Assembly (NCBI RefSeq): GCF_003334385.1
Contig: NZ_QOWN01000009.1
Origin: Escherichia coli
GTDB lineage: Bacteria > Pseudomonadota > Gammaproteobacteria > Enterobacterales > Enterobacteriaceae
DNA: 64,000 nucleotides
Direction: 5' to 3' (one strand)
In this document: in pieces, positions 1 through 64,000 of the stretch
How the letters are laid out: each line of letters opens with the position of its first letter
How positions within the stretch are numbered: the first letter of the stretch is position 1
The notes under the pieces: model-generated
What the model was told of the DNA's origin: nothing
What the model saw: the letters and a program-made list of their open reading frames with translations, nothing else
The model's database searches: none
Made by a program: the position numbers and the translations under genes

Positions 1-615
<615 letters not shown>

Positions 616-621
616 ATAAAC

Positions 622-652
622 GGGAGGCGAAGGTGCCTCCCGTTTTGCTTTC
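622..652. terminator. bidirectional rho-independent terminator between convergent envZ and pck
   Basis: GGGAGGC-gaag-GCCTCCC hairpin followed by GTTTTGCTTTCT on + strand and preceded by AAATAAA (U-tract for the - strand). Confidence 0.75.
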
Positions 653-690
653 TATAAGATACTGGATAGATATTCTCCAGCTTCAAATCA

Positions 691-2313
691 TTACAGTTTC
701 GGACCAGCCGCTACCAGCGCGGCACCCGCAGGGGTGTCGGTGTATTTATCGAAGTTGTCGATAAACAGTTTCGCCAGGGTTTCGGCTTTTTCCTGCCACT
801 GTTCCGGAGAAGCGTAGGTGTTACGCGGATCGAGAATCTTCGTGTCTACGCCCGGCAGTTCGGTTGGGATCGCCAGGTTAAACATCGGCAGAGTGAAGGT
901 TTCTGCATTATCCAGCGAACCGTTGAGGATGGCGTCGATAATGGCGCGGGTATCTTTAATCGAGATACGTTTGCCAGTGCCGTTCCAGCCAGTGTTAACC
1001 AGATAAGCCTGCGCGCCCGCCGCCTGCATACGTTTCACCAGCACTTCTGCGTACTGAGTCGGGTGCAGCGACAGGAATGCCGCGCCGAAGCAAGCGGAGA
1101 AGGTTGGCGTCGGTTCGGTGATGCCACGCTCAGTACCGGCCAGTTTGGCGGTGAAGCCAGAGAGGAAGTGATACTGGGTTTGATCGGCAGTCAGGCGAGA
1201 AACCGGCGGCAACACGCCGAAAGCATCAGCAGTCAGGAAGATAACCTTAGTCGCGTGGCCCGCTTTGGAAACCGGCTTAACAATGTTATCGATGTGATAG
1301 ATCGGATAAGAAACGCGGGTGTTCTCGGTTTTTGAACCATCATCAAAGTCGATAGTGCCATCTTCACGCACGGTGACGTTTTCCAGCAACGCATCACGAC
1401 GGATAGCGTTGTAGATTTCAGGTTCCGCTTCTTTCGACAGCTTGATAGTTTTTGCGTAGCAGCCGCCTTCGAAGTTAAACACGCCGTCATCGTCCCAGCC
1501 GTGTTCGTCATCGCCAATCAGGCGACGTTTCGGGTCGGTGGAAAGGGTGGTTTTACCGGTGCCGGAAAGGCCGAAGAACACCGCAACATCGCCTTTCTCA
1601 CCAACGTTGGCGGAGCAGTGCATAGAAGCGATACCTTTCAGCGGCAGCAGGTAGTTCATCATCGAGAACATCCCTTTCTTCATTTCGCCGCCGTACCAGG
1701 TGCCGCCAATCAGCTGCATGCGCTCGGTCAGGTTAAACGCCACGAAGTTTTCGGAGTTGAGACCCTGTTCTTTCCACTGCGGGTTAGTGCACTTCGCGCC
1801 GTTCATAACGATAAAGTCTGGTTTGAAACCTGCCAGTTCTTCATCGCTCGGGCGAATAAACATGTTTTTGACAAAATGCGCCTGCCAGGCCACTTCGGTG
1901 ATGAAACGGACGGAAAGACGAGTATCCGGGTTCGCACCACAGAAAGCGTCGACAACGAACAGACGTTTGCCGGAAAGCTGCCTGGTCACCAGGCCTTTCA
2001 GATGCTGCCAGGTTTCCGGAGAGAGAGGTTTGTTGTCGTTCTTACCTTTGCCTTTGTCTGCCCACCAGAAAGTATCGCGAGTGGTATCGTCACGGACGAT
2101 ATACTTATCTTTTGGTGAACGACCGGTGAAGATCCCGGTATCGACGGCAACGGCACCCAGATTAGTTAACACCCCGCGCTCATAACCTGTCAGGCTCGGA
2201 TCGAGCTCTTCCTGATACAGCAGGTCGTAGCTTGGGTTGTAAACGATATCATGTACGTCACTGATACCATAAGCCTCGAGTTCTTGCGGGGTCAAACCAT
2301 TGTTAACGCGCAT
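691..2313 (-). CDS. pck: phosphoenolpyruvate carboxykinase (ATP)
   Basis: 563-aa ORF; product recognised from [32 protein letters not shown] (540 aa); ATG at 2313 preceded by AGGAG; upstream in-frame extension is spurious. Confidence 0.96.
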
Positions 2314-2691
2314 TTCACTGCTCCTTAGCCAATATGTATTGCCTGAATAGTAAAGTCTTTTTGGGGGTGTTAACCGCGACAAGGCTCATAGATTTACGTA
2401 TCTGGAGAAATTCATATTTGACAAAAAACTCCGTGATTCCTGTCACGAAACGGTTGCTATTATCGCAGAAATAGCATTTTAGGTGTGGAAAATGTTCTCA
2501 AAAGGTTAAATCTTGGTTTATATGGCGGGAATATTGTGAGTGGAATCGCATTCCTGAATGAAATTGATGCAAATTCAACCGGTAAAGTATCGATTCACCA
2601 CGCTAACTTTTTTTGATTATTTTCTGAAAAAAGCAAAATACTACTGCCCGGATGCGATAATTAACCCACCTTTTGATTCTGGATAACCAAC

Positions 2692-4416
2692 ATGGATAAC
2701 GTTGAACTTTCACCCGCAACACGCTGGGGGATGATTGCTACCGGATTACTTCAGGGTCTGGTTTGCTACCTGCTGATCGCCTGGCTTTCCGGAAAAAATC
2801 ACAGTTGGATTGTTTATGGCGTGCCTGCGACCGTCGCGTTTTCATCCGTTTTACTCTTCTCCGTGATCTCTTTTAAACAGAAGCGCCTTTGGGGATGGCT
2901 GGCGCTAGTGTTTATTGCCACGCTGGGGATGAGCGGCTGGCTGAAGTGGCAAACTGATGGCATGAACCCCTGGAGAGCTGAAAAGGCGCTTTGGGATTTT
3001 GGTTGCTATCTGCTGTTGATGGCAATGTTGTTGCTACCGTGGATACAACAAAGCCTTCGCATCCGCAATGACAGTAGCCGCTATCGCTATTTTTACCAGT
3101 CAGTATGGCATAACGTACTTATATTACTGGTGATTTTTCTCGCCAATGGCTTGACGTGGCTGGTGCTTTTACTGTGGAGTGAGTTGTTTAAACTTGTTGG
3201 CATCACGTTTTTCAATACGCTCTTTTTTGCAACCGACTGGTTTATTTATCTCACGTTAGGTCTGGTTACCGCGCTGGCGGTGATCCTCGCGCGAACACAG
3301 TCACGTTTAATCGACTCTATTCAAAAGTTGTTCACGTTAATCGCCACGGGGTTGCTGCCGTTAGTATCATTGCTAACCCTGATGTTTATCATCACCCTGC
3401 CGTTTACGGGCCTGAGCGCGATTTCTCGCCACATCTCCGCCGCCGGGTTGCTGTTGACGCTGGCCTTTTTGCAATTGATCTTAATGGCTATTGTCCGCGA
3501 TCCGCAAAAAGCGTCACTTCCCTGGACAGGGCCGTTGCGTTGCCTGATTAAAACCGCTTTGCTGGTTGCTCCGCTGTATGTGTTCGTCGCCGCCTGGGCG
3601 TTATGGCTGCGGGTCGCTCAGTACGGCTGGACTGTCGACCGCTTGCAGGGCGTGCTGGCGGTGCTGGTGTTACTGGTGTGGTCGCTGGGGTATTTTGTCA
3701 GCATCGTCTGGCGTAAAGGGCAAAATCCCGTTGTTCTTCAGGGCAAAGTGAACCTTGCGGTTTCGTTATTGGTGTTGGTGATACTGGTGCTTCTTAATTC
3801 GCCGGTGCTGGACAGTATGCGCATTAGCGTGAACAGCCATATGGCGCGTTATCAGAGCGGCAAAAACACGTCAGACCAGGTAACTATCTACATGCTCGAG
3901 CAGAGCGGTCGCTATGGACGTGCTGCGCTTGAGTCGCTGAAAAGCGATGCCGGGTTTATGAAAGACCCGAAACGCGCGCGGGATCTGCTGATGGCGTTAG
4001 ATGGAGAGCAACATCTTCAGCAACAGGTATCGGAAAAAGTATTAGCCGATAATGTGTTAATTGCCCCTGGTTCTGTTAAACCTGATGCGACATTCTGGTC
4101 GGCCTTAATCCAGGATCGCTATAACGTGATGACCTGTATTGAAAAAGACGCCTGCGTCCTGGTCGAGCAAGATCTGAATAGTGATGGTCAGGCGGAGCGG
4201 ATCCTGTTTGCTTTTAATGATGACAGAGTCATTGTCTATGGCTTTGACTCAGACAGAAAAGAATGGGACGCGCTTGATATGAGTTTACTTCCGAACGAAA
4301 TAACGAAAGAAAAATTACTCACAGCTGCGAAGGATGGAAAACTGGGGACGAAGCCTAAAGCGTGGCGCGATCTTGTAGTGGATGGTGAAAGGCTGAATGT
4401 GAATCTGAATGAGTGA
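2692..4416 (+). CDS. yhgE: predicted polytopic inner-membrane protein YhgE
   Basis: 574-aa ORF, highly hydrophobic with many predicted TM segments; position between pck and hslO as in E. coli. Confidence 0.88.
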
Positions 4417-4449
4417 CAAAGCGCATCAGGTGTATTAGTCGTAAAATCC

Positions 4450-4473
4450 GGCAGAGCCCTCTCTGCCGGACAT
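4450..4473. terminator. hairpin between convergent yhgE and hslO (likely bidirectional terminator)
   Basis: CCGGCAGAG-ccctc-TCTGCCGG inverted repeat in the 62-bp convergent spacer. Confidence 0.55.
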
Positions 4474-4478
4474 ACTCA

Positions 4479-5363
4479 TTAATGAACTTGCGGATCTGCC
4501 GGAGACGCGTTGTTGCGGATTTCAGCAATATCCATCGCATTGAACAGATAGTGGTTACCGCAGTAATCACAATGCATGTCAATTTCGCCATCTTCCGCCA
4601 GGATGCTATCAACTTCTTCATCAGGCAGCGTTTTCAGCGCATCGGCGCAACGTTCACGCGAGCAGGTGCATTTGAACTCCACATCCTGCGGATCGTAAAC
4701 CGTCACCTCTTCTTCGTGATACAAACGCCACAACACTTCGTTTGCCGGTAAGGTCAGCAGTTCTTCGGTTTTGATGGTTTCGGTTAGCGTCGCCAGGTGG
4801 TCAAAGTCGTCCTGCTGGGCATTTTGCGCAGGCATTACCTGCAACAACATACCGCCTGCAGCCGGTTTGCCGTCTACGTCGCCGGTGCGAATAAACAGGC
4901 GCGTCGGCAGCTGTTCAGAACGCATAAAGTAATCTTCCAGGCAGGCCGCCAGGGTATCACCTTCCAGACCAACTACGCCCTGATAGCGTTCGCCTTCGCT
5001 CGGGGTAATGGTGATCACCACGTAACCATTGCCGACCAGCGTTTTCAGGTCGGCATTTTCTGGAATTTCGCCCTGCACGCGCGCCACACCGCGCATCTGC
5101 TGGTTATTGTTACCGTTAATAACCGCCAGATTCATCGGACCGTCGCCCTGCAGCTGTACGGTGATATCACCATCAAACTTCAGCGTAGCGGTTAACAGGC
5201 TGGTCGCAACCAGCAGTTCTGCCAGCACGTTTTTAACGGGCTGCGGATAATCGTGGTTCTCAAGGATCTGTTGCAGGGTTTCCGAAACGGTTACCAGTTC
5301 GCCGCGCACGGCAAAGTTTTCAAACAGATAGCGATGTAATTGGTCATGTTGCGGCATAATCAT
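4479..5363 (-). CDS. hslO: redox-regulated chaperone Hsp33
   Basis: 294-aa ORF; C-terminal zinc centre CTC...CDYC falls at Cys232/234/265/268 when counted from this start; alternative start two codons in (MPQHDQ...). Confidence 0.95.
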
Positions 5364-5381
5364 CTCTCTTGCAGGTGACAG

Positions 5382-5783
5382 TTATTCACTGTCGCCGTGT
5401 TTAAATCGTAACAGGTCGCGGCGCTCTTTTTTGTCCGGGCGTCGGTCCGGGTGCGGCATGGTTAAGGCATTAAGTTTACGTGCCAGCGCCATTTTTTCGC
5501 GTTTCTCTACACTTTCCGCAGTCTCTTCATACAGCAAGGCTGCCTCGCTGGCGGGGCGACGCTGTTCAGTAATCGCCTTTACAATCACCGTGCGTTCGTC
5601 ATTTCCCTGGCGCAGAGTGAGCGTGGCATTCAGCTCGACGATTTTGCTCGGCTTGCTGCGCTGCCCGTTGTAATGCACCTTACCGCCTTCAATCATTTCA
5701 CGGGCCAGCGCGCGGGTTTTATAAAAACGGGCAGCCCATAGCCATTTATCCAGTCGAACCTCAACAGCAGGTTTCTCTTTCAT
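5382..5783 (-). CDS. hslR: ribosome-associated heat shock protein Hsp15 (S4-domain RNA binding)
   Basis: 133-aa ORF MKEKPAVEVRLDKWLWAARFYKTRALAREMIEGGKVHYNGQ...; immediately upstream of hslO on same strand. Confidence 0.95.
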   Translation of the reverse strand: MKEKPAVEVRLDKWLWAARFYKTRALAREMIEGGKVHYNGQRSKPSKIVELNATLTLRQGNDERTVIVKAITEQRRPASEAALLYEETAESVEKREKMALARKLNALTMPHPDRRPDKKERRDLLRFKHGDSE

Positions 5784-5793
5784 GGCGTCTCCT

Positions 5794-6462
5794 TCACATT
5801 AGCGAGGGGATCAGGCGGCGGTAGTCATTCAGTGACGGATGGCGTTGATACTGTTTCTCGGCAATCCCGGAATCAGGATTAGTCACGCCGAGGCAGTAAC
5901 GAATACCAAATTGCGCGGCAGCATCGAGAATCGCTTCGCTGTCATCAATAAACAGCGTTCTTTCAGCTTTCAGACCCGTAGCTTCGGCCACCGCATGCCA
6001 TAACCGCTGATCCTCTTTCGGATAACCAAATGTGTGGGTGGAAAGTAATAAATCAAGGTGTGCGTCCAGACCGGTATGCTCAAGTTTTACCGCCAGGTTG
6101 TGCGGATGCGCATTGGTGAGCAAAATTCGCTGCTTACCGCTGGCTTTCAGTGCCTCAAGAAACGGAATGGTATCTTCACGCAGTACGGCACGCGGTCCCA
6201 TCTCGGTGGTCATCGCACAGATATCCAGACCCAGTTGCTCACTCCAGTAATCAAGACAGTACCAGTTTAGCGTATGCTGTACGTCGTGATATTGCTGGCG
6301 CATATATTCCATCGCTTCCTGTGGCGTAACCCCGTTTTTCGCGCCCCATGTTTCAGGCACCAGCTTTTGCCAGAAATAGTTATCGAAGGCGAGGTCGAGC
6401 AACGTGCCGTCCATATCCAGCAGAACGGTATCTACGTCCTGCCAGGCAATGTTGATATGCAT
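5794..6462 (-). CDS. yrfG: HAD-family GMP/IMP nucleotidase YrfG
   Basis: HAD motif DMDGTLLD near N-terminus; 222 aa from MHINIAWQDVDTVLLDMDGTL; ATG at 6462; longer 237-aa ORF is an upstream extension. Confidence 0.9.
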   Translation of the reverse strand: MHINIAWQDVDTVLLDMDGTLLDLAFDNYFWQKLVPETWGAKNGVTPQEAMEYMRQQYHDVQHTLNWYCLDYWSEQLGLDICAMTTEMGPRAVLREDTIPFLEALKASGKQRILLTNAHPHNLAVKLEHTGLDAHLDLLLSTHTFGYPKEDQRLWHAVAEATGLKAERTLFIDDSEAILDAAAQFGIRYCLGVTNPDSGIAEKQYQRHPSLNDYRRLIPSLM

Positions 6463-6526
6463 GAGGGAAATCTCCAGAGTGAAGCAATTTGCGCGACAGG
6501 GTAGCATAACCTGCCGCGCAAACGTG

Positions 6527-8662
6527 TTATTCGATAAGGCTTTCTGAAGGGGTGATCAGTTGCGGGTTCAGGCAGCTTTCATAATAGGCCTGAATCTCCA
6601 TCATGCGAGTGCGATGACGCTGGTAACGACGCCAGGCCTGTACGCCATTGTAAATGGCGCTACCCAGCATCGTCAGTAGCAGCAATGTGGTGCTGAGATA
6701 GCGCCACAGGCCGGAACGATCCGGGATCGGATGAAGGCCAATATGCTGCGTACCATTGGCGTCAGTGAAGATTTTTGTGACGATACCCTCGGCGTTAAAC
6801 GGCGTATGCATCAGCATTTGTGCCAGTTTCTGGAAAGCGTTCCACTGTTCTTGCGGCTGGTAGTCGTAAAGTGATGCCGAAGGCCAGGGCTGATCAACAA
6901 AATCGCTGCCTTCGTCGCTGACAATCAGGAATCCGCCGGGGGCCGGACTGTTTAGTGATTGTGCCGCTCGCGCCGTTTCATGCGTGATAAACGGCGCGGT
7001 GGAGGTTGCCACCAGGTTATCCAGCGATTCCGCACTCACCGGGCGTAATAACACATTCACGCCATCGAGCTTCCCGGCGTTGGCGCGTTTTACCAGCGCG
7101 TCCCAGTCTTTACTGTTGCCGAGATTGACCAGCGCATTTTTCAGTCGCACACAGTCATCTTTGGCAGAACATAAATCCGCTGTCTTCAGTACAATGTCGC
7201 CAAAATCATCAAGCAATACCATGCCGGATTTTTGAATTGCTGAACGTAATGAGGCACTGACGCGAGATTCATCTTCCGGTTTAGGGTGCAGCTGGCGATT
7301 AACTGCTTCAGTCAATGCCGTCGCTTTGTTGACCAGTTCAGATTCTGGTGATGGCAATGAGCGGGCGTCGTTCCAGATGATCTGCGAGCAGTCAAACGGT
7401 AAAAAAGGTGAATTGGTTTTCGCGCTCCAGGTTCCGGAAGTTCGAATATTACACATTCCCGTACCGCTAATACGCAATGTATCGCCTACCCGCACGCCAG
7501 CGTCAGCCAGTTGTTTTACGCTGGTGGCTTCAATGGTCTGCGCGCCTTTCATCCATGAGAGAGTGAATTTCAGCGGCATATCCAGCGGGATCCAGAATAA
7601 CAGCATAAACAGCACCAGCAGCGAGCCCGCAGCGATAATCGTACTGCGCAGCCAGTGCTGTAACGGAAAGTTTTTTACTTCATCATGCAGCGAAAGATAT
7701 CGTCCCTGACGCACTACATGGCGGTCGAGATAGATATCGATATCGGTTTGTTGACCGAGATCCTGAGCAATGTATGGCTGCCAGTGTGCGGGATAGACCA
7801 GGTCGATAATACCGAGTGAAATATTGTTGATCTGTTCCTGATCGTTTTCGCCAAACAATCCCCAACGACGGGGTGTACCGCGCAGACAATGAATTTCCCG
7901 CAGGGAGGATTTTGCCGGGGGCGCGAATAGCCCCCACAGACCTGCGCCCAGCAGCAGTAACGCGCCGCCTGCCAGCCACGGAACAAATACATCCGGGGTA
8001 ATCAGGCAGAAAAAGAACATCAGGAAGGAGGCGACGATCAGCAACGCTTCACGCAGCCCGCGCGGACGACTCAGCGCATATTCTTCATGCGTTTCTTTGC
8101 GAATATTGAGTAGCTCGATTTGCTCACTCTCTTCCCCGCGAATCGACGCCTGCGTTGACGGAACAGGTTGCAAGGCATAGCTGCGAGTTTCCTGCATGTA
8201 CTCCTGCAGCGTATGACCGTTGAGTGAAATAACCAGCGGCAGCGAATCGGTATGAATCAGTTCAACGGTATTCTCATCGTTGATGTACTGTTCCCAGAAA
8301 GGGGGCAGGTGGACTTCTACCGAATCGAGGTAGTAACGCCATTTATTCGGATCGTCGGTAGAGATGCCGTAACGCGTGATAGCGTGTGTCAGCATCATGA
8401 CGTTGTTGCTTTCGGCATTCAGCGCCAGAGAGATCGGTGCCGCGCTGGCTCCCGTTGGGCCAGGCACCTGTAATACCTGCGTCAGGCTCTCAAGATAATT
8501 TTCAACGGCGCTACGTTCTTCAGGTGTGAGTTTACGCGTTTGCGCATCCGCGAAGGCGTTGGTCCAGGGCAGCTGACGCCGTCTGGATCGCACTTTTATC
8601 AGCCATCCCGCAAGTAGTGAGCAGGCCAGCAAAGCAGCTAAAAAAATCACAATGGTGCTCAT
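6527..8662 (-). CDS. igaA: inner-membrane Rcs phosphorelay attenuator IgaA (YrfF)
   Basis: 711-aa ORF, N-terminal TM segment MSTIVIFLAALLACSLLAGWLIKVRSRRRQLPW, large periplasmic/cytoplasmic domains. Confidence 0.95.
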   Translation of the reverse strand: MSTIVIFLAALLACSLLAGWLIKVRSRRRQLPWTNAFADAQTRKLTPEERSAVENYLESLTQVLQVPGPTGASAAPISLALNAESNNVMMLTHAITRYGISTDDPNKWRYYLDSVEVHLPPFWEQYINDENTVELIHTDSLPLVISLNGHTLQEYMQETRSYALQPVPSTQASIRGEESEQIELLNIRKETHEEYALSRPRGLREALLIVASFLMFFFCLITPDVFVPWLAGGALLLLGAGLWGLFAPPAKSSLREIHCLRGTPRRWGLFGENDQEQINNISLGIIDLVYPAHWQPYIAQDLGQQTDIDIYLDRHVVRQGRYLSLHDEVKNFPLQHWLRSTIIAAGSLLVLFMLLFWIPLDMPLKFTLSWMKGAQTIEATSVKQLADAGVRVGDTLRISGTGMCNIRTSGTWSAKTNSPFLPFDCSQIIWNDARSLPSPESELVNKATALTEAVNRQLHPKPEDESRVSASLRSAIQKSGMVLLDDFGDIVLKTADLCSAKDDCVRLKNALVNLGNSKDWDALVKRANAGKLDGVNVLLRPVSAESLDNLVATSTAPFITHETARAAQSLNSPAPGGFLIVSDEGSDFVDQPWPSASLYDYQPQEQWNAFQKLAQMLMHTPFNAEGIVTKIFTDANGTQHIGLHPIPDRSGLWRYLSTTLLLLTMLGSAIYNGVQAWRRYQRHRTRMMEIQAYYESCLNPQLITPSESLIE

Positions 8663-8981
8663 GCTTTCCCCATCTTACTTAGTCTGTCAGGCGTGGTCAG
8701 TCGCACCGGACACAATACATGATTCTGCGGTTGGCTATCGGCAAGCGTGGAGTTTAACTTGAGCATCATTAAGCACATCACAGTAACCGCTGATCATAGC
8801 AAACCCTCTGAAGGCGGAATATCAGCAAATTCCTGGAGTTATTTCAACCTATTGACTTTTAATTTGATTTGAGGACGATTATTTATTAAGTTACATAAAT
8901 GTAAATAACATGCAATTCACATTGCCGAAAGCGTGTCCGATATCGCACAATAACCGCTGATTTCACAGCATAGATCCCACG

Positions 8982-9542
8982 ATGAGCAAATCATTACAAA
9001 AACCCACCATTCTGAATGTTGAAACTGTAGCCCGTTCCCGACTGTTTACCGTCGAGAGCGTGGATCTGGAGTTCAGCAATGGCGTGCGGCGTGTTTATGA
9101 ACGAATGCGTCCAACCAACCGGGAAGCAGTGATGATTGTGCCGATTGTGGACGATCACCTGATCCTGATCCGCGAATACGCAGTGGGAACTGAATCCTAC
9201 GAATTAGGTTTTTCGAAAGGATTAATTGATCCGGGTGAAAGCGTCTACGAAGCCGCTAACCGCGAGCTAAAAGAAGAGGTTGGATTTGGAGCGAACGATC
9301 TGACTTTTTTGAAGAAGCTCAGCATGGCACCGTCTTACTTTTCCAGCAAAATGAATATCGTGGTAGCGCAAGATCTCTACCCGGAATCACTGGAAGGCGA
9401 TGAGCCAGAGCCGCTACCACAGGTGCGCTGGCCGCTGGCGCATATGATGGATTTGCTGGAAGACCCTGACTTCAATGAAGCGCGCAATGTCAGTGCGCTG
9501 TTCCTCGTGCGCGAATGGTTGAAAGGGCAGGGGCGAGTGTAA
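8982..9542 (+). CDS. nudE: ADP-sugar/ADP-compound Nudix hydrolase NudE
   Basis: 186-aa ORF with Nudix box GLIDPGESVYEAANRELKEEVGF. Confidence 0.95.
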   Translation: MSKSLQKPTILNVETVARSRLFTVESVDLEFSNGVRRVYERMRPTNREAVMIVPIVDDHLILIREYAVGTESYELGFSKGLIDPGESVYEAANRELKEEVGFGANDLTFLKKLSMAPSYFSSKMNIVVAQDLYPESLEGDEPEPLPQVRWPLAHMMDLLEDPDFNEARNVSALFLVREWLKGQGRV

Positions 9543-9621
9543 ATGCGTGAAGTTTGCCTGATGCACAATGTTTATCAGGCTTATGGGGTTTCTGCAATTT
9601 ATTGAGTTTTCACGATTTTGT

Positions 9622-9652
9622 TAGCCGGATAACGCGTTCACGCCGTATCCGG
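9622..9652. repeat. REP-like palindromic element
   Basis: GCCGGATAACGCGTTCACGCCGTATCCGGCA in nudE-mrcA convergent spacer. Confidence 0.6.
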
Positions 9653-9682
9653 CATAAACAAGTGCACTTTGTCAGCAAACTG

Positions 9683-9705
9683 AAAAGGCGCCGAAGCGCC
9701 TTTTT
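9683..9705. terminator. bidirectional rho-independent terminator (nudE / mrcA)
   Basis: AAAA-GGCGC-cgaa-GCGCC-TTTTT, symmetric A/T tracts on both sides. Confidence 0.8.
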
Positions 9706-9707
9706 AA

Positions 9708-12260
9708 TCAGAACAATTCCTGTGCCTCGCCATTATCGATAATGGTCGTTCCCACCTCGTGCACTGCCTGTTGTGTCGGCTGCGTACCTTCGATGAAATA
9801 CTCTTCGCGGCTGTTGCCACCATTAGCTAACTGCCCGGTGCTGCGATCGATATTCACCGTCACAATACCCGGTGGCGGCGTCAGCGGCTGCTCCGGCACA
9901 CCTTCAAGAACGGCTTTCATATAAGCGTCCCATGCAGGCTGGGCACTCTTGGCACCGCCTTCGTAACCTGAGATCTGATCTTTAATCGCTCCGGAAGCCG
10001 TTGTATGACCGAGATTACGACGGTGATCATCAAAGCCAATCCAGACCGAGGTCACAACGCCCGGACCGTAACCCGAGAACCACGCATCTTTCGAACTGTT
10101 AGTGGTCCCGGTTTTCCCGCCGATATCGCGACGCTGCAAATCACGACCTGCACGCCAGCCAGTACCCTGCCAGCCTGGCTCACCAAAGATATTGGTGTTC
10201 AAAGCACTCTTAATCAGGAATGCCAGCGGAGTGTTGATGACGTGCGGTGCGTACTCCTGCGCGCCAGTCTTCGCCACTAACGCCTGATTTGCCTGCTCCA
10301 GCTGCGGCATTGGTACAGAAACATTCTGCTGCTCGCGGGAGATAGCGACATCTTCAACATCGTTATTTTCCAGCACGTTCGATTTCTGCGTATCACCGTA
10401 AATCACCGGAATATCGCATTCCGGGCAGGCTACTTTCGGTTTCGCTTCGAAAATCACGCCGCCCTGATCGTTTTCAATTTTGCTGATAAACCACGGGTCC
10501 ACCAGGAAGCCGCCGTTCGCCATGACCGCGTAGCCGCGCGCCACCTGCATTGGGGTGAAGGACGCTGAACCCAGCGCCAGCGATTCGGTGTGGACAATGT
10601 TTTGTGCCGGGAAGCCGAAGCGTTGCAGATATTCTGCAGCGTAGTCGACGCCCATCGCCCGCATTGCGCGTACCATCACCACGTTTTTCGACTGACCCAG
10701 CCCCTGACGTAAGCGAATTGGACCAGCATACTGCGGTGGTGAGTTCTTCGGCTGCCAGTCAGAACCGGCACTTGCATCCCAGCGAGAAATTGGCACATCG
10801 TTCAACATACTTGCCAGCGTCAGACCTTTATCCATCGCCGCGGTGTAGAGGAACGGTTTGATGTTGGAACCCACCTGACGCAGTGCCTGGGTGGCGCGGT
10901 TAAACTTGCTCTGATTGAAATCAAAGCCACCGACCAGCGCCATAACGGCACCGTTTTGCGGATTGATCGACACCAGCGCCGAGTTCACTTCCGGCACTTG
11001 TGCCAGCCACCATGCATCGCCAACCTGACGAACCCAGATTTGCTGACCCGTTTGCAGAACATCGGTCACTTTACGCGGCGTCGGTCCTTGCTGAGTATCC
11101 GAACGGTAAGGACGCGCCCAGCGAACGCCTTCCATACTCAATGCGACGGTCGACCCGTCCGCCAGCATCGCCGTCGCTTGCTGAGGATTGGCGCTGGTGA
11201 CTGCGGCAGGCAGCAGCGGACCATAGGTTGGCAGCGCCTTCAGCGTATCGGTAATCTTGTTGTTATCCCACGCCGACTCGCCCACTTTCCACAGCACATT
11301 TGCCGGGCCGCGATAGCCGTGGCGCATGTCGTAGTCCAGCACGTTATTACGTACCGCCTGCTGCGCGGCCTGCTGCACTTTGCGGGTGATGGTGGTGTAA
11401 ATGCGATAACCGTCTTCATAGGCACTTTCGCCATAACGGTTATACATCTCCTGGCGCACCATTTCGCTCAGGTACGGCGCAGAGAAAGCAATCTCCGGCG
11501 CGTGATAGTTAGCGTTAATCGCCTCAGTGCGTGTCTGATCGAACTGTTGTTGGGTGATATACCCTTCATCCAGCATCCGCGACAGCACGACGTTACGCCG
11601 CGCGACGGCACGATCCATCGAGTAGAGCGGGTTGAAGGTGGAAGGCGCTTTCGGCAGCCCGGCTATCACCGCCATTTCGTTCAGCGTCAGTTGGTCGACC
11701 GTTTTTCCGAAATAGACTTGTGCCGCAGCACCGACACCATAGGCGCGGTAACCAAGGTAAATCTTGTTCAGATAAAGCTCGAGGATCTCGTCTTTCGTCA
11801 GCAGCTGTTCAATGCGAATCGCGAGGAAGACTTCCTTAATCTTACGCATCAGCGTGCGTTCTGGACTGAGGAAGAAGTTTCTCGCCAGCTGCTGGGTAAT
11901 GGTACTTGCCCCTTGTGACGCGTGACCGGAGAACAGCGCCACGCTTGCTGCACGGAAGATCCCCACCGGGTCAACGCCGTGATGCTCGTAGAAGCGGCTG
12001 TCTTCTGTCGCGATAAAGGCTTTCACCATCTCCGGTGGGATTTGATCCAACGTAACCGGAATACGACGTTTCTCACCGTATTGAGCAATCAGCTCGCCAT
12101 CGGCGCTGTAAATCTGCATCGGAATTTGCAGGCGAACATCTTTTAATGTCGCCACATCCGGCAGTTGTGGCTCGATGTAGCGGTATAGGCCATAAATCGA
12201 GCCTGCTCCCAGCAGAATGCAACAGACTGCAAGGATCAAAAAATACTTTACGAACTTCAC
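9708..12260 (-). CDS. mrcA: penicillin-binding protein 1A (bifunctional transglycosylase/transpeptidase)
   Basis: 858-aa ORF; 850-aa product if initiated at the GTG at 12260 (VKFVKYFLILAVCC...); glycosyltransferase and SxxK transpeptidase (SNIKP) motifs present. Confidence 0.95.
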   Translation of the reverse strand: MKFVKYFLILAVCCILLGAGSIYGLYRYIEPQLPDVATLKDVRLQIPMQIYSADGELIAQYGEKRRIPVTLDQIPPEMVKAFIATEDSRFYEHHGVDPVGIFRAASVALFSGHASQGASTITQQLARNFFLSPERTLMRKIKEVFLAIRIEQLLTKDEILELYLNKIYLGYRAYGVGAAAQVYFGKTVDQLTLNEMAVIAGLPKAPSTFNPLYSMDRAVARRNVVLSRMLDEGYITQQQFDQTRTEAINANYHAPEIAFSAPYLSEMVRQEMYNRYGESAYEDGYRIYTTITRKVQQAAQQAVRNNVLDYDMRHGYRGPANVLWKVGESAWDNNKITDTLKALPTYGPLLPAAVTSANPQQATAMLADGSTVALSMEGVRWARPYRSDTQQGPTPRKVTDVLQTGQQIWVRQVGDAWWLAQVPEVNSALVSINPQNGAVMALVGGFDFNQSKFNRATQALRQVGSNIKPFLYTAAMDKGLTLASMLNDVPISRWDASAGSDWQPKNSPPQYAGPIRLRQGLGQSKNVVMVRAMRAMGVDYAAEYLQRFGFPAQNIVHTESLALGSASFTPMQVARGYAVMANGGFLVDPWFISKIENDQGGVIFEAKPKVACPECDIPVIYGDTQKSNVLENNDVEDVAISREQQNVSVPMPQLEQANQALVAKTGAQEYAPHVINTPLAFLIKSALNTNIFGEPGWQGTGWRAGRDLQRRDIGGKTGTTNSSKDAWFSGYGPGVVTSVWIGFDDHRRNLGHTTASGAIKDQISGYEGGAKSAQPAWDAYMKAVLEGVPEQPLTPPPGIVTVNIDRSTGQLANGGNSREEYFIEGTQPTQQAVHEVGTTIIDNGEAQELF

Positions 12261-12379
12261 TGGAAATTTCCCATTTAGTTTCATTTGGGCAGTTTATAAA
12301 CAAACGCGCGGTAGTATAAAGGCAAGCCAGACGCATTGATATACCCGTCAGAGTGACGGGTGATAAGGAGATCATCACA

Positions 12380-13159
12380 ATGGCATTTAAGATCTGGCAA
12401 ATTGGTTTGCATTTACAACAGCAAGAAGCGGTAGCGGTTGCGATCGTGCGGGGCGCAAAAGAATGCTTTTTGCAACGCTGGTGGCGGTTGCCGCTGGAGA
12501 ACGACATTATCAAAGATGGGCGGATTGTTGATGCGCAGCAGCTGGCTAAAACGTTGTTACCGTGGAGTCGCGAACTGCCGCAGCGTCATCACATTATGTT
12601 GGCGTTTCCCGCCAGTCGCACATTACAGCGGTCATTTCCGCGCCCGTCGATGTCCCTTGGTGAGCGGGAGCAAACGGCCTGGCTGTCAGGGACGATGGCC
12701 CGCGAGCTGGATATGGATCCGGACTCCCTGCGCTTCGATTACAGCGAAGACTCACTCAGTCCCGCCTATAACGTGACTGCCGCGCAAAGCAAAGAGCTGG
12801 CAACGCTGCTTACTCTGGCAGAAAGGTTGCGTGTTCATGTGAGCGCGATCACCCCGGATGCCAGTGCATTACAGCGATTCCTGCCTTTTTTACCTTCTCA
12901 TCAGCAATGTCTGGCCTGGCGTGATAACGAACAGTGGCTGTGGGCGACGCGCTATAGCTGGGGGCGCAAACTGGCGGTGGGGATGACTAGCGCGAAGGAG
13001 CTGGCGGCAGCGTTATCCGTTGATCCCGAAAGCGTCGCGATATGTGGCGAAGGCGGATTTGATCCCTGGGAGGCCGTTTCTGTTCGTCAGCCGCCGCTAC
13101 CGCCGCCAGGTGGAGACTTTGCCATCGCGCTGGGGCTGGCGCTTGGGAAGGCGTACTGA
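12380..13159 (+). CDS. hofM: PilM-like type IV pilus/DNA-uptake assembly protein HofM
   Basis: 259 aa from MAFKIWQIGLHLQQQ; ATG at 12380 with AAGGAG 8 nt upstream; TGATG stop/start overlap with hofN. Confidence 0.9.
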   Translation: MAFKIWQIGLHLQQQEAVAVAIVRGAKECFLQRWWRLPLENDIIKDGRIVDAQQLAKTLLPWSRELPQRHHIMLAFPASRTLQRSFPRPSMSLGEREQTAWLSGTMARELDMDPDSLRFDYSEDSLSPAYNVTAAQSKELATLLTLAERLRVHVSAITPDASALQRFLPFLPSHQQCLAWRDNEQWLWATRYSWGRKLAVGMTSAKELAAALSVDPESVAICGEGGFDPWEAVSVRQPPLPPPGGDFAIALGLALGKAY

Positions 13160-13698
13160 TGAACCCGCCAATTAATTTTTTGCCCTGGCGACAGCAACGC
13201 CGGACCGCTTTTCTGCGTTTCTGGTTGCTGATGTTCGTTGCGCCTCTGCTGCTGGCCGTCGGGATAACGCTAATACTGCGTCTGACAGGCAGCGCCGAAG
13301 CGCGCATAGACGCAGTTTTGCTTCAGGCGGAACAACAACTCGCCCGAAGCTTACAGATAACGAAGCCACGTTTGCTGGAGCAACAGCAGTTACGCGAACA
13401 GCGTTCGCAACGGCAGCGCCAGCGACAATTTACCCGCGACTGGCAATCTGCGCTGGAAGCACTGGCGGCGCTTTTACCCGAGCACGCCTGGCTGACAACG
13501 ATAAGCTGGCAGCAGGGAACGCTGGAGATCAAGGGGCTGACAACAAGCATTACCGCGTTAAACGCACTAGAAACGTCACTCCGCCAGGATGCATCTTTTC
13601 ATCTCAATCAGCGGGGAGCCACGCAGCAGGATGCGCAGGGACGCTGGCAATTTGAGTATCAGTTAACAAGGAAGGTTAGCGATGAACATGTTCTTTGA
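13159..13698 (+). CDS. hofN: PilN-like protein HofN
   Basis: 179-aa ORF, single N-terminal TM segment; translationally coupled to hofM and hofO. Confidence 0.9.
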   Translation: MNPPINFLPWRQQRRTAFLRFWLLMFVAPLLLAVGITLILRLTGSAEARIDAVLLQAEQQLARSLQITKPRLLEQQQLREQRSQRQRQRQFTRDWQSALEALAALLPEHAWLTTISWQQGTLEIKGLTTSITALNALETSLRQDASFHLNQRGATQQDAQGRWQFEYQLTRKVSDEHVL

Positions 13699-14122
13699 CT
13701 GGTGGTTCGCCACATCACCCCGCCTCCGCCAGCTTTGCTGGGCATTCTGGTTGCTGATGTTAGTTACGCTCATTTTTCTGTCATCGACACACCATGAAGA
13801 GCGCGACGCATTAATTCGACTACGGGCAAGTCATCACCAGCAGTGGGCCGCACTGTATCGCCTGGTAGACACCACTCCCTTCAGCGAGGAAAAAACGCTG
13901 CCCTTTTCGCCACTGGATTTTCAGTTATCCGGCGCGCAACTGGTTTCCTGGCATCCATCCGCGCAGGGAGGCGAGTTGGCGTTGAAAACGCTGTGGGAAG
14001 CAGTGCCGTCGGCATTTACACGGCTGGCAGAGCGCAACGTCAGCGTGAGCCGTTTTTCGTTAAGCGTGGAAGGTGATGATCTTTTGTTCACGCTACAACT
14101 GGAGACGCCGCATGAGGGTTAA
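13682..14122 (+). CDS. hofO: PilO-like protein HofO
   Basis: 146-aa ORF, N-terminal TM segment; 17-nt overlap with hofN. Confidence 0.88.
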   Translation: MNMFFDWWFATSPRLRQLCWAFWLLMLVTLIFLSSTHHEERDALIRLRASHHQQWAALYRLVDTTPFSEEKTLPFSPLDFQLSGAQLVSWHPSAQGGELALKTLWEAVPSAFTRLAERNVSVSRFSLSVEGDDLLFTLQLETPHEG

Positions 14123-14516
14123 ACGCTGGTTGTTGGCAGGTATTGCATTGTGCCTTTTAACCGGTATGCGTGACCCTTTTAAACCGCCGGAAGATCTATG
14201 CCGGATTAGCGAACTTAGCCAGTGGCGCTATCAGGGGATGGTAGGGCGAGGCGAGCGCATCATCGGTGTAATAAAAGACGGGCAAAAGAAATGGCGACGG
14301 GTGCAGCAAAACGATGTGCTGGAAAACGGCTGGACAATTTTACAGCTGACGCCAGACGTACTAACGCTGGGTACCGGGACAAACTGCGAACCGCCACAAT
14401 GGTTGTGGCAACGGCAAGGAGATACAAATGAAGCAATGGATAGCCGCACTACTGTTGATGCTGATACCCGGCGTACAGGCGGCAAAGCCGCAAAAAGTGA
14501 CGCTGATGGTGGATGA
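14112..14516 (+). CDS. hofP: PilP-like lipoprotein HofP
   Basis: 134 aa from MRVKRWLLAGIALCLLTGMRDPF (lipobox LLTGC-like); ATG 14112 overlaps hofO stop. Confidence 0.85.
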   Translation: MRVKRWLLAGIALCLLTGMRDPFKPPEDLCRISELSQWRYQGMVGRGERIIGVIKDGQKKWRRVQQNDVLENGWTILQLTPDVLTLGTGTNCEPPQWLWQRQGDTNEAMDSRTTVDADTRRTGGKAAKSDADGG

Positions 14517-15666
14517 CGTTCCGGTAGCTCAGGTGTTGCAGGCGCTGGCTGAACAGGAGAAGTTGAACCTGGTCGTGTCGCCAGACGTCAGCGGTACGGT
14601 GTCGTTACATCTAACAGATGTTCCCTGGAAGCAGGCACTACAAACTGTAGTGAAAAGCGCCGGACTGATAACGCGGCAGGAAGGCAACATTCTCTCAGTG
14701 CATTCCATTGCCTGGCAGAATAACAATATCGCCCGCCAGGAGGCGGAGCAGGCGCGGGCGCAGGCAAATCTGCCGCTGGAAAATCGCAGTATAACCCTGC
14801 AATACGCCGACGCGGGAGAACTGGCGAAAGCGGGGGAGAAGCTACTGAGTGCCAAAGGGAGTATGACCGTCGATAAACGCACCAATCGCCTTTTGCTACG
14901 AGATAACAAAACGGCGTTAAGCGCGCTTGAACAGTGGGTAGCGCAAATGGATCTGCCGGTCGGGCAGGTTGAGCTGTCGGCGCATATTGTCACCATTAAT
15001 GAAAAAAGTTTGCGTGAGTTAGGCGTGAAATGGACGCTGGCCGATGCGCAACACGCTGGTGGCGTTGGGCAAGTCACCACGCTTGGTAGCGACCTCTCCG
15101 TAGCGACGGCGACAACGCATGTCGGTTTTAACATTGGGCGCATCAACGGACGCTTGCTGGATCTTGAGCTTTCCGCGCTCGAACAAAAACAGCAGCTGGA
15201 TATTATCGCCAGTCCGCGTCTGCTGGCCTCACATCTTCAGCCTGCCAGCATTAAACAGGGGAGCGAAATTCCATATCAGGTTTCCAGCGGGGAAAGTGGC
15301 GCGACGTCGGTGGAATTTAAAGAGGCCGTCCTGGGGATGGAGGTCACGCCCACGGTGTTACAAAAAGGTCGCATCCGGCTGAAATTACACATCAGCCAGA
15401 ACGTTCCGGGGCAGGTGCTACAGCAGGCCGATGGCGAAGTGCTGGCGATTGATAAGCAGGAGATCGAAACGCAGGTCGAGGTCAAAAGCGGAGAAACGTT
15501 GGCGCTGGGCGGCATTTTTACCCGTAAAAATAAATCGGGTCAGGATAGCGTACCGTTGCTTGGCGACATTCCCTGGTTCGGGCAATTATTTCGTCATGAC
15601 GGAAAAGAAGATGAACGACGCGAGTTAGTGGTGTTTATCACGCCACGACTGGTTTCCAGTGAGTAA
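14428..15666 (+). CDS. hofQ: secretin (PilQ/ComE family) HofQ
   Basis: 412-aa ORF with signal peptide MKQWIAALLLMLIPGVQAA and C-terminal secretin domain; overlaps hofP by 89 nt. Confidence 0.93.
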   Translation: MKQWIAALLLMLIPGVQAAKPQKVTLMVDDVPVAQVLQALAEQEKLNLVVSPDVSGTVSLHLTDVPWKQALQTVVKSAGLITRQEGNILSVHSIAWQNNNIARQEAEQARAQANLPLENRSITLQYADAGELAKAGEKLLSAKGSMTVDKRTNRLLLRDNKTALSALEQWVAQMDLPVGQVELSAHIVTINEKSLRELGVKWTLADAQHAGGVGQVTTLGSDLSVATATTHVGFNIGRINGRLLDLELSALEQKQQLDIIASPRLLASHLQPASIKQGSEIPYQVSSGESGATSVEFKEAVLGMEVTPTVLQKGRIRLKLHISQNVPGQVLQQADGEVLAIDKQEIETQVEVKSGETLALGGIFTRKNKSGQDSVPLLGDIPWFGQLFRHDGKEDERRELVVFITPRLVSSE

Positions 15667-16066
15667 ACAGCCGTAAAAGCGGTAATGTTTTTACGCTGAA
15701 CGTGTTTCATCTATTTGACGCGCGCAGGTATTTAGCATACAAGGAGTACCGATTTGAGAGTTGGTGCTCTTCGCTGCCTGCGTTCCATGATGATGATTTA
15801 TCATTCAGGCGGCATTTTGCTGTCTTTTTTACGCTAATCTTACCCGGTGATTTATCGCCAGAGCGGTGGTAGCAAGGCAGCGCGCTTGCAGCGACCAGAT
15901 ATGCAGAGGGATGGGTGATTTATTCAGTTGCCAAACCCGCTGGAGTATTGAGATAATTTTCAGTCTGACTCTCGCAATATCTTATGAGGTTTCAGTTCAT
16001 GTCCTGCGGCGCTCTCTGAGCGAAGCGGGTTTATCATTAACGAATAGTCTTAGTAGTACCGAAAAA

Positions 16067-16588
16067 ATGGCAGAGAAACGCAATATCTTTCTGGTTGGGC
16101 CTATGGGTGCCGGAAAAAGCACTATTGGGCGCCAGTTAGCTCAACAACTCAATATGGAATTTTACGATTCCGATCAAGAGATTGAGAAACGAACCGGAGC
16201 TGATGTGGGCTGGGTTTTCGATTTAGAAGGCGAAGAAGGCTTCCGCGATCGCGAAGAAAAGGTCATCAATGAGTTGACCGAGAAACAGGGTATTGTGCTG
16301 GCTACTGGCGGCGGCTCTGTGAAATCCCGTGAAACGCGTAACCGTCTTTCCGCTCGTGGCGTTGTCGTTTATCTTGAAACGACCATCGAAAAGCAACTTG
16401 CACGCACGCAGCGTGATAAAAAACGCCCGTTGCTGCACGTTGAAACACCGCCGCGTGAAGTTCTGGAAGCGTTGGCCAATGAACGCAATCCGCTGTATGA
16501 AGAGATTGCCGACGTGACCATTCGTACTGATGATCAAAGCGCTAAAGTGGTTGCAAACCAGATTATTCACATGCTGGAAAGCAACTAA
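16067..16588 (+). CDS. aroK: shikimate kinase I
   Basis: 173 aa from [25 protein letters not shown] (Walker A); ATG at 16067; 240-aa ORF is a spurious upstream extension. Confidence 0.96.
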
Positions 16589-16644
16589 TTCTGGCTTTAT
16601 ATACACTCGTCTGCGGGTACAGTAATTAAGGTGGATGTCGCGTT

Positions 16645-17733
16645 ATGGAGAGGATTGTCGTTACTCTCGGGGAACGTAGTTACCCAATTACCATCGCATC
16701 TGGTTTGTTTAATGAACCAGCTTCATTCTTACCGCTGAAATCGGGCGAGCAGGTCATGTTGGTCACCAACGAAACCCTGGCTCCTCTGTATCTCGATAAG
16801 GTCCGCGGCGTACTTGAACAGGCGGGTGTTAACGTCGATAGCGTTATCCTCCCTGACGGCGAGCAGTATAAAAGCCTGGCTGTACTCGATACCGTCTTTA
16901 CGGCGTTGTTACAAAAACCGCATGGTCGCGATACTACGCTGGTGGCGCTTGGCGGCGGCGTAGTGGGCGATCTGACCGGCTTCGCGGCGGCGAGTTATCA
17001 GCGCGGTGTCCGTTTCATTCAAGTCCCGACGACGTTACTGTCGCAGGTCGATTCCTCCGTTGGCGGCAAAACTGCGGTCAACCATCCCCTCGGTAAAAAC
17101 ATGATTGGCGCGTTCTACCAACCTGCTTCAGTGGTGGTGGATCTCGACTGTCTGAAAACGCTTCCCCCGCGTGAGTTAGCGTCGGGGCTGGCAGAAGTCA
17201 TCAAATACGGCATTATTCTTGACGGTGCGTTTTTTAACTGGCTGGAAGAGAATCTGGATGCGTTGTTGCGTCTGGACGGTCCGGCAATGGCGTACTGTAT
17301 TCGCCGTTGTTGTGAACTGAAGGCAGAAGTTGTCGCCGCCGACGAGCGCGAAACCGGGTTACGTGCTTTACTGAATCTGGGACACACCTTTGGTCATGCC
17401 ATTGAAGCTGAAATGGGGTATGGCAATTGGTTACATGGTGAAGCGGTCGCTGCGGGTATGGTGATGGCGGCGCGGACGTCGGAACGTCTCGGGCAGTTTA
17501 GTTCTGCCGAAACGCAGCGTATTATAACCCTGCTCAAGCGGGCTGGGTTACCGGTCAATGGGCCGCGCGAAATGTCCGCGCAGGCGTATTTACCGCATAT
17601 GCTGCGTGACAAGAAAGTCCTTGCGGGAGAGATGCGCTTAATTCTTCCGTTGGCAATTGGTAAGAGTGAAGTTCGCAGCGGCGTTTCGCACGAGCTTGTT
17701 CTTAACGCCATTGCCGATTGTCAATCAGCGTAA
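16645..17733 (+). CDS. aroB: 3-dehydroquinate synthase
   Basis: 362-aa [34 protein letters not shown]... Confidence 0.96.
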
Positions 17734-17824
17734 CAACAAGAAAGGTCAGGCCGCTTATCAAGCGGTCTATTAGCTTCAGGTTAATTGCAACGTGGTAAGC
17801 ATTAACCTTTTAGTGGGGTGTTAA

Positions 17825-19111
17825 ATGGATGAATTCAAACCAGAAGACGAGCTGAAACCCGATCCCAGCGATCGTCGTACTGGTCGTTCTCGTCAATCTT
17901 CTGAACGTTCTGAGCGTACTGAACGTGGCGAACCGCAGATCAATTTTGATGATATTGAACTTGATGACACTGACGATCGCCGTCCGACTCGTGCGCAAAA
18001 AGAGCGCAATGAGGAACCGGAAATCGAAGAAGAAATTGACGAATCCGAAGATGAAACCGTGGATGAAGAGCGCGTAGAGCGTCGTCCGCGTAAGCGCAAA
18101 AAAGCAGCCAGTAAACCCGCTTCTCGTCAGTATATGATGATGGGCGTCGGCATTCTGGTTCTACTGCTGTTGATCATCGGTATCGGTTCTGCGCTAAAAG
18201 CCCCCTCGACCACTTCCAGCGATCAAACCGCGTCTGGCGAGAAGAGTATTGATCTTGCTGGCAATGCGACCGAACAGGCGAATGGCGTGCAGCCAGCGCC
18301 GGGAACCACGTCTGCGGAAAATACTCAGCAGGATGTTTCTCTGCCACCGATCTCTTCTACGCCGACTCAAGGGCAAACCCCGGTGGCAACGGATGGTCAA
18401 CAACGTGTTGAAGTGCAGGGTGACCTGAACAATGCGCTGACCCAGCCACAAAATCAGCAACAGCTGAACAATGTGGCGGTCAATTCCACGTTGCCGACTG
18501 AACCCGCAACGGTTGCGCCTGTTCGCAATGGCAATGCATCGCGTGACACGGCGAAAACGCAAACCGCTGAACGTCCGTCCACTACGCGCCCAGCTCGTCA
18601 GCAGGCGGTGATTGAACCGAAAAAACCGCAAGCAACCGTGAAAACGGAGCCGAAGCCGGTAGCACAGACGCCGAAGCGTACTGAACCAGCTGCCCCTGTG
18701 GCGAGCACGAAGGCACCGGCTGCGACTTCTACGCCAGCACCAAAAGAGACGGCGACTACGGCTCCAGTACAGACGGCATCCCCGGCGCAAACCACGGCAA
18801 CACCCGCTGCTGGGGCGAAGACCGCAGGTAATGTTGGTTCGTTGAAATCGGCACCGTCCAGCCATTACACTCTGCAGCTGAGCAGTTCCTCTAACTACGA
18901 CAACCTGAACGGTTGGGCGAAGAAAGAGAATCTGAAAAACTACGTTGTCTATGAAACGACGCGTAATGGTCAGCCGTGGTATGTCCTGGTTTCTGGCGTG
19001 TACGCTTCGAAAGAAGAGGCGAAAAAAGCGGTATCTACATTGCCAGCAGATGTCCAGGCCAAAAACCCGTGGGCGAAACCGCTGCGTCAGGTACAGGCCG
19101 ATCTGAAGTAA
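17825..19111 (+). CDS. damX: cell-division protein DamX (SPOR domain)
   Basis: 428-aa ORF: acidic N-terminus, single TM, long Q/P/T/A-rich linker, C-terminal SPOR domain. Confidence 0.95.
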
Positions 19112-19217
19112 TCAAGGTTATCTCCCGCAATGGTTTATCGTTGCGGGAGTTGCCTGAAGCGCTGGATGCTGTCGGAGCTTTCTCCACAGCCGGAGAAGGT
19201 GTAATTAGTTAGTCAGC

Positions 19218-20054
19218 ATGAAGAAAAATCGCGCTTTTTTGAAGTGGGCAGGGGGCAAGTATCCCCTGCTTGATGATATTAAACGGCATTTGCCCAAGGG
19301 CGAATGTCTGGTTGAGCCTTTTGTAGGTGCCGGGTCGGTGTTTCTCAACACCGACTTTTCTCGTTATATCCTTGCCGATATCAATAGCGACCTGATCAGT
19401 CTCTATAACATTGTGAAGATGCGTACTGATGAGTACGTACAGGCCGCACGCGAGCTGTTTGTTCCCGAAACAAATTGCGCCGAGGTTTACTATCAGTTCC
19501 GCGAAGAGTTCAACAAAAGCCAGGATCCGTTCCGTCGGGCGGTACTGTTTTTATATTTGAACCGCTACGGTTACAACGGCCTGTGTCGTTACAATCTGCG
19601 CGGTGAGTTTAACGTGCCGTTCGGCCGCTACAAAAAACCCTATTTCCCGGAAGCAGAGTTGTATCACTTCGCTGAAAAAGCGCAGAATGCCTTTTTCTAT
19701 TGTGAGTCTTACGCCGATAGCATGGCGCGCGCAGATGATGCATCCGTCGTCTATTGCGATCCGCCTTATGCACCGCTGTCTGCGACCGCCAACTTTACGG
19801 CGTATCACACAAACAGTTTTACGCTTGAACAACAAGCGCATCTGGCGGAGATCGCCGAAGGTCTGGTTGAGCGCCATATTCCAGTGCTGATCTCCAATCA
19901 CGATACGATGTTAACGCGTGAGTGGTATCAGCGCGCAAAATTGCATGTCGTCAAAGTTCGACGCAGTATAAGCAGCAACGGCGGCACACGTAAAAAGGTG
20001 GACGAACTGCTGGCTTTGTACAAACCAGGAGTCGTTTCACCCGCGAAAAAATAA
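19218..20054 (+). CDS. dam: DNA adenine methyltransferase (GATC)
   Basis: 278-aa ORF with DPPY catalytic motif ([12 protein letters not shown]). Confidence 0.97.
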
Positions 20055-20071
20055 TTCTCAAGGAGAAGCGG

Positions 20072-31178: not shown

Positions 31179-31964
31179 CTACCAGGCACCGTGGTACTGA
31201 ATGGTTTTCGCCGCGCACGCCGTTCCCTGCGCTATCGCCTGCGGTAATGTCATCCCCGCAGACCAGCCGCAAAGGAATCCGGCAATGAACGAATCTCCGG
31301 CACCCATGGTGTCGATAACCGTCACCGGTTCAGGAGCCTGACGCCAGAACTGCGCGCCATCCCAGGCAATGCTGCCGTTTTCACCCAGCGTGACAATCAC
31401 TGTTCCTGCGCCACGGGCAACAATCGCTTTCATCTTCAGACGCAGCGTTTCGTCTTCTTGCGGTGCGGAGGCAAAGGCAAAATCGAGATGCGGCACCAGT
31501 GTCTGCCAGAGCGGGCTGTCCCACTTGTCGGAGAAGTCGAAAGCGGTAAGTTTGCCCGCAGCGTGCAGCTGTGGGAATGCGTCTTCCGCATGTCCCCAGA
31601 TTGCCGCGTGCACAATGTCATACTGCGCCAGCCAGGCGTAATCCTCTTCACTCAGGGCAAAGTCGGCCATCACGCCTTCGGTGTAGTCGCCAAAAACGCG
31701 ATCATTGTCGTGCAGTTCCACCTGAGTTTGTGCGGTAACGCCGTGTTTCGTATGGACATGGCTGATATCGACGCCCATGCGGGCGAGATCCTGCTTCAGC
31801 TTTGTGCCGTAGTCATCGTCACCCACCCAGGTAATGCATCCCGGCTGTATGCCGTAGCGAGTGCAGTACACCGCCACATTGACCGCATTACCGCCAGAAA
31901 ACGCTTTATTCAGTTGCGGGTAGATATCGACGCAGTTATCGCCGATTGTCGCCAGGGTTTTCAT
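31179..31964 (-). CDS. frlD: fructoselysine 6-kinase
   Basis: 261-aa ORF, PfkB/ribokinase family (GAGDSF). Confidence 0.94.
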
Positions 31965-32791
31965 CTCTCATCCTCCGGCAGCAGCGCGCGAAAGCGTTCC
32001 AGCGCCTGGCGGGCATAGAGTCTGGGCTCGTTCATATACATCGTCACCAGCTCCACCGTACAGTAACCCTCATAGCCCCGCTCAATAATATCGCGCATCA
32101 GTTCCCGCAGCGGCATTTTGCCTTCTCCAGGAATGTAATGCGTGTCGCTGGCCCCGTCGCTGTCGACAATATGCAGATGACGTAATTTATCGCCCAGTTT
32201 GTCGAAATAACTCATCACCGGTTCCGCCTGGACATACGGCGCGCAAATGTCGACCATGCTGAACAGGCGCGGCGAAGGCACCAGCGCCAGCGCATGAAGC
32301 ACATCATTAGCATTACACACGACGTTCGATTCATACGGCGTTAACGGTTCGAGGATTAGATCCATGCCGATGTTTTCCGCGTACTCACACAGTTCGCTTA
32401 GGTTCTCTGCCAGCCGTCCCCAGATAACATTAGGTGGCGTGAGATAGCCCGCGTGGGCCGCGGAAATCAGCGTATAACCCGCGTTCATCTCTTTTGCCAT
32501 ATCCATCGCCAGCTTGATCATGTCGAGGCTTTCGCGACGCATATGTTCATCGCCCAGCATCATGTTATACGGATAGCCGTTGGTTTCTGGCGTATAGCCG
32601 ATAATCGGCATCTGATACGTCTGCGCCAGCGCCTTGATTTGTTTGATGCCGCCCGCTTTTAAGTCCGGCGCGAACGCGTGCGGGCGACCGCCCCAAATTT
32701 CGATGCCGTCGTAACCCAGCTCGCTTGCATCACGAAATGCGTGTTCAATAGGCAGCCGCTGGTGGCCGCAGGTAAACATACCTGTTTTCAT
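31961..32791 (-). CDS. frlC: fructoselysine 3-epimerase
   Basis: 276 aa from [19 protein letters not shown]; ATG at 32791 with AGGAG RBS; longer ORF is an extension. Confidence 0.93.
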
Positions 32792-32840
32792 CGGGTAACT
32801 CCTTGCGTAAATCCGGCCCGTTGCCGGGCCGGGAGAGGGA

Positions 32841-33863
32841 TTAATATTCCACCAGACCACCGTAATAGCGGCGTTCATCCGGGTTGTGATCTTTGTAAAT
32901 AGACAGGTAGTAGCAGAGCCACTCCATTGGCACGAACATCAGGAACGGTGCCAGCCACGGGTGCAGCCCTTGCGAAATTTCGGCGTAATCGATGACGATC
33001 ACGTTGTCAGTACGCTGTTTAACAAAGTTAATGGCGCGTTCGGTGGTGTGGCGACTTTCATCATTGCCGAGCAGGAACAGGAACGGAACGCCCGGTTCGA
33101 CAATCTCCAGCGGGCCATGGCGGAACTCTCCGCTCTCAATCACGCAGCCGTGCGTCCAGGTAAATTCCATCAGCGTTACAATGCCTTCTTTGTAACCCAG
33201 CGGACGCAGCGGACCCGCAGCAACGGTATAAATCATCGGCCACTGGCTGGCCAGTTCACCAAGCTGGCGGCCTTTTTCTTCCCAGGTGCGTACCAGATGA
33301 CCGAGCGCATTCGGCAACTGCTTGAGATCGTTTTTGATCTTGCCGATTTCCGCGTTCGGCGCGAGGCGGGTGATCATCTCCAGCACCACGCTGTAGCAGA
33401 GCAGCAGGTGAATTTCCCAGATACAGTCGGCCTGATAATCAATGCTAAATTCCGCCGCCGAGGTAATCGGGCTATCCGCGCGTTTGGTGAACGCCGCAGT
33501 GAGTGCGCCGCAGGCCCGGCCCAGCTCCAGCGCTTTGATTACCTCTTCGGTTTTACCGTAGTCAGAAACGCCAATTACTGCGCAACGATCGTCGAGGCGA
33601 TACGGGGTGTTATCGCAGAACTCCCAGCCGGAAATGGCGTAGACCTGAAGATCGGAAAAGCGATCCGCCAGATGTTTCGCCGTTTGCGCCGCGTTGAGTG
33701 GCGATCCGCAGGCAACGAAATAAATACGATCAATGTCGCGCTTCACCATCTCTTCCACGATGGCGTGCACCAGCGGAACGTCATGGCTGAGAACTTTTTC
33801 CACTTCCTGAACCATATTTTCGGTGACCAGAAAGTCCACGGTGCTTTTATCAATATCCAACAT
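32841..33863 (-). CDS. frlB: fructoselysine-6-phosphate deglycase
   Basis: 340 aa from [13 protein letters not shown] (SIS domain); ATG at 33863. Confidence 0.93.
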
Positions 33864-33883
33864 TTTATTTTCTCCAGATAACA

Positions 33884-35272
<1,389 letters not shown>

Positions 35273-35446
35273 TTAAAAGGTAATATGACAATGCATGATG
35301 AATATAACAACATATGATGTTATGTAATGTGGAGGAAGATCACAAAATTTCGCACAGGATCGCGCTGTGGCTAATGGATGTAGTTATCAAATTGAATTTA
35401 AAGTGAAAATATTTTTACGGGCGGGGGCAAGAAGGACATAGAAACA

Positions 35447-35475
35447 AATACGCCCTCGGAAAATCCAGAGGGCGT
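35447..35475 (-). terminator. rho-independent terminator downstream of yhfL
   Basis: On - strand: CGCCCTCTGGATTTTCCGAGGGCG hairpin followed by TATTTGTTTCT. Confidence 0.6.
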
Positions 35476-35515
35476 CGGGCAATTAAACCGGTGTTAGCCG
35501 ATTTCTGTCAGAGAC

Positions 35516-35683
35516 TTACTGTGCAGTAGGACCGCAACCGCCAATGATTTTAGAAATAGAAATTGCCGGGTGCAGCAGGTAGTCGTAAGAGCAGTTCTTA
35601 TCACGGTTTTCAATATGACCAGTACATGCAGTTAACGTAGCCAGTACTGCACCTACCAGTGCAACTTTAATAAATTTGTTCAT
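35516..35683 (-). CDS. yhfL: small lipoprotein YhfL (55 aa)
   Basis: Hand-translated (below 60-aa track cutoff): MNKFIKVALVGAVLATLTACTGHIENRDKNCSYDYLLHPAISISKIIGGCGPTAQ; lipobox LTAC. Confidence 0.85.
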   Translation of the reverse strand: MNKFIKVALVGAVLATLTACTGHIENRDKNCSYDYLLHPAISISKIIGGCGPTAQ

Positions 35684-35884
35684 TTACATTCCCTATGTAT
35701 TATATATTAATTAATATTCATTGATTATATGAATATAAGCAGACTGCTCGTTAAGAACGATACAGGAATATTTAATTGGCGTCAGTGAGCGAATGACTTA
35801 ATTTTGTAAGTCGCTGTAACGGTGAATATAACCCATTAGCAGATAATATTTATTAAGGGGCTATGTTTTATTTGCTGAATATAT

Positions 35885-35920
35885 AAAAAGAGTCATTAAG
35901 AAGGCCAGAATTCTCTGGCC
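35885..35920 (-). terminator. rho-independent terminator of the nirBDC-cysG operon
   Basis: On - strand GGCCAGAGAATTCTGGCC hairpin followed by TTCTTAATGACTCTTTTTATA. Confidence 0.65.
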
Positions 35921-35929
35921 CGGGTTAAA

Positions 35930-37303
35930 TTAATGGTTGGAGAACCAGTTCAGTTTATCGCGCAGGCCAACAACCCGACCAATAATAATTAGCGATGGAC
36001 TGTTCATTTGCTGCGCCAGTTCTCCCAGCTGTGTGAGCGTACCGTCAATCACGCGCTGCGTGACTGCCGTACCGTTTTCGACAATTGCCACCGGCATTTC
36101 GCCTGGCATTCCGTGTTCAATCAGCTTTTGCTGAATAGTCGCGGCCTGATTCAACCCCATATAGAACACCAGCGTCTGTTTTTCTGCCGCCAGGTTTTCC
36201 CAGTCCAGCTCGCCACCGGTTTTTAAGTGTCCGGTAATTAAGCGTACGCTCTGGGCATAATCGCGATGCGTGAGTGGAATACCCGAATAGGCAGAGCAAC
36301 CAGAAGCTGCGGTAATACCCGGAACCACCGAGAACGGAATACCCGCGTTGCACAGTGTTTCCAGCTCTTCGCCACCACGGCCAAAAATAAACGGATCGCC
36401 ACCTTTCAGCCGCACCACGCGTTTGCCTTTTTGCGCTTCCCGCAGCAGGATCTGGTTAATCTCTTCCTGGGGTACGCAGTGGTATCCCGCGCGTTTGCCG
36501 ACGAAAACACGGTCCGCATCGCGGCGTACCAGATTCATAATATCGTCAGAAACCAGACGGTCGTAGACCACCACATCTGCCTGCTGAATTTGTTGCAGTC
36601 CTTTCAGTGTCAGCAGCCCGGCATCGCCCGGACCTGCACCAACCAGCACCACTTCACCGCGATGGTCGAGCGGTTCGTTGATTAACTGTTCGGTCGTTTC
36701 AGTAATGGCTTTCTGATCGTTGTTTGCCAGCGACTGCGCCAGGCGGTCGTTAACGAACAATTTCTCCCAGAAACGGCGACGCTCACCCATCGTGGCGAAC
36801 TGTTGTTTCACTCGCCCGCGTAATTGCCCGGCGTATTTCGCTACCTGGCCCAGATGTAACGGCAGCAGTGATTCAAGTTTTTCGCGCAACAGGCGTGCCA
36901 GAACCGGAGAGGTGCCGCCAGAGGAGACCGCTACCATGAGCGGTGAGCGGTCAATAATCGACGGCATAATAAAGCTGGCGGCTTTCGGCGCATCGACCAC
37001 GTTACAGAAGATGCGACGAGCTTCAGCGGCTTCGCTGACGCGCTGGTTAAGCGCGTCATCATCCGTCGCTGCAATCGCCAGCCAGCAGGTGTCGAGAAGG
37101 CTTTCATCAAATGGCCCTTCGACGAGGGTTAACATGCCTGCATCTGCCCATGCGGTGAACTGTGGAATAAACGCTAATGCATTCACCGTTAAGCGAGCGC
37201 CTGCGTCTAACAGCAACCTTGCTTTGCGTTCCGCGACATCACCACCGCCGACAATCAGACAGTCGCGATCGCGTAATTGGCAAAATATAGGCAAATGATC
37301 CAC
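35930..37303 (-). CDS. cysG: siroheme synthase
   Basis: 457-aa ORF: N-terminal NAD-binding GGGDVA, C-terminal SUMT methylase domain. Confidence 0.96.
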
Positions 37304-37321
37304 GTAAAAACCCCTTAGTAA

Positions 37322-38128
37322 TTAACCGGCAGCCGTTTCAGTTTGATTAAATTTGTCCGCAACCGGACGATTCGCTTTCGGCGTAGCATACCAATAACCC
37401 AATCCCATGAATACGGCACCTGATAAAGTATTACCCAGCGTCACCCACAGCAGGTTATGACCAATACCCGCCAGCGTGTAGGCTTCGCTGTGGTTGCCGA
37501 ACCAGGAGAGCGCGAACAGCGTCATGTTAGCGATAGAGTGCTCGTAGCCGGACGCGATAAATGCCAGCAGACACCACCAGATAGCGATAAATTTCGCCGC
37601 CCCTTCAGTGCGCAGCGCCATCCAGATTGCCAGGCAAACCAGCCAGTTACACAATGCACCTTTGAAGAAGAGTACCATTGCCGGTGCAGTGGTTTTAGCC
37701 AGCGCGACGGAGTGAACGATGCTGGTATCTACCGGCAGCAGGCTACCGCCGCCCCAGCTATAGAGCATGGCAACGAAGACGGAACCGACCAGGTTACCCA
37801 GCCAGGTTTGCGGCAGGATTGCCCACATTTGCCCGTGGCTGATGCTGCCCGCTTTTACCCCAAAGGTGAGGAACATGGTGTGTCCGGTGAACAGTTCAGA
37901 ACCGGCGATAATCACCAGCGTTAAGGCGATACCAAAGGTCGCGCCCATCACCAAAGGGCGTACGGATGGATCGAGCAAATTACCGAGCGTGAAAATCAGG
38001 ATGATCCCAAGACCCACATACGCGCCCGCCATGGCGGAGCTGACCCAAAAGCCGAGCGGGTTATTTGCCGACAGGCGTGCAATGCGCGCAGCGTTAGCCG
38101 CACACTTATTAATAGTGTCTGTAAACAT
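37322..38128 (-). CDS. nirC: nitrite transporter (FNT family)
   Basis: 268 aa from MFTDTINKCAANAARIARL; ATG at 38128 with AAGGA RBS. Confidence 0.94.
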   Translation of the reverse strand: MFTDTINKCAANAARIARLSANNPLGFWVSSAMAGAYVGLGIILIFTLGNLLDPSVRPLVMGATFGIALTLVIIAGSELFTGHTMFLTFGVKAGSISHGQMWAILPQTWLGNLVGSVFVAMLYSWGGGSLLPVDTSIVHSVALAKTTAPAMVLFFKGALCNWLVCLAIWMALRTEGAAKFIAIWWCLLAFIASGYEHSIANMTLFALSWFGNHSEAYTLAGIGHNLLWVTLGNTLSGAVFMGLGYWYATPKANRPVADKFNQTETAAG

Positions 38129-38240
38129 TTGATTATCCTTTAAAAAATAAAACAAAAAGTTTAAAAAATGTCCTGCAATATACCGAAGATTATTACAGGA
38201 CCATGCAAAAAGGGGAGGCATTGCGCCTCCCGTTAAAACA

Positions 38241-38567
38241 TTAACCGCGCAGCTGCACCACGCCGTCTTTCACTCGCGCTTCGTAATGTTTGACGGAAAA
38301 CTGTTCGTCTTCCATGCACAAGCCGTCGCTTAAGCGAAAACGCTGTTTTTTCAGCGGGCTGGCGACCCACAGCTCGCCCTGGTGTTCCGCAATCAGTCCG
38401 CGTGACAGCACGCTGGACTCGAAGAACGGGTCGATGTTGCTGATCGCAAACACCTGATCGCTGTGATACGGGTGGAAAATCGCGACCTGCTCGTCACCTA
38501 ACAGCGCGCAGACGCCGGTTTCAGGCAGGATGTCATCGATTTTGCAGATGTCTTTCCACTGGCTCAT
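38241..38567 (-). CDS. nirD: nitrite reductase [NAD(P)H] small subunit
   Basis: 108-aa ORF MSQWKDICKIDDILPETGVCALLGDEQVAIFH. Confidence 0.95.
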   Translation of the reverse strand: MSQWKDICKIDDILPETGVCALLGDEQVAIFHPYHSDQVFAISNIDPFFESSVLSRGLIAEHQGELWVASPLKKQRFRLSDGLCMEDEQFSVKHYEARVKDGVVQLRG

Positions 38568-41107
38568 GCGTTGTCCTCCACCAGAGTTACTGGGATACGT
38601 TCATACGGCGTTGCCGGACGGTGCTGTTCGCGCTCTGGCACCATCTGCACGTTCGGGTCACGCTTGTCGCTGTTGATGAAGTGTTTGAAGCGAGTCTGCG
38701 CAGACGGCGTATTGACCGTTTCAGTCCACTCACACAGTACCGCTTCACGCAGGCGCGCCATCTCTTCTTCCAGATGTGCGTTCAGCCCCAGTTTGTCGTC
38801 AATGATCACTGCTTTCAGGTAATCGATGCCGCCTTCGAGGTTTTCTAACCACGGTGCGGTACGCGTCAGTTTGTCGGCAGTACGGATGTAGAACATCATG
38901 AAGCGGTCGAGATATTTGATCAGCGTTTCGCGATCGATATCCGCCGCCAGCAGATCCGCATGACGCGGTTTCATGCCGCCGTTACCGCAAACATACAGGT
39001 TCCAGCCTTTTTCAGTGGCGATAATACCCACGTCTTTACCCTGAGCTTCTGAACATTCACGGGTACAGCCGGAGACACCGAACTTCATTTTGTGCGGCGT
39101 ACGGATGCCTTTGTAGCGGTTTTCCAGTTCCACGCCGAGGCCGACGCTGTCGCCAACGCCGTAGCGGCACCAGGTGCTACCCACGCAGGTTTTCGCCATA
39201 CGCAGTGCTTTCGCATAGGCATGACCGGTTTCGAAGCCGGCTTCAATCAGCTGACGCCAGATCTCCGGCAGATCGTCTTTCTGTGCGCCAAACATCGCCA
39301 GACGCTGGGAGCCAGTGATCTTGGTGTAGAGATTAAATTCACGCGCGATACGACCTACCGCCATCAGCCCTTCCGGGGTGATTTCACCGCCCGGAGAACG
39401 CGGGATCACCGAGTAGGTGCCGTCTTTCTGGATGTTAGCGAGGAAGTTGTCGTTAGAATCCTGCAGCGGAGTATGTTCCGGCTTCAGAATGTATTCGTTC
39501 CAGCAGGAGGCCAGCAGCGAACCGACGGTTGGTTTACAAACTTCACAACCGTAGCCTTTGCCGTGTTTCGCCAGCAGTTCTTCGAAGGTTTTAATGCCTT
39601 CAACGCGGATCAAATGGAACAGTTCCTGACGCGAATAAGCAAAGTGTTCGCACAGGTTGTTGTTAACTTCGATGCCCTGTTTCGCCAGTTCCGCGTTCAG
39701 TACCTGAGTGACCAGCGGGATACAGCCACCGCAGCCAGTACCCGCTTTGGTTTCAGCTTTCAGCGCCGCAACTGTGTGGCAGCCTTTGTTGATGGCAGCA
39801 ATCAGATCACCTTTGGTGACGTCGAAGCAGGAGCAGATTTGCGCGCTGTCCGGCAGTTTATCAACACCGATAGACGGCTTGCCGCTACCCGAGTGTGCTG
39901 GCAGGATCAGGGAATCCGGGTTTTCCGGCAGTTCGATAGCGTTCAGCACCAGTTGCAGCAGGTTACCGTAGTCGCTGGTATCGCCCACCAGTACCGCACC
40001 GAGCAGGGTTTTGTTGTCTTCGCTGACAATCAGGCGTTTGTAGATCTCTTTACTTTCGTCGAGGTAAACGTAGCTACGTGCGCCAGGCGTGCGACCGTGC
40101 GCATCACCAATACCGCCTACGTCTACGCCCAGCAGTTTCAGCTTGGCGCTAAGGTCAGCACCTTCAAAGGCGTTTTCGCTACCGAGAATATGGTCAACGG
40201 CGACCTGCGCCATTTTGTAGCCAGGTGCTACCAGACCAAATACACGGTTGTTCCAGCTTGCGCATTCACCGATGGCGTAGATATCCGGATCGGAAGTCTG
40301 GCAGGAATCATTAATGACAATACCCCCACGCGGAGCAACGTCCAGACCACACTGGGTTGCCAGCTTATCGCGCGGACGGATACCGGTAGAGAAGACGATA
40401 AAGTCGACTTCCAGTTCGCTGCCGTCGGCAAAACGCATGGTTTTACGCGCTTCAACACCTTCCTGCACAATCTCAAGGGTGTTTTTGCTGGTGTGAACGC
40501 GCACGCCCATACTTTCGATTTTGCGACGCAGCTGCTCGCCGCCCATCTGATCAAGCTGTTCTGCCATCAGCATAGGGGCAAATTCGATAACGTGGGTTTC
40601 AATACCTAAGTTTTTCAGCGCGCCTGCGGCTTCCAGACCTAACAGGCCGCCACCAACAACGGCACCGCGTTTGCTGCGACGGGCGCAGGATTCAATGGCG
40701 TTGAGGTCTTCAATAGTGCGATAGACAAAGCAGTCCTGAGTATCAGAACCTTTGATTGGCGGGATCCACGGGTAGGAACCGGTTGCCATGATCAGCTTGT
40801 CATAAAAAACGGTACGTCCGGCGCTGGAGTGAATCACCTTCTCCTGACGGTTGATGGTGATAGCGCGTTCGCCGACCAGAACTTTGATGCCGTGTTTCTC
40901 GTAGAAGCCTTCGCGCACCAGCGACAGCTCTTCGGCGGTGTGGTGAGAGAAGTAAGACGAGAGGTGTACGCGGTCATAAGCGATGCGCGGTTCTTCACAG
41001 AAAACGGTAATATCAAAGTTGGCCGCATCAGATTTATCAAGAAGATCTTCGATAAAGCGATGGCCGACCATACCGTTACCGATAATTGCGAGTCTGACTT
41101 TGCTCAT
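38564..41107 (-). CDS. nirB: nitrite reductase [NAD(P)H] large subunit
   Basis: 847-aa ORF, N-terminal FAD/NAD fold AIIGNGMVG; ATGA overlap with nirD. Confidence 0.97.
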   Translation of the reverse strand: MSKVRLAIIGNGMVGHRFIEDLLDKSDAANFDITVFCEEPRIAYDRVHLSSYFSHHTAEELSLVREGFYEKHGIKVLVGERAITINRQEKVIHSSAGRTVFYDKLIMATGSYPWIPPIKGSDTQDCFVYRTIEDLNAIESCARRSKRGAVVGGGLLGLEAAGALKNLGIETHVIEFAPMLMAEQLDQMGGEQLRRKIESMGVRVHTSKNTLEIVQEGVEARKTMRFADGSELEVDFIVFSTGIRPRDKLATQCGLDVAPRGGIVINDSCQTSDPDIYAIGECASWNNRVFGLVAPGYKMAQVAVDHILGSENAFEGADLSAKLKLLGVDVGGIGDAHGRTPGARSYVYLDESKEIYKRLIVSEDNKTLLGAVLVGDTSDYGNLLQLVLNAIELPENPDSLILPAHSGSGKPSIGVDKLPDSAQICSCFDVTKGDLIAAINKGCHTVAALKAETKAGTGCGGCIPLVTQVLNAELAKQGIEVNNNLCEHFAYSRQELFHLIRVEGIKTFEELLAKHGKGYGCEVCKPTVGSLLASCWNEYILKPEHTPLQDSNDNFLANIQKDGTYSVIPRSPGGEITPEGLMAVGRIAREFNLYTKITGSQRLAMFGAQKDDLPEIWRQLIEAGFETGHAYAKALRMAKTCVGSTWCRYGVGDSVGLGVELENRYKGIRTPHKMKFGVSGCTRECSEAQGKDVGIIATEKGWNLYVCGNGGMKPRHADLLAADIDRETLIKYLDRFMMFYIRTADKLTRTAPWLENLEGGIDYLKAVIIDDKLGLNAHLEEEMARLREAVLCEWTETVNTPSAQTRFKHFINSDKRDPNVQMVPEREQHRPATPYERIPVTLVEDNA

Positions 41108-41165
41108 TTTTGCCTCGATTTCTTTTCTATTACCGCCTACCTTAACGATTCAGCAACCCCGCTTA

Positions 41166-41179
41166 TTGATGTAAATCAA
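41166..41179 (-). promoter_or_regulatory. FNR box of the nirB promoter
   Basis: TTGAT-GTAA-ATCAA perfect FNR consensus ~60-70 bp upstream of nirB ATG. Confidence 0.85.
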
Positions 41180-41333
41180 ATTCACCTTTATATACTCCTT
41201 AATGGGTATATTGCTGATTTGTATAAATTTTCTTAAGTCACGGAATTGTCTGATATTTCATGTTTGTGCAAAAAATAGACAAAATGAGCGGGTTTATAGA
41301 AATAGATGCACGTAGCGGGGGAAGAGAGGAAAA

Positions 41334-41361
41334 GGCCGGACGACGATAGTGCCGTCCGGCA
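41334..41361 (-). terminator. hairpin downstream of tsgA
   Basis: GCCGGAC...GTCCGGC inverted repeat just 3' of tsgA stop. Confidence 0.5.
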
Positions 41362-41368
41362 TGAGCAA

Positions 41369-42550
41369 TTAATGAGAGGTCAGGGTGTTATGCTGACGGT
41401 GACGGCTGACGAAACCTAACAGGAAGCACATCACAAAGACGACAGCGTACAGACCGTTTGCTGTAAGCAGTGCCGCCTGCGGACCGCTATGTTCAACGAT
41501 CGGGCCGGTAACCACAAAGGTCAACATAGTACCGATGGTTCCGCAGGTCAGGACAAAGTTAACCAGTTTTGGCGACGGTACTTTGGTCTGCTGTGAACCC
41601 AGGGTGATGATGGTGGTATAGATCGCGCTGGAGAAGAAGCCCAGAGCGAGAATTGACCACGCCATATGTGCTGGTGTTCCGGTGTTAAAGACGTACATCA
41701 GAATCGCAGCCAGACCAGCCAGTACGGTCAGAATGCGTTGCAAATCAAAGAAGCGAAGAATAAAGCTGAACGCCCACATGCCGACCATGTATGACATCCA
41801 GAAGTTACTCACCAGCGTGCCCGCGTCGTTCAGGCTCATGCCCAGGCCTTTGGCATACTCAGGCACCCAGGAGATAAAACCTAACTGACCGAGGATGTAG
41901 CACAACGCCGCAACAGAGAGAAACAGTACGCCGATCCCCCACTTTTCTTTCTCTACCGGAGCATCCGTTTTTGGCGCATGTTTGCCCAGCGCCGGGAACT
42001 CACAGCCGAAGGTCAGAATAAAAATAGCGACATACACCAGCCCGATGCAGGCATAAACCCAGTACCACTCAATGCTGCGCGCCAGTAGAAACGCGGCGAT
42101 CATTGGGAAAATCATCCCAGCCATACTGAAGAAGGAGTCGGTAAATAACAGGCGGGAACCGCGCTGACGCCCTTCATACATTTGTGTTACCAGGAATGTA
42201 CCAATCGACATGGTGATGCCGCTGACCACCCCGAGAATGAACATCGCCGCCGAGAACAGCGCCAGGCTGTGGCTGAACATCAAACCGGCAACCGCCAGCA
42301 CCATCAGGAGAAAGCCAAAACGTAACTGCGTTTTCAACGGGACGATTTCCATCAGCCAGGCGTTGAGGAAGATAGAGATTAAAATGCCGGCGTTGAGGAA
42401 GGTGAAGGTATTACTCATACTGGAAACAGGCAGATTGAAATAATCGGCGATATTTCCCATCACCATCCCGGTGACAATAACCAACGCACCAGTCAGTGCG
42501 TAGGAGAGAAAGCTAATCCATGTGAGCTTGATGCGATTGCTGTTAGTCAT
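41369..42550 (-). CDS. tsgA: MFS-family transporter TsgA
   Basis: 393-aa ORF, 12-TM-like hydrophobicity. Confidence 0.92.
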
Positions 42551-42811
42551 GATTGGCCTGCGTTCAAAAATAAAATGGCATAGCGGGATATGCCGCGAGC
42601 GGGCGATTTTAGGTGATTTTGTGATCTGTTTAAATGTTTTATTGCAATCGGTTGCTAAATTGCATTTTAAGAGGTGATTTTGATCACGGAATAAAAAGTG
42701 ATCGTCAGGTTACATATATTTCAGATACGTAAAATTAGGTAAAGGGATGGCCTTGTTCTTGAAGGCTATTTAGAATCTCTTCACTTGCTTTTTTTCTGCT
42801 CTGTTTGTTAA

Positions 42812-43393
<582 letters not shown>

Positions 43394-43402
43394 TGATTTC
43401 TC

Positions 43403-43433
43403 GCGCGGGCAATCTTGCCCGCGCTTCTGCTCT
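43403..43433 (+). terminator. rho-independent terminator after ppiA
   Basis: GCGCGGGC-aatctt-GCCCGCGC followed by TTCTGCTCT. Confidence 0.65.
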
Positions 43434-43497
43434 CCCGGCGTAACCCGGATTTGCCGCTTATACTTGTGGCAAATGGACACGTTCAGGGAGGCATCAA

Positions 43498-43665
43498 GTG
43501 AAGAAACTCACCGATAAGCAAAAGTCCCGTCTCTGGGAGCTTCAGCGTAATCGTAATTTTCAGGCCAGTCGCCGTCTTGAAGGCGTCGAGATGCCTTTAG
43601 TCACTCTTACTGCCGCAGAGGCTTTAGCGCGCCTTGAAGAGCTGAGGAGTCACTATGAGCGATAA
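43498..43665 (+). CDS. yhfG: small protein YhfG (55 aa), upstream partner of Fic
   Basis: Hand-translated from GTG 43498 (RBS GGGAGG): [55 protein letters not shown]; overlaps fic start by 11 nt. Confidence 0.8.
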
Positions 43666-44257
43666 ATTCGGCGAAGGGCGCGATCCGTATCTTTATCCAG
43701 GCCTTGATATCATGCGTAACCGGCTGAACATCCGCCAGCAGCAGCGGCTGGAACAGGCCGCTTACGAAATGACGGCGCTGCGTGCTGCGACCATTGAGCT
43801 TGGTCCGCTGGTGCGCGGTTTACCGCATTTGCGAACTATCCATCGCCAGCTGTATCAGGATATTTTCGACTGGGCAGGGCAACTGCGTGAAGTTGATATT
43901 TATCAGGGTGATACGCCGTTCTGCCACTTTGCTTATATCGAAAAAGAGGGCAATGCCCTGATGCAGGATCTGGAGGAAGAAGGTTATCTGGTTGGCCTGG
44001 AGAAAGCGAAGTTCGTCGAGCGGCTGGCGCATTACTATTGTGAAATCAACGTGCTGCATCCCTTCCGGGTGGGAAGTGGTCTGGCACAGCGGATCTTCTT
44101 CGAGCAACTGGCGATTCATGCCGGATATCAACTGAGCTGGCAGGGTATCGAAAAAGAGGCCTGGAATCAGGCAAATCAGAGTGGGGCAATGGGGGATCTC
44201 ACCGCACTGCAGATGATATTTAGCAAAGTGGTAAGCGAAGCCGGGGAATCTGAGTAA
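43655..44257 (+). CDS. fic: FIC-domain protein
   Basis: 200-aa ORF; FIC motif region reads [12 protein letters not shown]. Confidence 0.93.
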
Positions 44258-44288
44258 AATAGCGCGGTTCTTTTGTACCGGAGCCGCC

Positions 44289-44852
44289 ATGATCCTGCTT
44301 ATAGATAACTACGATTCTTTTACCTGGAACCTCTACCAGTACTTTTGTGAACTGGGGGCGGATGTGCTGGTTAAGCGCAACGATGCGTTGACGCTGGCGG
44401 ATATCGACGCCCTTAAACCACAAAAAATTGTCATCTCACCTGGCCCCTGTACGCCAGATGAAGCCGGGATCTCCCTTGACGTTATTCGCCACTATGCCGG
44501 GCGCTTGCCGATTCTTGGCGTCTGCCTCGGTCATCAGGCAATGGCGCAGGCATTTGGCGGTAAAGTTGTGCGCGCCGCAAAGGTCATGCACGGCAAAACC
44601 TCGCCGATTACACATAACGGTGAGGGCGTATTTCGGGGGCTGGCAAATCCACTTACCGTGACACGCTACCATTCGCTGGTGGTGGAACCTGACTCATTAC
44701 CAGCGTGCTTTGACGTGACGGCCTGGAGCGAAACCCGCGAGATTATGGGGATTCGCCATCGCCAGTGGGATCTGGAAGGTGTGCAGTTCCATCCAGAAAG
44801 TATTCTTAGCGAACAAGGACATCAACTGCTGGCTAATTTCCTGCATCGCTGA
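44289..44852 (+). CDS. pabA: aminodeoxychorismate synthase glutamine amidotransferase subunit
   Basis: 187-aa ORF, class I GATase (catalytic GVCLGHQ). Confidence 0.96.
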
Positions 44853-44922
44853 TTTCTGATTGCCATTTAGTGATTTTTTATGCATATTTTGTGGTTATAA
44901 TTTCACATTTGTTTATGCGTAA

Positions 44923-46158
<1,236 letters not shown>

Positions 46159-46164
46159 ATACGA

Positions 46165-46215
46165 AGCATCAGGCAAAAGATGTCGGATGCGGCGTGAATG
46201 CCTTATCCGATGGTT
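46165..46215. repeat. REP-like element
   Basis: GTCGGATGCGGCGTGAATGCCTTATCCGATGG in argD-yhfK convergent spacer. Confidence 0.7.
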
Positions 46216-46224
46216 TAGCCTGCA

Positions 46225-48327
46225 TTACGCCTTCGAATCCCGCAACTTGCGACTCAGCCAAATCCCGTGATGCGGTCGCTGACGCCATGCCATCGACGAA
46301 ATGGTGTGCATGGTGTTCAGATGACCAATAACCCGCTGTAAATGCTGCTCCAGCGTACCTGCCGCGCCTTCGTGCGGCTGCATCTCCGGCGCATCCATGA
46401 TATTGGCATCGCCAGAACTACCCGGTTCGTCATACTCCAGTCGCTGCTGACAACGCTGAATGGCGATTTCACAAGACTGTAAATACTCTTGTGCCAGTTC
46501 AGGTGGCAATGCCCGGTGTTCCCGCGCCAGCGTGGTCATGGCATTAATATGCTCAACAATAAACTGGCTGTGCGTTACCCACAGTTTCATATCTGCCAGA
46601 TAATGGCTGTTAAACGCCGGTTCCTGCATCGCCTGATTCAATGAGTTATACAGAGTGTTATGTGCCTGATTTACCCGCATTCGCTGCCAGGCCAGTGGCG
46701 TAGGTTGCGGATCCTCGCTAAGAATCAAGCGAATCGCTTCCTGATAGGCTTCTAAAGCATCATGGGCGTTTTTACGCAATAACCCGCTCTGCCACTGCGG
46801 CCACAGCCAGACAGTACCGCCGAAAGCAATTAAACAACCAATAATGGTATCGATAAGACGCGGAAGGATGTATTGCTCGCCGTTCAACCACAATAGTTGC
46901 AGGGTATACACTGCGGTAATAGTAAAACCGACCGTCGCCCAGCCGTAGTTTTTGCGCAATATCAGGTAGCTGGCGAGGGTGGTAATCAGCATCAACGTCA
47001 GGGTGTAACCTTCGGGAATTTTAAAGTGCAGCGCCACGCCCGCAATGATTAACCCGACCACGGTTCCCACGGAGCGATTCACAATCCTCAGACGGGTTGC
47101 GCCATAGCCATTTTGTGTCACCAGCAATACCGTCATCAGGATCCAGTACGACTTCGGCAGATGCAGCGCGGTGCCCATCAGGCTGGCAACGCTTAACATC
47201 ACACTGAGTCGTCCGGCATTGCGTAGCGCCGGAGACTTTAGTGACAGATAACTTTTCAGCGCCGGAAGTAATGGCATTCGCCGCTGTTTATCGGCCAGTA
47301 AGTCACGGGCATAGAGCGGTTTTTGGGTGCGCAGCACGCGGGCGATGCGGCTGAAATGCCAGTAGCAGAATTGCCCAACCGGATTATCCGGATGCTGGCG
47401 GGCGATTTTTTCCAGTGCGCCAATTTGCTTTTCCATCGTAAAACGCGTTGGCAGGCGATGGTAAAGAATGTCATCAGCCAGCACGCGCAGGCGAGCGGCG
47501 ACGGTTTGCGCATTCCAGCGGATAACTTCTTCCGCATGGCTACGCTCGACCAGCTTTTGCACCTCTTCCGGCTGATGCAAACTGACCGAAATATGTTCCT
47601 GTAAATCCAGCGCCTCCTGGAAAATACGCAGCATCCGCTTGTAGTCAGTATTATTTTGCGCGGAAAGCATATGCATTTGCTGATAGCACTGGGTAATTAG
47701 ATCGACCGCTTTTTGCTGGCGCACCAGCAGCGGCGGCAGCGCTTTTTCAGGGTCGGTGTGCTGGGTAAGCAGGCTGTATTTGGCTTCACAATAATCTGCC
47801 AGTTCACGGTACAGCAGACTTAGTGACTCGCGCAGCGGTTGTTCGCGCCAGATCCAGAACCAAAACCAGTTAAACAATCCGTACCAGAGAGTGCCCAACG
47901 CATAGATGAGCAACGGTTCCCAGACCGGCATGTATCCCGCCAAACTGAGGGTAAAAATGGCGGCGAGCAGCGATGCAGGAAGCAATTTTGCGTGCAATGG
48001 CCCCAGCTCAGCAGTGACGCCAAGTACCAGCGTTAATCCTGTCAGCAAAAAGGGCAGGGGAACATCTTTTGCCAGTAGTAGCTGTGTCAGCAAGCTACAG
48101 GTGGCAAACAGCGACGCACCAATGATTAAGCGTTTGAAAAAACGTTTATGAGGCGTATCAAGGCCCGCAATATTGCAACAGGCAGGAACGAGGGAGAAGA
48201 GCAGACCGAATCGTAATTCGCCAAGCATTAACCCAACGGCCACGGGCAAACATAGCACCAGCGTTTGTCGAAGTGCATAGTTGATATCGGGGTGATAAAT
48301 CAGTCTGCGCCACATCGGGGGAAACAA
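46225..48327 (-). CDS. yhfK: putative inner-membrane protein YhfK
   Basis: 700-aa ORF with two hydrophobic multi-TM blocks separated by a soluble domain. Confidence 0.9.
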   Translation of the reverse strand: MFPPMWRRLIYHPDINYALRQTLVLCLPVAVGLMLGELRFGLLFSLVPACCNIAGLDTPHKRFFKRLIIGASLFATCSLLTQLLLAKDVPLPFLLTGLTLVLGVTAELGPLHAKLLPASLLAAIFTLSLAGYMPVWEPLLIYALGTLWYGLFNWFWFWIWREQPLRESLSLLYRELADYCEAKYSLLTQHTDPEKALPPLLVRQQKAVDLITQCYQQMHMLSAQNNTDYKRMLRIFQEALDLQEHISVSLHQPEEVQKLVERSHAEEVIRWNAQTVAARLRVLADDILYHRLPTRFTMEKQIGALEKIARQHPDNPVGQFCYWHFSRIARVLRTQKPLYARDLLADKQRRMPLLPALKSYLSLKSPALRNAGRLSVMLSVASLMGTALHLPKSYWILMTVLLVTQNGYGATRLRIVNRSVGTVVGLIIAGVALHFKIPEGYTLTLMLITTLASYLILRKNYGWATVGFTITAVYTLQLLWLNGEQYILPRLIDTIIGCLIAFGGTVWLWPQWQSGLLRKNAHDALEAYQEAIRLILSEDPQPTPLAWQRMRVNQAHNTLYNSLNQAMQEPAFNSHYLADMKLWVTHSQFIVEHINAMTTLAREHRALPPELAQEYLQSCEIAIQRCQQRLEYDEPGSSGDANIMDAPEMQPHEGAAGTLEQHLQRVIGHLNTMHTISSMAWRQRPHHGIWLSRKLRDSKA

Positions 48328-48358
48328 AATGGCGCGCTACCAGGTAACGCGCCACTCC
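48328..48358 (-). terminator. rho-independent terminator of crp
   Basis: On - strand GGCGCGTTACCTGGTAGCGCGCC hairpin followed by ATTTTGTTT. Confidence 0.7.
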
Positions 48359-48365
48359 GACGGGA

Positions 48366-48998
48366 TTAACGAGTGCCGTAAACGACGATGGTTTTACCGT
48401 GTGCGGAGATCAGGTTCTGATCTTCCAGCATCTTCAGAATGCGTCCCACGGTTTCACGAGAACAGCCGACAATCTGACCAATTTCCTGACGGGTAATTTT
48501 GATTTGCATACCGTCCGGGTGAGTCATAGCGTCTGGTTGTTTTGCCAGATTCAGCAGAGTCTGTGCAATGCGGCCCGTCACGTCGAGGAACGCCAGGTTG
48601 CCCACTTTCTCTGAAGTGACTTGCAGACGACGCGCCATCTGTGCAGACAAACGCATCAGAATGTCCGGGTTTACCTGAATCAATTGGCGAAATTTTTTGT
48701 ACGAAATTTCAGCCACTTCACAGGCGGTTTTCGCACGTACCCATGCGCTACGTTCCTGGCCCTCTTCAAACAGGCCCAGTTCGCCAATAAAATCACCCTG
48801 ATTCAGATAGGAGAGGATCATTTCTTTACCCTCTTCGTCTTTGATCAGCACTGCCACAGAGCCTTTAACGATGTAGTACAGCGTTTCCGCTTTTTCACCC
48901 TGGTGAATAAGCGTGCTCTTGGATGGGTACTTATGAATGTGGCAATGAGACAAGAACCATTCGAGAGTCGGGTCTGTTTGCGGTTTGCCAAGCACCAT
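48366..48998 (-). CDS. crp: cAMP receptor protein
   Basis: 210-aa ORF with cNMP-binding domain and C-terminal [20 protein letters not shown]. Confidence 0.98.
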
Positions 48999-49115
48999 GC
49001 GCGGTTATCCTCTGTTATAAGCTTTCTCCAGAGCCAGATAACGCCGCTGTCTCTGGATTGCCGAAATATGCTTCCCGCTACCTGGGAAGGGGCTATCAAC
49101 TGTACTGCACGGTAA

Positions 49116-49131
49116 TGTGACGTCCTTTGCA
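49116..49131. promoter_or_regulatory. candidate CRP site in crp leader (autoregulation)
   Basis: TGTGA-cgtcct-TTGCA, CRP-like half-sites in crp/yhfA divergent region. Confidence 0.45.
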
Positions 49132-49299
49132 TACATGCAGTACATCAATGTATTACTGTAGCATCCTGACTGTTTTAGCATAGCTTTCGCTTTGTGTCTC
49201 CTGGTGTCTCGCTTCAGCATGACCCAGGTCGCCTTCCGTTGCGCGATTTGGTTAGTACGCGTACTCTGTCAGGAAAATTGACGCAGTGGAGTAGCAAAA

Positions 49300-49704
49300 A
49301 TGCAAGCGCGAGTGAAGTGGGTCGAAGGGTTAACTTTTCTGGGCGAATCCGCCTCTGGTCATCAGATTTTAATGGACGGCAAATCAGGCGATAAAGCACC
49401 AAGTCCGATGGAAATGGTGTTGATGGCGGCGGGTGGTTGCAGTGCCATCGATGTGGTTTCGATCCTGCAAAAAGGGCGTCAGGATGTGGTCGATTGTGAA
49501 GTAAAATTGACCTCTGAACGCCGCGAAGAGGCACCACGCCTGTTTACGCACATTAATCTGCATTTTATCGTCACCGGTCGCGACCTGAAAGACGCAGCGG
49601 TTGCGCGTGCGGTTGATCTCTCTGCCGAGAAATATTGTTCAGTGGCGTTGATGCTGGAAAAAGCGGTGAATATTACTCACTCGTATGAAGTGGTTGCCGC
49701 GTGA
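49300..49704 (+). CDS. yhfA: OsmC-family protein YhfA
   Basis: 134-aa ORF. Confidence 0.9.
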   Translation: MQARVKWVEGLTFLGESASGHQILMDGKSGDKAPSPMEMVLMAAGGCSAIDVVSILQKGRQDVVDCEVKLTSERREEAPRLFTHINLHFIVTGRDLKDAAVARAVDLSAEKYCSVALMLEKAVNITHSYEVVAA

Positions 49705-49724
49705 CTTAACTATCCCGTTGTGAA

Positions 49725-49746
49725 GCCGGATAGTATTTTATCCGGC
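49725..49746. terminator. palindromic hairpin between convergent yhfA and prkB
   Basis: GCCGGATA-gtattt-TATCCGGC perfect 8-bp stem. Confidence 0.55.
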
Positions 49747-49758
49747 GTAATAGCAGAG

Positions 49759-50628
49759 TTACTCGATTTTCTTTCCTTCCATCAATCGTTGCACCAGCGG
49801 CAGCATAATTAATTCCATTGCCAGACCCATTTTGCCGCCCGGTACCACTAACGTATTGATGTGGGAAATGAATGAGCCTTGCAACATCGCCAGCAGCCAG
49901 GGGAAATCGATCCCTTCCAGATTACGAAAATGGATCACCACAAAGCTTTCATCGAGCGACGGGATACCTTTTGCCGCGAACGGGTTTGAAGTGTCGACGG
50001 TGGGAACGCGCTGGAAGTTAAGATGGGTGCGGGAAAACTGCGGTGTGATGTAGTTGATATAGTCTTCCATTGAACGCACTACTGAGTCCATCACTGCTTC
50101 TCGTGAGTGCCCGCGCTCGCTGGTGTCGCGGATCAGTTTTTGAATCCACTCAAGGTTAACGATAGGCACCACGCCGACCAGTAAGTCCACATGCTGCGCA
50201 ACGTTATGCTGTGGCGTGACTACGCCGCCGTGTAAACCTTCATAAAACAGTACATCAGTGGGTTCCGGTAAAGGTTGCCAGGGGGTGAATGTCCCCGGTA
50301 CCTGATTCCACGGTACGGCTTCGTCGTAGGTATGCAGATATTTGCGAGATTTCCCTTTGCCGCTCTGACCGTATTCAATGAAGGTTTGTTCCAGCAGGCC
50401 GAAGTCGTTAGCCTCGGGGCCGAAGTAGCTGATATGCCGCCCGGCGTCGCGCGCTTTGCGGATCGCCATGTCCATTTCCGGGCGGGTGTAACGGTGAAAA
50501 CTGTCGCCTTCCACCTCAGCTGCATGCAGATTTAACTGCGCGAATATTTTACGAAACGCGAGGCTGGTGGTGGTGGTCCCCGCGCCGCTGGATCCTGTTA
50601 CCGCAATGACCGGATGTTTGGCAGACAT
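49759..50628 (-). CDS. prkB: phosphoribulokinase homologue
   Basis: 289-aa ORF, P-loop GSSGAGTTT. Confidence 0.93.
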   Translation of the reverse strand: MSAKHPVIAVTGSSGAGTTTTSLAFRKIFAQLNLHAAEVEGDSFHRYTRPEMDMAIRKARDAGRHISYFGPEANDFGLLEQTFIEYGQSGKGKSRKYLHTYDEAVPWNQVPGTFTPWQPLPEPTDVLFYEGLHGGVVTPQHNVAQHVDLLVGVVPIVNLEWIQKLIRDTSERGHSREAVMDSVVRSMEDYINYITPQFSRTHLNFQRVPTVDTSNPFAAKGIPSLDESFVVIHFRNLEGIDFPWLLAMLQGSFISHINTLVVPGGKMGLAMELIMLPLVQRLMEGKKIE

Positions 50629-50681
50629 AGTAACTCCATGACTTAGCTATCATTATTATCTCGTCCGCCGACGGTTGCAGG

Positions 50682-50900
50682 TTATTCGCGAAACTGACTG
50701 CGCGGCATAATATTGACCGTTTCGTGCAGCTCCGACCATACCAGCACCGCTTCTCCGCACTGTAGCTGGCGTTTGACGTCGGCGACTTTCTGTTCAAGTG
50801 TACGCTCATGTTCACCATAATCGGTGCCTTCACGTAACACAAAGCTTTCAATTAAATTTTCCAGCGTTTCGGGGGAGAGGTCTTGCCACGGAATCAACAT
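50682..50900 (-). CDS. yheU: UPF0270 protein YheU
   Basis: 72-aa ORF overlapping yheT stop by 7 nt. Confidence 0.88.
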
Positions 50901-51916
50901 GATTTCGCCTCCAGATACGTTGTTAACCAGTCAGGAATGCGTGACTCCAGCCACATTTGCGGATGAAGTAATGTACCGCCAATAAAGCCAACATGACCGC
51001 CATGTTCAGTCAGTTGATACTCCACCTGCGGGGGGAGACTTTCCGGTTTCGGGATCACCTGATGATCCATAAACGGATCGTCTTTGGCGTGAATAATCAG
51101 CGTCGGTTTGGCGATCCGGTTCAGCATCGGCATGGCGCTACACTGACGATAATAGTCGATAGCGTCGGCGTAGCCGTGAATTCTGGCGGTGATGAGATCG
51201 TCAAATTCACGGATGCGACGTACCGATTTTAACTGCGCGAGATTAATCGGCAGCGTTCCGGGGTAGGCTGCCAGCTTGCGCGCGGCATTGGCTTTTAACA
51301 GGTTCAGCAAGTAACGCTGATAAACGCGGGAAAAGCCCTTTTCCATATGATAGCTACAGGCTTCCAGCATAAACGGCGCAGAGACAATCACCGCCGCATC
51401 AACCGGGAGATCATTGCCTTCCTTTGCCAGCAAACAGGCCAGCATATTACCGCCGAGCGAATAGCCGACGGCAGCCGTTGGCGCATGACCAAATTCGCGT
51501 TGCAGCCAGCGTAAAAACCAACTGGCGTCTTCGGTTTCGCCCGAATGGTAAATGCGGTGCATACGGTTTGGTTCACCGCTGCATCCGCGAAAATGCATCA
51601 CCACGCCCAGCCAGCCGCGCTTTTGCGCCGCCTCAACCAGACCGTGGGCGTAAGGGCTGTTGAGACTGCCTTCCAGCCCGTGAAACACCACCAGACGAGG
51701 TTTATGTTGCGCCTGTGCAGGGTTTTCACTCCACGCAAGATCGACAAAATCGCCGTCGGGCAACTCCAGCCGCTGCCAGTACGGGGTGAATTTCACCTGA
51801 CGACGAAACAGACGCGGCAGCATGGTTTGCAGATGACAATTGCTAAAGCCGCGCATGGGGATGAATTCAGCACTGCTGCTGAATTCATTGGCATCGGTCG
51901 TCGTTATCTGCGCCAT
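50894..51916 (-). CDS. yheT: alpha/beta-hydrolase YheT
   Basis: 340-aa ORF with GYSLGG nucleophile elbow. Confidence 0.92.
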
Positions 51917-53829
51917 CAGTTGCTTTGGCCTTCCAGCAGCATCTGCTCAAGCTGCTCCTGGGCTTCCAGCCATGCCATTTCGCACTCTTCCAGGCCGGAT
52001 TTGGCGCTGGCTTGCTGTTGCAGGCAGGCGGTCAACTCCGCTTTACGGCTCTGGTCATACAGTTCGCTGTCGCCGAGTTTCTCTTCCGCCTGCGCCAGTT
52101 GCGCGTTCAGCTTCTCCATCTCTTTTTCCAGACGGGCAATCTCTTTACGCAGTGGCTGGGTTTGCGCACGCAGCTCAGCTTCCCGACGCTTCTGATCTTT
52201 ACGTGCCTGGGCGCTGTTCGCATTCTCTTTTGGCGCTTCGTCGGTCTGGTTTTCCTGCTTTTGTACGTCGCTCAACCACTGTTGATAATCTTCCAGATCG
52301 CCGTCGAACGGTTCGACTTTACGATCGTGAACCAGGTAGAGATCGTCAGTGGTGGAACGCAGCAAATGACGGTCGTGCGAAACGACAACCAGCGCGCCTT
52401 CAAACTCGATTAATGCTTCGGTGAGTGCCTGACGCATGTCGAGGTCAAGGTGGTTAGTCGGTTCGTCGAGCAGCAGCAGATTCGGCCGCTGCCAGACAAT
52501 TAATGCCAGCACCAGGCGGGCTTTTTCCCCACCGGAGAAGCGGCGCGTTTCTTCGGTTACTTTATCGCCCTGGAAACCAAAGCCGCCGAGGTAGTCACGC
52601 AGTTTTTGTTCCAGCTCCTGCGGCGCTAAACGTGCCAGATGTTGAATAGGTGATTCGTCGGCGCGCAGGTATTCAAGTTGATGCTGGGCGAAGTAGCCGA
52701 GTTTGATCCCTTTCGCCAGACCAATTTCACCGCTGACTGGCGCAAGTTCACCGGCTAACAGTTTGATTAATGTCGATTTACCCGCGCCATTGCGGCCTAA
52801 CAGACCAATACGCGAGCCGGGCACCAGGTTCAGTTTAATCGAGTCGAGAATAATGCGATCGCCATAGCCCGCGCTGACTTTTTCCATCTTCAGTAACGGA
52901 TTTGGCAGGCTTTCCGGCGCGCGGAAGCTAAAGCGGAACGGGTTGTCGACGTGCGCGGGGGCAATTAGCTCCATACGCTCGAGCATCTTAATGCGGCTCT
53001 GGGCCTGCTTCGCTTTGGTGGCTTTGGCACGGAAACGGTCGATATAACTTTGCAGATGCGCTACGCGTTCCTGCTGGCTTTCGTACATCGCTTGTTGCTG
53101 CGCCAGACGGGTGGCGCGCTGTACTTCAAACGAACTGTAGTTGCCGGTGTACTCGAACATGCTTTGTTGTTCGATATGAATAATTTTATCGACGATCGGA
53201 TCGAGGAAGTCGCGGTCGTGAGAGATCAGGATCAGCGTGCCCTGATAGCTCTTCAGCCATTTTTCCAGCCAGATAACGGCATCGAGATCGAGGTGGTTAG
53301 TCGGTTCGTCGAGCAGCAGCAAGTCTGAACGGCAAATCAGCGCCTGGGCAAGGTTAAGACGCATACGCCAGCCCCCGGAAAAATCACTTACCGGGCGCTC
53401 CAGTTGTTCATTGCTGAAACCGAGGCCGTGCAGCAGGCTGGCAGCACGGGAGCGAATACTCCATGCGTCAATAGCATCCAGCTTGCCATGAATGGTCGCA
53501 ATGGCGTGCCCGTCGTTACGTTCGTTGGCGTCGTGTAGCTGCGCTTCTAGTTGACGATATTCACGGTCGCCGTCAATGACATATTCCAGCGCCGCTTGCG
53601 GTAACGCCGGCGTTTCCTGATTCACCCACGCCAGTTGCCAGCTTCCCGGAAAGGTGTAGCTGCCGCCGTCGGCGCTGATTTCATTTTTCAGCAATGCCAG
53701 CAGGGTAGATTTACCACAGCCGTTTTTACCCACCAGGCCGACTTTCTGCCCAGGGTTGATGGTGGCGGTGGCATTATCCAGCAGGACGCGCACGCCGCGA
53801 CGAATTTGTAACGAGGAGAAAACAATCAT
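51916..53829 (-). CDS. yheS: ABC-F family ATPase YheS
   Basis: 637-aa ORF with two ABC cassettes (GKNGCGKST, GRNGAGKST), coiled-coil C-terminus. Confidence 0.95.
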   Translation of the reverse strand: MIVFSSLQIRRGVRVLLDNATATINPGQKVGLVGKNGCGKSTLLALLKNEISADGGSYTFPGSWQLAWVNQETPALPQAALEYVIDGDREYRQLEAQLHDANERNDGHAIATIHGKLDAIDAWSIRSRAASLLHGLGFSNEQLERPVSDFSGGWRMRLNLAQALICRSDLLLLDEPTNHLDLDAVIWLEKWLKSYQGTLILISHDRDFLDPIVDKIIHIEQQSMFEYTGNYSSFEVQRATRLAQQQAMYESQQERVAHLQSYIDRFRAKATKAKQAQSRIKMLERMELIAPAHVDNPFRFSFRAPESLPNPLLKMEKVSAGYGDRIILDSIKLNLVPGSRIGLLGRNGAGKSTLIKLLAGELAPVSGEIGLAKGIKLGYFAQHQLEYLRADESPIQHLARLAPQELEQKLRDYLGGFGFQGDKVTEETRRFSGGEKARLVLALIVWQRPNLLLLDEPTNHLDLDMRQALTEALIEFEGALVVVSHDRHLLRSTTDDLYLVHDRKVEPFDGDLEDYQQWLSDVQKQENQTDEAPKENANSAQARKDQKRREAELRAQTQPLRKEIARLEKEMEKLNAQLAQAEEKLGDSELYDQSRKAELTACLQQQASAKSGLEECEMAWLEAQEQLEQMLLEGQSN

Positions 53830-53956
53830 AAGGTGCCGTATGTTCAGACTATGTTAACTTATCATTATGATAATGTAATGTATGGGCGAGCTGCCGCACC
53901 GGGCGCAATGGTAGCCCAAAACAGCGACTATACACAAAAACCATACCGGGAGGGGG

Positions 53957-54511
53957 ATGATGTCTCAGCCAGCGAAAGTTTTGCTGCTGTATGCCCATCC
54001 GGAATCTCAGGACTCGGTGGCAAACCGGGTACTGCTTAAACCGGCCACGCAGCTCAGCAATGTTACCGTGCACGACCTTTACGCGCACTATCCCGATTTT
54101 TTTATTGATATCCCCCGTGAGCAGGCATTACTGCGCGAGCACGAGGTGATTGTCTTTCAGCATCCTCTTTATACCTATAGCTGCCCGGCGCTACTGAAAG
54201 AGTGGCTGGACCGGGTATTAAGTCGTGGTTTTGCCAGCGGGCCGGGAGGAAACCAACTGGCGGGAAAGTACTGGCGTAGCGTGATTACCACCGGCGAGCC
54301 GGAAAGTGCTTACCGTTATGACGCGCTGAATCGCTACCCGATGAGCGATGTGCTGCGCCCCTTTGAACTGGCGGCGGGCATGTGCCGGATGCATTGGTTA
54401 AGTCCCATCATTATTTACTGGGCGAGACGGCAAAGCGCACAGGAGCTGGCGAGCCACGCCAGAGCCTACGGTGACTGGCTGGCAAATCCGCTGTCTCCAG
54501 GAGGCCGCTGA
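53957..54511 (+). CDS. kefG: KefB ancillary protein (flavodoxin-like)
   Basis: 184-aa ORF; TGATG overlap with kefB. Confidence 0.94.
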
Positions 54512-56316
54512 TGGAAGGTTCCGATTTTTTACTCGCAGGAGTGCTGTTTCTCTTCGCGGCGGTGGCTGCGGTGCCGCTGGCATCGCGGCTGGGTATTGGC
54601 GCTGTGTTGGGATATTTGCTGGCAGGGATTGCAATTGGCCCGTGGGGGCTGGGGTTTATTAGCGACGTCGATGAGATCCTCCACTTTTCGGAACTCGGCG
54701 TGGTATTCCTGATGTTTATCATCGGCCTTGAGTTGAATCCCTCCAAACTTTGGCAACTGCGGCGTTCGATTTTTGGCGTAGGCGCGGCACAGGTGCTGTT
54801 AAGCGCGGCGTTGCTGGCGGGATTATTGATGCTGACGGATTTCGCCTGGCAGGCGGCGGTGGTCGGTGGCATTGGCCTTGCGATGTCTTCAACTGCAATG
54901 GCGTTGCAATTGATGCGTGAGAAAGGGATGAATCGCAGCGAATCCGGCCAGCTCGGGTTTTCGGTTCTGCTGTTTCAGGATCTGGCAGTAATCCCAGCAC
55001 TGGCGTTAGTGCCGTTGTTGGCGGGGTCGGCAGACGAACATTTCGACTGGATGAAGGTCGGCATGAAGGTGCTGGCGTTTGTCGGCATGCTGATTGGTGG
55101 GCGCTATTTACTGCGTCCGGTATTCCGCTTTATTGCAGCTTCTGGCGTGCGGGAAGTGTTCACCGCCGCGACGCTGCTGCTGGTGTTGGGTTCCGCATTG
55201 TTTATGGATGCGCTGGGGCTGTCGATGGCGCTCGGTACATTTATTGCGGGCGTGCTGCTGGCGGAAAGTGAATATCGCCATGAACTGGAAACGGCTATCG
55301 ATCCCTTCAAAGGCTTGCTGCTCGGTTTGTTCTTTATCTCTGTCGGCATGTCACTCAACCTCGGGGTGCTTTATACCCATCTGTTGTGGGTAGTGATAAG
55401 CGTGGTTGTGCTGGTGGCGGTGAAAATTCTCGTGCTGTATCTGCTGGCGCGATTGTATGGCGTGCGTAGCTCAGAGCGGATGCAGTTTGCTGGCGTGTTG
55501 AGTCAGGGTGGTGAGTTTGCCTTTGTCCTCTTTTCTACCGCTTCTTCACAACGCTTATTCCAGGGCGACCAGATGGCGTTGTTGCTGGTGACGGTGACGC
55601 TTTCCATGATGACCACGCCGTTGCTGATGAAGCTGGTGGATAAATGGCTATCCCGCCAGTTTAACGGACCGGAAGAAGAAGACGAAAAACCGTGGGTCAA
55701 CGATGATAAACCCCAGGTCATTGTCGTGGGCTTCGGGCGTTTTGGTCAGGTGATTGGTCGTTTGCTGATGGCAAATAAAATGCGCATTACCGTGCTGGAG
55801 CGGGATATCAGCGCCGTTAACCTGATGCGTAAATACGGCTACAAAGTTTATTACGGCGACGCCACGCAGGTCGATCTTTTACGTTCTGCGGGTGCAGAGG
55901 CCGCTGAGTCTATCGTCATTACCTGTAACGAGCCGGAAGACACCATGAAGCTGGTGGAAATATGCCAACAGCACTTTCCGCATTTGCATATTCTTGCGCG
56001 AGCGCGCGGACGTGTGGAAGCGCATGAGTTATTACAGGCAGGGGTGACGCAGTTTTCCCGTGAAACATTCTCCAGTGCGTTAGAGCTGGGGCGCAAGACG
56101 CTGGTCACGCTTGGCATGCATCCGCATCAGGCACAGCGAGCGCAACTGCATTTTCGCCGCCTGGATATGCGGATGCTGCGAGAGCTCATCCCAATGCATG
56201 CCGATACCGTACAAATTTCTCGCGCCAGGGAAGCCCGACGCGAACTGGAAGAGATTTTCCAGCGTGAAATGCAACAAGAACGACGCCAGCTGGACGGCTG
56301 GGATGAATTTGAGTAG
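54511..56316 (+). CDS. kefB: glutathione-regulated K+ efflux antiporter
   Basis: 601-aa ORF, CPA2 membrane domain plus C-terminal KTN/RCK domain. Confidence 0.96.
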
Positions 56317-56325
56317 AGGGTAAAG

Positions 56326-56526
56326 ATGGCAATCCGAAAACGTTTTATTGCGGGCGCAAAATGCCCGGCCTGTCAGGCGCAGGATTCAATGGCGATGTGG
56401 CGCGAAAATAATATTGATATTGTTGAATGTGTTAAGTGCGGACATCAGATGCGAGAAGCAGACAAAGAAGCCCGCGATCACGTTCGCAAAGATGAGCAAG
56501 TGATCGGGATTTTTCATCCGGACTAG
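56326..56526 (+). CDS. yheV: small zinc-ribbon-type protein YheV
   Basis: 66-aa ORF with CPAC...CVKCGH. Confidence 0.88.
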   Translation: MAIRKRFIAGAKCPACQAQDSMAMWRENNIDIVECVKCGHQMREADKEARDHVRKDEQVIGIFHPD

Positions 56527-56620
56527 CGATATGCGCCGAGTTTTTTTAAGCTAGTGAGTACACGGCTGCAGAATTCCGCTACAATCTGCGCCACTATTCT
56601 TCCCATGCTCAGGAGATATC

Positions 56621-57211
56621 ATGAAAGTAGCAAAAGACCTGGTGGTCAGCCTGGCCTATCAGGTACGTACAGAAGACGGTGTGTTGGTTGATGAGTCTCC
56701 GGTGAGTGCGCCGCTGGACTACCTGCATGGTCACGGTTCCCTGATCTCTGGCCTGGAAACGGCGCTGGAAGGTCATGAAGTTGGCGACAAATTTGATGTC
56801 GCTGTTGGCGCGAACGACGCTTACGGTCAGTACGACGAAAACCTGGTGCAACGTGTTCCTAAAGACGTATTTATGGGCGTTGATGAACTGCAGGTAGGTA
56901 TGCGTTTCCTGGCTGAAACCGACCAGGGTCCGGTACCGGTTGAAATCACTGCGGTTGAAGACGATCACGTCGTGGTTGATGGTAACCACATGCTGGCCGG
57001 TCAGAACCTGAAATTCAACGTTGAAGTTGTGGCGATTCGCGAAGCGACTGAAGAAGAACTGGCTCATGGTCACGTTCACGGCGCGCACGATCACCACCAC
57101 GATCACGACCACGACGGTTGCTGCGGCGGTCATGGCCACGATCACGGTCATGAACACGGTGGCGAAGGCTGCTGTGGCGGTAAAGGCAACGGCGGTTGCG
57201 GTTGCCACTAA
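56621..57211 (+). CDS. slyD: FKBP-type peptidyl-prolyl isomerase / metallochaperone SlyD
   Basis: 196-aa ORF with His/Cys-rich C-terminal tail. Confidence 0.97.
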   Translation: MKVAKDLVVSLAYQVRTEDGVLVDESPVSAPLDYLHGHGSLISGLETALEGHEVGDKFDVAVGANDAYGQYDENLVQRVPKDVFMGVDELQVGMRFLAETDQGPVPVEITAVEDDHVVVDGNHMLAGQNLKFNVEVVAIREATEEELAHGHVHGAHDHHHDHDHDGCCGGHGHDHGHEHGGEGCCGGKGNGGCGCH

Positions 57212-57225
57212 TACCGAAAAAGTGA

Positions 57226-57254
57226 CAAAAAAGCGGGGAATCCCCGCTTTTTTT
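57226..57254. terminator. bidirectional rho-independent terminator (slyD / slyX)
   Basis: AAAAAA-GCGGGG-aat-CCCCGC-TTTTTTT. Confidence 0.85.
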
Positions 57255-57259
57255 ACGCC

Positions 57260-57478
57260 TCAATAATGTGGCGGTGGCGTTTCTTCAGCCTGCGACGCGA
57301 TGTTCGACGGCTGGCTGGCTTTTAACTTCTCGGTCAGCAGACGCAGATGATCGCGCAGTTTCGCCATCTCCATTTCATGAGCGGTCACCGTGACGTTCAG
57401 TTCTTCAATGGTGATTTCCTGAAAAGCCAGTCGGCTCTCCAGCTCTGCCAGGCGTGCTTCCAATGATAAATCCTGCAT
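57260..57478 (-). CDS. slyX: protein SlyX
   Basis: 72-aa coiled-coil [31 protein letters not shown]. Confidence 0.92.
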
Positions 57479-57698
57479 GATTCACCTCTTTTGTCGAATG
57501 GTCGCCGCGGATTCTACTTAACTTTGCTGCCCGAGACAGCACTCATTTCGCGGTCATCGAAACTAATTTAAACAAAAAGAGTCTGAAAATAGATGATAAT
57601 AGGGCGTGTCTGTATGTAGATTTGTTCGACAACGCTTTATAGTACCCTTCTGATAATAGTTAACCTTGGGGTGAGATGCCCCGATCCTGGAGATATGG

Positions 57699-58511
57699 AT
57701 GAAATCACTGTTTAAAGTAACGCTGCTGGCGACCACAATGGCCGTTGCCCTGCATGCACCAATCACTTTTGCTGCTGAAGCTGCAAAACCTGCTACAGCT
57801 GCTGACAGCAAAGCAGCGTTCAAAAATGACGATCAGAAATCAGCTTATGCACTGGGTGCCTCGCTGGGTCGTTACATGGAAAACTCTCTAAAAGAACAAG
57901 AAAAACTGGGCATCAAACTGGATAAAGATCAGCTGATCGCTGGTGTTCAGGATGCATTTGCTGATAAGAGCAAACTCTCCGACCAAGAGATCGAACAGAC
58001 TCTACAAGCATTCGAAGCTCGCGTGAAGTCTTCTGCTCAGGCGAAGATGGAAAAAGACGCGGCTGATAACGAAGCAAAAGGTAAAGAGTACCGCGAGAAA
58101 TTTGCCAAAGAGAAAGGTGTGAAAACCTCTTCAACTGGTCTGGTTTATCAGGTAGTAGAAGCCGGTAAAGGCGAAGCACCGAAAGACAGCGATACTGTTG
58201 TAGTGAACTACAAAGGTACGCTGATCGACGGTAAAGAGTTCGACAACTCTTACACCCGTGGTGAACCGCTTTCTTTCCGTCTGGACGGTGTTATCCCGGG
58301 TTGGACAGAAGGTCTGAAGAACATCAAGAAAGGCGGTAAGATCAAACTGGTTATTCCACCAGAACTGGCTTACGGCAAAGCGGGTGTTCCGGGGATCCCA
58401 CCGAATTCTACCCTGGTGTTTGACGTAGAGCTGCTGGATGTGAAACCAGCGCCGAAGGCTGATGCAAAGCCGGAAGCTGATGCGAAAGCCGCAGATTCTG
58501 CTAAAAAATAA
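57699..58511 (+). CDS. fkpA: periplasmic FKBP-type peptidyl-prolyl isomerase FkpA
   Basis: 270-aa ORF with signal peptide and FKBP domain. Confidence 0.97.
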   Translation: MKSLFKVTLLATTMAVALHAPITFAAEAAKPATAADSKAAFKNDDQKSAYALGASLGRYMENSLKEQEKLGIKLDKDQLIAGVQDAFADKSKLSDQEIEQTLQAFEARVKSSAQAKMEKDAADNEAKGKEYREKFAKEKGVKTSSTGLVYQVVEAGKGEAPKDSDTVVVNYKGTLIDGKEFDNSYTRGEPLSFRLDGVIPGWTEGLKNIKKGGKIKLVIPPELAYGKAGVPGIPPNSTLVFDVELLDVKPAPKADAKPEADAKAADSAKK

Positions 58512-58518
58512 GCATTAA

Positions 58519-58551
58519 GAACCGCCGCCTGACCAGGCGGCGGTTTTTTTA
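58519..58551 (+). terminator. rho-independent terminator after fkpA
   Basis: ACCGCCGCCTG-acc-CAGGCGGCGGT followed by T7. Confidence 0.85.
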
Positions 58552-58677
58552 TTACAGGCCGGATATAATTAGTGCTGGAAAGCGGAACCTCCGCTGTATT
58601 AATTTAGTTACCCGCATCATTAATGAGCCTGCCCTGAAAAGTTAACGACAGGCTCCTGAAAAGGAGTGTTTTTTTTC

Positions 58678-59785
<1,108 letters not shown>

Positions 59786-59786
<1 letters not shown>

Positions 59787-60145
59787 TGAAACGAATTGCG
59801 TTTGTTTTTTCTACTGCACCTCATGGTACAGCCGCAGGCCGGGAAGGTTTAGATGCTTTACTGGCAACTTCCGCATTAACTGACGATCTGGCTGTCTTCT
59901 TTATAGCTGATGGCGTTTTTCAGCTGCTGCCAGGACAAAAGCCCGATGCAGTGCTGGCGCGTGATTACATTGCCACTTTTAAATTGTTGGGTCTGTACGA
60001 CATTGAACAGTGCTGGGTTTGTGCGGCTTCACTGCGCGAACGCGGGTTAGATCCGCAGACACCCTTTGTTGTCGAAGCCACGCCGCTCGAAGCAGATGCC
60101 TTACGCCGCGAACTCGCCAACTACGATGTTATTTTGAGGTTTTGA
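59786..60145 (+). CDS. tusC: sulfurtransferase complex subunit TusC
   Basis: 119-aa ORF; TGATG overlap with tusD. Confidence 0.95.
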
Positions 60146-60152
60146 GGCGTTT

Positions 60153-60440
60153 ATGCTGCACACATTACATCGCTCACCCTGGCTGACGGATTTTGCTGCG
60201 CTGCTGCGTCTGCTCAGTGAAGGAGACGAACTGCTATTATTGCAAGATGGCGTAACTGCCGCAGTTGACGGTAACCGCTACCTTGAAAGTCTGCGTAATG
60301 CCCCCATTAAGGTCTATGCCCTGAACGAAGACCTTATTGCCCGCGGTTTGACTGGTCAAATTTCGAACGACATCATTCTCATTGACTATACTGATTTCGT
60401 CAGACTTACGGTTAAGCACCCCAGCCAGATGGCCTGGTGA
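60153..60440 (+). CDS. tusB: sulfurtransferase complex subunit TusB
   Basis: 95-aa ORF. Confidence 0.94.
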
Positions 60441-60462
60441 TGGCGGGATCGTTGTATATTTC

Positions 60463-61507
<1,045 letters not shown>

Positions 61508-61591
61508 TCCCTTCGGAGTTTTAGTCACCAGGCGGGCGCTTCCAGTAAGCAGCCCGCTTTGGGCTACTTAAATTGAACGCCTAAAAGATAA

Positions 61592-63718
<2,127 letters not shown>

Positions 63719-63731
63719 GCCTAAGGGTTAA

Positions 63732-64000
<269 letters not shown>

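Follow-up and report, generated by a model that had tools for sequence, protein, structure and literature searches.

The perfect inverted repeat beside the hofM ribosome-binding site (RBS) of Escherichia coli is best read, at a probability of roughly 40%, as a structural stem-loop, confined to certain lineages and of modest effect at most, in the leader of the hofMNOPQ mRNA. The repeat sits within the 119-bp spacer between the divergent genes mrcA (GTG start at 12260, minus strand; K-12 coordinate 3522871) and hofM (ATG at 12380, plus strand; the annotated K-12 start, 3522751) within the 64,000-nucleotide stretch of DNA analyzed here (the window). An earlier note on this DNA had read the palindrome as CCCGTCA-GAG-TGACGGG at 12344–12360. 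That reading is exact, and perfect pairing extends by one more base pair to give 8-bp arms (ACCCGTCA-gag-TGACGGGT, 12343–12361, plus strand) and a further U·G pair possible outside them (12342/12362). Only 3 nt separate its 3′ arm from the hofM Shine–Dalgarno (SD) sequence TAAGGAG (12364–12370, plus strand), which is placed by the annotated K-12 start and by GATAAGGAGATC, kept in most loci.

Every one of the 5426 complete E. coli genomes carried the stretch, with mrcA and hofM annotated, and 5043 of 5427 E. coli records (93%) were identical over the 60 nt surrounding the palindrome. The element is single copy: no second copy was found in the 64-kb window, and it occupies one place per E. coli genome. 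Perfect palindromes with 8-bp arms and a 3-nt loop occurred twice in the window, compared to about 1.2 expected from mononucleotide shuffles, so window-wide the hofM palindrome is unremarkable. When any loop of 0–10 nt was allowed, 58 perfect 8-bp palindromes (nested ones included) were observed versus about 11 expected. Within one given 119-bp spacer the chance expectation for a palindrome like that of hofM is about 0.02, and its occurrence in this particular spacer is therefore unlikely.

As plus-strand RNA, the repeat folded at −12.8 kcal/mol (z = −4.8), and 0/200 shuffles folded as well, bearing out the claim that the hofM leader would contain a stable RNA hairpin. The minus-strand RNA was predicted to fold at −12.3 kcal/mol, also far below its shuffles, and the single-stranded DNA at −8.5 kcal/mol. 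Leaders modelled with four different 5′ ends formed the identical local hairpin every time (>95% paired), as predicted for an autonomous stem-loop, and left the hofM SD mostly unpaired (0.60–0.73).

To place the element in an evolutionary context, we assembled 80 Enterobacterales loci picked by the MrcA N-terminus. hofM was divergent from mrcA in all 80, and the spacer length was almost constant. The spacer consists of three parts: a near-invariant core, a most-variable 23-nt block and the conserved GATAAGGAGATCG. The palindrome sits in the 23-nt block, the fastest-evolving part of an otherwise ultra-conserved spacer. Because the length of this block is fixed, the leaders align gaplessly and a single pairing register can be tested. 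That register was kept without gaps in Escherichia, Citrobacter, Salmonella, Enterobacter, Lelliottia, Pseudocitrobacter and Kluyvera-like loci. The hairpin was weak or absent in Cedecea and Rahnella, and likewise in Klebsiella, Raoultella, Kosakonia, Phytobacter, Leclercia, Buttiauxella, Yersinia, Serratia and Pantoea; the last nine genera retain hofM, its SD and the upstream block.

Across the 35 distinct leaders, 67.6% of cells were paired, compared to 62.6% in column shuffles (0/500) and 23–57% when the partner was slid. The covariation score was 0.174 versus 0.128 (1/500), with double-sided changes in six pairs, the 35 leaders not being independent of one another. Pair 21–27 was C-G in 12, U-A in 9 and U·G in 5 of the 35 leaders, and pair 16–32 was C-G in 11, G-C in 2 and G·U in 3. 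Numbered within the genera that keep the register, pair 8–14 occurred as C-G, U·G and U-A, pair 3–19 as C-G and G-C, and pair 9–13 as A-U and G-C. RNAalifold did not find a consensus helix in the 35-leader set. When restricted to 24 leaders of the hairpin-bearing clades, it returned a helix of 6 bp, with covariation contributing +0.06, essentially nothing. The shuffle and binomial figures overstate the support because the sequences are phylogenetically non-independent. Conservation of the arms is also partly a matter of sequence rather than pairing, since Phytobacter and Kosakonia keep the left arm (GCCGTCA) without the right arm, and plain mismatches were present in three haplotypes (L006, L014 and L039). 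Structural conservation is real yet shallow in these alignments, and shared descent could explain much of it. The conservation test suggested in the earlier note thus gave partial support: the Escherichia–Citrobacter–Salmonella and Enterobacter-like clades preserve the register, and a few of their changes are compensatory or produce G·U pairs.

The substitutions within the stem are strand asymmetric. Among the non-Watson–Crick cells at the six core pairs of 26 distinct haplotypes, 16 were G·U and 4 were A·C when read on the plus strand, the cells again not being independent. The G·U states were found in E. albertii (A to G), Salmonella arizonae, two Citrobacter, the E. soli group, Pseudocitrobacter and a natural E. 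coli variant (C to T), and S. arizonae and the two Citrobacter trace a path from C-G through U·G to U-A. Each plus-strand G·U would be a C·A mismatch in minus-strand RNA; a DNA dyad bound by a protein would not be expected to show such asymmetry. Mainly because of this G·U:A·C asymmetry, a plus-strand hairpin in the hofM RNA is preferred over a DNA operator or a hairpin in the mrcA direction. Taken together, the folding and the alignments show a hairpin that exists, folds stably and keeps its register in some clades, with strand-asymmetric substitutions.

The position of the hairpin within the transcript can be estimated from published work on the Sxy regulon. Transcription of yrfD (= hofM) is barely detected in LB, is induced 16-fold by Sxy and absolutely requires CRP and cAMP (Cameron and Redfield, PMC1635313), in agreement with the earlier note's description of hof as normally silent: the operon is poorly transcribed unless Sxy is induced (PMC1635313). 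In an electrophoretic mobility shift assay, CRP shifted a fragment whose primers map to 12105–12230 of the window, wholly within mrcA (PMC1635313), and the Fig. 4 legend of that paper gives two CRP-S sites, the first at −246 and the other <200 bp from the start codon. A consensus scan yielded a distal CRP-S candidate, TGCAT-N6-TTGCA at 12112–12133, that matches the '−246' site of that legend and lies within the span of the assay primers, and a proximal candidate at 12193–12214, whose position as the second site is suggested by its location inside both the shifted fragment and a conserved synonymous block. We infer that the Sxy-dependent hofM start lies near 12245–12290 and that the palindrome begins ~85–100 nt into the leader. 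As the CRP-S sites lie within the mrcA coding region, the palindrome is most likely internal to a leader of ~100–120 nt, and the suggestion that it forms the 5′ end of the hof transcript gives way to a hairpin probably ~85–100 nt from that end. With an arm–SD gap of only 3 nt, no hofM mRNA can have a usable SD and lack the 3′ arm.

Upstream of the palindrome, a block of ~150 bp (12195–12343) is under non-coding constraint, and the palindrome begins at its hofM-side edge. The block comprises mrcA codons 1–22, synonymous sites included, and the intergenic core. Third-codon positions in codons 1–22 (12195–12260) were 0.9–1.0 conserved across 81 Enterobacterales, compared to ~0.5 from codon 24 on, a pattern expected from an overlapping promoter. 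The intergenic core, TTGGGCAGTTTATAAACAAMCGCGCGGTAGTATAAAGGCAAGCC...CATTGATA, hardly differs between E. coli and Yersinia, Serratia or Pantoea, and the block persists while HofM identity falls to 26%. Judged from conservation, promoter and leader signals of the divergent mrcA and hofM probably overlap within it. A hofM-direction transcript beginning inside mrcA would run antisense to the mrcA 5′ region. The predicted leader fold also pairs the invariant GGCAAGCCAG (12321–12331) with hofM codons 8–12, UUGGUUUGC (12393–12410, the conserved WQIGL region), and this long-range helix would enclose the entire translation initiation region.

A second predicted helix surrounds the SD itself. In E. coli, GGUGAU (12359–12364) pairs with AUCAUC (12371–12376) to give a mini-helix (12359–12376, plus strand; −5.0 kcal/mol alone) that holds the SD core AAGGAG (12365–12370) in a hexaloop. 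Its counterparts are CGAU/AUCG in Enterobacter and UCGAC/GUCGA in Yersinia. In the 35 leaders 92% of its cells were paired, at least three pairs could form in 65 of 78 loci including Yersinia, and the pair between columns 33 and 46 (CG in 22, UA in 10, UG in 2 and GC in 1) was never broken. The mini-helix is conserved more widely than the palindrome. Its GGA-containing loop, closed by a short stem, is reminiscent of a CsrA-type site. Both this SD-loop helix and the 12195–12343 block are more noteworthy than the palindrome.

The basal three pairs of the mini-helix use G12359–U12361, which also supply the basal three pairs of the palindrome, so that formation of one helix in E. coli and Citrobacter would be at the expense of the other; the much stronger palindrome would leave only three A/U-rich pairs around the SD. 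Over 41 leaders, predicted SD accessibility was 0.64 with the native 19-nt blocks and 0.52 with composition-matched shuffles, although the effect was nil for the E. coli SD (0.60 versus 0.65) and reversed in most Citrobacter. In silico arm-disruption and compensatory mutants confirmed that the hairpin is autonomous, and the predicted shift in SD accessibility depended on the arbitrary mutant sequence chosen. Since the palindrome helix and the SD helix use separate bases in Enterobacter, 'anti-sequestration' cannot be a general feature. A role of the palindrome as an RBS insulator would be mechanistically reasonable and draws weak support from the block-shuffle predictions. The palindrome had been proposed as a plausible control point of the silent operon, which is not supported: the hairpin is missing from many genera that have hofM and the remainder of its leader, and no consistent effect on predicted SD accessibility was obtained. 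A bolder version, in which the palindrome and the SD-loop helix form a two-hairpin switch, possibly a domesticated ERIC end, that sets translation of the Sxy-induced hofMNOPQ mRNA, would be a long shot. If true, it would be a post-transcriptional checkpoint that contributes to the apparent silence of the E. coli DNA-uptake machinery, with an RNA-binding protein perhaps reading the GGA-containing SD loop.

Comparison with known classes of element places the palindrome nearest in kind to a generic RBS-adjacent leader stem-loop. An Rfam scan of 11500–13500 with E values up to 10 assigned it to no curated RNA family, and the sub-threshold matches elsewhere in that interval, asponA and ceN28, were both at chance level. 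The asponA ('anti ponA RNA') match at 12106–12131 (plus strand) scored 14.7 bits against a gathering score of 113 and is almost certainly noise. Like terminators and attenuators, the palindrome has a G/C-rich stem and a short loop; unlike them, it stands at the start of an operon rather than the end and is not followed by a U tract on either strand (the bases after the stem are GAUAAGG on the plus strand and AUAUCAA on the minus strand). An intrinsic terminator was accordingly rejected, with 0 terminator-like sites in 12000–12700. Elsewhere in the window, a perfect bidirectional terminator-like palindrome, AAAAGGCGCCGAAGCGCCTTTT (9683–9704), was noted just past the mrcA stop (mrcA ends at 9708), between the convergent mrcA and a plus-strand open reading frame (ORF) at 8982–9542. 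CRP-S sites share with the palindrome the same operon and a dyad-symmetric DNA element, but they have TGCGA-N6-TCGCA within 22 bp, and the published ones lie 150–250 bp 5′ of the start codon. When the palindrome was scanned with the CRP-S/CRP-N consensus, TGCGA (or TGTGA)-N6-TCGCA (or TCACA), the best overlapping 16-mers had 3–4 mismatches and were off the dyad center, and the half-site spacing of the palindrome is 3, not 6. REP/BIME elements are likewise intergenic, G/C rich and found in E. coli; the palindrome differs in being single copy and in lying between divergent starts rather than behind genes, and REP-like repeats were not detected. Three alternative coding starts were also dismissed: an upstream in-frame hofM GTG at 12353 that begins inside the palindrome (268-residue ORF) and a minus-strand ORF at 12281–12412, both lacking an SD and not conserved (the GTG in other genera), and an upstream in-frame mrcA ATG at 12284 (858-residue ORF), not conserved in other genera. 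RBS-adjacent 5′ untranslated region stem-loops (ompA-type 5′ hairpins and standby or insulator hairpins) insulate the RBS or stabilize the mRNA; like them, the palindrome is short, rich in G/C and able to fold autonomously just 5′ of an SD that is predicted to be largely unpaired. It differs from them in that it is probably not 5′-terminal, is limited to some genera and shows weak covariation.

The origin of the palindrome was considered separately. Its left part, TATACCCGTCA (12340–12350, plus strand), is identical to the left terminus of ERIC/IRU (11/11 match). The element could be a mini-remnant of this miniature inverted-repeat transposable element, inserted at the TA of TTGATA and left with 11 nt of the left end and a degenerate right end (GGGT-ATA) after loss of its interior; we regard this as unlikely. 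It would concern origin only and would be compatible with a functional or a functionless element. ERIC elements end in TA, carry a 7-bp terminal inverted repeat and duplicate their target (PMC2229807). The two ends of the supposed remnant pair like ERIC termini, and the palindrome is flanked by TA...TA (TGATA...TGATA). Canonical E. coli ERIC starts TATACTCGTCAT, and the copies in loci L046 and L069 start TATACCCGTCAT. ERIC-family elements occupy exactly this TA in L067, L070 (Pantoea) and L069 (three tandem copies), and L076 carries an internally deleted ERIC that consists only of the 11-mer TATACCCGTCA and ~30 nt of the right end. In the 600 kb of loci, TATACCCGTCA otherwise occurred only at an ERIC end or by chance in mrcA. 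In a test against the termini TATAC(C/T)C...G(G/A)GTATA, the left end matched at 11/11 positions and the right end read GGGTGATA, with one extra G. A full ERIC/IRU was rejected, as 26 nt are present versus a body of ~127 nt and the core (the ERIC1R/ERIC2 region, with its conserved central inverted repeat) is absent.

Several observations speak against the remnant. Almost all loci have a variable block of 23 nt, even the outgroups, where its sequence is T-rich and unrelated, so an ERIC remnant would need to have returned to the original length. A graded series from TATGTCATTTTCATC through TATAGCGTCATCC and TATAGCCGTCA to TATACCCGTCA fits substitution in situ, the right arm TGAC is unlike ERIC, and ERIC was found at this site in no E. 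coli genome. In short, the palindrome shares with ERIC/IRU/RU-1 the left 11 nt, the TA flanks, pairing termini and a site that is occupied in other genera; it differs in being as long as the orthologous non-ERIC sequence and in having a right arm that is not ERIC-like. The ERICs of L067, L069, L070 and L076 lie ~83 nt upstream of the mrcA start on the minus strand of the locus. Their positions suggest that the interval from the conserved block to the hofM SD is a hotspot for insertion.

What the hairpin does, if anything, has to be weighed against three other explanations. That it is a functionless by-product of chance, of a templated (template-switch) mutation or of a decayed ERIC remnant, persisting by descent only, is quite possible and nearly as likely as a structural leader hairpin. 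Such palindromes are not rarer than chance across the window, this one sits in the fastest-evolving 23 nt and is missing from many genera, the covariation term from RNAalifold is near zero, three haplotypes have plain mismatches, the predicted effect on the RBS is inconsistent and the hof operon is barely expressed. Yet the register is common to at least two clades whose HofM is only ~45–65% identical to that of E. coli, two or three pairs show double-sided changes, the 16:4 excess of G·U over A·C is unexpected under neutrality and the surrounding 60 nt are identical in 93% of E. coli records.

The earlier note had also proposed a dyad operator. In this reading, a dimeric regulator bound to CCGTCA-N3-TGACGG would control hofM as a leader roadblock, or mrcA from upstream of or within its promoter spacer. 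We consider this highly improbable. The perfect dyad does lie in a divergent regulatory spacer, its axis is fixed by the gapless alignment, the core CCGT...ACGG is best conserved and, on the minus strand, the 17 nt of 12344–12360 exactly fill the spacer from TTATCA to TATATC. However, TATATC lacks the invariant final T and is not called by the promoter scan, and the dyad matches neither CRP-S nor CRP-N. No regulator of hof other than CRP and Sxy was found in the literature searched. The dyad is lost in many genera that retain both genes, and its arms drift. Symmetric double changes and an asymmetry of G·T over A·C would be unexpected for protein–DNA recognition, and the non-Watson–Crick states are strand asymmetric as for RNA. 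Reading the other strand, the repeat could be a 5′-terminal stabilizing stem-loop of an mrcA transcript that starts at ~12364 from a promoter-like TTGCCA-18-(TG)GATGAT inside the hofM start, and here too the odds are slim. TTGCCA-18-GATGAT (12400–12371) was the only σ70-like site found in the scan of 12000–12700, and the equally stable minus-strand hairpin would begin 3–4 nt from the 5′ end. Known 5′ stabilizers such as ompA-type 5′ hairpins start a few nucleotides from the 5′ end. Against this, the promoter-like site is at chance level (0.8 expected in shuffles), its −10 segment differs in Salmonella and Enterobacter, the wobble states become C·A mismatches on the minus strand, and an mrcA promoter would fit better in the strongly conserved block closer to that gene.

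Under the preferred reading of a structural hofM leader hairpin, CRP–cAMP and Sxy would start transcription upstream, in or beside the first mrcA codons, and the 19-nt element would be transcribed ~85–100 nt into the leader and fold on itself 3 nt before the SD. The most likely effect would be local: the hairpin would lock a G/C-rich stretch that could otherwise pair elsewhere and, in E. coli and Citrobacter, would withdraw G12359–U12361 from the weak SD-closing helix. The RBS would thereby stay unpaired and be shielded from the long upstream leader, whose sequence is constrained, and the hairpin may also slow 5′-to-3′ decay. We infer the start position, the effect on translation or stability, and upkeep by selection rather than descent.

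The palindrome is an ordinary feature, because only the closer relatives keep the hairpin and its covariation is weak. Though unannotated, it is an ordinary leader hairpin with nothing to surprise a specialist. The useful outcome is a negative one: the palindrome is not a terminator or a CRP site and is probably neither an operator nor the 5′ end of the transcript, and the analysis points instead to the more constrained 150-bp mrcA/hofM block. The reasons for the poor natural DNA uptake of E. coli are still debated, and if the hairpin tunes hofM translation or stability, control of the CRP/Sxy competence regulon would gain a minor post-transcriptional level.

Follow-up and report, generated by a model that had tools for sequence, protein, structure and literature searches.

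A 27-codon reading frame behind a Shine-Dalgarno-like motif in the hofQ-aroK spacer of Escherichia coli is best read as an accidental ORF over a putative distal promoter of the aroK-dam operon

Does a short open reading frame (ORF) preceded by a consensus Shine-Dalgarno (SD) motif between hofQ and aroK of Escherichia coli encode a small protein, or does it lie by chance over an element of another kind? We addressed this question in a window of 64,000 nucleotides (contig NZ_QOWN01000009.1), which includes the E. coli hofMNOPQ / aroK-aroB-damX-dam region. The stop codon of hofQ is located at 15664-15666 and the start codon ATG of aroK at 16067, leaving a spacer of 400 bp in E. coli. In the ORF listing, AAGGAG (15741-15746) is followed by a gap of 7 nt and by TTG at 15754-15756, and the frame then runs to the stop codon TAA at 15835-15837; its 27 codons read (M/L)RVGALRCLRSMMMIYHSGGILLSFLR. 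A preliminary description of this DNA had pointed out this frame, and its positions for AAGGAG, TTG and TAA as well as the count of 27 codons all check out, as does the distance of ~230 bp upstream of aroK (we measured 229 nt from the end of the ORF). The same description called the spacer long for an operon junction, which is not borne out, as hofQ-aroK spacers span ~260-565 bp in all 80 Enterobacterales loci compared here. With two conserved promoter-like blocks, the spacer is, as far as the alignments tell, a promoter region and not an operon junction. The interval between hofQ and aroK is without any annotation in MG1655 (NC_000913.3) and in PGAP-annotated genomes. All features are collected in Table 1. 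A window position x is converted into MG1655 coordinates (minus strand) as 3535131 - x, and this conversion was confirmed by the Term-seq entry 3519136, which lies 72 nt upstream of aroK according to its authors and equals window 15995.

Table 1. Features of the hofQ-aroK spacer, in positions of the 64,000-nucleotide window
Feature	Position	Strand	Basis or remark
Overlapping 56-codon GTG ORF in another frame, ismORF NC_008253.1_ORF.79884 (Fesenko et al.)	15702..15872	+	reads across block A
Conserved non-coding block A, TTTGACG-N8-GAW-TTAGCW-TACAAGG-NN-TASCGAWTTGAG	15714..15760 (47 bp)	+	alignments
-35 hexamer TTGACG of the putative distal promoter P1	15715..15720	+	exact in 80/81
Alternative -10 candidate TAGCAT	15733-15738	+	A-11 and T-7 present; 12 bp from -35
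-10-like element TACAAG(G)	15738..15744	+	invariant in 80/81
AAGGAG, SD-like hexamer overlapping the -10-like element and discriminator	15741..15746	+	AAGG invariant
Inverted repeat / 5′ hairpin GUACCGAUU-UGAG-AGUUGGUGC	15746..15767	+	folds; TTG in stem and loop
27-codon TTG-initiated ORF	15754..15837	+	frame present; judged an accidental reading frame
Stem-loop GCUGCCUG...CAGGCGGC (15773-15813) with tail AUUUUGCU to the RNA end at 15821	15773..15821	+	Term-seq, fold
Alternative small hairpin AGGCGGCA-UUU-UGCUGUCU (15807-15825), then U6 (15825-15830)	15807..15830	+	terminator-like hit
Candidate proximal promoter P2, TTGCCA-18-(TG)GATAAT	15928..15957	+	10/12 match with TG (promoter scan)
aroK leader RNA with hairpins 15965-15995 (invariant) and 16003-16029 (covarying)	15962..16066	+	alignments, folds

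The cue that drew attention to this frame is out of the ordinary for one spacer. When the spacer was shuffled 20,000 times with preserved dinucleotides, the probability of an exact AAGGAG with a start codon 4-9 nt further on that opens at least 27 codons was P = 0.006, and with any 5-mer SD the same test gave P = 0.076. Across the intergenic regions of one genome, a rough extrapolation, which is not a computed value, would give ~10 or more comparable cases. Within the 64-kb window, 6 of the 8 pairs of AAGGAG and a start codon open ORFs of at least 100 codons, and hence the use of the SD cue in the preliminary description was reasonable. What a small-protein gene needs at its 5′-end, a start codon and an RBS motif at proper spacing, is present (AAGGAG, 7 nt, TTG, 27 codons). 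The ORF could then be translated in E. coli, either into a young lineage-specific micropeptide or into a leader peptide that chooses between the hairpins 15773-15813 and 15807-15825 with its U6. The consensus motif with its 7-nt spacing, the behavior of the window pairs and the low P value all favor a micropeptide, and the ORF is also nearly fixed in E. coli, where 5419 of 5426 genomes match its region with at least 99% identity. However, this high identity extends over the whole spacer (at least 99% in 5425 of 5426 complete E. coli genomes) and is not specific to the ORF. Moreover, the ORF is unannotated in MG1655, a record which we believe already includes small proteins validated from profiling. 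On the evidence given here and below, we regard translation in either form as improbable.

To compare the reading frame with the nucleotides, a scan for AroK was used to collect 80 Enterobacterales loci, in all of which hofQ lies upstream of aroK. Salmonella is represented by one sequence in this set, the E. coli variants are a sample of three, and Shigella and E. fergusonii are absent from the comparison. Alignments of the spacers showed two deeply conserved blocks with a variable segment between them, the first of which is block A. The preliminary description had proposed weighing conservation of the frame against that of the nucleotides, and the outcome is that the nucleotides of the block are kept and the frame is not, even within Escherichia. 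A homologue of the TTG is present in 59 of 78 Enterobacterales sequences, and in other Enterobacterales the frames opened by it are 4-56 codons long and have unrelated sequences. In E. albertii, a 1-nt deletion shifts the frame and cuts it to 11 codons. The three sampled E. coli variants carry a change of TTG to TTA, a frameshift by one additional T and R10P (Arg10Pro), respectively, so that 3/3 are disruptive or non-synonymous; the E. albertii frameshift and the E. coli isolates with TTA or a frameshift argue against a micropeptide. Most of the ORF, its body, falls in a segment that is restricted to the group of Escherichia, Citrobacter and Salmonella and contains many indels. An exact look-up of the 27-aa peptide in a collection of ~15 billion predicted proteins gave no match.

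The pattern of substitutions is also not that of a coding sequence. Column conservation in block A was 0.84/0.80/0.86 by codon phase, compared with 0.97/0.99/0.73 for aroK in the same genomes, and there was no 3-nt periodicity in the per-column conservation of block A. Together with the disruptive variants, these values answer in the negative the check for coding selection that had been suggested earlier. For the 27-codon ORF we thus found neither a frame, length and amino acid sequence conserved in related species, nor substitutions of the coding type with few indels, since periodicity is missing and the body is rich in indels. The motif that makes the start site look convincing is no better preserved. 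Only AAGG is fixed, as the end of TACAAGG (80/81), and the two bases after it are AG in 38 sequences, GT in 21, TT in 9, TG in 8, GG in 3 and AT in 1, so the full AAGGAG is present in 38 of 80. With regard to the segment that holds the ORF body, we observed that the two promoter blocks of Escherichia, Citrobacter and Salmonella are separated by additional sequence of 110-250 nt (15768-15915), and that an extra stretch of this size is also found, independently, in some Erwinia and Pantoea; in most other Enterobacteriaceae and genera the blocks are ~46-101 nt apart.

What then is conserved in block A? Of 81 sequences, 80 carry an exact TTGACG-N17-TACAAGG, and the genera that share it range from Escherichia to Yersinia, Serratia, Pectobacterium, Erwinia and Pantoea. 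The distance between the two motifs is 17 bp in 80/80, and the first 8 bases of this spacer are variable. TTGACG agrees with TTGACA, the -35 consensus of sigma-70 promoters, at 5 of 6 positions, and 17 bp lies within the range of 16-18 bp in which such promoters have a spacer of fixed length and free sequence. TACAAG agrees with TATAAT at 4 of 6 positions, having G at -7 instead of the usual T, and was unreported by the promoter scan. A fixed TTGACG, 17 bp of free spacer and a TA-rich heptamer together are, as read from the alignments, the signature of a sigma-70-type promoter. We therefore favor, with moderate confidence, the explanation that block A is a distal sigma-70-type promoter of the aroK-aroB-damX-dam-rpe-gph-trpS operon and that the mini-ORF is accidental. 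Conservation, invariant spacing, the missing coding signature, an RNA 3′ end and predicted folds are the observations behind this explanation; from them we infer promoter activity, the position of the transcription start site (TSS) and the origin of the 3′ end at 15821. Block A and the second block are separated by a freely variable distance of 46-341 nt, as expected of independent modules.

In this explanation, the distal promoter, composed of TTGACG at -35, the invariant 17-bp spacer and TACAAGG, would act in tandem with the proximal promoter at 15928-15957. Either of the two -10 candidates would place +1 at ~15745-15752; the SMRT-Cappable-seq files of Yan 2018 list nothing at this locus. 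Because of this position, the SD would be absent from the distal-promoter RNA, or be represented by its last base or two at most, and the SD-like motif would function as a DNA signal at or upstream of +1. The TTG would lie 2-9 nt from the 5′ end of that RNA, and the 27-codon frame would be a by-product of a lineage-specific leader segment. This would speak against a micropeptide: its SD overlaps the predicted -10/+1 region and would be missing from the RNA of the distal promoter, and read-through from hofQ, which is expected to be rare, would be the sole source of an RNA carrying the SD. Moreover, TTG is a weak start codon and is located inside a predicted hairpin. Conservation in block A covers the downstream half of the spacer and the first ~10 bases of the expected transcript, which is more than a plain promoter needs. 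A regulator site may therefore overlap the promoter, or the RNA may have a function of its own.

Data from other laboratories and species are consistent with a promoter at this place. In RNA-seq of Yersinia pseudotuberculosis, a 72-nt feature over block A reaches 1006 TPM, compared with 20 for hofQ and 867 for aroK, and this jump from 20 to 1006 TPM indicates that transcription rises sharply at block A. In Salmonella, Tn5 insertions in the aroK-hofQ spacer reduced survival on dried pistachios and phenocopied insertions in dam and damX, and insertions within aroK or hofQ themselves were not selected there (PMC7242855). The phenotype of the spacer insertions is compatible with loss of the operon promoters or of an RNA element of the spacer. 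As for the literature on the aroK promoter, leader or intergenic region, we found the name aroKp1 and the plural 'aroK promoters', and nothing beyond these; both expressions are consistent with two promoters. The tandem aroK promoters (aroKp1/aroKp2) resemble the arrangement described here, as the hofQ-aroK spacer likewise contains two promoter-like blocks, ~3.5 and 3.25 kb upstream of dam; that block A is one of the published promoters is an assignment that we infer. The dam promoters P1/P2, which we take to be those of Lobner-Olesen et al. 1992 and to lie ~3.5 kb upstream of dam, would fit two promoters upstream of aroK. Block A differs from a typical promoter in that its -10-like TACAAG has no T at -7 and that its conserved stretch is longer than a core promoter.

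Other readings of the block as a DNA element were examined by eye against consensus sequences. On the minus strand, no acceptable -35/-10 pair was seen in block A, and none of the sigma-28, sigma-32, sigma-54 and sigma-E promoter consensus sequences matched. For TrpR, TyrR, CpxR and MarA/SoxS boxes, the resemblance in block A was partial at most and the spacing was wrong.

A second ORF also lies across block A, and it may be asked whether this one is the real gene. It uses another frame, its E. coli member has 56 codons and its Yersinia member (ORF.22445) 23 codons, and it was proposed to be a syntenic microprotein predicted to bind AroK. In the data of Fesenko et al., it is listed as a conserved syntenic microprotein and intergenic smORF, the Yersinia member belongs to the MicroProt6K set with an AlphaFold-Multimer ipTM+pTM of 0.81 against AroK, and RNA over the E. 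coli member is induced in E. coli 536 with a log2 fold change of 4.2 in acetic acid and 3.4 in prolonged growth. A few GenBank records of E. coli also call it a 'hypothetical protein'. However, the apparent conservation of this ORF is that of block A, where its third codon positions vary no more than the other two. In Pectobacterium and Erwinia the frame is interrupted by an in-frame TAG (TTAGCGA), and the members of 23 and 56 codons have N- and C-terminal parts that are not alignable. The ORF spans the -35 and -10 elements and would thus be mostly off the RNA made there, and the RNA-seq signal is equally well explained by a promoter. We consider it highly improbable that this ORF is the gene; block A appears to have produced the other-frame call of a "conserved syntenic microprotein" in the published screen as well. 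The rise of RNA over 15702-15872 in acetate and prolonged growth suggests that the distal transcript is induced by stress or in stationary phase.

A mapped RNA end also bears on the 27-codon frame. The Term-seq data of Adams et al. 2021 (PMC7815308, supplementary file 1) contain a 3′ end at MG1655 3519310 on the minus strand, found in all three conditions and classed as 'orphan', and no 3′ end is assigned to hofQ. This end corresponds to window position 15821, which is within the ORF and 14 nt before its stop codon, so that an RNA ending there would carry the ORF without a stop codon. This speaks against a micropeptide. The peptide reading of the preliminary description, a small hydrophobic peptide, is hence left unsupported: frame, length and sequence are not conserved, the bases that define the SD vary, and an RNA 3′ end falls inside the ORF. 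Of its three readings, the fallback of a chance ORF is the sole one that fits the evidence. Our best interpretation of the 27-codon frame is an accidental ORF rather than a small-protein gene, and its translation is unlikely.

The RNA around this end is predicted to be structured. An RNA of 76 nt from 15746 to 15821 has a predicted dG of -27.6 kcal/mol (z = -3.3). In its 5′ hairpin (15746-15767) the right arm varies among species and pairing is kept in the folds of Escherichia, Citrobacter and Salmonella; the hairpin was not evident in folds of Yersinia or Serratia. The stable stem at 15773-15813, the tail AUUUUGCU and the 3′ end at 15821 in three conditions are what an intrinsic terminator would show. 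The alternative small hairpin shares GGCGGC with the larger one, so the two are mutually exclusive. In E. albertii, a hairpin of the small 15807-15825 type is the predicted structure, and in one E. coli variant the T run after the small hairpin is longer. The hairpins of the 15773-15821 region are not conserved outside Escherichia and are absent from most genera that keep block A. At the same place, S. enterica subsp. arizonae has a different hairpin with a U tract, and most genera have none. Rfam covariance models gave no hit at E <= 1 in 15000-16800 on either strand.

According to the distal-promoter explanation, the E. coli RNA started at block A would fold into two hairpins and a fraction of it would end at 15821. 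This end would arise from intrinsic termination behind the 15773-15813 stem, or else from trimming of RNAs that had terminated at U6. The remaining transcripts would read through to the proximal promoter region and aroK. The distal promoter thus probably gives a short, structured and partly terminated leader RNA, as far as this can be modeled from the folds and the mapped end. The 15821 end could also stem from transcripts that read through from hofQ, and such transcripts would carry the SD. It is a tentative possibility, and rather an unlikely one, that a discrete RNA of ~70 nt (~15746/15751-15821) exists in E. coli, with its first ~12 nt conserved in Enterobacterales, and has a function, either as a regulatory RNA or in regulated attenuation of the aroK-dam operon. 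If this were true, the ~70-nt RNA and the near-invariant aroK leader would together control the expression of shikimate kinase and Dam methylase at the RNA level, in a way not characterised before. In a weaker variant, translation of the mini-ORF on rare read-through transcripts would switch the two competing hairpins.

Alternatively, the same end could belong to the upstream operon. Block A would then be a regulator site or an element of the hof 3′-UTR, the hairpin at 15773-15821 with its U tract would be the terminator of hofMNOPQ, and the mini-ORF would again be accidental. The 15821 end lies 155 nt after the hofQ stop codon and is an 'orphan' with no other 3′ end listed for hofQ (PMC7815308). 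Moreover, 15746-15767 forms, as DNA, the inverted repeat GTACCGA-N8-TCGGTAC, which is perfect in Citrobacter, and the -10-like hexamer in block A is imperfect. These points are outweighed, in our judgment, by several others. TTGACG at a fixed 17 bp from TACAAGG in 80/81 sequences is a -35/-10 signature, a T-run with a weak hairpin is already found directly after hofQ at 15670-15692, RNA in Yersinia is ~50-fold higher over the block than over hofQ, and the terminator-like hairpin of E. coli is absent from most genera that keep block A. We thus consider it unlikely, although less so than translation of the ORF, that block A is the tail of the hof operon. With regard to the end of hofQ itself, the weak hairpin (15670-15692) and T-run right after its stop codon occupy 15670-15697 (GCCGTAAAAGCGGT AATGTTTTT). 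As Escherichia, Citrobacter and Salmonella all keep the T-run, they are probably the hof operon terminator. In the same interval, GTAAAAGCGGTAAT resembles the tandem GTAAA box of CpxR with a spacing that is one base short; control of aroK by CpxR is reported in the literature.

The two competing hairpins and the 3′ end raise the question of attenuation, because a leader peptide could attenuate transcripts of the distal promoter or of read-through before aroK, and the ORF is indeed overlapped by two alternative hairpins, one of them with U6, and by a mapped RNA 3′ end. The trpL, pheL, thrL and hisL attenuators share with this locus a short ORF upstream of a biosynthetic gene, alternative hairpins, a U run and a 3′ end of leader RNA. 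However, they differ in the features that make them regulatory. Tandem codons of the regulated amino acids are not found here: the frame has one Tyr, one Phe and no Trp codon, hence no run of aromatic codons (Phe, Tyr or Trp), and its sole run, MMM, is not kept even in Citrobacter. In contrast to these systems, there is no run of codons for an end product, the peptide and frame are unconserved, and the RBS motif falls in the predicted -10/+1 region. The two competing hairpins and the 15821 end are present in E. coli, but the hairpins are restricted to Escherichia. Judged by regulatory codons and peptide conservation, the 27-codon ORF thus falls outside the leader-peptide attenuator family, and the proposal of a leader ORF of the aroK operon in the preliminary description is not supported, given the lack of an aromatic codon run, the unconserved frame and the RNA 3′ end inside the ORF.

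A comparison with other short elements of E. coli leads to the same assignment. Validated small proteins of E. coli found with retapamulin or Onc112 (Weaver et al. 2019; Stringer et al. 2021) are likewise shorter than 50 codons, intergenic and preceded by an SD-like motif; the present ORF differs from them in having no MG1655 annotation and an unconserved frame. The short 5′-UTR and 'orphan' RNAs of Adams et al. 2021 are also comparable, as they include the 15821 and 15995 ends, both of which directly follow a stable hairpin upstream of aroK (PMC7815308). Neither RNA was characterised by these authors, and aroK is absent from their main text. As it was put forward, the finding amounts to a chance ORF of an ordinary kind that overlies an element of a known type. 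In the best reading of these sequences, the locus would work like a control region in which tandem promoters serve the aroK-dam operon and the leader is short and partly terminated.

This assignment matters in two ways. Counted as a small-protein candidate, the ORF would add one false positive to the lists of E. coli sORFs, and block A would be an example of a conserved promoter imitating an RBS and start codon. The spacer is also the control region of an operon that sets the levels of Dam methylase and shikimate kinase, and the depth to which the distal block and the aroK leader are conserved suggests that its regulation goes beyond two plain promoters. This deep conservation of block A and the leader gives no evidence of a novel type of system. 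What novelty remains is a block A longer than a core promoter, a possible RNA of ~70 nt and an almost invariant aroK leader.

The second conserved block is the proximal promoter, an excellent one by its sequence, and this leader lies downstream of it. TTGCCAAA-N16-GATAAT of P2 is exact in 81/81 sequences, and its TSS is expected at ~15962-15964. The leader following P2 is almost invariant across Enterobacterales, from Escherichia to Erwinia and Pantoea. In the proximal-promoter RNA, the invariant 5′ hairpin at 15965-15995 (CUGA.UCUC ... GAGG..UCAG) sequesters AUGAGG. The Term-seq 3′ end at 3519136 (window 15995) was scored as not Rho-dependent (PMC7815308) and falls exactly at the 3′ foot of this hairpin. 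Every species also has a hairpin at 16003-16029, which varies in sequence and length (for instance CCUGC/GCGGG, UCCGGCG/CGCGGA, CCUGUCC/GGACGGG) and is followed by (G)UUUAUCAUUAACGAAU; its covariation was judged by eye. RNAalifold reported the invariant hairpin only on the aroK leader, as the variable stem had been misaligned by MAFFT, and per-sequence folding was used instead. A small upstream ORF at 15984-16019, ATGAGGTTTCAGTTCATG..., has 11 aa in E. coli and 21 codons in Citrobacter. Its ATG is AAG in several genera, and frame and length differ; this variation makes its conservation look structural rather than coding. Moreover, the 8-mer AGTACCGA occurs both at 15745-15752, in block A and the left arm of the 5′ hairpin, and at 16055-16062, in the translation-initiation region of aroK. 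The right arm of that hairpin (15759-15767) could in principle pair with the aroK initiation region, and by a rough estimate an 8-mer would be shared by chance with a probability of ~7%.

Follow-up and report, generated by a model that had tools for sequence, protein, structure and literature searches.

The window, the whole 64,000-nucleotide stretch of Escherichia coli DNA that was analysed, contains a 270-bp divergent intergenic region of the chromosome (42551-42820) between tsgA and ppiA. The ORFs around this region are arranged in the order nirB, tsgA, ppiA, yhfG, fic, pabA, and argD, and the gene order around tsgA-ppiA in the K-12 MG1655 record is identical. All 5426 complete E. coli genomes matched a 701-bp query covering the tsgA-ppiA region, and the matched features carry the annotations tsgA and ppiA; the original prediction had named the same flanking genes, and both the ORFs and the RefSeq annotation of these genomes bear it out. 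The ppiA region of the window is 100% identical to that of K-12-type strains, and a 105-bp core shows at least 99% identity in approximately 70% of E. coli genomes. In a single strain, EC24 (NZ_CM169477.1, around 389948-391424), the tsgA-ppiA match is cut in two by an IS1B insertion. The features that are considered below are as follows.

38564-41107, minus strand: nirB (ORF).
41369-42550, minus strand: tsgA, a gene for an MFS transporter, divergent to ppiA (ORF and RefSeq annotation).
42606-42634, minus strand: predicted sigma-70 promoter of tsgA, with a -35 element TTTAAA (42634-42629), a 17-bp spacer, and a -10 element TAAAAT (42611-42606).
42612-42621, plus strand: first copy of the 10-mer GGTGATTTTG, which is no functional unit as such, only its 3' TG lying within the distal CRP core.
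42620-42635, no strand assigned: ppiA-distal, weaker CRP site with the 16-bp core TGTGATCTGTTTAAAT (TGTGA-TCTGTT-TAAAT), 8.0 bits.
42641-42648, no strand assigned: candidate CytR half-site ATTGCAAT, the tsgA-side octamer, with a TTGCAA palindrome (sequence match).
42659-42666, plus strand: candidate CytR half-site ATTGCATT, the ppiA-side octamer, with one mismatch to the CytR octamer GTTGCATT.
42673-42688, no strand assigned: ppiA-proximal CRP site with the 16-bp core GGTGATTTTGATCACG, which includes the second copy of GGTGATTTTG.
42729-42743, plus strand: CpxR box GTAAA-ATTAG-GTAAA, a perfect match to GTAAA-N5-GTAAA, in the ppiA control region and outside the CRP/CytR cassette.
42821-43393, plus strand: ppiA (rot), the regulated gene, for the periplasmic peptidyl-prolyl isomerase A (ORF and RefSeq annotation).

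The proximal CRP site has a full length of 22 bp (42670-42691) and is centred at 42680.5, i.e. 140.5 bp upstream of the ppiA ATG. It had been described earlier as GGTGA-TTTTGA-TCACG, an 8/10 match to TGTGA-N6-TCACA, which proved accurate; both mismatches are the outermost bases. The window contains 31 matches to this consensus with two or fewer mismatches against 24 expected, i.e. the background level, and because such a count is uninformative, sites were scored instead with a symmetric, 16-bp matrix, which was built from 106 other CRP ChIP-seq sites of ETEC strain H10407 (PMC4287617 Table 1) with the ppiA site excluded. The matrix confirmed the site proposed at the second 10-mer copy, assigning it 14.3 bits (training median, 13.1 bits) and the second rank among 63,985 window positions; the best position is the hofM site, itself a member of the training set. 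According to the exact score distribution, a score of 14.3 bits has P = 5.4e-6 per position, with 0.0014 such sites expected in the intergenic region. For conservation, a scan with TsgA taking one genome per species yielded 80 loci from approximately 25 genera of Enterobacteriaceae, and the intergenic region was extracted and aligned in 79; the footprint alignment comprises 80 sequences, also from approximately 25 genera. In the 79 species, the half-site bases GTGA (42674-77) and TCAC (42684-87) are 87-100% and 90-100% conserved, respectively, and the orthologue of the proximal site is the best CRP-matrix hit in every species (median, 17 bits). CRP occupancy is likewise documented: the ChIP-seq study in ETEC H10407 lists a peak 'ppiA/tsgA' whose MEME-called site is exactly GGTGATTTTGATCACG (PMC4287617 Table 1), and it is the proximal site only for which that study, and thus the published occupancy, speaks. 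Genomic SELEX also recovered ppiA among the known CRP targets (PMC3105977). The proximal site is a strong, genuine CRP site.

Several other sites were found elsewhere in the window. Two published CRP ChIP-seq sites fall in it, namely TGTGAGTGGAATCGCA (yhgE/pck) at 2535-2550 and, inside hofM, a site at 12838-12853 that is the reverse complement of GGTGATCGCGCTCACA. A further sequence, ATTGATGTAAATCAAA (41165-41180), in the intergenic region between nirB and tsgA, scores 11.8 bits on the CRP matrix and is a perfect fit to TTGAT-N4-ATCAA; most likely it serves the nirB promoter as its FNR site.

Upstream of the strong site, the matrix returned only one other notable site, TGTGATCTGTTTAAAT, whose full 22 bp occupies 42617-42638 with the centre at 42627.5, and whose left half overlaps the last two bases (TG) of the first 10-mer. 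Seven of its ten core positions match, its score lies near the 10th percentile of the training sites, 64 kb should contain approximately 20 sites of this quality by chance, and the median across species is 4.0 bits; the distal site is thus weak, and the sequence alone would not call it. Its GTGA (42621-24) is kept in 79 of 79 species, and its right half, TAAAT, departs from TCACA, yet A42632 and A42634 are 96 and 100% conserved, respectively. The start of this site lies 8 bp to the right of that of the site noted earlier at the first 10-mer copy, so that the functional spacing is 53 bp centre to centre. In MG1655 (U00096.3), the full distal and proximal sites correspond to approximately 3492480-3492501 and 3492427-3492448, respectively. 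A distance of 53 bp corresponds to 5.05 helical turns and therefore places both dimers on the same face of the helix; the window thus holds two CRP sites at the ~52-53 bp and in the helical phase of a CRP-CytR-CRP cassette. The best upstream partner of the proximal site is located at exactly 53 bp in 68 of the 79 species and at 52 bp in four, and a partner scoring 8 bits or more would arise by chance at exactly +/-53 bp with a probability of approximately 6e-4. In the alignment, the N6 spacers are 30-77% conserved, the flanks drift, and the stretch between the two CRP sites is nearly free of indels, a pattern which indicates selection on two CRP cores 53 bp apart and not on 10-mers 61 bp apart. 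The matrix score of the proximal site, its partner at 53 bp, and the deep conservation of both cores are beyond chance.

The palindrome GTGAT-TTTG-ATCAC within the proximal site, the distal site, or both may be used by FNR, a paralogue of CRP, besides or instead of CRP, which would link ppiA/tsgA to anaerobiosis; we consider this unlikely. The proximal core has only two mismatches to TTGAT-N4-ATCAA; however, both fall on the outer position of each half-site (GTGA, not TTGA), by which CRP and FNR sites are told apart, and G42674 is kept in 87% of the species. The region contains no other site with fewer than three mismatches to the FNR consensus. The published FNR ChIP-seq peaks include one upstream of ppiA (3,490,500 by the older MG1655 coordinates, or near window position 42640 by approximate conversion), but in the same study ppiA expression was without FNR-dependent change, and FNR and CRP sites were scored as distinct (PMC3688515).

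The gap between the two CRP sites contains two octamers that resemble a CytR operator. The tsgA-side octamer ATTGCAAT begins 2 bp past the end of the 22-bp distal CRP site, has two mismatches to GTTGCATT in either orientation, and is conserved in Escherichia and Citrobacter only in the alignment. The ppiA-side octamer ATTGCATT follows the tsgA-side one after a gap of 10 bp and ends 3 bp short of the 22-bp proximal CRP site; it is broadly conserved (T42660, T42661, C42663, and A42664, 85-96% in 79 species). According to PMC3454398, CytR operators consist of GTTGCATT-like octamers spaced by no more than 4-5 bp or by about one helical turn, at least one of which lies within 5 bp of a CRP site. 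The spacings observed here (10 bp between octamers and 2-3 bp to the CRP sites) fit these rules, as a sequence-level match to a weak motif. According to Sernova and Gelfand, the ppiA cassette scores low in most Enterobacteriales and can be made out only in the species closest to E. coli (PMC3454398), with which the poor conservation of the octamer at 42641-48 agrees.

Use of this operator by PurR or GalR, both of the LacI family, rather than by CytR alone, appears improbable. The LacI-family core AANCGNTT is present in TTGCAATCGGTTGCTA, a PurR ChIP-chip region is labelled ppiA/tsgA, although without a reported PurR motif (PMC3159470), and a GalR matrix hit with a score of 9.7 at MG1655 position 3492468 corresponds to approximately window position 42650, in the CytR operator (PMC5110547). 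However, the sequence differs from the PurR box at six of 16 positions, the GalR hit, known only from an in silico scan, has one of the lowest scores in the published list (PMC5110547), and CytR regulation of ppiA is experimentally established (PMC3454398). FNR, PurR, and GalR are regarded as minor rivals of, or additions to, CRP and CytR at ppiA/tsgA.

The intergenic region had originally attracted attention through the repeated 10-mer GGTGATTTTG, and its two copies (42612-42621 and 42673-42682, 61 bp apart) were indeed found to be exact, both on the plus strand, as was the TGATC said to follow the first copy (42622-26). The repeat really comprises 11 nt, extending one base further left (AGGTGATTTTG at 42611-21 and 42672-82). 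GGTGATTTTG occurs exactly twice in the 64-kb window against 0.18 occurrences expected, and two of 100 shuffles reached this number; exact 10-mer pairs spaced by 10-100 bp, however, number 27 in the window, spread over approximately 17 distinct places, whereas first-order Markov simulations gave 7.4 +/- 3.7 pairs. As a bare repeat, the 10-mer is not remarkable against the background of the window. Neither copy is kept as a unit. In the first GGTGA, G42612, G42613, T42614, G42615, and A42616 are conserved in 52, 53, 10, 54, and 10% of the 79 species, respectively; the second copy begins with G42673, which one of the 79 keeps and in whose place 54 have T, the CRP consensus base. Within E. coli, the first copy is altered in strain WP5-S18-ESBL-09 (GGCGATTTTG, i.e. 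GGCGA) and the second in strain 042 (AAGTGATTCTC, 11 nt); such variants break one or the other copy, and all CRP core bases are kept. A functional tandem direct repeat, i.e. one with both copies conserved as units at a kept spacing, was thus not found in the 79 species or the E. coli strains, and perfect identity of the 10-mers is restricted to a single lineage within the genus Escherichia. This identity is a by-product, each copy holding half-site sequence of the (G)TGA type with a run rich in T behind it.

The proposal that the two copies of GGTGATTTTG are equivalent CRP half-sites, marking CRP (or CRP/CytR) sites 61 bp or roughly six helical turns apart, is accordingly very hard to sustain. 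The copies are identical over 11 nt, and GGTGA matches a CRP half-site at four of five positions; however, the 16-mer that starts at the first copy (42612-27, GGTGATTTTGTGATCT) scores -1.25 bits because its right half is absent (GATCT). T42614 and A42616 of the first GGTGA (42612-16), kept in 10% of the species, are set against the adjacent GTGA at 42621-24, which is kept in all of them, an E. coli strain carries GGCGA at this position, and the CRP-like cores lie 53 bp apart in 68 of the 79 species. A distance of 61 bp, moreover, is 5.8 rather than six turns, and sites so placed would be out of phase. The true upstream partner of the proximal site is TGTGATCTGTTTAAAT. Mere chance, without any regulatory meaning, is the least credible explanation, since the abundance of close 10-mer pairs (27 against 7.4 expected) and the background frequency of two-mismatch CRP-core matches can account for no more than the exact repeat, while the matrix score, conservation, 53-bp spacing, ChIP-seq signal, and published genetics of the sites that it overlaps all speak for a function.

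We therefore conclude with high confidence that the region is the published cAMP-CRP/CytR control region of ppiA (rot), with CRP sites centred at 42627.5 and 42680.5 and CytR in the gap. The abstract of the 1994 description of this region reportedly mentions CytR between two CRP sites at a distance of 53 bp; on account of this and of the conserved 53-bp spacing measured here, the two sites can probably be equated with the footprints of that time. The locus is the same as that of the published K-12 ppiA (rot) region (Norregaard-Madsen, Mygind, Pedersen, Valentin-Hansen, and Sogaard-Andersen 1994, Mol Microbiol 14:989-997), and the two accounts do not differ in substance, both placing CytR between two CRP sites upstream of ppiA. 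According to the title of that paper, cAMP-CRP acts as an activator and CytR as a repressor of three of the four promoters (Mol Microbiol 14:989, as cited in PMC3454398). In PMC3454398 itself, ppiA is one of nine experimentally proven members of the CytR regulon, with a CRP-CytR-CytR-CRP cassette kept in close relatives of E. coli. For ppiA, a repression by CytR that depends on CRP and is lifted by cytidine is reported from the 1994 work, as cited in PMC3454398. The CRP-CytR-CRP cassette of ppiA is thus already known, having been published in 1994, and what is added here is a 10-mer repeat lying 8 bp off the distal site and itself unconserved. The original prediction of tandem CRP (or CRP/CytR) sites acting on ppiA was correct in substance, as regards the CRP pair with CytR between and the published regulation of ppiA, and in error as regards the register of the first site and the spacing.

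In the mechanism that best explains this cassette, CRP dimers would occupy the weak site TGTGATCTGTTTAAAT and the strong site GGTGATTTTGATCACG, and at high cAMP levels CRP would turn on the upstream ppiA promoters. A CytR dimer would bind to the ATTGCAAT-N10-ATTGCATT operator in the gap and touch both CRP dimers cooperatively, thereby cancelling activation (anti-activation), and cytidine would take CytR off the operator. The scheme draws on the sequence, matrix scores, spacing, and conservation described above and, for CRP occupancy in vivo, activation by CRP, and repression of ppiA by CytR, on the literature.

As regards the promoters themselves, we infer both the assignment of sites to promoters and the class I or class II geometry. 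A candidate extended -10-like sequence, TGcTAAATT (42653-61), would place the distal CRP site near -41 of an upstream promoter. A conserved candidate -10 (GTTACAT/GGTTACA, approximately 42709-15) would place the proximal site near -41.5 and the distal site near -94.5 of a second promoter. Such a -41.5/-94.5-type arrangement of CRP sites resembles that of deoP2. Both pentamers of the CpxR box are 100% conserved in 79 species; the motif GTAAA-N5-6-GTAAA has been published, and ppiA, a known Cpx regulon member, was one of the three genes first recognised as CpxR-regulated (PMC9600279), so that this box represents known biology. Downstream of it, CTCTTTAGAATC (42766-42777), which is almost invariant across 80 sequences and contains a -10-like TAGAAT at 42771-76, is probably a CRP-independent, possibly CpxR-dependent, proximal promoter of ppiA.

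On the opposite side, the search of the region yielded a single promoter-like site, the predicted tsgA promoter, with a start placed at approximately 42599. Its -10 element is 95-100% conserved in 79 species, and its -35 element and spacer overlap the distal CRP core, which would explain why the non-consensus right half of the distal site is 96-100% conserved. The CRP-CytR-CRP cassette may conceivably also switch tsgA, in the opposite direction; we offer this tentatively, as a prediction from position only. CRP or CRP-CytR at approximately -28.5 would block RNA polymerase from tsgA; alternatively, the strong CRP site at approximately -81.5 could be a class I activator of the gene.

The tsgA 5' leader was also found to contain a hairpin, GGCATATCCCGCTATGCC, at 42577-42594 on the minus strand, just past the predicted tsgA start, and in E. 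coli it is followed by ATTTTATTTTT, giving it a terminator-like appearance. A hand-drawn 6-bp helix of this leader is paired in 75% of cells over 21 species, with both sides changed in five of six pairs, and its covariation score was reached by 0 of 500 shuffles, which for a hand-specified helix represents moderate support; RNAalifold predicted no structure for the leader. The hairpin may stabilise the 5' end as a stem-loop, or it may act as an attenuator.

In the arrangement of its parts, the ppiA cassette resembles deoP2, the archetype of CytR anti-activation, in which the CRP sites are located at -40.5 and -93.5, i.e. 53 bp apart. Both have a CRP pair at about this distance and a weak two-octamer CytR operator in the gap, and the ppiA cassette would share the cooperative binding of CRP and CytR and the release by cytidine (PMC3454398). 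The four-box order (CRP, CytR half-site, CytR half-site, CRP) is also that of the udp, nupG, tsx, cdd, and rpoH cassettes. In contrast to deoP2, the ppiA product is a periplasmic folding enzyme and not a protein of nucleoside catabolism or transport, and the ppiA region also drives a divergent gene and has a CpxR box. The gene-proximal CRP site is the stronger one at ppiA by matrix score, whereas the distal site is stronger in most CytR promoters, and unlike other CytR cassettes, that of ppiA can be recognised in the nearest relatives of E. coli only (both according to PMC3454398).

As this case shows, an exact short repeat can mislead with regard to the register and spacing of the true sites that it overlaps. 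Beyond the correct annotation of the region, the finding has little significance; a reading of the raw sequence nevertheless caught an instance of textbook-type combinatorial control, in which activation by CRP is combined with anti-activation by CytR.

Follow-up and report, generated by a model that had tools for sequence, protein, structure and literature searches.

The overlapping genes yhfG and fic, carried by the 64,000-nucleotide stretch of Escherichia coli DNA analysed here (the window), are the known chromosomal E. coli pair EcFicT/EcFicA and very probably represent a FicTA module that was fixed vertically, lost AMPylation and has been kept by selection as a non-toxic complex. The degenerate FIC motif, the YhfG partner, the structure of the complex and the question of whether the protein has a new function or is inactive were already published in 2016 (PMC5033356), and the first-pass annotation of this DNA, in both its observation and its reading, restates that literature and holds nothing new as stated. 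From the conservation described below, we infer that Fic may still be catalytic. Two concrete versions of such an activity, a transferase using a new donor and a deAMPylase-type complex in which Glu28 of YhfG would be catalytic, are each held here only tentatively.

Layout and identity of the yhfG-fic locus

All features of the locus lie on the + strand. The gene for the 55-residue FicA-type partner, yhfG (= ecficA; 43498..43665), begins with GTG and is preceded, 6 nt 5' of this start, by a Shine-Dalgarno-like GGGAGG read directly from the sequence (43486..43491). The gene for the 200-residue class I FIC-domain protein, fic (= ecficT; 43655..44257), starts within the 3' end of yhfG, and the two reading frames share the 11 nt claimed for them by the first-pass annotation, ATGAGCGATAA (43655..43665), which run from the start of fic to the stop of yhfG. 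RefSeq likewise annotates two overlapping genes at an identical locus. This overlap probably couples the translation of the two genes, and a second Shine-Dalgarno-like element within the 3' end of yhfG, GAGGAG (43644..43649), may serve fic. The neighbours, considered only as context, are ppiA upstream (peptidyl-prolyl isomerase A; 42821..43393), identified from the list of open reading frames and the RefSeq annotation of the identical locus, and pabA downstream (aminodeoxychorismate synthase component 2; 44289..44852), identified from its reading frame and annotation and lying 31 nt past the fic stop. The pair has been classed as a strongly RpoS-dependent operon (PMC2907692). A promoter scan of positions 43300-44400 returned no sigma-70-type promoter, a terminator scan of the same interval gave four terminator-like matches, on either strand and all within coding sequence, and an Rfam scan of positions 42500-45000 matched no RNA family. 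Loci with 100% identity occur, for example, in E. coli strains 300709 and HeN100, and the window derives from a non-K-12 E. coli.

Profile searches matched Fic to the Pfam family Fic (PF02661; E=1.5e-13, residues 58-152) and to the NCBIfam equivalog NF007672 (430 bits, the curated cutoff being 181), and YhfG to the Pfam family YhfG (PF10832; E=5e-24) and to NF007573 (127 bits, the curated cutoff being 77). Among solved structures, Fic matches chain A of the E. coli complex (PDB identifiers 5JFZ and 5JFF) with E=4e-134, the natural difference from K-12 being R27 for H27, and YhfG matches chain B of the same entries with E=6e-31 and is identical to it save for an engineered mutation. Membership of Fic in the FIC/Doc superfamily is borne out by the PF02661 match, by the HPF at residues 135-137 and by the near-identity to 5JFF/5JFZ. 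Relative to the K-12 pair (b3361 and YhfG; PMC5033356), the gene order, overlap, FIC motif and inhibition motif are the same, YhfG is identical, and apart from residue 27 of Fic nothing of substance differs.

A regular-expression search of the YhfG translation located the inhibition motif [S/T]xxxE[G/N] as SRRLEG at residues 24-29 (43567..43584), a motif that the first-pass annotation does not mention. The pair has the hallmarks of a class I FicTA, namely a small separate upstream gene with an inhibition-motif helix and, by sequence identity to the solved chains A and B of 5JFF/5JFZ, a complex of the class I type. The arrangement had been described in the first-pass annotation as toxin-antitoxin-like, and this description is apt, as YhfG is a FicA-type partner that has been crystallised bound to Fic (PDB identifiers 5JFF and 5JFZ). 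Glu28 of YhfG forms a salt bridge with Arg146 of Fic in the crystal structure (PMC5033356).

The archetypal FicTA pair VbhT-VbhA of Bartonella schoenbuchensis (PDB identifiers 3SHG, 3ZC7 and 3ZCB) has the same class I arrangement and fold as Fic-YhfG, and shares with it the pairing of the antitoxin Glu with the second Arg and an N-terminal DPY segment. VbhT differs from Fic in having a canonical motif, in being a proven gyrase/topoisomerase IV AMPylase, in its location on a mobile element and in carrying a secretion domain, while VbhA has three helices where YhfG has two and a loop (an 8-residue deletion). The YhfG helix also has a Phd-like kink. The closest solved canonical relative of the window Fic is Fic-1 (PDB identifier 8WT0) from Pseudomonas bijieensis 2P24, where the class I FicTA pair Fic-1-AntF AMPylates GyrB at Tyr111 and, as a complex, deAMPylates AMP-GyrB (PMC13327609). 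The two Fic proteins align ungapped over residues 1-196 and therefore share residue numbering (135, 139, 143 and 146). In AntF, Ser24 and Glu28 are numbered as in YhfG; AntF is also encoded by a small upstream partner gene and forms a stable complex with its toxin. Fic-1, however, has the canonical HPFREGNGRAQR and is a toxin that AMPylates GyrB, whereas the window Fic has Val139, Ser141 and Leu143 and no AMPylation.

The FIC signature and the history of its degeneration

The degenerate FIC signature of Fic (residues 135-146; 44057..44092) is identified from the translation and alignment. Compared with HxFx[D/E]GNGRxxR, it retains the His (His135, 44057-44059) and the second Arg (R2; Arg146, 44090-44092), and has Val139 (44069-44071) for the acidic residue at position 5, Ser141 (44075-44077) for the Asn at position 7 and Leu143 (44081-44083) for the first Arg (R1) at position 9. 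These are the three replacements that the first-pass annotation had listed, and every coordinate and residue given there is correct. In the FIC signature, the acid at position 5 is a Mg2+ ligand and R1 binds the beta-phosphate. The proposed check of the register against FicT/VbhT-class proteins gave ungapped phmmer alignments with Fic-1 (PDB identifier 8WT0; E=2e-49) and VbhT (PDB identifier 3ZCB; E=6e-33), which place the signature opposite HPFREGNGRAQR and HPFREGNGRTLR, respectively. These alignments make it certain that the motif lines up, position for position, with HPFREGNGRxxR, the canonical form in solved relatives. A true FIC motif elsewhere in the protein is ruled out by these ungapped alignments together with the presence of a single HPF, at residues 135-137. 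Asn132, just before the signature, is retained in the species alignment.

Nearly all of the best 120 database proteins (79-100% identity) read HPFR[LIVF]G[SN]G[LMI][AV]QR, with two single-residue exceptions. Since the same motif recurs in these relatives, the locus is found in 5426/5426 E. coli genomes and RefSeq agrees with the reading, the deviant motif is neither a sequencing error nor a strain oddity. Within the broader family, HPFR[D/E]GNGR is retained in 116 of 137 representatives of clusters formed at 50% identity, and the degenerate signature is confined to the enterobacterial cluster that holds the window Fic.

Among 81 aligned sequences, position 139 is Ile, Leu or Val in 77 and is Asp only in Edaphovirga, which keeps the canonical HPFRDGNGRAQR at the same ppiA-pabA locus. 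Position 143 is Leu, Ile, Met or Val in 73 of the 81 and Arg only in eight basal taxa, and in Shimwellia, LSJC7, Franconibacter and Cedecea the acid has been lost and the first Arg kept. Loss of the first Arg maps to a single event on the neighbour-gene tree. The neighbour-joining tree thus indicates that the acidic residue was lost first and the first Arg later, once. Position 141 is divided across the clade, with 41 Asn vs 39 Ser and at least six switches on the tree. One homologue, P0129 (48% identity), lies between ppiA-like and pabA-like genes and has the motif YFFCFGNGLIQC, with no His; it was considered as a further-decayed homologue and rejected as an artefact. Its contig shows C-to-T conversion in every gene, with Pro to Leu/Phe, Arg to Cys and His to Tyr changes and Gln codons turned to stops. 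Because this conversion is systematic and contig-wide, P0129 is an assembly of bisulfite-like reads and not biology. Matches in the phage collection were limited to Salmonella and E. coli chromosomal fragments deposited there and one distant metagenomic match, giving no sign of phage origin.

The first-pass annotation had expected the motif changes to abolish AMPylation, and two laboratories indeed detect none: Stanger et al. 2016 describe no auto- or target-AMPylation by EcFicT, even with YhfG E28G (PMC5033356), and Lu et al. 2020 find that EcFic b3361 does not AMPylate EcGyrB or EcParE (PMC7479194). Normal AMP-transferase activity, which that annotation had named as a refuting outcome, is thus absent from the published assays. 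Stanger et al. point to Harms et al. 2015 (Cell Reports) as the primary source of the negative results on AMPylation and toxicity, and report no toxicity or activity when the inhibitory Glu is mutated (PMC5033356). The crystal structure indicates that ATP does not bind EcFicT, although the adenine pocket is retained, and Stanger et al. regard the PFxxGxG of the motif as structural (PMC5033356).

Conservation of the pair and purifying selection

Every one of the 5426 complete E. coli genomes carries the yhfG-fic locus with no less than 90% identity, and in 5424 the match spans 80% or more of the query. Across Enterobacteriaceae, sampled with one locus per species, ppiA lies upstream in 80/80 loci and pabA downstream in 78/80, one of the other two ending at a contig end, and the order ppiA-yhfG-fic-pabA-argD holds in essentially all 80. 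The 11-nt overlap is kept in 78 of the 80 species, and the Fic reading frame is unbroken throughout, at 196-202 residues. The mobile, patchy and horizontally transferred distribution typical of type II TA modules is not seen here, as the locus is core and occupies the same place in all species; vertical inheritance of EcFicT/EcFicA has been described before (PMC5033356). The PADLOC model PDLC04838, for the candidate defence system PDC-S04 (a single Fic-type gene), matches Fic with E=4e-75. Its setting, however, is not that of a defence island, as it belongs to the core genome and keeps its place between housekeeping genes.

Simple pairwise Nei-Gojobori estimates, with dS near saturation in many pairs, give median dN/dS values against the window of 0.095 for Fic, 0.115 for YhfG, 0.075 for PabA, 0.053 for ArgD and 0.029 for PpiA. 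For Fic the value is 0.12 over 789 pairs within the clade that lacks the first Arg, and the overall range for fic, 0.05-0.12, is comparable to pabA. Invariant residues are concentrated in the motif (8/12, vs 59/200 in the whole of Fic; hypergeometric P=0.007), where the H, P, F, R0, G, G, Q and R2 are the same in all 81 sequences. Each of these invariant residues is encoded by two to five synonymous codons, Arg146 by five. Across the 73 species of the first-Arg-less clade, 73 Fic residues are invariant. In YhfG, Ser24 is kept in 79/79 species and Glu28 in 78/79, with synonymous codon turnover, and 75 of the 79 species have the strict [S/T]xxxE[G/N] motif. Fic and YhfG, including His135, Arg146, Ser24 and Glu28, are thus held by purifying selection. 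Gly55 of Fic, encoded at 43817..43819 and wild-type Gly in the window, is likewise invariant in the 81 sequences; it is the site of the classical fic-1 allele (G55R), which causes filamentation, the phenotype of FicT toxins (PMC5033356).

A few disruptions were observed. One E. coli genome, that of strain MS 21-1, has ISEc10 inserted in fic, and one E. albertii draft genome has a yhfG W13* nonsense allele beside an intact fic, an allele found in 0/5415 E. coli genomes. Expression signals for pabA, placed by older literature within or upstream of fic, may explain part of the conservation at the level of the locus. As fic knock-outs are viable (PMC5033356) and one natural E. coli genome carries an IS-disrupted copy, any function of fic is dispensable in the laboratory.

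Possible activities of the Fic-YhfG complex

On the account that we favour, a class I FicTA module was fixed between ppiA and pabA in an ancestor of the Enterobacteriaceae and inherited vertically thereafter. Its signature lost first the metal-binding acid (139 to Ile/Leu/Val) and then, once, the beta-phosphate-binding first Arg (143 to Leu/Ile/Met), and with these two residues went ATP binding and consequently AMP-transferase (toxin) activity. Decay did not follow: purifying selection has kept the catalytic His135 and Arg146 of Fic together with its anion-hole glycines, the helix of YhfG that bears Ser24 and Glu28, and the 11-nt overlap. Most likely, the pair works as a stoichiometric, non-toxic, strongly RpoS-dependent Fic-YhfG complex. 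Purifying selection on His135 and on Glu28 of YhfG, a form of comparative evidence, suggests that some Fic activity is to be found, and His135 would be expected to serve phosphodiester chemistry on something other than ATP; against this expectation, the conserved His and glycine-rich loop could also reflect needs of folding or binding.

The alternative that Fic is an inactivated remnant, raised in the first-pass annotation, is contradicted by these selection and conservation data if it is taken to mean a toxin gene drifting to a pseudogene beside an antitoxin still there by chance. Three consensus motif residues are gone, fic is dispensable (PMC5033356) and rare disruptions exist (MS 21-1 and the E. 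albertii draft), but the near-complete coverage in 5424/5426 E. coli genomes, the unbroken frames of 80 species, a dN/dS like that of pabA and the 73 residues invariant over 73 first-Arg-less species do not fit drift, and the sole apparently decayed homologue found, P0129, is a product of sequencing chemistry. This reading is effectively refuted and retains next to no credence. An ordinary AMP-transferase toxin, acting on gyrase or topoisomerase IV under conditions yet to be tried, is very improbable in spite of a fold and complex very close to those of VbhT-VbhA and Fic-1-AntF and of the toxin-like filamentation of the fic-1 allele (PMC5033356). It is opposed by the two independent negative assays, one including the E28G partner (PMC5033356) and the other the cognate EcGyrB and EcParE (PMC7479194), and by the structural indication that ATP does not bind (PMC5033356). 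Moreover, a single E139A or R143A exchange is enough to remove the AMPylation and toxicity of Fic-1 (PMC13327609), and the window Fic is changed at both positions. A catalytically dead enzyme, kept with YhfG for binding, scaffolding or regulation, or with its frames kept partly for expression signals of the folate-pathway gene pabA, would agree with the failure ever to detect an activity (PMC7479194 and PMC5033356), with viable knock-outs (PMC5033356), with the need of PFxxGxG for the fold and with the position of pabA, 31 nt past fic, in nearly all species. Yet constraint from a promoter cannot yield a dN/dS of about 0.1 across 200 codons, nor hold His135, Gln145 and Arg146 invariant while their codons change synonymously; His135 is directed into the active site, with no evident part in the structure, and Glu28 of YhfG is conserved as well. 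We consider this pseudoenzyme rather doubtful.

Two readings keep Fic catalytic. The 2016 working hypothesis of atypical chemistry for EcFicT, still unproven (PMC5033356), holds that Fic is a re-tooled transferase for which a new donor other than ATP supplies a phosphate-linked group to be passed to a new target, with YhfG still inhibiting through Arg146; the donor, partly hydrophobic and phosphate-containing, would sit in a clade-specific extended pocket. Since Arg146 and His135 are kept and the anion nest still has its second glycine, a diphosphate could bind, and positions 139 (I/L/V) and 143 (L/I/M) are held hydrophobic in 73 species, not merely relaxed. An altered FIC signature can mean new chemistry and not inactivity, as in the kinase Doc, with its antitoxin Phd, and the phosphocholine transferase AnkX, although their motif variants differ from that of Fic and keep charged phosphate-binding residues. 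These precedents, and the clustering of many clade-specific residues round the site and on the flap, were noted in the 2016 study (PMC5033356). The same analysis counted 43 positions specific to the clade and described a hydrophobic pocket that is new; these suggest gain of a new ligand more than mere loss of the writer activity, and so count against the eraser considered below (PMC5033356). However, our literature search over the ten years to mid-2026 found no donor, target or activity, and no toxicity or activity was reported on mutation of the inhibitory Glu (PMC5033356). The single E. albertii draft in which yhfG W13* stands beside an undamaged fic also weighs against a transferase, as it implies that free Fic is harmless or that a base call is wrong. 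A re-tooled transferase is a possibility that we hold tentatively.

The other catalytic reading, to which we assign a rather low probability, is an eraser-only complex, in which Fic-YhfG would be a deAMPylase or a related nucleotide-monophosphate hydrolase that lost the writer activity and kept the reverse reaction. In the homologous Fic-1-AntF complex (PDB identifier 8WT0), which deAMPylates AMP-GyrB, E139A and R143A each abolish AMPylation and toxicity and leave deAMPylation intact, whereas H135A and AntF E28G abolish deAMPylation (PMC13327609). Because positions 139 and 143 are thus needed only for AMPylation and the His and antitoxin Glu suffice for deAMPylation, Fic-YhfG could be an eraser; it has, at the level of residues, what a class I deAMPylase requires (His135 and the partner Glu28, with 139 and 143 dispensable). 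The window Fic amounts to a naturally occurring double mutant at 139 and 143 in which His135 and Arg146 are intact; Ser24 and Glu28 of YhfG, the adenine pocket (PMC5033356) and Asn132 are retained. The loss of ATP binding is old, yet 78/79 species still have the 'inhibitory' Glu28, a persistence that calls for an explanation. Plasmids, those of Klebsiella among them, carry canonical class I Fic homologues. In such an eraser, His135 would protonate the leaving tyrosine and Glu28 of YhfG would position or activate a water, while hydrophobic residues at 139 and 143 may also keep cellular ATP out of the site. The enterobacterial ancestor would have domesticated a FicTA module by dropping 139 and 143 and keeping His135 and the partner Glu28, leaving a constitutive, stationary-phase-induced hydrolase that removes AMP, or a nucleotide mark akin to it, from, for example, GyrB or ParE. 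Possible substrates would be AMP-GyrB and AMP-ParE made by incoming FicT toxins, chromosomal immunity against which is one possible use, or marks placed by non-Fic AMPylases. Against the eraser, the motif acid binds metal in other Fic deAMPylases, as known from work on FICD and EfFic; K-12 has no evident cognate writer, the gain-of-function filamentation of G55R is left unexplained, and the acidic patch of the Fic-1 site (E29, E36 and E139; PMC13327609) is Q29, A36 and V139 in the window Fic. Our literature search found no paper that proposes an eraser-only role for EcFicT.

The founding Fic protein has long posed a puzzle over its biochemical activity. The Fic family owes its name to this protein, by way of a phenotype reported in the early 1980s. 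Its lost residues coincide exactly with the ones that a 2026 study found to be specific to AMPylation in Fic-1, a close homologue, a correspondence that would narrow the question of its activity to deAMPylation. If the eraser reading were true, which we think rather unlikely, the founding Fic would be neither a failed nor a re-tooled writer, and would instead be the catalytic core of an eraser-only enzyme.

The yhfG-fic locus and its FIC motif

In the window, yhfG (43498-43665, plus strand; 55 codons, GTG start preceded by GGGAGG) and fic (43655-44257, plus strand; a 200-codon ORF) overlap, as read from the ORFs, by 11 nt (ATGAGCGATAA), with tsgA (minus strand) and ppiA before the pair and pabA and argD after it. 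The FIC motif lies at 44057-44092 on the plus strand and encodes the 12 residues 135-146 of Fic; the only HPF of the whole protein is that of residues 135-137. ORF reading and translation reproduce all the coordinates, the 11-nt overlap and the motif residues of the first-pass annotation. Upstream, a GC-rich hairpin, GCGCGGGC-aatctt-GCCCGCGC, is found 3' of the ppiA stop (43403-43424) and a TATACT hexamer 34 nt before the yhfG start codon (43459-43464). A sigma-70 consensus scan around these elements found no promoter; the hexamer could represent a sigma-S -10 element, since a transcriptome listing gives the yhfG-fic operon as strongly RpoS-dependent (PMC2907692).

The two proteins carry the Pfam domains PF02661 (Fic) and PF10832 (YhfG), and both score far over the cutoffs of their NCBIfam equivalog models. 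Fic matches chain A of PDB 5JFZ and 5JFF (E=4e-134), the E. coli 'probable adenosine monophosphate-protein transferase Fic', with a natural difference from K-12 at residue 27 (R in the window, H in K-12), and YhfG matches chain B of the same entries, named 'uncharacterized protein YhfG'. Megablast found the 901-nt region, annotated as yhfG, fic and pabA, in 5426/5426 complete E. coli genomes as a single chromosomal copy each; a locus 100% identical to the window has equal gene coordinates and an equal overlap. Fic (coding positions 43655-44254) also matches PDC-S04 of PADLOC strongly (E=4e-75), a candidate single-gene Fic defence system; the matching fic is a core gene flanked by housekeeping genes.

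Using phmmer, residues 1-196 of Fic could be aligned ungapped to Fic-1 of the Pseudomonas Fic-1-AntF module (PDB 8WT0), its closest canonical solved relative, with identical residue numbering. Residues 135-146 face HPFREGNGRAQR of Fic-1 and HPFREGNGRTLR of VbhT, and therefore Val139 replaces the Mg2+-binding acid, Ser141 the Asn and Leu143 the first Arg (R1) of the motif, while His135 and the second Arg (R2, Arg146) are kept. No canonical FIC motif occurs elsewhere in the protein. The alignment with FicT/VbhT-class proteins proposed in the first-pass annotation thus confirms its register and its reading of the three substitutions.

The degenerate motif of E. coli Fic was reported in 2016 by Stanger, Harms, Dehio and Schirmer (PLoS One), who determined the structure of the complex and introduced the gene names ecficT and ecficA (PMC5033356), and the pair had been predicted as toxin-antitoxin by Makarova et al. 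(2009). Given these structures and the earlier and later papers, the finding is a correct rediscovery of a feature known in detail from crystal structures of the exact pair. The toxin-antitoxin-like arrangement proposed earlier for this locus is likewise borne out: YhfG residues 24-29, SRRLEG, match perfectly the [S/T]xxxE[G/N] Fic inhibition motif, and the pair crystallised as a complex.

Conservation and spread of the degenerate motif

We surveyed one genome per species, yielding 80 Enterobacteriaceae loci, which together with the window gave 81 sequences. The order ppiA-yhfG-fic is unbroken in 80/80 loci, with pabA and argD downstream except in two or three of them (one being cut by a contig end), the fic ORF has 196-202 codons throughout (80/80) and the 11-nt overlap is present in 78/80. 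Close EcFicT homologues were earlier described as confined to Enterobacteriaceae, syntenic and vertically inherited (PMC5033356).

Among the 81 Fic sequences, H135, P136, F137, R138, G140, G142, Q145 and R146 are invariant, position 139 is I/L/V in 77, position 141 is Asn in 41 and Ser in 39, and position 143 is L/I/M/V in 73 and Arg in 8. Invariant positions are enriched in the motif (8/12 vs 59/200 across all of Fic; P=0.007). Each invariant motif residue uses two to five codons (for example, CAT in 50 and CAC in 31 sequences for His135, and five codons for Arg146); these amino acids are held while the DNA turns over. In YhfG, Ser24 and Leu27 are kept in 79/79 and Glu28 in 78/79.

Nei-Gojobori dN/dS estimates, which are crude with dS close to saturation, have medians vs the window of 0.095 (Fic), 0.115 (YhfG), 0.075 (PabA), 0.053 (ArgD) and 0.029 (PpiA), and within the clade lacking R1 are 0.12, 0.17, 0.083, 0.062 and 0.032, respectively. 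Even so, they lie an order of magnitude under neutrality, which makes it very improbable that fic is a decaying remnant; the inactivated remnant offered as an alternative in the first-pass annotation is contradicted by these ratios, the intact ORFs and the residue conservation. The fic-yhfG genes are core, vertically inherited and under selection.

On a neighbour-joining tree of concatenated PpiA, PabA and ArgD proteins, the outgroup is Edaphovirga, the sole surveyed species whose Fic motif is fully canonical (HPFRDGNGRAQR, at this locus). The acid is gone but R1 retained in Shimwellia (Thr139), LSJC7 (Phe139), Franconibacter (Ile139) and Cedecea (Ile139). R1 is missing in every other taxon, a loss that maps as one change; Asn/Ser141 switched at least six times. 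In the wider family, HPFR[D/E]GNGR is kept in 116/137 representatives of 50%-identity clusters, and, scattered single-residue variants aside, the degenerate form is limited to the enterobacterial cluster. The tree and the cluster survey agree with the 2016 phylogeny and reproduce it independently. YhfG residues 24-29 read SRRLER in Trabulsiella (loci L038, L045 and L080; Gly29 to Arg) and STALDG in Edaphovirga (L079; Glu28 to Asp).

Atypical and misleading records

In Escherichia albertii NBRC 107761 (NZ_BBMY01000054.1; L004 2880-2882), yhfG codon 13 is TGA, not TGG (W13*), cutting off YhfG ahead of the inhibition motif with the overlapping fic ORF intact; the allele occurs in 0/5415 complete E. 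coli genomes, and, unless it is a base-call error, it would mean that free Fic can be tolerated. E. coli MS 21-1 (NZ_CP146670.1; L083 2756-5491), one of only two non-contiguous fic loci among the 5426 genomes, has fic split by the IS21-family element ISEc10 (istA, istB) and yhfG intact.

Between fic and pabA, Enterobacter sp. kpr-6 (L026 3600-4450) and Enterobacteriaceae bacterium UBA5654 (L034 3600-4480) carry a ~0.85 kb insert with two minus-strand ORFs, encoding a putative Xre-type helix-turn-helix protein (~116-125 aa) and a ~127-166 aa protein that by eye looks like a RelE/killer-type toxin; the insert would be a candidate conventional mobile toxin-antitoxin pair beside the domesticated one. 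L033, L036, L055, L068 and L071 have shorter insertions there, of 100-180 nt.

An 11.3-kb Klebsiella oxytoca 'plasmid' (H13; NZ_CP069919.1, 5675-6274) bears yhfG-fic with Fic 100% identical to that of the window; genuine K. oxytoca Fic has only ~84% identity, and the record is probably an E. coli chromosomal fragment or contamination. Two 'phage' records (H43, AFYI01000003.1; H44, AGRM01000003.1) are Salmonella chromosomal contigs of >500 kb whose matches are the usual locus, annotated as toxin and antitoxin components. The database proteins P0001 (252 aa) and P0005 (233 aa), with both Pfam domains on a single chain, are probably not true fusions but products, on short Logan contigs, of frameshifts or of gene-calling read-through over the 11-nt overlap. 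P0129, a seemingly decayed Fic lacking the catalytic His, was rejected: its contig (L082 1-5420, Logan SRR18107612) has systematic C-to-T conversion in every gene (Leu/Phe for Pro, Cys for Arg, Tyr for His, stops for Gln codons), the protein has Q where the contig has stops, and the contig was apparently assembled from bisulfite-type reads, a pitfall for homology surveys.

Possible activities of the Fic-YhfG complex

In the stable Fic-YhfG complex, Glu28 of YhfG pairs with Arg146 of Fic (PMC5033356); the overlap and an internal GAGGAG may couple translation of the two genes and so supply stoichiometric subunits. The first-pass annotation expected the substitutions to abolish AMPylation, and none is demonstrable in published assays. 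Neither auto- nor target-AMPylation was seen for EcFicT, YhfG E28G included (PMC5033356), and EcFic (b3361) was absent from the proteins giving signal in an independent test with E. coli GyrB/ParE and radioactive ATP (Lu et al. 2020; PMC7479194). The EcFicT structure disfavours ATP binding, mainly through Leu in place of R1 and a hydrophobic residue in place of the acid (PMC5033356), and an ordinary AMPylase is hardly credible. The 2016 authors described 43 clade-specific conserved positions and an extended pocket, and held that the family probably acquired a new, undiscovered activity (PMC5033356); their transferase with a new donor is possible, though we would not presume it. His135 would still serve catalysis; a role for Fic that is non-catalytic seems unlikely to us.

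The complex might instead be a deAMPylase that does not AMPylate, which we suggest tentatively and consider rather doubtful, because of mutant data on Fic-1-AntF, itself a deAMPylase: H135A in Fic-1 and E28G in AntF abolish deAMPylation, whereas in Fic-1 E139A and in R143A AMPylation and toxicity are gone and deAMPylation persists (Chen et al. 2026; PMC13327609). E. coli Fic resembles a natural 139/143 double substitution with His135, Arg146 and YhfG Ser24 and Glu28 kept, and such an activity would account for the long retention of the 'inhibitory' glutamate after loss of ATP binding, for Fic non-toxicity and for the lack of AMPylation signal. However, the hydrophobic pocket peculiar to this clade, with its many specificity positions, points to a new ligand, the Fic-1 acidic patch (E29, E36, E139) is Q29, A36 and V139 here, a cognate writer is not evident, and the G55R phenotype would be left without explanation. 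Chen et al. (PMC13327609) do not discuss EcFicT as an eraser, a June 2026 paper still terms the mechanism elusive, and our search of the literature on EcFicT/EcFic, yhfG with fic and FicT deAMPylation found no function assignment.
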